Made by a program: the position numbers and the translations under genes. Below are positions 1-38,727 of a stretch of 38,727 nucleotides of DNA, piece after piece (within the stretch, counting starts at the first letter, position 1; every line of letters begins with the position of its first letter). The notes under the pieces are model-generated. The model ran no database searches and was not told the origin of the DNA. It saw nothing but the letters and a program-made list of their open reading frames with translations. The stretch spans positions 1-38,727 of the IMG/VR virus record IMGVR_UViG_3300030116_002574. The stretch is one strand, 5' to 3'. The stretch is from a virus (taxonomy: Duplodnaviria > Caudoviricetes).

Positions 1-720
1 TGGGTTAAGAGAAGAGAACGCTTTATGAATCGTCATAAGAAAAACAATAGACTTAACGGCATTATTGCTGTCATGAAATGGGGCGGTGTTACTGCCGGTG
101 GCGTTTCACAAATGAAGTCAGTTGTTAATGATTATAAAAAAGTTGTTAGAGAACGTAGAAAAAAATCTCTTGACATTGCAGAAGATATTATGATGAAGCA
201 ATTGTCTGAAAGAGTTAGAAAAGCTTTACAGAAAAAAGTAGAAGACCATAACAAGAAAAATCCTAAGCACAGAGCTACTCTAAGAATGTTATCAGCAGTA
301 TTTAGAAGAGGTGTTGGTGCTTACAGAACATCACCGGGTTCAGTTAGAGGTAACGTTACATCTGCTGACCAGTGGGCAATGGCCAGAGTTAACGGGTTCT
401 TAAGAGCTTTGAGAACAGGTAAGTTTAGAAGAAAACCTTATGACCAAGACTTACTACCAAGTTCACATCCATTGTCTTCTAAGAAGTCTGGTAATAAAGC
501 AGAATCAGTTAGAGTTGGTCAAGCGGTTAGTTGGTCAATCAACAAAGACCCAGACCCACCATCAGTTGTTCATGGTATAGTCACTTCTGTTAATAGTAGA
601 GACAAAGAAGCGACAATGGAAGTATGGGCTCGATTAGAAAATGGAGACCATAAGAAGACAGATAGACGTGTAACTATGCCTATCTCTAAGCTCAGAATAA
701 TATCAGACTTTAGACAATAA
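1..720 (+). CDS. 5'-truncated basic protein; probable C-terminal part of a portal/head-morphogenesis protein with a DUF5824-like motif and a small C-terminal SH3/Tudor-like beta domain
   Basis: Frame is open from base 1 (WVKRRERFM...). AVFRRGVGAYRTS...QWAMARVNGFL...DQDLLP resembles the DUF5824 motif as I recall it. Lies directly upstream of the prohead protease. Confidence 0.5.
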   Translation, partial: WVKRRERFMNRHKKNNRLNGIIAVMKWGGVTAGGVSQMKSVVNDYKKVVRERRKKSLDIAEDIMMKQLSERVRKALQKKVEDHNKKNPKHRATLRMLSAVFRRGVGAYRTSPGSVRGNVTSADQWAMARVNGFLRALRTGKFRRKPYDQDLLPSSHPLSSKKSGNKAESVRVGQAVSWSINKDPDPPSVVHGIVTSVNSRDKEATMEVWARLENGDHKKTDRRVTMPISKLRIISDFRQ

Positions 721-774
721 AAAACTCAATTCAGCATTCTTAATATAAAATAGTAAAGACGCACATCTGAAATA

Positions 775-790
775 TATATTATATAATATA
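775..790. promoter_or_regulatory. 16-bp AT palindrome containing a TATAAT -10 box upstream of the protease gene
   Basis: TATATTATATAATATA is a perfect palindrome; TATAAT at 782-787; GAAGGA RBS-like sequence before ATG 805. Low complexity weakens the call. Confidence 0.3.
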
Positions 791-804
791 CGATTGAAGG
801 ATGT

Positions 805-2064
805 ATGAATAACGAATCTAAAAATATAGACATAGAGCTCAAAGATGAGTCCGGTCAAGTAGAAGCCGTCTTTAGCTTGTTCAATTCCCTCGATAGTGAT
901 GGGGATGTCGTAGTACCGGGCGCAGTAAAATCTGGATTTAAAAATGACCAAGTACCTATGGTATGGTCTCACAAGTGGGACATGCCTATTGGAAAAGGCA
1001 CTATAACTCAAGATGACGATAAAGCAGTTTTCAAAGGTGAGTTCTTTATGGACACAGAGTCTGGTAAAGAAGCTTATAACCTAGTTAAGAATATGGGCGA
1101 TATGCAACAATGGTCATTCGGCTATAAAGTTAACGATTCTGAATTCGAAAAATTTAAAGATAGCGAAGGAACAACCAACGCTAGATATCTCAAAGATTTA
1201 ACAGTTTATGAAGTCTCTCCTGTTCTTGTTGGAGCAAACCAAGATACATACACACTTGCAATTAAATCCAATACTGAACTCTTGAAGGAAGTAGCAAAAG
1301 TTGCTGACCCGGAAGAAGAGTTTGAGGATGAGTGTTGTGGTTCTTGCGAAGGTAAGTCCGCAAAATATGGAGATGATAGTGAGGATATGAAGTCTTGTAA
1401 ATACCACGATGGTGGCCCTTGTATGAAGGATGGTAAAAAATCCGACTCGGGACAAAAAGCCAAAGAGGATTGCAAGTATGGAAGTGGAGGAGAATGTATG
1501 AAAGAATACAACGACGAAAAGAAATCCGATGAGGATATAGAAGTTTCTGAGGAAGGCTCTCAGTCTTTCTCTGAAGAAGTCAAAGATGTGCTTGCTGCAT
1601 TGGATGACTTAGTAGCCCGAGCAAAAGCAATAGCTATGCTTCGTGGTGAAGATGGGAGAAAATTAGGCGTTAAGGCCACCGAAGCACTTCGTGCAGTCGC
1701 AGACGACTTGAACGACGCTTGGACCGAAATAGATGAGTTCATCGGAAATGTCGGAACCGAGGGTGCTTTGGAGCTATCAGACCTAGACGAAGAACCTGTG
1801 GAAGATGAACCAGCTGAAACTGAAGAAGTAGCTGAGGCTTCAACTGATACTATTGATGTTGAAACAGAAGCTGAAGAAGTTACTGAGGAAGAAGCACCAG
1901 CAGAGGAACCTGCTGTTGAAGAACCAGAAGATGAAGCTGCTGAAGAAGAAACTCCAGAGGATAACACTGAATCGACTGATGACGAGGAATTTGACGCAGA
2001 GTGGGTAAGAGCTCAACAATTAATTGCTGAGTCTCTAGCCGAAGAAGTAGAAATAGAAGTATAA
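805..2064 (+). CDS. HK97-family prohead maturation protease with long acidic C-terminal extension
   Basis: DSDGDVVVPGA, MVWSH...PIGK, WSFGY and YEVSPVLVGAN motifs in the first ~150 aa; immediately upstream of the capsid gene. Confidence 0.92.
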   Translation: MNNESKNIDIELKDESGQVEAVFSLFNSLDSDGDVVVPGAVKSGFKNDQVPMVWSHKWDMPIGKGTITQDDDKAVFKGEFFMDTESGKEAYNLVKNMGDMQQWSFGYKVNDSEFEKFKDSEGTTNARYLKDLTVYEVSPVLVGANQDTYTLAIKSNTELLKEVAKVADPEEEFEDECCGSCEGKSAKYGDDSEDMKSCKYHDGGPCMKDGKKSDSGQKAKEDCKYGSGGECMKEYNDEKKSDEDIEVSEEGSQSFSEEVKDVLAALDDLVARAKAIAMLRGEDGRKLGVKATEALRAVADDLNDAWTEIDEFIGNVGTEGALELSDLDEEPVEDEPAETEEVAEASTDTIDVETEAEEVTEEEAPAEEPAVEEPEDEAAEEETPEDNTESTDDEEFDAEWVRAQQLIAESLAEEVEIEV

Positions 2065-2071
2065 GCAATTA

Positions 2072-2088
2072 TAGATTGGAGAAATCTA
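2072..2088 (+). promoter_or_regulatory. Capsid gene RBS (GGAGA) in the loop of a 6-bp hairpin
   Basis: TAGATT-GGAGA-AATCTA, 3 nt before ATG 2092. Confidence 0.5.
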
Positions 2089-2091
2089 AGA

Positions 2092-3333
2092 ATGAGTAAT
2101 CAAAACGAACTCATGGATAAAATTGCTGCTAAAAGAGCAGAATTAAAATCTGTTTTTGAGTCAAACGAAGACGGCAAGTACTCCGCTGAACAAAAAGAGG
2201 AAATCAAGTCAAGAAATGACGAGCTTGCTGAATTAGTTGAAGACCTTAACATTGAGAAGAAAAAACTTCAAAATGAAAAAGCTCTTGAAGAAGATTCAAA
2301 ACCAGTTGCAGAAATGCCTTTAGCTTCTAACGAAGCAGAAGTTAAAACTGTTGGGCAGCTTTTTACTGAATCCGACGCTTACAAAAATTATGTAGGTAGT
2401 GGTGTAAAAGGTGTTGACTCAAAAATTGAGACAAAAACAACTTTAACCACAACTGGTTATCCACCAGAGGTTTTAAGACAACCGGGGATTCTAGAATCAG
2501 CTCTTAGAGACCCAAATGCTGTTATATCATTATTTGATGTAATCAACACAGACCAAAACAGTTTCTCATATTTAGAAGAAACTACCTTCACAAACAATGC
2601 TGCTGAAGCAGCTGAAGGTTCTGCTGTTGGTGAAGCAGCTTTGGCTTTCACAGAGCAAACAGAAGCAATCCGTAAATTGGGTATATTTATCCCAGTTACT
2701 GATGAATTAATCGCAGACGAAGCTGGTATCCAAGGATACATTAACAGCAGACTTCAAACAATGATTCGTCTTCGTTTGGACAGCCAACTCCTTTCCGGAG
2801 ATGGAACTGCTCCTAACTTAGAAGGTATCTTGGACGCTGGTAAATCATCAGTTGGAAGCACAGACTTTAGCTCCTATGCAGGAACTCTTGGTAAAATTGG
2901 TGCACTTTATGGTGCAATCACAGACATCAGAGTAAACGCATTCACAGAGCCAGACGCAATCATTATGCACCCTAATGACTGGAATGACATTGTCACATCA
3001 GTTGGTGCTGATTTCGCTGGAACTTCATCCGCTGGATATGCAGAAAAGTCACCACTTTTCGTAGCAGCTGGTGGAATGGGCGCTGGTCCAGCCGCTTCAA
3101 TTTGGGGACTCAAAGTAGTTCCTACAACCGCAATTTCCGCAGGTACAGTACTTGTTGGTAAATTCGGTGGCGGTGAAGCTTGTAATGTTGTTATGAGACA
3201 AGGTATCGATTTAGCGGTAACAGATTCTCATAGTGATTATTTCACAAAGAACATGCTAGCTATCAGAGCTACAATGCGTGTTGGTTTCCCTGTTTACAGA
3301 GAAGCAGCTTTCCACAAACTAACAAATATGTAA
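2092..3333 (+). CDS. Major capsid protein, HK97 fold
   Basis: N-terminal coiled-coil delta-like domain; AAEAAEG, IPVTDELIAD, LLSGDG, IIMHPNDW, IWGLKVV, YFTKNMLAIRATMRVG...EAAF motifs. Confidence 0.96.
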   Translation: MSNQNELMDKIAAKRAELKSVFESNEDGKYSAEQKEEIKSRNDELAELVEDLNIEKKKLQNEKALEEDSKPVAEMPLASNEAEVKTVGQLFTESDAYKNYVGSGVKGVDSKIETKTTLTTTGYPPEVLRQPGILESALRDPNAVISLFDVINTDQNSFSYLEETTFTNNAAEAAEGSAVGEAALAFTEQTEAIRKLGIFIPVTDELIADEAGIQGYINSRLQTMIRLRLDSQLLSGDGTAPNLEGILDAGKSSVGSTDFSSYAGTLGKIGALYGAITDIRVNAFTEPDAIIMHPNDWNDIVTSVGADFAGTSSAGYAEKSPLFVAAGGMGAGPAASIWGLKVVPTTAISAGTVLVGKFGGGEACNVVMRQGIDLAVTDSHSDYFTKNMLAIRATMRVGFPVYREAAFHKLTNM

Positions 3334-3353
3334 TATCTGTTAGTTGGATATTT

Positions 3354-3388
3354 GAAGAGAGCCGGGTAAAACCGGCTTTCTTCTTTTT
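3354..3388 (+). terminator. Rho-independent terminator after capsid gene
   Basis: GAAGAGAGCCGG-GTAAAA-CCGGCTTTCTTC (12-bp stem, one G-U pair) followed by TTTTT. Confidence 0.88.
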
Positions 3389-3394
3389 ATAAGG

Positions 3395-3400
3395 TAGAAT
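3395..3400 (+). promoter_or_regulatory. Putative -10 element (TAGAAT) for a short-leader/leaderless transcript
   Basis: GGTAGAAT directly after the terminator, 9 nt before ATG 3410; no clear SD in between. Confidence 0.45.
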
Positions 3401-3409
3401 ACATTTATT

Positions 3410-3676
3410 ATGTCAGATATTATTAAACCAGAGAAGACAATTTGGAAGATGAAGGATGGCTCCTTCTTCGAGGGTTCATTAGCAGAACTACCTAAATCTG
3501 GTGCTTCTAAAATTGCACAAGCAGGAAAAGAAGTATCTAAGAAATGGTTAAAAGAGCAAGGTTGGAAAGATTCTTCTGCAAAGAAGAAAGCTCCTGCAAA
3601 GAAAGCTCCTGCTAAAAAAGCAGCACCTAAGAAAAAAGTCGAAACCAAAGCTGTCAAACCAGCCGAAGATAAATAA
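3410..3676 (+). CDS. Small Lys/Ala/Pro-rich protein (PAKK repeats) following the capsid gene
   Basis: 88 aa with KKKAPAKKAPAKKAAPKKK; position typical of small post-capsid proteins. Confidence 0.75.
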   Translation: MSDIIKPEKTIWKMKDGSFFEGSLAELPKSGASKIAQAGKEVSKKWLKEQGWKDSSAKKKAPAKKAPAKKAAPKKKVETKAVKPAEDK

Positions 3677-3687
3677 AGGAGTCCTAA

Positions 3688-4332
3688 ATGGCTCTTTGTA
3701 GCGCTAGTGACGTAGAGACCTTTCTAGAGATAGACTTAAGTACTACTGTTGAAAGCCACGTTACAAACACTTTTATACCTTATGTTGACGCAGCTATTAA
3801 GCGTTACTTGGGTTATGATATTGAACAAGCAACGTTTACAGAAACATTCGACGGCAACGAACAAAAAGATATTTTCTTAAGACACGTACCTATTGCGTCT
3901 ATCACATCTGTTACTGAAGATGGTAGTACGCTTACCGAAGGCAATACTAAAGACTACGTATATTACGACAACGGAAGACTTAGTAGAATTGCAATCAGAT
4001 GGTCTGGAATCAAACCTAAGAATGTTGTAGTTACTTATGTTGGTGGATATGCCTCATCTGATATACCAGACCAAATAAAATTTACAGCTGCTCGTGCTGC
4101 CGCAAGATTAGTAATGACTTCATTACAAGTCTCTGCTAAAGCAGATACAGGAGTAGTTCGTTCACACTTAGAAGACAATACATCAACAACAAACTTTGAT
4201 GTAGCCATAACCGAGAGAGTAGGAGATTACGACGTAGCGTTTGGAGATGTAGTAATACAGAATTTACAACCTGTATTAAGCAACTCAGACATGGCTATGT
4301 TAAACCCGTTTAAGAGCAGATTTTTTGTATAA
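3688..4332 (+). CDS. Head-tail adaptor/connector (HK97 gp6 / SPP1 gp15-like)
   Basis: MALCSASDVETFL, AAIKRYLGY, TETFDG, PIASITSV, VVVTYVGGY...IPDQIK, ERVGDYDVAF, LNPFK; AAGGAG RBS. Confidence 0.85.
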   Translation: MALCSASDVETFLEIDLSTTVESHVTNTFIPYVDAAIKRYLGYDIEQATFTETFDGNEQKDIFLRHVPIASITSVTEDGSTLTEGNTKDYVYYDNGRLSRIAIRWSGIKPKNVVVTYVGGYASSDIPDQIKFTAARAAARLVMTSLQVSAKADTGVVRSHLEDNTSTTNFDVAITERVGDYDVAFGDVVIQNLQPVLSNSDMAMLNPFKSRFFV

Positions 4333-4333
4333 T
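4328..4333 (+). promoter_or_regulatory. Putative -10 box for a leaderless transcript of the inserted cassette
   Basis: TATAAT 6 nt before ATG 4340; no SD. Confidence 0.55.
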
Positions 4334-4339
4334 TAGACT

Positions 4340-4981
4340 ATGGTACATAGAAAAGCTCCGTCTCTGGAAGAAGCTACAGAATTCTTCACAAAAGACCCAG
4401 ACAAGATGTTGCAAGCGTGGGCTGATGAATGGGGTGTAACACACGAAAGAGTTCGTCAACTTAGAATACAATCTGGTGTGCCTCAACGTGGTGCTTACAA
4501 TGAAGAAACCGCAGAAACTATTCTTGAAGTAATTAGAACAGGTCGTGGTGGTTTAACTACACCTAGAACTTATGAAGAAGTAACAATAGGTTTAGAAAAG
4601 TTTAAAACTTGGATGGAGGAAGAAGAAGGTTTACGTGAACGTGTAGAAGAAGCACAAAAGCAAGCTCTTAAAAGTTTAAAAGACCCGATTGAAAAAGAAT
4701 GTAAGTATTGTAGAGAATGGAAACCGGTAGAAGATTTTAAAAGAACACAAAAGTATCTAGATGGTTTTACTAAGTTTTGTATTATGTGCCTAGATGTAAT
4801 TAAACAGAAAAAAGAAGAACTTGGTGATGAAAAATTAAAATTATGTATTTCTTGCAGGAAAGAAAAGAAAACATCAGATTTCAGTAGAAATCCTAATTCA
4901 AAAGATGGTTTTAAAATATTTTGCAAAGATTGTCATAAGAATAATAAAAGAAAGATAAGAAGACGAAATGCCCAGATATGA
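4340..4981 (+). CDS. Putative DNA-binding protein: sigma-region-4-like HTH, second helical domain, two C4 zinc-finger repeats
   Basis: LQAWADEWGVTHERVRQL resembles sigma70 region 4.2. CKYC...DGFTKFCIMC and CISC...DGFKIFCKDC are two copies of one Zn-finger unit. Confidence 0.65.
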   Translation: MVHRKAPSLEEATEFFTKDPDKMLQAWADEWGVTHERVRQLRIQSGVPQRGAYNEETAETILEVIRTGRGGLTTPRTYEEVTIGLEKFKTWMEEEEGLRERVEEAQKQALKSLKDPIEKECKYCREWKPVEDFKRTQKYLDGFTKFCIMCLDVIKQKKEELGDEKLKLCISCRKEKKTSDFSRNPNSKDGFKIFCKDCHKNNKRKIRRRNAQI

Positions 4982-5213
4982 ACATCAGTGTATTATGCAC
5001 CAATGTTACTTTGAGTTTGAAGTAACTTATTCTATACACGAAGACCCTTTAATCAAATGCCCTAAGTGTGAGTCTGATACTAAAAGACTTATTGGTAAGA
5101 ATGTTATGTTTGAAACACCAATAGATGTAGATTGGGAGAAAGACCCAAGTAACTTAAGTGAGAAATCATTTAAACAATATGAAAAAGCAAAGAAGATAAA
5201 GTATAGATGGTAA
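4968..5213 (+). CDS. FmdB-family zinc-ribbon protein
   Basis: MPRYEHQCIMHQC-YFEFEV...CPKCESDTKRLI matches the MPxYxYxC..C...FE...CPxC...R pattern. Confidence 0.85.
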   Translation: MPRYEHQCIMHQCYFEFEVTYSIHEDPLIKCPKCESDTKRLIGKNVMFETPIDVDWEKDPSNLSEKSFKQYEKAKKIKYRW

Positions 5214-6391
5214 AAGACGAAGGTACTGAAGAAATAATACAGGGAGCTAATAGATACTTTTTATCGTTCAATTCGTACTCTGTAAACCCAGACCCACTAC
5301 ATCAAAAAAGTTATGTTGTAAATCTCTATGTTCCTTTAAGAGAGCTTTCTTTTAACAGACCGGGTGTAAAACAGATTATACCTACACATCCAGACTGTAA
5401 TGTTTTTGACATTGACAAAGAAGTAATAGAGAATGTAAAGCTATCTATAAAAGAAGAGTTCGGGGAGAAAGGTTACTTTCATTTAAAAAATCAAGGTATA
5501 ACTATATATGCTGACGCAGTAGATATATCAGAAGGTGTAAACAGATGTGCTATAAAAATAACTGATGAAAAAACTCAAGGAATTATTGATGGTGCTAATT
5601 TATATAATATTATTCGTACTATGTCTAAAGAAGACTTGGGTAATAAGGTTTATGTAAATGTCAAAATAATTACAGGCCCAGAGCCAAAAGTTATACCAGA
5701 AATAATTACAAGTCTTGACACAAAGATAACTAACAAAGTAGATGTATCAATTGACGTTAAGGAACTCGACTGGCTAAAAAAAATAGTTGATAGTACTGAA
5801 TACGTAGATAAAATTGATTTAGTAGATGTGCTTTGCTATATAAACCTATTTAGGAACAATATATACGATACAGACGCAACTAATCAACCAACTATCTCTT
5901 ACTGGAATAAACAACAAGTTATTGATACATACAAGAGTGACCCAGATATATTTAAAGCTTTTATACCAATAATCAAAGACATACTGTATCTACACGATTT
6001 TATAAATACAAAAACAATAGAACTATGGCCATCAAAGTTAGGTAGCTTAGCAAGTTTAGGTCTAGCTTTACCTTACAAACAAAAAGCCTATGAGTTTCCA
6101 ATGTTGGGTAAGAAAGAAGATTATAAGTTTCATGAAGCTATAACTTGTGTTTTACTTAATGGTTTTAGGTGCTTTGTAATATTCAATCTCGACAATCGTG
6201 CTCAGTGGTCAAAGGATTTTTCCAAGATAGTTAAGATTTACGAACAAGTCTGTGTAGATTTGTTAAACATAGTAAAAACATACAACAAAGAAACTGGATA
6301 CAATCCTCACGTTCTAGGAAAGAACAATATGCTTTATAGCATTATTTATAAGGAAATGATGATGGGAGATATGCTTAACCAATTTTTATAA
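5207..6391 (+). CDS. AIPR-family (ParB/DGQHR-like) protein, apparently degenerate
   Basis: FHLKNQGITIYAD, GIIDGANLY, VNVKIITG and C-terminal LLNGFRCFV resemble AIPR motifs (F..xNxGITI, IxDG/NGxxT, VxVxIxxG). Confidence 0.7.
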   Translation: MVKDEGTEEIIQGANRYFLSFNSYSVNPDPLHQKSYVVNLYVPLRELSFNRPGVKQIIPTHPDCNVFDIDKEVIENVKLSIKEEFGEKGYFHLKNQGITIYADAVDISEGVNRCAIKITDEKTQGIIDGANLYNIIRTMSKEDLGNKVYVNVKIITGPEPKVIPEIITSLDTKITNKVDVSIDVKELDWLKKIVDSTEYVDKIDLVDVLCYINLFRNNIYDTDATNQPTISYWNKQQVIDTYKSDPDIFKAFIPIIKDILYLHDFINTKTIELWPSKLGSLASLGLALPYKQKAYEFPMLGKKEDYKFHEAITCVLLNGFRCFVIFNLDNRAQWSKDFSKIVKIYEQVCVDLLNIVKTYNKETGYNPHVLGKNNMLYSIIYKEMMMGDMLNQFL

Positions 6392-6401
6392 CATCTTGTT
6401 G

Positions 6402-6407
6402 TAAAAT
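6402..6407 (+). promoter_or_regulatory. Putative -10 box for a leaderless transcript resuming the structural genes
   Basis: TAAAAT 6 nt before ATG 6414; no SD. Confidence 0.5.
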
Positions 6408-6413
6408 GTAGCC

Positions 6414-6749
6414 ATGGGTTTAAAGAGCAGACATTTACCAGAGACAATTTCAATTCAATCTGTTTCAGACACCAACGTAGACGAGAGAGGTTTACCTTCT
6501 GATTCTTGGGCAGATAGTGCTACAAGTGTTAGAGCTAAGTTTGAGTCATTAGGTGCTGAAGAGGATAGAGACGGACGTAATACTACTATTGAAACATTTA
6601 GAGTATATATACAACCAAATGTAACAGTAACTCCGGGAGATAGGATGAATAGGAATGGTACATATCACGAAATCATTACAGTTCAACCAGTATTAGATAG
6701 ATATGGAAACGAGTGTTATAAATTTATTCAGTCTCTAGTAAGGACTTAA
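6414..6749 (+). CDS. Head-tail stopper / head closure protein (SPP1 gp16-like)
   Basis: 111 aa with DERG...W, VRA, VTPGDRM...YHEIITV pattern; position. Confidence 0.85.
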   Translation: MGLKSRHLPETISIQSVSDTNVDERGLPSDSWADSATSVRAKFESLGAEEDRDGRNTTIETFRVYIQPNVTVTPGDRMNRNGTYHEIITVQPVLDRYGNECYKFIQSLVRT

Positions 6750-6750
6750 T

Positions 6751-8736
6751 ATGCCTAGCGACGGGATGGTCGAAGAATATATCAAAACCCAACAGGGTGA
6801 TACGCTAGGTAGTGCTGCACGTAGATGGATAGATGGTAAATCATATAACGCCTTAACTAAAGGCAATAAGCCAAAAGGCAAGCAAACTAATACATTCCAA
6901 AACTTTTTATATAGATATGGTAAAACTTCTGGTACGTTGAAACAAATGCCGGGTGTCAGAAACCTAGGTGTAGTACAGAACTTTGCTAGTGCTCGTAACT
7001 TAATTTACCCAGCAGCTCGTATGATGGGTACTGGTAAGGCCTTAACTAAAGCACTAGAAACAGGAACACTTTCTCCATTAGCACAAAGAGCTAGCCGTGT
7101 AGGTGTTGGTAAATTATCTGGTTTAGCTATTAATGCAGTTGTAAGTCCTTTAAATCTTGGACCATTACCTTCTCGTGTTCTTCGTATAGGTATAGGTAAA
7201 GGACTGTCTGCTAATAGAAGATTTAGAAACTTTCAGAATAACGCTGTAGCTTTCGTTACTGGTAAGTTAAAAATAAATGGTGCAGCAGCTAATGCTCATG
7301 TCAAAAAACAATATAACGTACTACAAAAAGCACAGATGATGTTAGTTCAAACAGAAATGAATATTAGAGCTTTTGCACCAGATGTTGCTAGTGGTCAGTT
7401 CTTGTTAGGTATGACAGACGGCCCTGCTAAATATCAGAATCAAATTATAGATTTTGACAGAATGACAAGTAAATCAGAGTTTAACAAAATGGGTATAAAA
7501 AACTTAGCACCAGAAGATTCTAAATTTAAATACGAATTTAGAGATGTATTCGGATTTAGAAAACCGGGTCAATCTTATCTAGCTTTACAAAACTCTATTG
7601 TAAGAGAAGACTTTAAACCTACAATAGGTAAAGCTATAAATAAAGGAACTGAGGCTCATCCAGATTGGGATAAGGGCAGTTTCTTTGACGCAGAAATTAG
7701 AGTAGGTGGTAGCCCAGAGTTTCCATGGATATGGGCTGTAGAGTTTGGTGGAAATATACCTTACTATGTAAGGACTAATCACCCAGATAAAAAAGGTTTC
7801 GGTGGACAATATAGTGGTAGAAAAGAAGATAAATATATACCAAAAACTAAATATATACAACCTACATTCTTTGTTAGAAGAGCTATTGAAGTAGCAAGAA
7901 AACAATATAAGAAAGCATACAACCTAAGCAGTAAAGTAAATGTTGGTATGTCTAACTCTAAGAAATACTATTCTGAATGGCTAAGAATAGCAAAACAAAG
8001 AAATCAACAAACAGCTCTTAAGAAATACAAGCCAGACTATCTCAAGAATACAAGAACTAATGATTTCCTTAGTGAACGTTACATGCTTGATAGAGAATCT
8101 AGAGGACATAGTTTCTTGTCTCAAATGGAGCAAAGAATACCGGGACCAAGAATAGAATCAGCACATGGTTCTTTCTACAGTAAAGAATTAGCAGCAGAAA
8201 TAGGTTTGAATGCAATACCAGAAGATATGAATATATCTATGACTGTACCATTAAGAAAGAACGATAATGCAAAGATTGTTTCACAAGCAGCCAAAATATT
8301 TATTGAATCTGGTGGCGGTAACTTAACTGAAGGTGGAGACAAGTACAAGAAAGTATTTAACAAGGTCGGAAACTATCTATCTAAGCAAGCTGAATACAAA
8401 AATGCTCCTAAGAGATTAATGAGTGATACAGAAAGATTTATTAAGATATTTAACAATATGAATATGGGAGAAGATACTGCTAGAGGTGCAAGACGTGCTG
8501 AGCTACTCAAAGAAATCTACAATCTATCTACAAAACAAGATGGTAATAAATTAATTATTAAAGCTAGAAAAAGAAGAAGCGATAAAGGTGGTTCAAGAAA
8601 AACAGGTAAGAGACCTTACGTTTCTAATCAAAGTTGGAAGAGTATTAAAGGAGAACAGTTTGCTAGAGATATTGCTGGCTCATTTGATGTTGACTCATTG
8701 TTCAACGACGCTCTTAACATGGATTTTGACTTTTAA
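6751..8736 (+). CDS. Large basic protein containing an HK97 gp10-like tail-completion motif
   Basis: Lies between stopper and tail terminator; IRAFAP...SG, WIWAVEFGG and QPTFFVRRAIE motifs; 661 aa and K/R-rich. Confidence 0.55.
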   Translation: MPSDGMVEEYIKTQQGDTLGSAARRWIDGKSYNALTKGNKPKGKQTNTFQNFLYRYGKTSGTLKQMPGVRNLGVVQNFASARNLIYPAARMMGTGKALTKALETGTLSPLAQRASRVGVGKLSGLAINAVVSPLNLGPLPSRVLRIGIGKGLSANRRFRNFQNNAVAFVTGKLKINGAAANAHVKKQYNVLQKAQMMLVQTEMNIRAFAPDVASGQFLLGMTDGPAKYQNQIIDFDRMTSKSEFNKMGIKNLAPEDSKFKYEFRDVFGFRKPGQSYLALQNSIVREDFKPTIGKAINKGTEAHPDWDKGSFFDAEIRVGGSPEFPWIWAVEFGGNIPYYVRTNHPDKKGFGGQYSGRKEDKYIPKTKYIQPTFFVRRAIEVARKQYKKAYNLSSKVNVGMSNSKKYYSEWLRIAKQRNQQTALKKYKPDYLKNTRTNDFLSERYMLDRESRGHSFLSQMEQRIPGPRIESAHGSFYSKELAAEIGLNAIPEDMNISMTVPLRKNDNAKIVSQAAKIFIESGGGNLTEGGDKYKKVFNKVGNYLSKQAEYKNAPKRLMSDTERFIKIFNNMNMGEDTARGARRAELLKEIYNLSTKQDGNKLIIKARKRRSDKGGSRKTGKRPYVSNQSWKSIKGEQFARDIAGSFDVDSLFNDALNMDFDF

Positions 8737-8737
8737 G

Positions 8738-8746
8738 TGATATAAT
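8738..8746 (+). promoter_or_regulatory. Extended -10 promoter (TGnTATAAT), leaderless
   Basis: TGATATAAT 7 nt before ATG 8754; no SD. Confidence 0.6.
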
Positions 8747-8753
8747 TTCCCAA

Positions 8754-9248
8754 ATGGGTATAAAAGCAGTTGGCGTACAGCCAGACCAAAATGTTAACTT
8801 TCCGCCAGACGCGGAAGTAATTTTTCGTGAATGGGCGGTCAACACATCAATCATTACTAACGTTTGTAGCACAAGAGTAGCTACTAGATTACCGAGAAAT
8901 GCTGATTTACCCTTTTTGACTTTCTTCGCTACTGGAGGAAGTTTAATAAGTAACACAAGTGACGCAGCGATAGCTGGTGTTGTTTTTCAAGTGAATTGTT
9001 ACGCAGGTAGATGGGGTGGAGCTAGTACTTCACAACCAGACTATGCAACTGCTTATCAATTAGCAAATGCGGTATATGAAGCAGCTTTTAAAACAGGACA
9101 AACCAGAGTTGTGACTCCAACAACTAGCACAGCAGGTGTAATTGTTGGTTTTGAGATTAATTCAGCTCCAGAAAGAATAGAAGAGACTGAAACTGGATTG
9201 GGACATTATCAGCTATCATTAACTATGTATTATAGAGGAACTGGCTAA
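8754..9248 (+). CDS. Tail terminator / tail completion protein
   Basis: PPDAE, RVATRLP...LPFLT, FQVNCYA, AYQLANAVYEA; lies upstream of the major tail gene. Confidence 0.8.
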   Translation: MGIKAVGVQPDQNVNFPPDAEVIFREWAVNTSIITNVCSTRVATRLPRNADLPFLTFFATGGSLISNTSDAAIAGVVFQVNCYAGRWGGASTSQPDYATAYQLANAVYEAAFKTGQTRVVTPTTSTAGVIVGFEINSAPERIEETETGLGHYQLSLTMYYRGTG

Positions 9249-9526
9249 TGGCTAAGAAAAAGAAAAAAGTAGAAGTAAAGATTAATCCTTTACTAAACAA
9301 GACTGTTGTTCGCGATACTGTGAGCGGAGTAGTGTTTAGTAGTGAATGGGTGGAAATAGACCCGGATATCTGGGAGCGCCTCAAAGTAAATAAATACAAT
9401 CAAGGTGGAGAGCGCATTAACGTCTTGATTAGTAACGAGGAAGAACCAGATGACTATTCAGCAGAGGAAGACAATGAATCTGTTGAAGAGGTAGTGGAAG
9501 ACTTCTTTATTGCTGAAGAAGAATAA
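9248..9526 (+). CDS. Hypothetical protein (basic N-terminus, acidic C-terminus)
   Basis: TAATG overlap with the previous gene; GAGG RBS. Confidence 0.7.
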   Translation: MAKKKKKVEVKINPLLNKTVVRDTVSGVVFSSEWVEIDPDIWERLKVNKYNQGGERINVLISNEEEPDDYSAEEDNESVEEVVEDFFIAEEE

Positions 9527-9533
9527 CCGGCAA

Positions 9534-9590
9534 AGCTGAAATCGACTTGAAAGAGTCGGCTGAGCTCAGCTGATAAGTATAAGTATAAGA
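9534..9590 (+). promoter_or_regulatory. Structured intergenic element upstream of the major tail gene
   Basis: TCGACTT-GAAA-GAGTCGG hairpin, outer AGCTGA/TCAGCT arms, 12-bp palindrome GCTGAGCTCAGC, then ATAAGT ATAAGT ATAAGA. Confidence 0.45.
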
Positions 9591-9607
9591 TAGTTAGGAG
9601 ACATAAA

Positions 9608-10261
9608 ATGTCATACAATACAAGCGGTACAATATCCGAAGTATTAATTGGTACAGGTGTTCTCTATTACAAAGATAGGACTACAAGTTCCTTAGCATTT
9701 CCGGGCGATAGCTCCGGTAACTGGGTAAACCCAACCGGAATGTCTGTTGCATGGGATGAAGTAGGATACTCAGAAGATGGCTGGACATTAGAAGTTGATA
9801 AAACTTTTGAAGATGTCATGGTCGCAGAAGAAGTAGACCCTATTAAAACTCTTAAATCAGCACAAGAAGTAAGACTTACTGGAGAGCTTTCACAAGCTGC
9901 ACAGAATAAGTTACAAATAGCAATGGGTGGTGGTACAATCACAGAAGACGATACTACTAACTTCGCCGCTGGGTATGATGTATACCTACCTCCATTGTCT
10001 GATACTTTCACAGAGTACGCACTTGTGTTGCACACAGATGGACCTGCTGGTGCAGACAGACAGTTCCACATTCCTAGAGCAGTGAATGTTGGTTCTTTCG
10101 CAATGGCTCACCAAAAAGCTCCAGCAAAAGTTAGTTTGGCTACAGAATTTAAGGTTCTTGTACCAGACTCAACTTTAAATGTTGGTAGCTCTAGCGGTGC
10201 ATACTACTTGTTCAGAGTTGTAGATAACACTAACGATTCAGACGAGTTAGATATTAACTAA
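9608..10261 (+). CDS. Major tail (tube) protein
   Basis: VLIGTGVLY, WDEVGYSEDG, typical size, AGGAG RBS, position before chaperone and tape measure. Confidence 0.9.
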   Translation: MSYNTSGTISEVLIGTGVLYYKDRTTSSLAFPGDSSGNWVNPTGMSVAWDEVGYSEDGWTLEVDKTFEDVMVAEEVDPIKTLKSAQEVRLTGELSQAAQNKLQIAMGGGTITEDDTTNFAAGYDVYLPPLSDTFTEYALVLHTDGPAGADRQFHIPRAVNVGSFAMAHQKAPAKVSLATEFKVLVPDSTLNVGSSSGAYYLFRVVDNTNDSDELDIN

Positions 10262-10287
10262 AATAATTAGATTGGAGATATTAGAAA

Positions 10288-10638
10288 GTGGTTAAATTTA
10301 AAGACTTTGATAAGGCTTTGGAAGCCGACAAAGAACCTTTGCAGATTAAAGTAGCTGGAAAGACCTACGAGTTACCAGCTACTTTACCTGCAAGAACAGT
10401 GTTAGCTCAAATGAAATATGCTAACGAAGGTGATGTAATCCCTATGGACTTATTACCAGAATGGATTGGCTCATTAGTGGGCGAAGATGTTCTGAATGAT
10501 ATGTTAGACAATGGTATGACTTGGGAGCAAATGAATGATTTGCTTTCTTACTTACTAGAAGCATACGGATTATCAGCACAACCGGACGAAGAGGTTGAAG
10601 CTGAAGGGGAAGAAGAGGACTCCGAAGCCCCAAAATAA
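10288..10638 (+). CDS. Tail assembly chaperone (lambda gpG-like)
   Basis: GTG start with GGAGA RBS; lies between tail tube and tape measure; ends at a slippery site. Confidence 0.88.
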   Translation: MVKFKDFDKALEADKEPLQIKVAGKTYELPATLPARTVLAQMKYANEGDVIPMDLLPEWIGSLVGEDVLNDMLDNGMTWEQMNDLLSYLLEAYGLSAQPDEEVEAEGEEEDSEAPK

Positions 10639-10964
10639 GTTGGTCCGTTCAAGATATACTTGAACTTTATGGGCCACTAGAAGCTGACTTTCTTCATTTA
10701 TATAACATTGAGTCACCACTTGATGTTGAATGGTTTCGTTTTTTAAGATTAATTTCTTATATGCCGAACGAAAATTCAACATTCTATAACATCCTCCGTA
10801 GTCGTCAATTAGAGATGACTGAGGATGGGACATTAGTAAAGAAAGAAAAAGCAGATACACATAGGTTAAAAATGGCCCTTCGTAAACAACACAATAGAAA
10901 TAAACCGAGACAAAGAGTGTCTCTTGATGAGATTATGGGCGATATAGGAGGAGCACGTGGCTAA
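10288..10964 (+). CDS. Tail assembly chaperone -1 frameshift product (gpGT-like, about 225 aa)
   Basis: The -1 frame from 10635 reads ISWSVQDILELYGPLEADFLHLYNIESPLDVEWFRFLRLISYMPNEN... without stops into ORF 10761..10964. Confidence 0.88.
10629..10676 (+). promoter_or_regulatory. Programmed -1 ribosomal frameshift signal (C CCA AAA plus 3' stem-loop)
   Basis: XXXYYYZ heptamer CCCAAAA in the correct phase just before TAA; 5 nt later TGGTCC-GTTCAAG-ATATA-CTTGAAC-TTTAT-GGGCCA hairpin. Confidence 0.88.
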
Positions 10965-13900
10965 TAAGTCCGGTGGAGTAGCCCCTTTCCTCGTTGCGTT
11001 CAAAGTCGATATGGACGACGCTACCAATACGGCGGCGAAAGAAGCAAACAAACTAGCCTCTACTGTTATGGGTGCCTATGGTAAATTAGGTGGCCTTGCT
11101 GGTGCAGTTGGTACTACAGCATTAACAACATTAGCTGGATTAGCAACAACTATGGCTTTCACAGTTGGTGCAGCTTCTAAATTTGAAGATTCCTTTGCAG
11201 GTATTAGAAAAACTGTTGACGCTAGTGAAGCTGATTTTAAATCATTAGCTGTATCTGTCAGAACACTTGCAACTGAAATACCTATTGCAACTAGTCAATT
11301 AAATGCAATTGGCGAGCTTGGAGGTCAGTTAGGCATTGACGCAGGTGGACTTCCTACATTTATTGAAACTATATCTAAATTAGGAGTAGCAACTAGGTTA
11401 TCTACTGAAACTGCTGCACTTGGTCTTGCAAGGATGAAAACTATTTTCCAACTTGCAGACGAAGATATATCTAAACTTGCTTCTTCATTAGTTGACTTAG
11501 GTAACAACTTCGCAGCTCTTGAAGATGAAATACTTTCTACATCATTACGATTAGCAGCAGGTGCTAAAGTAGCTGGAGCAACAGCCGCGGATACTTTAGC
11601 AATTGCTACTGCGTTACAAGCTGTTGGTGTTCAATCACAAGCAGGTGGTACTGCTGTCGCACGTGTATTCCAGCAATTAACTGTAGCCGTACAAGGAGGT
11701 ACAGAACAGTTAAATGTATTTGCAAGAGTATCTGGAATATTACCAGAGCAGTTCAAAGAGTTAGCTGAAAATAACCCAGCTCAAGCTCTTAACGTATTCT
11801 TACAAGGTTTATCAAGATTAAGTGAAGAAGGCGGTAATGTTGTAGAGGTTCTTGACGCATTAGGACTAAAACAGCAGAGAACTATCCGTGCTTTGTTAGC
11901 TCTATCTGAGGCAGGAGACCTAGTTACTGAAACATTAGCTAGAGGTAATGCTGCTTTTGAAATTAACAATGCTCTTAACGAAGAGGCTGCTAAGAGATTC
12001 GAAACTTTGAAATCTCAAACAAAGTTAATGAAGAATGCCTTTACAGAACTTCGTATAGAAATAGGTAATACATTCTTACCACTTGCAAAAGCATTAACGC
12101 AAGCATTGACTGGTGTTGCTGTTGCAGCAGCAGATGATGAAAAGAGTGCTGAAGTAGGATTTAGTAAGATGTCTAACTCTATGAAAGTACTTACAGGTGG
12201 TTTCGTAGCATTAGGTCTTGCTATGGCTATGCCTATATTTAACTTCTTCAAGTTTATATCTATACAAGCAAAAGTAAATGCTTCTACAGCTAAATCTGCA
12301 CAAGTACTTGCAGAAATGACAAGAGCAGAAATAAAACAACTTGCTTTAAGTGGTAAGAAAACACATGCTGCAAAATTAGCTAGAAAAATGATTGGTCAGC
12401 AGACTATGAGTTATATGAAGATGACTCAAGCTCTTAAAATGATGATGGGTCCTATCGGTATTGCTACAGCACTCATAGCAGGTTTTGGTATTGCAAATGC
12501 TAGAGCAAATAAGAACTCTGAAGCTTCAGCTAAACTATTTACTGAAACTGCTTCTGCATTCGTACCTTTACAGAATAAACTTCAACAAAAACAACAAGAA
12601 TTTAATAGATTGCAAGAAGAAGGTTTTGCTCCAGAAGTATTACAAGTTTATCAAAAAGAATTAAATATTATCGAAAGCGAACTATCTGATATAAACAATG
12701 CTGGTATCAGAGCATTTATGAACATACCTAAATTCATGAAAGATATATCAGTTGAAGAGGCAGAAAAAGTATCTACTGCTTTTAGAGTCTTAGGTAATCA
12801 GTATGAAGCTTTAGGAGATATAACAAGAGACCCAATCGAAGTAGAAACAATACAAATATCTGGTACAGAAGTTGCTTTGACTGGTAGTACAGGAATGAGT
12901 AATTTAAGTTTTATTGAACAAACTATAGGAGCAGAAGGAGACTTAGCAGAACAATTATCTGAAGCTATAGGTGTAGAACTAGAAGTAGTACAAAATTTAT
13001 TAGAAAAAGGTGACTTAACAGGATTGTTACAGCTTATTTCAGTAAAAGGATTAGATGACGCAAATGTTTTTCAAGAAGCAGGCGGTATTATAAATACTAC
13101 TGTAGCAAATATTAATGGTGCATTTTCAGAGGCAGAAGCCGGTTCAGATAAATTTACAGAAGCACAAAAGAGACAATTATTTTTCTTAAAACAACAAACA
13201 CCTGCTTTGTCAGAGCTAGGTAACAGAATGACAAATATTGATAAAGAACAAGAATTCTTAGCTGATAGTGCTCAAACATTAGTTGATAGATACAATGCTA
13301 TGGCTAGTGAAACAGGTCATTCAACTATTACATTAGAACAATTTATTGCAAGCTCTACAACAGCTGATAGAGTTATTCAAACTTTATACGGAAGCACAGA
13401 TACTGCAACTGATAGCAACAAAGCTTTTGCAGAAGCCATAGTAGAAGTTACACAATTTATTGGTGACCAAATAGATAAGATGAGAACTTTAGGTACAACC
13501 TTTAGTGACTTAAGTGATATTAAATTTATATCACCAGAAGATATCGTTGCAGGAACACAAGAAGTAGAAGATAGAATATCATTTATTACTAATGCTATCG
13601 GAATATTAGTTAGCCAAGGCCAAGTAGGTTTAGCTGCACAAGTAGCAAGTATCCAAGATACAGGTGAAGCATTTGGAACAGCTATTGCATTTTTACAAGG
13701 AATAGGTGACGCTTCATTAGCACCAGAGTTTTCAGAACTAAATCAAATGTTCATTGATAACACAGCAGAACTACAAGGAATACAAGGAACTAGTGAAGAG
13801 ATTACTCAAGAAATTAGAGACCAAATATTTGAACAAACTGGTTTGAATAGTGTACAAGCTGTAAATGCTCAAATAAACATGGACAACCTACAACTAGTCA

Positions 13901-15225
13901 AAGCTGCAACTTCTGCAAGAGAAGAAGAACTTGCTGCTATGTTGTCAATGTTCAGAATGAACGAAGACATCAAAAAAAGAAAACGAGCTATTAGAGATAC
14001 AGAAAAAGAAATAGCAGAATTACAACAAGATATTGTATTTGGTGACTTACAAATAAGTCTTCGTAAAAAAGAACAGTTAGAGGTTGATTTAGCAAGAGAA
14101 GCTGTATTAGAAGCAATAGATAAATTTGGTAAAGAAGGTGTAGTAACTGCTAGTGAAGAATTAGAACTATTACAAATGGGTCTCAATCTAGATAAGATGA
14201 GAGACAAGTTAAGTATGAAGATGACTGCACGTCAAAAGAAATCTTTACGAGACAAAGAAAAAGAAGTTAAGTTCTTAGAGTTAGCAGTAGAACAGGGAGT
14301 TGCTGAACAATTAGACTTAGACGCAGCTAGAGAAGAACTTGAAGAAATGCGTAACCCAATGTCTGAGGTTGAAAAGAAAATCTTAGACTTGCAAATCAAA
14401 GCAGCTGAAGCAGAACTAGCAGCTGCTGAATCCAGAGCAAAAGGTTTGTCTCCAGAAATTATTTCTGCTATTGAATCTTACAATGACCAATTAAAAGTAC
14501 AGCCAGAAAGATATCAAAAGATTGCTGACGCTACTGATAAGTACAATTCAATGATTGCAGAAAATAATATTAAGATTGCACAAAATGGTATAGCGATAGA
14601 CAAGTTAAGGCAAAAGTATCCAGACCTTAACAATATGTTTATGACCCTAGCTAAACAACTAGGAATACCAACAGGTTATGTACAAGAAGTATTAGTAGCA
14701 ATGGAAACAGAGTTTGCAAACTATGTTGCATTCCAAGACCAAGCACTACAAAACTTTATGAACGGAACTTTAGCTACTGTAGACCACACTAAGAAAGTTA
14801 TAAATGAAATATCTGAAGAACTTAGAAATCAAAATATATTTAACGGAATACAAATGTTTGCTAATCCTTATGTACCTAACACAGGACAAAGTGGTGTACA
14901 AGGAATAATTGGTCAAGGTGGATACTATACCGGTAGAAGAGTAGATATGAATAATTACACAGGTGGTAACGTTCCTATAGGTAGGTCATCACTTGTAGGT
15001 GAAAGAGGACCAGAAGTTATTATGTCAACACCGGGTGGTACATCAGTATTCTCTAATAAAACCGGAGCTGGTGTCGGAGGTGTTACAGTAGAGAATATGA
15101 ATTTGAATATCACAGGATTACCAGCAGACCCAATCACAGCTAGAAAAGTTGCTATAAACATTAGAAGAGAATTAACAAAACTAGAAAAAGAAGGTAATGC
15201 AGGAACAGGACTTAGAAATAGATAA
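10957..15225 (+). CDS. Tape measure protein (TP901-family core)
   Basis: 1422 aa, Ala/Gln/Glu-rich and helical; FEDSFAGIRKTVD, LVDLGNNFAALEDEI, AGGTAVARV, C-terminal GG.V...LVGERGPE; AGGAGGAG RBS with GTG start. Confidence 0.96.
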   Translation: MANKSGGVAPFLVAFKVDMDDATNTAAKEANKLASTVMGAYGKLGGLAGAVGTTALTTLAGLATTMAFTVGAASKFEDSFAGIRKTVDASEADFKSLAVSVRTLATEIPIATSQLNAIGELGGQLGIDAGGLPTFIETISKLGVATRLSTETAALGLARMKTIFQLADEDISKLASSLVDLGNNFAALEDEILSTSLRLAAGAKVAGATAADTLAIATALQAVGVQSQAGGTAVARVFQQLTVAVQGGTEQLNVFARVSGILPEQFKELAENNPAQALNVFLQGLSRLSEEGGNVVEVLDALGLKQQRTIRALLALSEAGDLVTETLARGNAAFEINNALNEEAAKRFETLKSQTKLMKNAFTELRIEIGNTFLPLAKALTQALTGVAVAAADDEKSAEVGFSKMSNSMKVLTGGFVALGLAMAMPIFNFFKFISIQAKVNASTAKSAQVLAEMTRAEIKQLALSGKKTHAAKLARKMIGQQTMSYMKMTQALKMMMGPIGIATALIAGFGIANARANKNSEASAKLFTETASAFVPLQNKLQQKQQEFNRLQEEGFAPEVLQVYQKELNIIESELSDINNAGIRAFMNIPKFMKDISVEEAEKVSTAFRVLGNQYEALGDITRDPIEVETIQISGTEVALTGSTGMSNLSFIEQTIGAEGDLAEQLSEAIGVELEVVQNLLEKGDLTGLLQLISVKGLDDANVFQEAGGIINTTVANINGAFSEAEAGSDKFTEAQKRQLFFLKQQTPALSELGNRMTNIDKEQEFLADSAQTLVDRYNAMASETGHSTITLEQFIASSTTADRVIQTLYGSTDTATDSNKAFAEAIVEVTQFIGDQIDKMRTLGTTFSDLSDIKFISPEDIVAGTQEVEDRISFITNAIGILVSQGQVGLAAQVASIQDTGEAFGTAIAFLQGIGDASLAPEFSELNQMFIDNTAELQGIQGTSEEITQEIRDQIFEQTGLNSVQAVNAQINMDNLQLVKAATSAREEELAAMLSMFRMNEDIKKRKRAIRDTEKEIAELQQDIVFGDLQISLRKKEQLEVDLAREAVLEAIDKFGKEGVVTASEELELLQMGLNLDKMRDKLSMKMTARQKKSLRDKEKEVKFLELAVEQGVAEQLDLDAAREELEEMRNPMSEVEKKILDLQIKAAEAELAAAESRAKGLSPEIISAIESYNDQLKVQPERYQKIADATDKYNSMIAENNIKIAQNGIAIDKLRQKYPDLNNMFMTLAKQLGIPTGYVQEVLVAMETEFANYVAFQDQALQNFMNGTLATVDHTKKVINEISEELRNQNIFNGIQMFANPYVPNTGQSGVQGIIGQGGYYTGRRVDMNNYTGGNVPIGRSSLVGERGPEVIMSTPGGTSVFSNKTGAGVGGVTVENMNLNITGLPADPITARKVAINIRRELTKLEKEGNAGTGLRNR

Positions 15226-15308
15226 TGTTATATTCACACGCAAATTTTCATATACACAAAGCTACTCACGATAATGAGTGGGTTGAATGGACTGAAGAAG
15301 AAGAATGA
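15225..15308 (+). CDS. 27-aa micro-ORF (His-rich N-half, acidic tail)
   Basis: MLYSHANFHIHKATHDNEWVEWTEEEE; TAATG overlap with tape measure stop and ATGA overlap with the next ORF. Confidence 0.6.
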   Translation: MLYSHANFHIHKATHDNEWVEWTEEEE

Positions 15309-15400
15309 ACAACTTAGCAGGTAGAGATTTAGAGCCATGCTTAGAGTGTGGAGATTATTTTTTTAAGATAAATTATGAAGTATGTGCGAGGTGTAGATAA
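15305..15400 (+). CDS. 31-aa zinc-ribbon micro-protein
   Basis: MNNLAGRDLEPCLECGDYFFKINYEVCARCR with two CxxC pairs; ATGA and TAATG overlaps on either side. Confidence 0.7.
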   Translation: MNNLAGRDLEPCLECGDYFFKINYEVCARCR

Positions 15401-16662
15401 TGGCTAATGACCATCAAATCACAATAGGACATTTAAGTTTTACATCTCCTCAATCATTGTCTCATAGCTCAATGGACGGCAGTAGAGATTTAACTCTTAG
15501 CGGTGTTATAGCTCATACTAATGCTACTGGTTTAGATGTAGATGAAGCTAAGTATATTAGAGATGAATTAGAATCTATGGCTAACTATGGACACTTTCAT
15601 CCATTTAGTTATACAGGTGATACCACACTTAAAGGTTATGTAAGAGTTAACTCTTCTGATGTTAGTGTAAATAGATATGGTGGTGCAGGTATTAGTTACA
15701 ATATATCACTAGCATATTTAGGCAACCCCGGTGAAATACGTTTTGAGTCACAGTTCTCTGGAGCAATATTAGAAAACAACCACAGTATTAGTTCTTCAGA
15801 TTCGCAGTTCTTTTCTCCACCAAGTGGTGCATTCTCAGTACACATACCAGCAGTTGGAACAGGTACTTCTCCTTCTGTTGAAGAAAGAATAGCTGAACAT
15901 GGTACATCAACTACTACTATGCAGTTCTTCTCTGGTAGTAATATTAGAGACAACAATATAGAGTTTGAATGTAATCCGGATGATTATTTAAAAGGTGCAG
16001 TAAAGATATCTACAAACGGCAAAGTAAGAAATGGTTTATTAAGTCCTAACCTTAACGTTGACCAAGCAACTATAGAAAATGGATTAGTTAAATTTACTTT
16101 GACTAATAGCAATACACAATCAAGATTTACAGTTTCTCTTTGGGAGAATGACGACTATCGTAGCGTAAAAGAATTCGCAGTTAGTAAAGGTTCTTCCGAA
16201 ACAGAATGGGATGGATGGAACACAGTACAAATAATTAAAAATTATGCTGAGTGTGGAACCTTAAGGTTTACTTCACAAGCAAATACTGATGGTAGTGGTA
16301 GGTTAACGTTTGATGTATCGTTACGAAGAGGCGCGAGATTTTTTAGTATCGTGATAAACTCTTATGGTACAGCCGATGAAATACATTTAGAGAGAACCAC
16401 AGCAGAGGCTAGTACTGCTGGGACAGGTTATATAGTATCTTCAAGCAACGACTCTGAAGGAAACTATTTCATCTTGGGCTCTCCAACTACCTTTAGTACT
16501 GACTTGACTAATGGTGGGATACACCTTACGGGAACTCAGATGAAAGCTTTTCTAGGTTATGTTCTAGATGGCTCTTCAGCAGCTGGACAAAACACAGCAG
16601 ATAATATGCGTGACGCATATCTGGACAGCATGTATGAGTACGTAAGGATAATTAAGTCATGA
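15400..16662 (+). CDS. Minor tail protein (distal tail/baseplate hub position)
   Basis: First large gene after tape measure; Ser/Thr/Gly-rich beta composition; GAGGTG RBS. Confidence 0.7.
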   Translation: MANDHQITIGHLSFTSPQSLSHSSMDGSRDLTLSGVIAHTNATGLDVDEAKYIRDELESMANYGHFHPFSYTGDTTLKGYVRVNSSDVSVNRYGGAGISYNISLAYLGNPGEIRFESQFSGAILENNHSISSSDSQFFSPPSGAFSVHIPAVGTGTSPSVEERIAEHGTSTTTMQFFSGSNIRDNNIEFECNPDDYLKGAVKISTNGKVRNGLLSPNLNVDQATIENGLVKFTLTNSNTQSRFTVSLWENDDYRSVKEFAVSKGSSETEWDGWNTVQIIKNYAECGTLRFTSQANTDGSGRLTFDVSLRRGARFFSIVINSYGTADEIHLERTTAEASTAGTGYIVSSSNDSEGNYFILGSPTTFSTDLTNGGIHLTGTQMKAFLGYVLDGSSAAGQNTADNMRDAYLDSMYEYVRIIKS

Positions 16663-19600
16663 GTGTAAACGAAAAATTAATGGCTCCGGGTACATTTAAT
16701 GTGTACCTTAATTTAGAGACAACACCTAATTCAGTTTTAAATACAATAACTCCTTGGGGTAATATTGTATTGACTTCTACTCGTGTAAATCCTACAGAAT
16801 TTACTGACGCACAACTTAGAAATATGGCTAGGTATGTTGGTATTGTACAAAACCAAACAATTACAGAAGAAGGTATAGAAGTTGGTGGTATAGGTATTCT
16901 TGGATATCTAGGTGATACTGATTCAAGAGGAATGGTATTAGCTAGAAATGCAGGAGTTGGTGCTGTTAGGTCTTACAGTAGAGACACTTTAGACGATGTT
17001 TTAGATAGAAGTACATCAACACCTTATGGTATTTTACGAGGTGAAGACGCTACACAGAAAGCAGTAAGAAAAGGTACAGTTGTAGAAGTACAGTACGATG
17101 ACACAGTTTTACTTTTAAATTACGAAGGTAGCAATGGAGATACAACTACTACTGATGGTTCTACATTTACATCTAATCAAGTTATAACTTTTAGTGGTAC
17201 TGCGGATATATCTACAGACCAAGCAAAGTATGGTAATACAAGTCTTCACTTAACTACTGATGGTTTTGTTACTGTAGCAGATAGACCAGAGTTAGATTTA
17301 ACTTATCAAGAATTTACAGTTGAGTGGTGGGAGTATAGAACTTCTTCAAGTGGTAATCCTACTGTTTGGGCAAGAAACAATGACACATACTCACCTTGGA
17401 TATTTGGTAAAGCTGTTGATGGAAATAATAAAGCTTTTATTACTCACGATGGTAATGGGTATGGAACAGATGAAGATTTAAATATAGATATGGGTTCTAT
17501 TGATTTAAACCAATGGAATCACTTTGCAATATCTCATAAAGGTGACCAGTTTAGAACTTTTAAAAATGGTGTAATACAACAAACCGATACAAGACCAGAA
17601 TTATTTGTCAGAGTTAGTTCTGATTCTTTACAGATTGGTAAAGGACAAGACGGCAACTTCTTCGAAGGATATCTTGATGGAATGGTTATTACTAGAGGTA
17701 ATGCAAAGTATTGGGACGCATTTACTCCTAGTACTTCTGCTCCTACAGCTACTACAGCTAACAAAACATACACAGGTAAGCATTACATGGAATCTGCTTA
17801 CAAAGCTCTTAAAACAATTTGTACAACTCTAGACGCAGAATTTAAAATGCAGAATGACGGAACTATCGATGTAGGACCTCGTACTTCATTATTTACAGGT
17901 CACGAAGATAATGAACCTACTGGAATGATTGTAAGAAGATTGTCTGGTTTAGACGCAGGTGTAAAAGGTTATTCTGGAGCAGATTTAAAGACAGAGTTTA
18001 ACGCAGAAGATTTTGTTAGTCGTGTTGAATTAATTGCTTCGCAGTATGGTAAAGAAATAAACTTAGGACAAGCAGACGCAAAAGATATACCTTATAAAGA
18101 TTTACACGGAAATGAATTAGAAAGAATACAGATATTATCTGAGAACGAAGTACCAGACTCTATGCGTGATATTAGAGCAGAGGCATACTTAAATGAATAC
18201 AACAAGGTTCAGAAAACATTATCTGTAGGACTAGAAGACTATGACCTATCTGGAGATATAGGCGTAGGTGATGTTATCTTTGTCTTCGACCCAGAAGTTG
18301 GTTTTGAAGATACACAGGCTGACGCAACATTAGAAAACAGAGATAGGCACGAGATAGCTTATCAAGGACAGATTTTAAATCCTATAAAGATTCGTGTTAT
18401 GGGATTATCATTCCCTATCACAGACAGTATGGGTGTGTTTTATAGAGACAGTAACGGAAACTATACAGACTTAACTGATTATGTATCTTTCGAGTCTGGT
18501 ATAACACAAGTAGAAGTTGGCTCTACAACTCCTAACATAAACGAAGACCTAAGAGCTTCAGCGGCAGTTATTGCTGTTGGAGGTACAAATGAGTTTACAG
18601 TACCAGACGCACCTACAAGTTTTGCTGCTGCTAGTGGTACTTATCAAGACGGAGCAGGTAGGCCTTTTGCTTTTGCTAAATTAACTTGGAACGAACCTAC
18701 AAACACAGATGGCTCAAGAATTACTGATGGTAATATGTATCGCGTTAGATACAGACAAGTTACAGATGTTGACGGAAACAATCTTATTGATAGTAACGAC
18801 AATCAAGTTACTGACTATGAGTATTTAACAGTAGAGTTTGGTACAACTGCTGTAGTTATAAAAGGTTTAGGACCAAATAACACTTATGAGTTTGGTGTTG
18901 CATGTATTGACAACTCTGGTTTCTCCGGAGGCTTTGCTGTTATTACTGCTTCACAAATGCCTGCTGACGCAACTATACCACCAGAACCTACTGCACCTAC
19001 AGGAAGCTTTGGTTCTATTGCGTCTAGTGCAACTAAAGTTCAAATTACACATAAGCTAGGTGCTGCAAAAACTGTTGCTGGTGCAGTTATATCTAGCCCT
19101 ACAAACTTTTCTTTACCTAGAGACATAGACCACTTAAATGTTTATCGTGGTACTACATCAAGCTTTACAATCAGTTCTACTAACTTTGTTGGTGAGATAG
19201 CAGCTAGAGCTGGTCACATTGACGGAAGTATTCCTGCAATAGGAACATTTGCTGCCTCAACAGCTGGTACTGCTTACTATAGAGTTACAGCAGTTGACGT
19301 AGCTGGTAATGAGTCAGACCCTTCTACCGCAGTATCAGTAACAGAAGAATTAATCTCTACAGCATTTATTGATGACGCAACAATTACCACAGCAAAGATT
19401 GGTGACTTAGCAGTTACAGACGCAAAGATAGATACACTTACTGCTGCAAAGATAACAGCAGGAACTATCAGTGGTAAAGAAATAATTATAGATACAGATA
19501 GTGCTACTGACCCATCAAACCCTGTACTAGGAACAATAAGGAGTAGCGGTTATGTAGCTGACAATGCTGGTTGGATAATTAAATCTGATGGCTCTGTTGA

Positions 19601-21260
19601 GTTTGAGTCTGGAAAATTTAGAGGAGATATAACAGGTGCAAGCGGAACATTCTCTGGAAACTTATCTGCTGCTGGAGGTACTTTTACAGGTAACTTAAAT
19701 GCAAGTCAGATAAACGCAGGTACATTTAGTGCGGACATAATTAGTGGTGGAACAATAGATGGTTCAAGTATAAATCTAGGTAGCGGAACATTTACAGTAG
19801 ATACTAACGGAGCTATGGTTGCTTCATCTGCAACTATTACAGGAAATATAAATGCTAATGCTGGAAGTATCGGTGGAACAAGTATAAATGCAAATACATT
19901 GGAAACTTCAAACTTTTCTAACACAGCAGGTTATCAATTAGATTCAACTGGTGCAACTTTTCATAATGTCACTATTACAGGTACATTGTCTGGTGCAAGC
20001 ATTGACGGAACTATAGATGGAACAGTAAGGACTGCTTCTGGAAATACATACATCGAATTAGCTAGTGATAATGGAAGTACAATGTCATTTGTTAAAAGTG
20101 GTGGTGCCTTTGGAACTTTACAAGATAACAGTGGATTTTTTGCTTTACAAAGCGGTGTCAACGCAAGTGGTCTTGTCTTAAGCTCTGCTGTTGGGCCTAC
20201 TAAAATAGTTACTAATGCGGGTCTAGATGTTGGAGGAAACATTGGAAACTCTAATATGGTACTTCTTGGTGGTAACAGTCCATTCTGGGGTAGCGTTCCT
20301 GCTAACGCTGGTGTAACTTCATTAACAAGTTTAAATTCAGCAATTGTATTAGGTAGTAACACCGGTGGTGTGACTATGAACTTTAACCCTAGCAACTTAG
20401 ATGATACTCATGACCATGGAACTTCTAATGCTCCGGGTGGTAGTTATGATGGTGATAATCATGGTAACAACCACGGAGTAAACTTTAGTAATGTTTTAAC
20501 TAACGCTACTCACTCTCATAATACATCAGCAGTAAACTCTTTAGCGACAGCAGCTTCATCAAGATTAAATTTAAGTAATAACTCTGGTGCTATATTAATA
20601 AATCACTTAGATACTGACCATCCTAACTTTGGTACTGGTAATGGTAACGGAAATGGTAATGGTAACTCAAACGTTTCAGCAAACCACACACACGACTATG
20701 CTGCTAACTCTCATGGACATGGTAGCTCATATTTATCTAACTCACACACTATTGGACACGCTGCACAAGGTGCAACAGCACATAATCACCCTTACTCTTC
20801 TAGCGGTCATGGTCACGGAAATACTTACGCAAGTTTTAGCCACTTTCATATAAACCCATTAACTCACGATTCAAGATTATTAAATATAAACGCTAATACT
20901 GTTCCGGGACTCAATGTAGTTAATAGATTAAATCCTGTTACTGCTAATTTCTCTGCTGCTTATTTAGAAAGAGCAAAGGCAAAACAAGGTGGAATTGATG
21001 AATTAGACGGAGTAACTTATAGGCTTACACAACAAGATGTTAAACAAGCACTTACAGACGAAGGCTTAGACCCGTCTACAATAGCAATGATTATTGAAGA
21101 TGTTACTTATGCTAAGAATGATAAGCCGGGATTAGACGAAGACGAACCTATGAAAGGTTTAATGGACGGAGAGATAGACGCAATTTTAGTACAAGCAATC
21201 AAAGATTTATCTGCTAAGATAGATTTACTAGAAGATAGAATAACAACCTTGGAGGGTTAA
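16659..21260 (+). CDS. Tail tip / central fibre protein: LamG-like domain, FN3 repeats, beta-helical stalk, His-rich segment, C-terminal S74-like chaperone domain
   Basis: EFTVEWW...WNHFAI...FEGYLDGMVITRGNAKY (LamG); PDAPT..LTWNEP..YEFGVACIDNSG and YYRVTAVDVAGNESDPS (FN3); ITTAKI/AAKITAGTI repeats; DSRL...GLNVVNRLNPV...LVQAIKDLSAKIDLLE. Confidence 0.88.
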   Translation: MSVNEKLMAPGTFNVYLNLETTPNSVLNTITPWGNIVLTSTRVNPTEFTDAQLRNMARYVGIVQNQTITEEGIEVGGIGILGYLGDTDSRGMVLARNAGVGAVRSYSRDTLDDVLDRSTSTPYGILRGEDATQKAVRKGTVVEVQYDDTVLLLNYEGSNGDTTTTDGSTFTSNQVITFSGTADISTDQAKYGNTSLHLTTDGFVTVADRPELDLTYQEFTVEWWEYRTSSSGNPTVWARNNDTYSPWIFGKAVDGNNKAFITHDGNGYGTDEDLNIDMGSIDLNQWNHFAISHKGDQFRTFKNGVIQQTDTRPELFVRVSSDSLQIGKGQDGNFFEGYLDGMVITRGNAKYWDAFTPSTSAPTATTANKTYTGKHYMESAYKALKTICTTLDAEFKMQNDGTIDVGPRTSLFTGHEDNEPTGMIVRRLSGLDAGVKGYSGADLKTEFNAEDFVSRVELIASQYGKEINLGQADAKDIPYKDLHGNELERIQILSENEVPDSMRDIRAEAYLNEYNKVQKTLSVGLEDYDLSGDIGVGDVIFVFDPEVGFEDTQADATLENRDRHEIAYQGQILNPIKIRVMGLSFPITDSMGVFYRDSNGNYTDLTDYVSFESGITQVEVGSTTPNINEDLRASAAVIAVGGTNEFTVPDAPTSFAAASGTYQDGAGRPFAFAKLTWNEPTNTDGSRITDGNMYRVRYRQVTDVDGNNLIDSNDNQVTDYEYLTVEFGTTAVVIKGLGPNNTYEFGVACIDNSGFSGGFAVITASQMPADATIPPEPTAPTGSFGSIASSATKVQITHKLGAAKTVAGAVISSPTNFSLPRDIDHLNVYRGTTSSFTISSTNFVGEIAARAGHIDGSIPAIGTFAASTAGTAYYRVTAVDVAGNESDPSTAVSVTEELISTAFIDDATITTAKIGDLAVTDAKIDTLTAAKITAGTISGKEIIIDTDSATDPSNPVLGTIRSSGYVADNAGWIIKSDGSVEFESGKFRGDITGASGTFSGNLSAAGGTFTGNLNASQINAGTFSADIISGGTIDGSSINLGSGTFTVDTNGAMVASSATITGNINANAGSIGGTSINANTLETSNFSNTAGYQLDSTGATFHNVTITGTLSGASIDGTIDGTVRTASGNTYIELASDNGSTMSFVKSGGAFGTLQDNSGFFALQSGVNASGLVLSSAVGPTKIVTNAGLDVGGNIGNSNMVLLGGNSPFWGSVPANAGVTSLTSLNSAIVLGSNTGGVTMNFNPSNLDDTHDHGTSNAPGGSYDGDNHGNNHGVNFSNVLTNATHSHNTSAVNSLATAASSRLNLSNNSGAILINHLDTDHPNFGTGNGNGNGNGNSNVSANHTHDYAANSHGHGSSYLSNSHTIGHAAQGATAHNHPYSSSGHGHGNTYASFSHFHINPLTHDSRLLNINANTVPGLNVVNRLNPVTANFSAAYLERAKAKQGGIDELDGVTYRLTQQDVKQALTDEGLDPSTIAMIIEDVTYAKNDKPGLDEDEPMKGLMDGEIDAILVQAIKDLSAKIDLLEDRITTLEG

Positions 21261-21502
21261 TGTCGATTACATATACTATATTCGATGACTCAGTTGAAGA
21301 ACCTATAGAAATTAGAGTTCAGATGATGAGAGACGAAATAGAGTCACTTGAAAAAGCACACTACGAAATGGTTAATGGAGATATTGATTATACTGATGAT
21401 GAGATAGCTGCTATGGAAACTACTATTACTGAAAAAGTTTCTGGGTACAATACTCTTTGTCAATCATTACCAACAGACCATGAGTGGTATCAAGCACCAT
21501 AA
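21260..21502 (+). CDS. Small acidic hypothetical protein (possible fibre chaperone)
   Basis: TAATG overlap, GGAGG RBS, 80 aa helical and acidic. Confidence 0.7.
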   Translation: MSITYTIFDDSVEEPIEIRVQMMRDEIESLEKAHYEMVNGDIDYTDDEIAAMETTITEKVSGYNTLCQSLPTDHEWYQAP

Positions 21503-21506
21503 ATAA

Positions 21507-22262
21507 ATGAAATTTAGCTTGGGAGGCAAGCAATTCATTGAATTTGCTACAGATGTGGAGGGACTCGAACAGGTAGCTCCAGTACAAAAATCTACACACT
21601 TTACACCTAGATGGTTTAAAGATATGAAAGATTATATACCACAAGAACCTACACCGGATGGAAGTGTTCCCGGTAGGTATGGTAAATCAGAAGAGACAGC
21701 TAAGAAGTGGTCTGGTGGAACTGTGAAACGTTGTCCTGCAATAATAGACTTGATTACAGAGGGATTTATTATACCAATGTGGTGTGACTTTTTATTACAG
21801 AGAGATAATCAAGTACTTGAATGGGACAATAAAAACTTTCCTTATGGTATTGAGTTTCATGGTAATTCACAAATACACAATTGGAAACTAAAGAAGAATG
21901 ATTTTAGAGAAGGTGTAAAGTTTAATAATCCTTGGAGAATATATACACCACCCGGATATTCAGTAATGTTTATGGCTCCTTACTATCAATTTGAACAAAG
22001 GTTTACAGTATTGCCGGGAATAGTAGAAACAGACAGTTATCATCACGTAAATTTTCCTACAATAATTCACACAAAGAAAGATACAATTATAGAAAGAGGT
22101 ACACCATTTATGCAGGTTATACCTTTCAAGAGAGACAATTGGAATCTTGATGTGTCAACAATGACACCAGAACAAGTTAAAAAAGATACAGCACAAAAGT
22201 TAGAATTATCTACAAAATTCAAGAACTCATATAGAAACATAACCCGAAGATTAACTTCCTAA
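21507..22262 (+). CDS. Conserved phage protein, DUF6065-like (predicted dUTPase-like beta fold)
   Basis: TVKRCPAIID..GFIIPMWCD, KFNNPWRIYTPPGYS, LPGIVETDSY, RGTPFMQVIPFKR; paralog of 36833..37645. Confidence 0.6.
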   Translation: MKFSLGGKQFIEFATDVEGLEQVAPVQKSTHFTPRWFKDMKDYIPQEPTPDGSVPGRYGKSEETAKKWSGGTVKRCPAIIDLITEGFIIPMWCDFLLQRDNQVLEWDNKNFPYGIEFHGNSQIHNWKLKKNDFREGVKFNNPWRIYTPPGYSVMFMAPYYQFEQRFTVLPGIVETDSYHHVNFPTIIHTKKDTIIERGTPFMQVIPFKRDNWNLDVSTMTPEQVKKDTAQKLELSTKFKNSYRNITRRLTS

Positions 22263-22288
22263 TAGTATCATAGATTCTAGGGAGAATC

Positions 22289-22573
22289 ATGAGCGAAGAA
22301 ACACCTAAGCCTAAAAAGGACACATTTGAATATAAATTACTATCTCACGGGGACAAACTTTCTATGGTTTTAGAAGGTATGTTTAATATGGAGCAAGCTT
22401 TGTTTCAACACAATATGAATCGACTTGCTGAAAATCATTCTGATTATGATGAATGGGTATCTACCGATAAAGATATTAAAAAAGAGATTATGAGACTCAG
22501 ATATGTATATGAAAAAATGGGAGGGAACTGGGAAAATACTCAAGAGTATGATGAGTATGGAGAACCAGTCTAA
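22289..22573 (+). CDS. Small hypothetical protein
   Basis: GGGAG RBS, 94 aa, TAATG overlap with the next gene. Confidence 0.7.
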   Translation: MSEETPKPKKDTFEYKLLSHGDKLSMVLEGMFNMEQALFQHNMNRLAENHSDYDEWVSTDKDIKKEIMRLRYVYEKMGGNWENTQEYDEYGEPV

Positions 22574-23712
22574 TGGCCCAAACTGACCATACTCATACTA
22601 CGGAGGAGATGGCGACCAGTACGTCGTATACGTACACCTTTCAAGGCTTCCAAACTGAAAACTATACAACTAAGATACAATCTTACCAAGACATACTTTA
22701 CCTAGATGGTAAATCTGTAATATCTGATGGTGCTTTATCTTTAGGTACTTCAACAAACAATCCTGTATATTTAGGTGCAGATTCTACTGCATATATAAAG
22801 CTTGAAACAGATGGTACTCTCAATATACTATCTGGTAAATTATCTATCAATAGTGATACAGGTTCAGTAGGACAAGTATTATCTACAGATGGAAATGGTA
22901 ATCTATCTTGGCTTACAGTAGATTACACACAATTTGCTTTTTCTAATATAGCTGTATCTGGAGAAACAACAGTACAAGCTAGTTCTACAAGTGATACCTT
23001 AACTTTTGCTGAAGGTTCTGGTATAAATATTACAACATCGGGTAGTACAGTAACTATTGCTAGTGATACTTCTGCACATAATGCCTTTAAATATATAGCA
23101 CCACTAGATGGAGCGGGTTCAACTTCTGGTAGTCAGATAGAAGCAGATAGCCAAAGTGATACACTTACTTTTGTTGCTGGTTCTGGTATGACACTTACCT
23201 TTGATGAAAACAACGATAAGATTACTTTTGCAGCTACTCAAACAGGTGACGCTAACCAAAATGCTTTTTCTTCTATTAGTGTTAGTGGTCAATCAACATT
23301 AGGTGCAGCTCAAGCTAGTGAGACAGTAACATTTGACTCTTCTACTGATAGAAATGAGCTAGATATAACAACTGACACAGCAAACAAAAAAGTTACCTTC
23401 AAAGCTAAATTACCAAGAACTTTAAGTATGAGTGGTAGAATACCAACAAGGCTTAGTGACGGAAGTATATCTGGAATGCCTCTTAAAAACCACTTCTTTA
23501 ACCAAACTGTTAGCGGTGTAAATGTTAGTGGTGGAGGTTCATCAGTAGGTTTTAGTGCAAGAGCAGTAGTCTGTAAAGAAGCAGATGGTACTACTCATAA
23601 ATTAACTATGCCTGCGTCCGGTGACAATAGCTTATTATTTACTGTAGGTACAGATTCTTCCGGAACTTCACTTGGAACACTAGAAGTAGACATGACAGAA
23701 AGTAATTTATAA
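22573..23712 (+). CDS. Tail fibre-associated protein with three internal repeats
   Basis: GSVGQVLSTDGNGNLSW fibre motif; three copies of (N)AF..I...G......A....DTLTF..G.G..IT. Confidence 0.8.
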   Translation: MAQTDHTHTTEEMATSTSYTYTFQGFQTENYTTKIQSYQDILYLDGKSVISDGALSLGTSTNNPVYLGADSTAYIKLETDGTLNILSGKLSINSDTGSVGQVLSTDGNGNLSWLTVDYTQFAFSNIAVSGETTVQASSTSDTLTFAEGSGINITTSGSTVTIASDTSAHNAFKYIAPLDGAGSTSGSQIEADSQSDTLTFVAGSGMTLTFDENNDKITFAATQTGDANQNAFSSISVSGQSTLGAAQASETVTFDSSTDRNELDITTDTANKKVTFKAKLPRTLSMSGRIPTRLSDGSISGMPLKNHFFNQTVSGVNVSGGGSSVGFSARAVVCKEADGTTHKLTMPASGDNSLLFTVGTDSSGTSLGTLEVDMTESNL

Positions 23713-26700
23713 TGGCCGCAAAAAGTCCAATAAGGTACGTTTTTGACAATAGCGGTAACGTTGTTGAGTTCTCCGAGTTTCAAGCAGCAGACTTCATTGC
23801 AATAAGTGATGGTGGTACAGGTGCTGTAACCGCTTCCGCTGCAAGAACTGCTCTTGGACTAGAGATAGGTGTAGATGTTCAAGGATATGACGCTGAACTA
23901 CAAGCTCTATCTGGATTAACACCAACAGACGGAAACTTTATTGTTGGTAATGGAACTACATTTGTAAACGAATCTGGCTCAACAGCAAGAGATTCTTTAG
24001 GATTAGGTACATCAGACTCAGTACAATTCAATACAATACTTACATCTAACTTAACTGTTAGTGGTCCTTCTATTGCATTAGAGGGAGCAACAGATGACGC
24101 TTTTGAAACTACACTTGCTGTAACTGACCCTACTGCTGACAGAACAATAACTTTTCCAGACTCATCCGGTACAGTAGCTTTATTATCTGACGTACAAGCT
24201 TCTGACACATTAGCAGAAATGGGTGATGTTACTTTCTCTAGTTTGGCTAATGGAGACTTTTTAAGATATGACGGCTCTGGTTGGATAAATGACCCTGTTA
24301 ACTTATCTACAGATACTATTGGTGATTATGTACAAAACTTAGTAGCTGGTACTGGTATAAGTGTCAGCGTTACTTCTGGAGAAGGACAAACACCTACAGT
24401 TGCTTTATCAGCAGGTTTAAATGATTTATCAGACGTTACTTTAACTTCTACTGCTACAGGAGACATTCTTAGATACAATGGTTCAGCATTTATAAATGAA
24501 CCACTTAACTTAGGAACAGATACTGAAGGTGCATACGTTGCAAGTCTTGTTGCTGGTACAGGTATTGACTTAGCAAATAATACAGGTGAAACAGCAACAC
24601 CAACTATTACAGTTGACTTAGGTGACTTTGATACAGACAGCTTATCTGAAGGTTCAACTAATTTATATTTTACTGCTGAAAGAGTTGATGACAGGGTCGC
24701 TGCATTATTAGTAGATTCTACATCAAGCGGAATAGATATAAGCTATGACGACAACAATAACCAACTAACTTTAACTGTAGATTTACCAGAAGTAGAAGAC
24801 GCATTAGAGGATATAGTAAACGGCCTTATCGTTGGTGGAACAGGTATAACATCTACTTATGATGATACTGCTGGAACTTTAACTTTAACAATACCTCAAG
24901 AAGTAGGAACAACAAGCGATGTAACCTTTAATCAAGTTACTGCTGACTTAGTTGGTAATGTTACAGGTAACGTTACAGGAAATGTTACTGGTACTGTATC
25001 CTCAATAACAAATCACGACACAGATTCTTTAACAGAAGGCTCAACTAACTTATACTTTACCAATGCAAGAGCAAGAGGTGCGGTATCAGCTACTGATTCT
25101 GGAGGAGATGGTTCTTTTAGTTACGATAGCTCTACAGGTGCATTCACATACACAGGACCATCTGCTTCAGAAGTCAGAGCTCATATAACAGGCGGTACAG
25201 GTGTAACAATATCATCTGGTGAAATCGCAATAGGTCAGTCAGTTGGAACTACTGACAATGTTACTTTCAATAATATAGACGCAGACGGAAATGTAGTAAT
25301 TGACGGAAACTTAACTGTATCTGGTACAACTACAACTGTTAACACAGAAACTATTAATCTTGCTGACAATGTTATAACTCTTAACTCTAACGCTACAGGT
25401 TCAGCTTCACAAAATGGTGGACTTGAGATAGAAAGAGGAGATGATAGTAATAAGACTTTCCTTTGGAACGAAACAGATGATAAATGGACTGTTGGTTCTG
25501 AGACATTCGTAGCTGGGACTTTTGAAGGAGCCTTGACTGGAAATGTCACAGGAACTGTGTCAAGCATTAGTAATCACGACACTGATAGCTTAAGTGAAGG
25601 CTCCACCAACCTTTACTATACAGACGCTAGAGTTTCTACTTACTTAACAGGTGGAACAGGTATAACAGAATCTTCTGGAACACTCAGCATAGACTTCTCT
25701 GAGTTTGATACAGATAACATGACTGAAGGCTCTACAAATCTTTACCATACTGCTGCAAGAGCAAGAGTTGCTTTATCTGGAAGCACAGGTATAACTTATG
25801 ACAATAGCACAGGTGCTATATCTATTGACGGAACAGTAGTAACAGAAACTTCTACTGATACGTTAACTAATAAAACAATTAACTTTGAAAACAACACAGC
25901 AATAATTGAATACGCTGTAACAGTATCTAATGCTTCTGGTGGTAACAAGTTTTACTTAGACGGACAACTAGCAAGTACTGTACAGCTTATACCGGGCGTT
26001 ACTTATAGATTTGATACATCAGATTCATCAACATCTGGTCATCCATTTGCTTTATCAGAAACTAAAGACGGAACTCATAATAGCGGTAGTGCTTATACAA
26101 CAGGCGTAACTACTAATGGCTCACAAGGTTCAAGCGGTGCTTATACACAAATAGTTGTAGATGGTATGACACCTAACTTGTACTACTACTGTACAGCACA
26201 CTCTGGTATGGGTAATGACGGAATGCTTCGTGTCAAGACACAAGATACTGATGATGTATCAGAGGGTTCTAATAACTTATACTATACAGACGCAAGAGCA
26301 CAAGCTGCAATTACAGGTAGCACAGGAATAAATGTTTCTTCCGGTGCTGTATCCATAGACAGTACTGTTGTTACTGAAACCTCTACAGATACTCTTACAA
26401 ACAAAACAATAAACTTTGAAAATAATACTGCAATAGTAGAGTTTGCAGTCACAGTAGCTAATCCGGGTTCTGGTAATAAATATTATTTAGATGGTGAACT
26501 AAACGCAAGCATTCAATTGATTCCGGGTATAACTTATAGATTTGATACCTCAGATAGCTCTGTGTCTGGACACCCATTATTACTATCAACAACTAAGAAT
26601 GGTACACATGGTTCTGGTAGCAACTATACAACTGGTGTAACAACTAATGGAACTCCGGGTAGCTCTGGAGCTTATACTCAAATTGTTGTTAACGCAGCAA

Positions 26701-29700
26701 CTGCTGATACTCTTTATTACTACTGTCAACATCACTCTGGAATGGGTGGAGACTCAGTTATTTCTGTTGCAGGTTCTAGTTTATCTGCAAGCACTACTGA
26801 TAACTTAACAGAAGGTAGCTCTAACCTTTACTACACAGACGCAAGGGCTAGAGGTGCAGTTTCTGTTACAGATAGTGGTGGCGATGGCTCATTAGCATAT
26901 AACTCATCAACAGGAGTATTTACATATACAGGTCCTAGTGCTTCTGAAGTAAGAGCACACATTACCGCAGGAACAGGTGTTACAATATCTTCTGGAGAAG
27001 TTGCTATTGGACAGGCTGTAGGAACAACTAGCAATGTAACTTTCAACGACTTAATAGTTAGTGGTAACTTAACTGTTAGTGGAACTACAACAACAGTAAA
27101 TACTGAAACAATAAATCTTGCTGATAATCTTATTACCTTAAATTCTAACGCTACTGGTTCTGCTTCCGAAAACGGCGGTATAGAAATAGAGCGTGGTGAC
27201 GATAGCAACAAAACTTTAATTTGGAATGAAACTGATGATAAGTGGACAATAGGTTCGGAAACATTTGTAGCAGGGACTGTAGAAGCAGCGTTGACTGGAA
27301 ATGTTACAGGTAATGTAACCGGTACTGTATCAAGTATTTCTAACCACGATACAGATAGTTTGTCAGAAGGTTCTTCAAATCTGTACTATACAGATACAAG
27401 ATTTGATACAAGACTTGGTACAAAAGATACAGATGACCTTTCAGAAGGTAGCACAAATCTTTATTACACAGACGCTAGAGCTCAAGCAGTATCTATAAAC
27501 AATGTTGTAGAAGATACAACACCACAACTTGGTGGTAACTTAGATTTAAATTCAAGTGATATTACAGGTACAGGAAATATTGATACAACTGGTGATATTA
27601 CAATAACATCCACTGCTGATACTTCAGCTGCTGGACCTATCATTAACTTAGTAAGAGATAGCGCTTCTCCTGCTGACGCAGATTACTTAGGTCAAATTAA
27701 ATTTAAAGGTGATGATGATGGCGGAGCTTCTACTGTCTACGCTAAGATAACTGGTAAAATTGACGACGCTTCTGCTGGTACAGAAGATGGTCTTATTGAA
27801 TTTGCTACAATAAAAGCTGGTTCAAGCAATATAGCTGCAAGATTAAAAACTACAAACTTTCAATTATTAAATGGTACAGGATTAGAAGTTGCTGGTAACA
27901 CAACACTATCCGGAACTCTTAATACACATACAGTTCCTAGCGGTACAGGAACAATAGCTCTAACTTCAGATATACCTAGTGACACAGGTAGCTTGAGTGA
28001 AGGAAGTAATCTATATTATACAAACGCTAGAGCAGACGCAAGAATAGCTCTAGCTAACTTACAAGACTTAGCTAATGTAGGATTCTCTGCACCGGGCTCT
28101 TCTGAAAATCAGAAAGTTGTTTCTTGGGATAACAGTGCTGGAGAATTTGTATTGTCTTCAGTATCTGGTCTATCTGGTTCTGGTGAAACTAACACAGCTT
28201 CTAATCAAGGAACTGCTGGTGTTGGTGTCTTCTATCAAAAGAGTGGTGAAGATTTACAGTTTAAGAATATCAATGCTGGCTCTGCAAAGATTACAGTTAC
28301 TGATGATACTTCTAACAATGAAATAGACATAAACTTAGGTACTGTATCAATTGATGATTTAAGTGATGTTGATACTACAACTAATGCACCATCTAGTGGT
28401 CAAGCTCTTAAATGGGATGGCTCTAACTTCGTTCCGGGTGACGCTAGCTCTAATGTATCACAACTAAACGATGTTACTCTATCTTCTTTGGCTACCGGAG
28501 AGTTATTGCAATACAATGGTAGCGCTTGGGTAAATGCAACACTAGATACTTCAGATGTAAGTGAACATTCATCAAATCTTTATTACACAGACGCACGAGT
28601 TCAATCTTACTTAAGTGGTGGAACTGGTGTAACAATGTCTGGCTCTGGTGAGTTCAGTATTGGACAGGCAGTAGCAACTACAAGCAATGTTACATTCAAT
28701 GACTTAATAGTATCTGGTAACCTTACAGTTTCTGGTACTACAACTACTGTCAATACAGAAACAATCAACTTAGCTGATAATGTAATCGTTCTTAATTCCA
28801 ATGCAACTGGCTCTGCTTCAGAGAATGGTGGTATTGAAATTGAGAGAGGTGATGACGCTAATAAGACACTTATATGGAACGAAAGCACAGATAAGTGGAC
28901 AGTTGGCTCAGAGACTTTTGTAGCTGGTACATTTGAAGGTAATGCTACAGGTATCACTACAGCAGCTATTACAGCACTAACAGAAGATACTTCCCCAGCA
29001 GAAACAGACTTAATAGTTGTTTATGACGGAAGTGCTGGCTCTTTGAAAAAGGTACAGAAATCAAACTTCGCAGCTTCTGCAACATTTAGTGTTAATGATG
29101 AAATGCCTCTTACACTTGCAGACGCAAGTTCAGACCCAATAGAATTTACAAATGTTGGTACATCTGGTACAGATATAGACTTAGTTCTTGCTGATGGTAC
29201 TGCCGACCCAATAACCATTACAAGTACTTCAAACTCTGCAACAGTATTTAGAGATAAAGATAATGATACAAAGATTATGGTTGAAGAGTCTACTGATGAA
29301 GATATTATCAGAATGGATACAGCAGGTACTGAGAGAGTCACAATTGACGCTTCTGGTGTCCTAGACATAGCCTCAGCGAAATTAGAAATAGCAGGTGCAG
29401 CAGGTAGTGCTAATCAAGTAGTTCAAACAGATGGCTCTGGAACAATAAGTTGGGGTTCAGCAGGTATTACAGAATACGACCAATGGCAATTGGTCAACAG
29501 TACAAGCCCAAATACAAATGGAGATTTATCTGGAACTTGGTCAAGATTTAACCATAAAGGTGCTACATATATTGGTACAGGTATGTCAGTTAGCTCGGGT
29601 GTATTTACATTCCCAAGTACAGGAAAATGGGAAGTACTTTTTTCAGCTAGAATAGCTAATACCGGTTCTGATGACCAACTAAATATTGACACTATGTTTA

Positions 29701-29942
29701 CTGATGATAATAGTTCATACGACGCAGTTGCCATAGCAGGTGGTGGTCAAGGAAGCGCAGGAAGAAATACAAGCACATCTTTTATATTGTTAGATATAAC
29801 TGACACTTCTCTATGTAAAGTAAAATTCACAGTTGCAAGTGCTAGTGCAAACAACTATGTGTTTGGAAACAATAATCCTTCCGATACATCATCTGGAAAA
29901 CCACAGACTTATGCAATATTTAAGAGAATAGGAGATACATAA
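23712..29942 (+). CDS. Giant modular tail fibre protein (2076 aa)
   Basis: T/S/G/D-rich; AARTALGL, TADRTITFPD and GNVTGNVTG fibre motifs; several families of internal repeats. Confidence 0.9.
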   Translation: MAAKSPIRYVFDNSGNVVEFSEFQAADFIAISDGGTGAVTASAARTALGLEIGVDVQGYDAELQALSGLTPTDGNFIVGNGTTFVNESGSTARDSLGLGTSDSVQFNTILTSNLTVSGPSIALEGATDDAFETTLAVTDPTADRTITFPDSSGTVALLSDVQASDTLAEMGDVTFSSLANGDFLRYDGSGWINDPVNLSTDTIGDYVQNLVAGTGISVSVTSGEGQTPTVALSAGLNDLSDVTLTSTATGDILRYNGSAFINEPLNLGTDTEGAYVASLVAGTGIDLANNTGETATPTITVDLGDFDTDSLSEGSTNLYFTAERVDDRVAALLVDSTSSGIDISYDDNNNQLTLTVDLPEVEDALEDIVNGLIVGGTGITSTYDDTAGTLTLTIPQEVGTTSDVTFNQVTADLVGNVTGNVTGNVTGTVSSITNHDTDSLTEGSTNLYFTNARARGAVSATDSGGDGSFSYDSSTGAFTYTGPSASEVRAHITGGTGVTISSGEIAIGQSVGTTDNVTFNNIDADGNVVIDGNLTVSGTTTTVNTETINLADNVITLNSNATGSASQNGGLEIERGDDSNKTFLWNETDDKWTVGSETFVAGTFEGALTGNVTGTVSSISNHDTDSLSEGSTNLYYTDARVSTYLTGGTGITESSGTLSIDFSEFDTDNMTEGSTNLYHTAARARVALSGSTGITYDNSTGAISIDGTVVTETSTDTLTNKTINFENNTAIIEYAVTVSNASGGNKFYLDGQLASTVQLIPGVTYRFDTSDSSTSGHPFALSETKDGTHNSGSAYTTGVTTNGSQGSSGAYTQIVVDGMTPNLYYYCTAHSGMGNDGMLRVKTQDTDDVSEGSNNLYYTDARAQAAITGSTGINVSSGAVSIDSTVVTETSTDTLTNKTINFENNTAIVEFAVTVANPGSGNKYYLDGELNASIQLIPGITYRFDTSDSSVSGHPLLLSTTKNGTHGSGSNYTTGVTTNGTPGSSGAYTQIVVNAATADTLYYYCQHHSGMGGDSVISVAGSSLSASTTDNLTEGSSNLYYTDARARGAVSVTDSGGDGSLAYNSSTGVFTYTGPSASEVRAHITAGTGVTISSGEVAIGQAVGTTSNVTFNDLIVSGNLTVSGTTTTVNTETINLADNLITLNSNATGSASENGGIEIERGDDSNKTLIWNETDDKWTIGSETFVAGTVEAALTGNVTGNVTGTVSSISNHDTDSLSEGSSNLYYTDTRFDTRLGTKDTDDLSEGSTNLYYTDARAQAVSINNVVEDTTPQLGGNLDLNSSDITGTGNIDTTGDITITSTADTSAAGPIINLVRDSASPADADYLGQIKFKGDDDGGASTVYAKITGKIDDASAGTEDGLIEFATIKAGSSNIAARLKTTNFQLLNGTGLEVAGNTTLSGTLNTHTVPSGTGTIALTSDIPSDTGSLSEGSNLYYTNARADARIALANLQDLANVGFSAPGSSENQKVVSWDNSAGEFVLSSVSGLSGSGETNTASNQGTAGVGVFYQKSGEDLQFKNINAGSAKITVTDDTSNNEIDINLGTVSIDDLSDVDTTTNAPSSGQALKWDGSNFVPGDASSNVSQLNDVTLSSLATGELLQYNGSAWVNATLDTSDVSEHSSNLYYTDARVQSYLSGGTGVTMSGSGEFSIGQAVATTSNVTFNDLIVSGNLTVSGTTTTVNTETINLADNVIVLNSNATGSASENGGIEIERGDDANKTLIWNESTDKWTVGSETFVAGTFEGNATGITTAAITALTEDTSPAETDLIVVYDGSAGSLKKVQKSNFAASATFSVNDEMPLTLADASSDPIEFTNVGTSGTDIDLVLADGTADPITITSTSNSATVFRDKDNDTKIMVEESTDEDIIRMDTAGTERVTIDASGVLDIASAKLEIAGAAGSANQVVQTDGSGTISWGSAGITEYDQWQLVNSTSPNTNGDLSGTWSRFNHKGATYIGTGMSVSSGVFTFPSTGKWEVLFSARIANTGSDDQLNIDTMFTDDNSSYDAVAIAGGGQGSAGRNTSTSFILLDITDTSLCKVKFTVASASANNYVFGNNNPSDTSSGKPQTYAIFKRIGDT
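24629..28600 (+). repeat. Ten dispersed TDxLxEGSxNLY(Y/F/H)T-type repeats in the giant fibre
   Basis: Copies start near 24629, 25015, 25575, 25707, 26244, 26793, 27344, 27426, 27981 and 28545. Confidence 0.85.
25305..28935 (+). repeat. Three near-identical ~72-aa modules GNLTVSGTTTTVNTETINLADN...KWTVGSETFVAGT
   Basis: Copies start at 25305, 27063 and 28716; protein nearly identical, synonymous sites diverged. Confidence 0.92.
25824..26750 (+). repeat. Two tandem ~130-aa modules with cupredoxin-like ligand motif
   Basis: Each reads TVVTETSTDTLTNKTINFENNTAI...PG.TYRFDTSDSS.SGHP...LYYYC..HSGMG. Confidence 0.85.
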
Positions 29943-30079
29943 TGCAACATCTACACAAAAACATTGATGACGAAGGTTTAGACTATAATAATGCTAGTGG
30001 GAGAACTTTACAGGAAATGGTGGATTCTGAGTTCGACCCAGAAAATTACTTTAAAGTAGAAGGAACTAATAATGCCTAA
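29942..30079 (+). CDS. 45-aa acidic micro-ORF
   Basis: MQHLHKNIDDEGLDYNNASGRTLQEMVDSEFDPENYFKVEGTNNA; AGGAG RBS, TAATG overlap; fills the gap to the next gene. Confidence 0.65.
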   Translation: MQHLHKNIDDEGLDYNNASGRTLQEMVDSEFDPENYFKVEGTNNA

Positions 30080-30530
30080 TAGACAACACTTAATTAGAGT
30101 ATCTACCGATAGCGGTGGCGACAGTAATGGATTAGCTGAATTCGCAGCAGGTTCTACAGAAGGTGGACCATTAATCCCTGCATATACAACTACAGAAAGA
30201 GGTAACATTGCCTCACCTGCTAGTGGTATGGTTATATACAATAGTACAGATTCACGACTTCAAGTTTATACAGGGTCTAGCTGGCAAGTTCTAGAACAAG
30301 GTGATGTTACAGGTGTAACCACAGCAGCAACTTCTGGTCTTAATGGAGGTGCTGATTCTGGTGCTGTAACACTAGTAATAGACGCAACAAGACTTACAGA
30401 CGGAACATCAATAGATGTAGACGAAGATAACGATTTAGTAATGTTATACGACAATTCCGCTTCAGCTATGGTAAAAGTGAAAGCACAACAACTTCACACT
30501 ACCGAAGCTTTACAGTGGATGGGACTATAG
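30072..30530 (+). CDS. Short fibre-associated structural protein
   Basis: TTTERGNIASPASGMVIYNST...LQVYTGSSW and GDVTGV...GLNGG are common fibre modules. Confidence 0.8.
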   Translation: MPNRQHLIRVSTDSGGDSNGLAEFAAGSTEGGPLIPAYTTTERGNIASPASGMVIYNSTDSRLQVYTGSSWQVLEQGDVTGVTTAATSGLNGGADSGAVTLVIDATRLTDGTSIDVDEDNDLVMLYDNSASAMVKVKAQQLHTTEALQWMGL

Positions 30531-30539
30531 GAGAGATAA

Positions 30540-30869
30540 ATGGCGGTATATACAGCAGCAGAGTTAAAAGAAGTAACTGCACTTACGACATCTGAAGCAG
30601 AAGTTTTCAGTAATTCTAATAAGTGCATTATTAAACAAATAATGCTAGCGAACTATACAGCAACTGACAGAACAGTAGAAATCAAGGTAATTCCTTCTGG
30701 GGATTCAACTGGTGACCAACATATTATTTTTGGTGACATAACTGTTCAAGCAAACACAACTACAGTTATTGACTTAGCTATGGTTATACCTGCTTCTGCT
30801 TCAGTAGCTGCTAAATGTTCAGCAGCAACATCTGTAAATATACATGTTTCCGGCGTAGAGGTAACCTAA
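30540..30869 (+). CDS. Small beta-rich virion-associated protein
   Basis: AGGAG RBS; IIKQIMLAN...VQANTT...VNIHVSGVEVT pattern resembles small proteins of aquatic phage fibre clusters. Confidence 0.7.
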   Translation: MAVYTAAELKEVTALTTSEAEVFSNSNKCIIKQIMLANYTATDRTVEIKVIPSGDSTGDQHIIFGDITVQANTTTVIDLAMVIPASASVAAKCSAATSVNIHVSGVEVT

Positions 30870-32185
30870 TGTCTGACATACAGATACCAGAGCCAGTCTT
30901 TTTGGACAGGCTTGGTGGTGATGAAATATATGGTTTTGGACAAGATGGAAATGTTACCTTAACATCTAATACAACTCTTAGTCGAGACATGTATTACAAC
31001 AATCTAACAATAAACTCTGGTGTTACATTAGATACAAATGGTTATCGTGTCTTTGTAGCTGGTACATTAGCTTTTGCAGATTCAACTTCTAAGATTGGTA
31101 GATTTTCAAATAAAACAACAGCAGGAACTCTTAAAGGTGGTTTCGCTAAAGGTGTTGCCGCTACAGATACTTTAGGTGGTAAGTCTGGTGCTCAAACCAA
31201 CTCAGCACATGACGCTAATCAATTCTTTGAAGGTGAAAACGAAATGTTTAACCTATCTGTTGCTATAGCAGGACACGCTATTGACGCTGATACAGGTAAC
31301 TATAAATTCGTAGGCGGAGGTTCTGGAGGGGCTGACGGAACTACTAATGCAGCTTCTGCTGGAGCAGATGGAGGAGACTCTAACTGGGCTGACTACCAAG
31401 TAGTTGGAGCAGACGGAGGTAAAGGTGCTACAGGAAATGCAGCGACAGCGGGTACAGGAGCAGTTGGAGGTGGAGTAGTTATAGTTTTAGCAAAGACTGT
31501 TACTGGTGACGGAACAGTAAGAGCTGATGGTGATGACTCTACAGCTGGTTCAGACGGCAATGCTGGTGCTCCAGCTCCAGACGCTTCTACACCGGGAAAC
31601 TCAGTTCCGGGTAATACAAATACTCATCCGGGAAATAACTATTCCTATGGTTATAGTTATGGATACTCTTATGGCTATAGCTATCCGGGTAATACAAACA
31701 CACATCCGGGAAATAATTATTCTTATAGTGGTTCTAATCCTCATACACATTATCACTGGCACCCAGTTTATTTAAATAACTATTCAACAGGTTCTTATCA
31801 TTATCATTACAATCACTGGCACCCATATACAAACTATGGGTCCAACCCAACGAACTATGGTTCTAATCCAACTAACTATGGTGCAAACTATGGAGCAAAC
31901 TATGGTGCTAACTATGGTTCAAACCCAACTAACTATGGTACAAATCCTACTACAACAAACCCTACTGTCTATCATCCGGGTGGAGCTGGAGGAGCTGGGG
32001 GAACAGCTACTTCCGGTTACAACGCGGGTGGAGGAACAGTTGTATTTGTAACAGGAACTAAACCATTACCATCTGGATTGACACTTGCTGCTGCCGCTGG
32101 AACTTCTGGAACAGGAACAGCTGGAGCAGGAACTGTTGTAACAGTATACAATATAGACGCAGACGACACGGACCCGGGAGCTTAA
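30869..32185 (+). CDS. Glycine-rich adhesin-like protein with repetitive Tyr/Asn/His insertion (438 aa)
   Basis: Start re-called to ATG 30869 (TAATG overlap, GAGGT RBS). YGFGQDGNV, YNNLTINSGVTL, GGGVVIVLAKTVTGDGTVRADG and GGGTVVFV glycine-rich motifs. Confidence 0.8.
   Translation: MSDIQIPEPVFLDRLGGDEIYGFGQDGNVTLTSNTTLSRDMYYNNLTINSGVTLDTNGYRVFVAGTLAFADSTSKIGRFSNKTTAGTLKGGFAKGVAATDTLGGKSGAQTNSAHDANQFFEGENEMFNLSVAIAGHAIDADTGNYKFVGGGSGGADGTTNAASAGADGGDSNWADYQVVGADGGKGATGNAATAGTGAVGGGVVIVLAKTVTGDGTVRADGDDSTAGSDGNAGAPAPDASTPGNSVPGNTNTHPGNNYSYGYSYGYSYGYSYPGNTNTHPGNNYSYSGSNPHTHYHWHPVYLNNYSTGSYHYHYNHWHPYTNYGSNPTNYGSNPTNYGANYGANYGANYGSNPTNYGTNPTTTNPTVYHPGGAGGAGGTATSGYNAGGGTVVFVTGTKPLPSGLTLAAAAGTSGTGTAGAGTVVTVYNIDADDTDPGA
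31592..31975 (+). repeat. Mirror-spaced PGN / NPT peptide repeat array
   Basis: Five PGN motifs spaced 5,7,19,7 aa, a His/Trp core, then five NPT motifs spaced 7,19,7,5 aa. Confidence 0.92.
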
Positions 32186-32186
32186 T

Positions 32187-32852
32187 ATGCCTATAACAGA
32201 ATACGGAGATGGAGCAATACCATCAGACTTTGAAAGTTTCGACGTAATACCAGACTCAGTTTATGGTTCTGGTATGGATGGAAACGTACAGATAACATCT
32301 AACACAACTCTTGCTAGAGATATGTTTTACAATAACCTAACTATTGACCCCGGTATTGTTTTGAATACAGCAGGATACAGAGTATTTGTAAGAAATACTT
32401 TAGCTATGGCTGCAACTTCATCAAACCAAGGTGATACAAAAATTGGTAGAGTTGGTGGCGTTTCAACTACCGGTACTTTAAAACCCGGAGGTCTTGCGGC
32501 CGTCACCAATTCTCTTGGAGGAAATGGTAACGGATATACTGCTACTGCACCAGACGAAGGTGCTGAATATTTCAATCATCCAGACTTAGCTGTACAAGGC
32601 GTTGTCGTCCACGCTGGACAAACCACACCAGACCCACTAATGGGCGGAGCAGGAGACTCTGTCAATTATGGTGGAGGAGTTGTTGTAGTATGTGCTAGGA
32701 AAATACAGGGATACGGAACAATAGAAGCTAGTGGTGAAACAACTACTGGTGGTGGAGTTATATTTATAGTTTCACAAGATATTCCACTAACAGGCGTAGT
32801 AACAGACGTAACAGGTTACGCCGCAGGTACAGTCAAAACATTTAAGGTTTAA
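32187..32852 (+). CDS. Glycine-rich adhesin-like protein, compact paralog of 30869..32185
   Basis: Shares YG.G.DGNV..TSNTTL.RDM.YNNLTI..G..L.T.GYRVFV..TLA, KIGR, GTLK.G, LGG and GGGVV; lacks the insertions. Confidence 0.8.
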   Translation: MPITEYGDGAIPSDFESFDVIPDSVYGSGMDGNVQITSNTTLARDMFYNNLTIDPGIVLNTAGYRVFVRNTLAMAATSSNQGDTKIGRVGGVSTTGTLKPGGLAAVTNSLGGNGNGYTATAPDEGAEYFNHPDLAVQGVVVHAGQTTPDPLMGGAGDSVNYGGGVVVVCARKIQGYGTIEASGETTTGGGVIFIVSQDIPLTGVVTDVTGYAAGTVKTFKV

Positions 32853-32853
32853 C

Positions 32854-33729
32854 ATGGCTACTGTAAGAATTTATTACAGTCGAGCTGACAACAATCAATC
32901 AGACTATGACCTATATTGGTTTGGAGACGACCCTCAGAAAATAGACCATAGCAATTTTAATGTTAACTTTCATCATAGAACTAAAGTGTCATTTGGTAGT
33001 AATGACTATGTTGAAATAGATACTGGTGATGAAAAAGTTATTTCTTGGTATATAAAAAGAAAAGATGGGGTTTACGACTATAACGGAGAATATACTAACT
33101 ATGGACCTTTAACTTATGGACCTACTTGGACATGGTCTTGGGAAATAGGATATCAATGGAAAATAGATTTAAATATTACACCTCAATCTAATTTTTATGT
33201 AAACAATACAACTCCTTATGTTTACAAAGACGATACATATACAGACATACTTGCTAACGCTATATCATTCGTAGGTGAGGAAGATTTAGAAGCAGATGGT
33301 GATAATGATGTTCCTGTAGAAGATGATAAGTTAAGAATATTTTATGATTTATCAAATTACAAAGATGTTGACATACCAGACGATGAAGTGTGGTTTACAA
33401 AATGGGAACCATACTCTCAATGGTACAAAACAACGATAAACAGAATTCAACTGTTATACTTATTAAACAAATCTTATTTAGTAGGAGAAAATGATATGGA
33501 TTTATCAATAGACGCTGACGCATTACAAGTAGAGAAAGATGACGCAAAACAAATGCTTGAAAAAGCGGTTGCTAACTGTCTCTATAAACTTGGTGAAGAT
33601 ATTGCTGCATTTGATGAAGACGCTTTTCTAGCTGATGTTGACGCATATAAAGCTACAAAGAGTTCTACATTAGAAGCAACAATTGATTACTTAGAAACAA
33701 CACTAACGTCGCTACAAGCTTTAGCATAA
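32854..33729 (+). CDS. Hypothetical acidic, Tyr/Trp-rich protein
   Basis: 291-aa ORF in operon context; no family recognised. Confidence 0.7.
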   Translation: MATVRIYYSRADNNQSDYDLYWFGDDPQKIDHSNFNVNFHHRTKVSFGSNDYVEIDTGDEKVISWYIKRKDGVYDYNGEYTNYGPLTYGPTWTWSWEIGYQWKIDLNITPQSNFYVNNTTPYVYKDDTYTDILANAISFVGEEDLEADGDNDVPVEDDKLRIFYDLSNYKDVDIPDDEVWFTKWEPYSQWYKTTINRIQLLYLLNKSYLVGENDMDLSIDADALQVEKDDAKQMLEKAVANCLYKLGEDIAAFDEDAFLADVDAYKATKSSTLEATIDYLETTLTSLQALA

Positions 33730-33746
33730 TCATATAGGGAGGATAT

Positions 33747-34214
33747 ATGCGAACCATATTCTACATTCCCGAAGGGGAAGATGTAGAAAACTACAAGGAA
33801 GAATGGTATGAAAAAACTAGTGAAGTACATACCGGAATATCAAAAAATATAGAACAATATATTGATGACCCTTCTGTAGCTCAGTTCGTAAACATACCAG
33901 AATTTAAACACATGCTAGCTCCAATTAATGCTAGTAATAGCGAATACTTCCAAGTAGGTTATGTTGATGATTTTGCAGATAGAGATAACTTACCGCAATA
34001 CATTGTAGAAGTATGGAGTAAAAATTTAGATAATCCTAGTGACCCACAAGATAAAGTAGACAACTGGATTATGCAATTTGATTTAGGAGCTAATTTCTTT
34101 CATACTGACCATGTCCGTTTAGATGTAGGTTGGTATGACTTAGTCGTAATGAATGAAGATAAAGAAATAGATACTCACGAAATATCTGTATATGAAAGTT
34201 ATGAAGAAGAATAA
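33747..34214 (+). CDS. Hypothetical acidic protein
   Basis: GGAGG RBS; 155 aa. Confidence 0.7.
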   Translation: MRTIFYIPEGEDVENYKEEWYEKTSEVHTGISKNIEQYIDDPSVAQFVNIPEFKHMLAPINASNSEYFQVGYVDDFADRDNLPQYIVEVWSKNLDNPSDPQDKVDNWIMQFDLGANFFHTDHVRLDVGWYDLVVMNEDKEIDTHEISVYESYEEE

Positions 34215-34914
34215 TTTATGGAAAAAGGTAGAGCCTAAACAAGTAGTCACAGGAGTTATATCTTGGGAGAACTGTTTAGAAATACCAGATGGAATTATTG
34301 ATTTAATGAATCAAGATGTAGATAACTGGATTCCTAAAATTACAGATGAAATGATTGAAGAGAATGATTCATACATTACTGTCAAGAATGCAAACGGGCC
34401 TATAAGATTTAATCCAGAACTAGAATTTACAACTGATGAAGCTAAAACATTTTTTAAACAAGTACAAAAGAATGCGCTAGATAAAATAGCTAGTTATTGT
34501 GATATGTTTCCCGATGTAGCTAAAGAAATAAACTGGATGGAGAACTGGCAATACATAACTTACAGACCACCTAAACACATGACATATCATAGTGATAATC
34601 ATTCTGTTAGAAACCCTAAGACAGGAGAACATTACTTAAATCCTTACTTTAGAAGAATTACTGCTTTGACTTATTTGAATGATGACTTCAATGGTGGGGC
34701 TTTAGATTTTAGATATTTTGATGAAAAACCATATAAACCTCCAGCAGGAAGTGTAGTTATTATGCCTAGCTCTTATGTTTATTCACACGGGACAACACCA
34801 TTACTTAATGGTAGAAAAGCGGCTTTCTTAGTATCCTGTGCAAGCCATTACGATGTTGCTAGTATTAAAGAAGATGGAGATTTAATTGAAGCTAAGAGGA
34901 GAGAAATAGTATGA
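34192..34914 (+). CDS. 2OG-Fe(II) oxygenase, prolyl-4-hydroxylase-like
   Basis: HSD...RRITALTYLNDDFNGGAL.F...KPPAGSVVIMPS..VYSH.TTP...GRK. Start could be ATG 34201. Confidence 0.92.
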   Translation: MKVMKKNNLWKKVEPKQVVTGVISWENCLEIPDGIIDLMNQDVDNWIPKITDEMIEENDSYITVKNANGPIRFNPELEFTTDEAKTFFKQVQKNALDKIASYCDMFPDVAKEINWMENWQYITYRPPKHMTYHSDNHSVRNPKTGEHYLNPYFRRITALTYLNDDFNGGALDFRYFDEKPYKPPAGSVVIMPSSYVYSHGTTPLLNGRKAAFLVSCASHYDVASIKEDGDLIEAKRREIV

Positions 34915-35588
34915 ATAAGTCAATGGGTGTAGTAGAGATATATGAAGATTTCTTTACTGGTACTCAAGCTGAAGACATAATTAAAGCAGCTGAAGCAATA
35001 GATAAAGCTAATGTAGATTTTGGTTTTGAAGACGCAACTATTGGTAAAGGACATAAAGGTGGAGAAGTAAGAAGTAACCTCTTAATGTCTCTATCTGCAA
35101 TTGCACAATATCCTAATGAAGGTAGGTCTTTTAGAGAAGCTATCAAAAATGGTACAGACAATCATATACATGATATTAAAAATATATGTGATTTGATTCA
35201 AAGAAGATTACAGGATTATGTTAATGACTACACTAAAAGATACGAGTTTCCTATATTGTTTGACGAGGGTTATCAGTTATTAAAATATAGAGGTGGACAG
35301 CAATACAAAGGTCATTCTGATTATGCACCGCATATACCTAGATACCTCTCAGCATTGATACTTTTAAATCCACAGGATTATGAAGGTGGAGGAACATACT
35401 TTCATCATTTTGAAGAAATGGTAAAACCAGAAAAACCTTCTTTAGTATTATTTCCTAGTAACTACGCTTATGCACATCAAGCTATGCCTGTTATTAGTGG
35501 AACTAAGTATGCAATAGTAACTTGGTTAGGTCATCCTATGGAGATTGAAGATATGCCTCCAATGTATAAACAAGGAGCACCTAGATAA
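34911..35588 (+). CDS. 2OG-Fe(II) oxygenase, prolyl-4-hydroxylase-like
   Basis: YQLLKY, HSD, LSALILLN..YEGGGTYF, LVLFPSNYAYAH...PVISGTKYAIVTW. Confidence 0.93.
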   Translation: MNKSMGVVEIYEDFFTGTQAEDIIKAAEAIDKANVDFGFEDATIGKGHKGGEVRSNLLMSLSAIAQYPNEGRSFREAIKNGTDNHIHDIKNICDLIQRRLQDYVNDYTKRYEFPILFDEGYQLLKYRGGQQYKGHSDYAPHIPRYLSALILLNPQDYEGGGTYFHHFEEMVKPEKPSLVLFPSNYAYAHQAMPVISGTKYAIVTWLGHPMEIEDMPPMYKQGAPR

Positions 35589-36145
35589 TGAACGCTGTTA
35601 TTATTACTGATTTATTTAAGGGTAATCAACTAGAAGAACTTCAATCTTGGTTAGATTTAGAAACTCCATACGAAGATAAATCTAAATGGGCAAAAAGTCC
35701 CGATGGTACTCACATGGTAAAAATGTGTAATGAATTAAATACTTATCACACAGTTTTAACAGATAAAGCAAGAGATGTTTTTCAAGTGCATAACATACTA
35801 CCTACTTTCTCAACAATAAACTGGTATGAACCTTACGTTATAAAAGATATACATTACGATAGTGGTCCCGTTGAATATACAATACTATACAACTATTTTT
35901 CAGAACATCCGCTAAAATTAAAATACAACAACGAAGAAATATTGTTAGAACAAGGAAGCGCAGTAGCTTATCAAGGTTCTCAATTCGAACACACAGTAGA
36001 AGGTGTTGAAGGCGTAAGTATAAGATTAAACTTTAACTTTGCTACGCCAGATAATTATTTCTTTGTATTAGGTAATCATACGGCTAATGGTTTTGATTTT
36101 CCATCTGGCCGACCAGAGAACGAGGTAGAAGTAAATTGGCTATAG
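35588..36145 (+). CDS. 2OG-Fe(II) oxygenase-like protein (phage LxPTY/F family)
   Basis: ILPTFS...WY...HYD...LEQGSAVAYQGSQFEH gives an HxD...H triad. Confidence 0.75.
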   Translation: MNAVIITDLFKGNQLEELQSWLDLETPYEDKSKWAKSPDGTHMVKMCNELNTYHTVLTDKARDVFQVHNILPTFSTINWYEPYVIKDIHYDSGPVEYTILYNYFSEHPLKLKYNNEEILLEQGSAVAYQGSQFEHTVEGVEGVSIRLNFNFATPDNYFFVLGNHTANGFDFPSGRPENEVEVNWL

Positions 36146-36831
36146 TAGAAAAAACATTTAGAGTAAATAACACAACTATAAGTTATGATGATTCGGATAT
36201 TTACGAATCAAGAGTTGAAGACTTAGGACATATAAATCCTTCTTTAGAATTTTGGTTGTTTCATAACAGAGGTTTATACGATAACGCTTTAGTTGTTGGT
36301 GCAGGATTTGGTTTATCATCAAAGCTACTTGCAGACTGGGGAACAACTGTTACATCTGTCGAACCACAGTCAGATAGGTTTGCTTTATTAGAATCTAATG
36401 TTCCAACAAGTACAAACATAAATAAAATGTGTGGTGCGTCTGCTGGTACTTCTGATTTAGTATATTTTGAAGATAATAAATCTGGTGGTGCAATAAATAA
36501 AACTATGGGAGACGCTAGTGAATCCGTAGAAGTAATTACAGTAGATAGTCTTGATTTAACACTTGACCTTATGCTTGTTTACGCAAACGGCAAAGAACTA
36601 GATGTCATTGATGGTGCTAGCGATACTATTGCAAACAATACAGATATGAAAATTATCTTAAGATGGATACCAGACTTGTTTGATGACATAGACGCTGCAA
36701 TAACAAAATTAAAGAGTTATGGTAAGACAATAAAAATTATTCACTGGGAAGAAGGGGACACTATATCTTACAATGATGTTAGTGATGATATCTTAAAGGC
36801 AGTTATGTCTGCTGACTTAATAATGGAGTAG
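36136..36831 (+). CDS. FkbM-like SAM-dependent methyltransferase
   Basis: VVGAGFG motif I, VTSVEP...FALLESN, VEVITVDSL, GKELDVIDGA..TI; TTG start with GAGGT RBS. Confidence 0.8.
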   Translation: MAIVEKTFRVNNTTISYDDSDIYESRVEDLGHINPSLEFWLFHNRGLYDNALVVGAGFGLSSKLLADWGTTVTSVEPQSDRFALLESNVPTSTNINKMCGASAGTSDLVYFEDNKSGGAINKTMGDASESVEVITVDSLDLTLDLMLVYANGKELDVIDGASDTIANNTDMKIILRWIPDLFDDIDAAITKLKSYGKTIKIIHWEEGDTISYNDVSDDILKAVMSADLIME

Positions 36832-36832
36832 T

Positions 36833-37645
36833 ATGAAAAAATGGTGGGAGGCCAAAGAATATAGTAGGTTATTGGAAGTAAAGAAACACAAAGTCGGTGA
36901 CGATAAAATCTTGTTTCTTACTAATAGCCCAGAGTATGTGGATTTAGCTCCACCTAAACCTGCAAGTGAATTTGTACCAGCGTATTACAAACATTTACAA
37001 AGAGAATGGTCTGAGATGAGAGGGGACGATGACAGCTGGCATTCAGTTCCTTACAAAGACCATTCAATGAAAAAATGTCCTACTGTAAAAGATATAATGT
37101 TTAGTGGATATATTATTCCTTTATGGATAGACCTTAAAATACATCACGATGATAAAGTAGGTTTTAATTGGTATAACAAACACTCTGACGAAGAGACTAT
37201 TACATATCATAAGCCACAATCAATAGGTAACTTGCCTATACAAAAAGGTTCGTTTGATACTGCTATGAAGTTTGCTAATCCGTGGGATATAGTTACACCT
37301 CCGGGTTGGTCTGTACTTATAACACAACCTTGGTATCACAGACATTGGGAAATAGAAATATTCCCTAGCATTGTAGAGACTGACTCTTATCATCAGATGA
37401 ATATACCTTTCCTGTATCACGGAACAGGAGAAAGAATATTTAGACAAGGTATGCCTTTGATTCAAGTAATTCCTGTTAAGAGAGATGGGTGGGGCTTGGA
37501 TAATTACGAGGCTAGAAAGATGGATGAAGAAGAAAAAGAATACTATGCTAAGAGTAGAGCTGCCGAAAGAACAAGGCAAAATGGTTTTTATCGTTGGTTG
37601 ACCCAACAGAATAAAAGAAGATGGAAAGATGAGGGAATATTATGA
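36833..37645 (+). CDS. Conserved phage protein, DUF6065-like; paralog of 21507..22262
   Basis: SMKKCPTVKD..GYIIPLWID, KFANPWDIVTPPGWS, IVETDSYH, QGMPLIQVIPVKR. Confidence 0.6.
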   Translation: MKKWWEAKEYSRLLEVKKHKVGDDKILFLTNSPEYVDLAPPKPASEFVPAYYKHLQREWSEMRGDDDSWHSVPYKDHSMKKCPTVKDIMFSGYIIPLWIDLKIHHDDKVGFNWYNKHSDEETITYHKPQSIGNLPIQKGSFDTAMKFANPWDIVTPPGWSVLITQPWYHRHWEIEIFPSIVETDSYHQMNIPFLYHGTGERIFRQGMPLIQVIPVKRDGWGLDNYEARKMDEEEKEYYAKSRAAERTRQNGFYRWLTQQNKRRWKDEGIL

Positions 37646-38475
37646 AATGTCCAGTACCTAGAAAAGGTTATAAGATACCAAAGCTAACTGATATATGGTC
37701 TAAAAAATTAAGCACCATACATAAAGATATGCCCACTGTAGCTTTTACTTTACCTAGACCTAATCCACAATGGGGACAGCTAGAAAACAATGAAGCTAGA
37801 ACACATCCTCCAATTAATTTTAGAAACCCACAAAAGTTTATAAAAGCTCCTAATGGTTGTGTATCTACACAGTTTATGCGTAATAGAATGTACGAAGTTT
37901 ACTTTCCATGGTCACACGTAAAGATATCTTTATCACAGAATCAGTTTAGAGATGAAGTAGATAGATTTGCTGGGTGGGATTATAAAGCACATTTCTATGG
38001 AGCAGTAAAGCACTATGGACCATTTGATGACCTAATTATGGAAGAAAAAGAAGCATGGGGCTCTCCAGACAAACCTGTAATGCAGATATCTTTACCTATT
38101 ATGTTGTTTACTGATGATGAAGAAGTTTGGATGGATGTTATCCCAAGTGATAGGAATACTGGACAAAACTTACCTGTATCTACTATTCCGGGATTTATGC
38201 CTATATATTCATGGTCAAGAGGTTTGTCTTGGGCATTTGAATGGACTGATATGAACAACTTAGAATGTAATTTAAATCACGATACTGTAATGTTTAACTT
38301 GCTATTTAGTAAACCTGTAAAGATAAAGTACGTAGAATGGAACGAAGTATTTAGCAAAACTTGGAATATGATTAGCCAATCTTCTGTCAATAGAAGAGAT
38401 ACTAATATGCTTTACCCAGACGCAGTAGAAAGAAGACCAAAGAAATTATTGCAAAAATGGATGTTCACAAAATAG
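37642..38475 (+). CDS. Conserved phage hypothetical protein, possibly a distant member of the same fold
   Basis: GCVS...YEVYFPW, IPGFMPIYSWSRGLSWAFEW; ATGA overlap. Confidence 0.55.
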   Translation: MKCPVPRKGYKIPKLTDIWSKKLSTIHKDMPTVAFTLPRPNPQWGQLENNEARTHPPINFRNPQKFIKAPNGCVSTQFMRNRMYEVYFPWSHVKISLSQNQFRDEVDRFAGWDYKAHFYGAVKHYGPFDDLIMEEKEAWGSPDKPVMQISLPIMLFTDDEEVWMDVIPSDRNTGQNLPVSTIPGFMPIYSWSRGLSWAFEWTDMNNLECNLNHDTVMFNLLFSKPVKIKYVEWNEVFSKTWNMISQSSVNRRDTNMLYPDAVERRPKKLLQKWMFTK

Positions 38476-38727
38476 ACCCTTTGTTGCCGGTCAACAGTTT
38501 TCAGAGATTACAAAGAATATGTAGGAATTCGTACAAAACCTTTCCTTATAGTGAAGAATTTGGTAGATATTTTATTAACGACAAAGAGTTTGTTCCATTA
38601 AAATCATTTCACGAACACTTAGTTCCTCTTGCTAAGAATGCTTTTAACAGCGAAACCTTGCTTCCTTCATACACAATATTTGCGCACTATGAAGGTAAAG
38701 AAGCAAAACTTCCAAAACATAAAGATA
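38457..38727 (+). CDS. 3'-truncated 2OG-Fe(II) oxygenase-like protein (not in the ORF track)
   Basis: MDVHKIDPLLP...LVPLAKNAFNSETLLPSYTIFAHYEGKEAKLPKHKD, open to window end; same family as 35588..36145. Confidence 0.8.
   Translation, partial: MDVHKIDPLLPVNSFQRLQRICRNSYKTFPYSEEFGRYFINDKEFVPLKSFHEHLVPLAKNAFNSETLLPSYTIFAHYEGKEAKLPKHKD

What the first reader, a model, noticed from the sequence alone, without database searches (positions are those of the whole stretch)
31592..31975. Mirror-symmetric repeat spacing: a possible out-and-back protein needle with a His/Trp tip
Seen: the outbound arm is PGNSV|PGNTNTH|PGNNYSYGYSYGYSYGYSY|PGNTNTH|PGN (unit lengths 5,7,19,7). The return arm is NPTNYGS|NPTNYGANYGANYGANYGS|NPTNYGT|NPTTT|NPT (7,19,7,5). 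The two arms have different sequences but exactly mirrored lengths, including four 4-aa units on each side (xYSY versus NYGx). Between them lies HTHYHWHP-VYLNNYSTGS-YHYHYNHWHP (8 His). Repeat copies differ at synonymous positions, so the pattern looks maintained at protein level. Inference: a long antiparallel hairpin in which each PGN registers with an NPT, so a duplication in one arm must be matched in the other. That would be a length-tunable stalk presenting a metal-stabilised receptor-binding tip, conceptually like the T4 gp37 needle but built from simple repeats.
Basis: partly seen in the sequence, partly recalled or inferred. Interest (0 to 1): 0.9.

Follow-up and report, generated by a model that had tools for sequence, protein, structure and literature searches.

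The report
Phage stalk with complementary repeat code
A marine phage tail-region protein has two repeat arms that stay equal in length across its relatives and nearly always place one repeat type opposite the other, even when the types swap arms, so the arms likely zip together like a base-paired hairpin into a thin stalk whose histidine tip probably binds metal and may contact the host.

Summary
In 74 of 79 distinct close-family inserts the outbound and return arms keep a fixed length difference, while the return arm ranges from 40 to 67 aa. Arm length changes at least 36 times on the base-domain tree.

The match is motif by motif. PGN/YSY-type units face NPT/NYG-type units, and like faces like at 6 of 1953 positions against 30% in cross-homolog controls. 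The two types swap arms between lineages, and so do the two His motifs. The register projects onto an Asn-Asn apex, placing His opposite His. The arms do not pair as nucleic acid.

The stalk is an insertion in a predicted beta-helix base; a stalk-less paralog lies next door. AlphaFold does not resolve the stalk (pLDDT 23-45), so pairing rests on covariation. Oligomeric state, metal binding and receptor binding are inferred only.

It works like the T4 gp37 needle (128-aa insertion; median here 133) but is not a member. The scan noted this gene family before as a candidate hydroxylase substrate; a word search for the mirror code found nothing.

The parts
30869..32185 (+). Stalk-bearing protein, 438 aa, in the tail/fibre module of an uncultured HK97-type long-tailed phage
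   Evidence: 242 homologs found, 120 listed; no Pfam, PHROG or PDB sequence family
30920..31582 (+). N-terminal half of the base (aa 18-238): predicted parallel beta-helix rungs with glycine-rich excursions, ending in the outgoing G-x-x run and APD anchor
   Evidence: AF2 pLDDT 78-93 over aa 31-80 and 151-240; generic beta-helix matches, best Z 8.3
31583..31741 (+). Outbound arm (aa 239-291, 53 aa), PGN/xYSY-type units
31742..31822 (+). His/aromatic tip (aa 292-318): HxHxHxH outbound, variable loop with N303-N304 apex (31775-31780), HxHxxHxH return
   Evidence: low-confidence AF2 strands 295-302 and 305-312
31823..31972 (+). Return arm (aa 319-368, 50 aa), NPT/NYGx-type units
31973..32185 (+). 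C-terminal half of the base (aa 369-438): returning glycine-rich run and last predicted beta-helix rungs
32187..32852 (+). Stalk-less paralog, 221 aa: same base, a few residues where the stalk and its glycine-rich supports are inserted; candidate partner
   Evidence: 55% identity over 104 aa; alignment; best-hit label in 73 of 75 loci, and the other two carry a second short family member
30540..30869 (+). 109-aa conserved upstream gene whose stop overlaps the start codon; candidate adaptor (inferred)
   Evidence: present in 54 of 75 loci
34192..35588 (+). Two 2OG-Fe(II) oxygenase genes that travel with the family; possible modifiers of the stalk (untested)
   Evidence: Pfam PF13640; at least one within the fetched flank in 64 of 75 loci

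Best explanation
The gene encodes a protein whose two repeat arms keep matched lengths and face complementary motif types, so it likely folds into an out-and-back antiparallel stalk on a predicted beta-helix base, probably as a three-chain, six-stranded needle on the virion with a histidine tip that would bind metal and a variable apex loop that may touch the host.

Mechanism. Shown in sequence: (1) The 130-aa insert sits in one loop of the base, and the paralog closes that loop with a few residues. (2) Type-a units (PGNNYSY, GYSY, PGNTNTH, PGNTV, PGNNYSYTS) face type-b units of the same length (NYGSNPT, NYGA/S, NYGSNPT, NTNPT, TTNYGSNNT), whichever arm carries them. (3) In 27-residue tips the register runs without a shift to an N-N/N-S apex; in the window it places H294/H313, H296/H311, Y295/Y312 and W297/Y310 opposite each other.

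Inferred: (4) The facing units pair physically as antiparallel strands, about 0.9. Selection would then remove one-arm indels and keep matched ones, which makes length and polarity modular. (5) It is a virion appendage, about 0.8. (6) Three hairpins braid into a gp37-like needle in which the four HxH doublets per chain hold up to four metal ions, about 0.5. (7) The apex loop is a receptor-contact element, about 0.5.
For: Matched lengths: 74 of 79 distinct inserts; return arm 40-67 aa in 17 length classes; permutation null mean 9.6, max 21 of 58, against 54 observed. At least 36 length changes, 14 polarity changes and 3 tip-type changes on the base-domain tree of 78 rows, counted on the 73 symmetric rows. 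L087 and L125 differ by a one-codon indel in each arm. Motif facing in 72 distinct arm pairs: xGN faces Asn 393 of 398, YSY faces Asn 410 of 419, like faces like 6 of 1953. In the 64 pairs that allow a control, cross-homolog pairs of equal length give 63%, 53% and 30%. Cross-arm mutual information is 0.86 against 0.32, max 0.41. Polarity: 42 PGN-out, 12 NPT-out, 19 mixed. The arm register falls exactly on the N-N/N-S apex in 24 of 24 27-residue tips, with a fixed offset of 1-4 in each other tip class. AF2 places strands at 239-241 and 367-369 and a tip strand pair at 295-302 and 305-312 with the same index sum, 607 (low confidence). Arms hold 0.3% charged and 1.3% aliphatic residues. There are 53 different apex loops between fixed His motifs. 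The gene lies behind the fibre gene in a tail module. Precedent: T4 gp37 D11 is a 128-aa insertion with 50-aa stems and a 28-aa tip (PMC6957217, Introduction read); the median insert here is 133 aa.
Against: AF2 gives the stalk pLDDT 27-45 and 23-37, with no continuous strands, so no model shows arm-to-arm contacts. Five of 79 inserts are asymmetric (P0007, P0009, P0012, P0047, L086). L086 is a clean chimera of two symmetric relatives. P0009 and P0012 have return arms the same length as, and identical or similar to, those of symmetric relatives. Assembly error cannot be told from real viable variants for any of the five. Covariation cannot tell pairing within a chain from pairing between chains. 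The eight-His count is built into my parsing pattern and is not independent evidence of conservation; 4 records were dropped as truncated or with a variant anchor. His-free relatives show that a His tip is not needed for the stalk. No virion proteomics, cultured phage or host exists for this family.
Confidence: 0.55

Rival explanations
1. The pairing code is the same, but each chain forms a single two-stranded beta-ribbon on a monomeric gp38-like adhesin, or on a mixed oligomer with the stalk-less paralog. Tyr ladders would stabilise it, and cross-strand His pairs within one chain would form the metal site.
For: The register puts His opposite His and aromatic opposite aromatic within one chain. 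The stalk-less paralog is adjacent in essentially every locus, which suits a hetero-oligomer. S16 gp38, a beta-helix with glycine-rich extensions, is a single chain on a trimer (PMC6851490, passages). The bovine ultralong CDR H3 is a single beta-ribbon stalk with YxYxY (PMC5994613, passages).
Against: A free two-stranded ribbon of 40-67 residue pairs (inserts up to about 400 aa in distant relatives) would be expected to be floppy; this is my structural judgement and comes from no call. The bovine CDR H3 is at most 70 aa in all. Pam3 gp24, a glycine-rich adhesin resembling gp38, is a trimer (PMC9608196, passages).
Confidence: 0.3
2. The stalk is a paired rod, but its main job is to display post-translational modifications put on by the neighbouring 2OG-Fe(II) oxygenases and related enzymes (a shield or coat). 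The His tip would be structural and not a receptor-contact site.
For: At least one 2OG oxygenase gene lies within the flank in 64 of 75 loci. The arms are made of Asn, Tyr, Ser, Thr and Pro. Earlier scan notes e1-6088756 and e1-5871296 proposed this reading (unchecked, not independent support).
Against: Display alone does not need strict motif-by-motif complementarity or a variable apex loop. No chemistry was tested. It is compatible with the best explanation as a second layer.
Confidence: 0.12
3. The mirror pattern comes from nucleic-acid pairing, a mutational mechanism or assembly, and the protein region is disordered low-complexity sequence.
For: AF2 confidence in the stalk is low. The region's RNA folds better than shuffles (z -2.7).
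Against: The RNA hairpins are local, within each arm. Arm-to-arm Watson-Crick complementarity is at most 35% at any offset in 40 genes. No inverted repeat joins the two arms. Third positions are close to saturation while the amino-acid motifs stay fixed. Contigs from runs of four studies carry the arms. Disorder cannot explain reciprocal swaps or matched one-codon indels.
Confidence: 0.03

Closest known systems
T4 gp37 long-tail-fibre needle, domain D11 (Bartual et al. 2010, not read; seen as described in PMC6957217 and PMC9659904)
   Same: An out-and-back insertion into a globular domain; similar size (128 aa with 50/28/50 stem-tip-stem, against 130 aa here, median 133); HxH motifs; distal tip.
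   Different: No sequence similarity. The base is a predicted beta-helix, whereas gp37's D10 has the collar fold. The arms here are low-complexity repeats with a two-type complementary code, variable in length and swappable between arms. The His motifs cluster next to the apex; gp37's seven irons lie along the needle. Trimer and iron are shown for gp37 and unshown here.
S16 gp38 adhesin (PDB 6F45) and Pam3 gp24 (PMC6851490, PMC9608196, passages)
   Same: A beta-helix (S16) or TNF-like (Pam3) domain whose turns extend as glycine-rich runs, with variable distal loops proposed to bind receptor. Here the stalk leaves between two glycine-rich runs that come off a predicted beta-helix turn.
   Different: Their distal loops are short turns; here one loop is 114-164 aa. 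No sequence match. A polyglycine lattice was not verified in my model.
Bovine ultralong CDR H3 stalk-and-knob (PMC5994613, passages)
   Same: An ascending and descending beta-ribbon stalk of variable length with a YxYxY motif, carrying a binding tip. Analogy only.
   Different: Unrelated, much shorter, with a disulfide knob and no two-type repeat code.
His-rich fibre-type proteins with halogenase/oxygenase cassettes (earlier scan notes e1-5727989, e1-5734242, e1-6109938)
   Same: His-rich relatives in my searches share the base, the insertion site and the adjacent short paralog. I did not check that they are the same proteins as in those notes.
   Different: Inserts with 10-64 His show no PGN/NP register (0.29 against 0.16 facing pairs; 1 of 59 with three or more).

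Membership tests
T4 gp37-type iron needle | Out-and-back insertion with stem-tip-stem layout | tested here: met
   Insert of 53/27/50 aa in one loop of the base, absent from the paralog; covariation. Met at sequence level.
T4 gp37-type iron needle | HxH motifs | tested here: met
   H292/294, H296/298, H311/313, H316/318.
T4 gp37-type iron needle | Sequence homology to gp37 or lambda-type needle families | tested here: not met
   No Pfam hit for any of 43 members; no PHROG hit for the window protein; no PDB sequence hit.
T4 gp37-type iron needle | Needle inserted in a D10 collar-fold domain | tested here: not met
   The confident part of the model is a parallel beta-helix (best rows Z 8.0-8.3, rmsd 2.0-4.0, 81-124 aligned).
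T4 gp37-type iron needle | Homotrimer with a six-stranded antiparallel needle | not testable with these tools
   Needs SEC-MALS or a solved structure.
T4 gp37-type iron needle | Iron bound by His from three chains | not testable with these tools
   Needs ICP-MS, XRF or anomalous scattering.
gp38 / Pam3 gp24 glycine-rich adhesins | Beta-helix or TNF-like core | tested here: met
   Predicted beta-helix, pLDDT 78-93 in the core blocks. The matches are generic and Z 8.3 is near the tool's background of 7-8.
gp38 / Pam3 gp24 glycine-rich adhesins | Polyglycine-II lattice extending from beta-helix turns | tested here: inconclusive
   Glycine-rich runs at aa 150-202, 221-237 and 370-389 lack regular secondary structure, and most are modelled with high pLDDT. 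BFVD top rows are collagen-like proteins with TM 0.2-0.3. Coordinates could not be inspected.
gp38 / Pam3 gp24 glycine-rich adhesins | Sequence homology to gp38 | tested here: not met
gp38 / Pam3 gp24 glycine-rich adhesins | Receptor binding through variable distal loops | not testable with these tools
   The apex loop is variable (53 forms in 79 inserts); host unknown.

The most novel reading that the evidence does not exclude
This is a natural protein strand-pairing code. Two short motif alphabets pair like complementary bases (PGNNYSY with NYGSNPT, GYSY with NYGA), in either direction and in any order, to build a new kind of rod whose length, polarity and tip can be read from sequence and reprogrammed. 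Phages would use it to set how far a metal-loaded tip reaches.
Probability: 0.5. Interest if true: 0.88.

Novelty: new variant of a known kind. Interest (0 to 1): 0.74.

Why it matters
Compensatory change is the classic proof of RNA helices. Here a protein shows the same logic at the level of whole repeat units, including reciprocal swaps between strands, with dozens of natural variants as a ready-made test set. If the pairing is physical, it gives a readable rule for a thin, length-tunable protein rod, and a fold that AlphaFold2 could not model here. It also adds a marine phage family with a compact His cluster to test the proposal that phage fibres carry iron in seawater (PMC11705849, passages). 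Finally, it supplies a geometric frame for the stalk that earlier scan notes proposed as the substrate of the adjacent oxygenases.

Tried and rejected
Complex prediction: a three-copy job on aa 196-438 with alignment A1 returned 'no answer', score 0.00, own fold uncertain, controls not folded. It is used neither for nor against any reading.

Folding: two AF2 jobs left the stalk unresolved. Foldseek on the PDB gave no hit at E<=0.001. The wide VIA search with the stalk-centred model gave no match at Z>=2, which means nothing for a model of mean pLDDT 49. S16 gp38 and Pam3 gp24 were not among the 50 rows shown for the full model, which excludes nothing.

Sequence searches without a useful hit: Pfam, PHROGs and PDB; cultured phage records; prokaryote genome contigs. 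ESM Atlas gave only unnamed viral clusters at 0.9 or more, and Mtd_N and G8 clusters at 0.80-0.85 as leads. The capsid search did not point to a host (best 35.5%).

Rejected: nucleic-acid pairing between the arms. Not supported: selection for extra synonymous divergence between copies, since third-position differences for four of five units are at or below the codon-usage expectation and GYSY is only slightly above it (0.57 against 0.52). The upstream start at 30815 was not used, because homologs align from the 30869 Met. The residue-shuffle null was too weak and was replaced by displaced-centre controls. Two rows mis-anchored were corrected.

Literature: eight searches listed no paper whose title or abstract start describes mirrored, complementary repeat arms in a phage protein. 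Most listed papers were seen as listings only, no supplements were read, and the library lacks most subscription journals.

Full report
OBSERVATION. The ORF 30869..32185 encodes 438 aa. PGN starts at aa 242, 247, 254, 273 and 280; NPT starts at 326, 333, 352, 359 and 364; every mirrored pair sums to 606. Eight His lie in aa 292-318. Contigs from four runs of four studies match the arms closely, for example X3 31411-31825 with 2 other letters and 31819-32136 with 3, and X6 31505-31741 with 6 and 31734-32056 with 1. X1 may be the source sample, and no listed piece spans both arms. The 14 runs holding at least half of the words are all marine or seawater metagenomes from 8 studies.

CONTEXT. The window is the whole held assembly. 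It is a structural module of a long-tailed phage: prohead protease, HK97-type capsid, tail tube, tape measure, tail tip and a 2076-aa fibre. The gene follows the fibre and two small genes. It is followed by a 221-aa paralog (55% over 104 aa) that lacks the insert and its glycine-rich supports, then by 2OG-Fe(II) oxygenases and weak FkbM and DUF6065 matches. In the 75 viral loci fetched (80 of 175 relatives kept, 75 distinct), the paralog label occurs in 73, and the other two carry a second short family member. The 109-aa gene occurs in 54 and an oxygenase in 64. No cultured phage record or prokaryote genome holds a relative, so the host is unknown.

LENGTH COVARIATION. I parsed the close family from the 120 listed of 242 proteins and from loci L001-L149. 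This gave 137 overlapping records and 79 distinct inserts; 4 records were dropped (3 truncated or broken off, 1 with a variant anchor). Outbound minus return length is +3 in 47 type-A and +2 in 27 type-B inserts, 74 of 79, with return arms from 40 to 67 aa in 17 classes. On the first 58, permuting return arms gave a mean of 9.6 and a maximum of 21 matches against 54 observed. A tree of the base alone (78 rows; one lacked its N-terminus) needs at least 36 length changes among the 73 symmetric rows. Recombination makes that count approximate. L087 and L125, with 292 of 300 identical bases upstream, differ by one codon in each arm.

EXCEPTIONS. Five inserts are asymmetric, each an isolated leaf among symmetric kin. 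L086 is 300/300 identical to L125 upstream, and 81/81, 168/168 and 150/150 identical to L009 in tip, return arm and downstream, with the joint in a DNA tract both parents share. It is a chimera, by assembly or recombination. P0009 has the return arm of P0006; P0012 has a 67-aa return arm like that of L087; both lack a block of outbound units. By inspection, P0007 has a 9-aa unit twice and P0047 lacks 14 aa. I could not check reads for these, so they remain evidence against a strict rule.

THE CODE. In 72 distinct symmetric arm pairs, 393 of 398 xGN motifs and 410 of 419 YSY motifs face an Asn at a fixed position, and like faces like at 6 of 1953 labelled positions. For the 64 pairs in length classes with more than one member, arms paired across homologs give 63%, 53% and 30% (500 derangements). 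The commonest partners are PGNNYSY with NYGSNPT/NYGSNNT, GYSY with NYGA/NYGS, PGNTV with NTNPT, and the 9-mer PGNNYSYTS with TTNYGSNNT. The rule is independent of direction: 42 genes have PGN-type out, 12 have NPT-type out, 19 are mixed, with at least 14 changes on the tree. The tip also comes both ways round: HxHxHxH out and HxHxxHxH back, or the reverse. Some tip loops carry a matched three-residue insertion on each side. The P-to-P register of the arms (index sum 607 in the window) lands exactly on the N-N/N-S apex in 24 of 24 27-residue tips, and at a fixed offset of 1-4 in each other class. It sets H294/H313, H296/H311, Y295/Y312 and W297/Y310 opposite each other. That Asn-Asn favours a two-residue beta-turn is my recollection and comes from no call.

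NOT NUCLEIC ACID. Arm-to-arm complementarity is at most 35% at any offset in 40 genes. The RNA fold (z -2.7) is made of local hairpins. Copies within a gene are near synonymous saturation.

WIDER FAMILY. A profile search finds 1874 cluster representatives at E<=0.001, many through the base only (150 listed). Among 42 distant inserts with at most 2 His (62-413 aa; some are base-only proteins), facing xGN/NP pairs at the base-anchored centre average 2.38 against 0.77 at displaced centres. Nineteen have three or more, and 12 beat every displaced centre. Among 59 His-rich inserts the figures are 0.29 and 0.16, and 1 of 59 has three or more. So the register extends to part of a His-free subfamily and is absent from the His-rich one.

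STRUCTURE. AF2 models the base with pLDDT 78-93 in its core blocks and the stalk at 27-45. A stalk-centred job gave 23-37, with tip strands 295-302 and 305-312. The base matches parallel beta-helices generically (bactofilin Z 8.3, rmsd 2.0, 81 aligned; Mtd Z 8.3, rmsd 4.0, 124 aligned), near the tool's background. The models agree with the register at base and apex but do not show the stalk.

MECHANISM AND COMPARISON. I commit to a virion appendage whose arms pair as antiparallel strands under a two-type code (about 0.9), most likely braided three at a time into a gp37-like needle with metal at the HxH doublets (about 0.5). T4 gp37 D11 is an insertion of 128 aa with stems 882-931 and 960-1009 and tip 932-959 (PMC6957217: Introduction and passages). 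It is a six-stranded antiparallel needle (PMC9659904: passages) of about 150 by 25 A (PMC3004832: passages). The inserts here are 114-164 aa, median 133. It works like gp37 but fails membership on homology and base fold. The base resembles in layout the beta-helix with glycine-rich extensions of S16 gp38, a single chain (PMC6851490: passages), and Pam3 gp24, a trimer (PMC9608196: passages), so both oligomeric states have precedent. The main rival is a single-chain ribbon, as in the bovine CDR H3 stalk (PMC5994613: passages), perhaps in a mixed oligomer with the paralog. How reciprocal swaps arise is unexplained. Recombination between co-infecting relatives at shared tracts is one route, stepwise substitution another.

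NOVELTY. Eight literature searches listed nothing on complementary mirrored repeat arms; most hits were seen as listings only and subscription papers are largely missing. Earlier scan notes saw this gene family as a candidate substrate of tailoring enzymes; a word search for the mirror code returned none. Verdict: real and strongly constrained, a new variant of the out-and-back fibre needle with an apparently undescribed pairing code. Interest 0.74.

Noticed in passing
window 20409-20849 (+), in ORF 16659..21260: The tail-tip protein carries seven HxH motifs in its C-terminal fifth, so this phage has a second, more conventional candidate metal-binding fibre segment. The last ~120 aa look like an intramolecular chaperone by eye (recalled, not tested).
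   Followed up: partly
window 31645-31686; L087 and L009 outbound arms: The (GYSY)n tract is near-palindromic in DNA and forms a local RNA hairpin of about 16 bp. An identical tract of over 40 nt is shared by otherwise divergent genes, which suggests exchange of arm segments between phages.
   Followed up: partly
window 31569-31579 and 31981-31991: A perfect 11-nt inverted repeat brackets the insert. It may be a by-product of the Ala-Pro and Gly-Ala codons; conservation was not checked.
   Followed up: no
L020:5001-6872: A distant relative has a 269-aa insert built from a different, charged repeat alphabet (Arg/Glu/Asn-rich units), possibly a second pairing code.
   Followed up: no
P0104, P0109, L050, L059, L061 and others: A subfamily has 10-64 His in the same insertion site (59 distinct inserts) and no PGN/NP register; whether these are also out-and-back stalks is open.
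   Followed up: partly
P0124: A 1764-aa protein with an N-terminus resembling a pilin-type leader (recalled motif) holds three copies of the base-domain motif without a stalk, suggesting the base also occurs in cell-surface proteins.
   Followed up: no
window 33747-38475 and 21507-22262: A block of 2OG-Fe(II) oxygenases with weak FkbM-like and DUF6065-like matches follows the pair of genes and is conserved in close relatives.
   Followed up: partly
window 4340-6391: Endonuclease-like, zinc-ribbon and AIPR-domain genes interrupt the head-tail connector genes.
   Followed up: no
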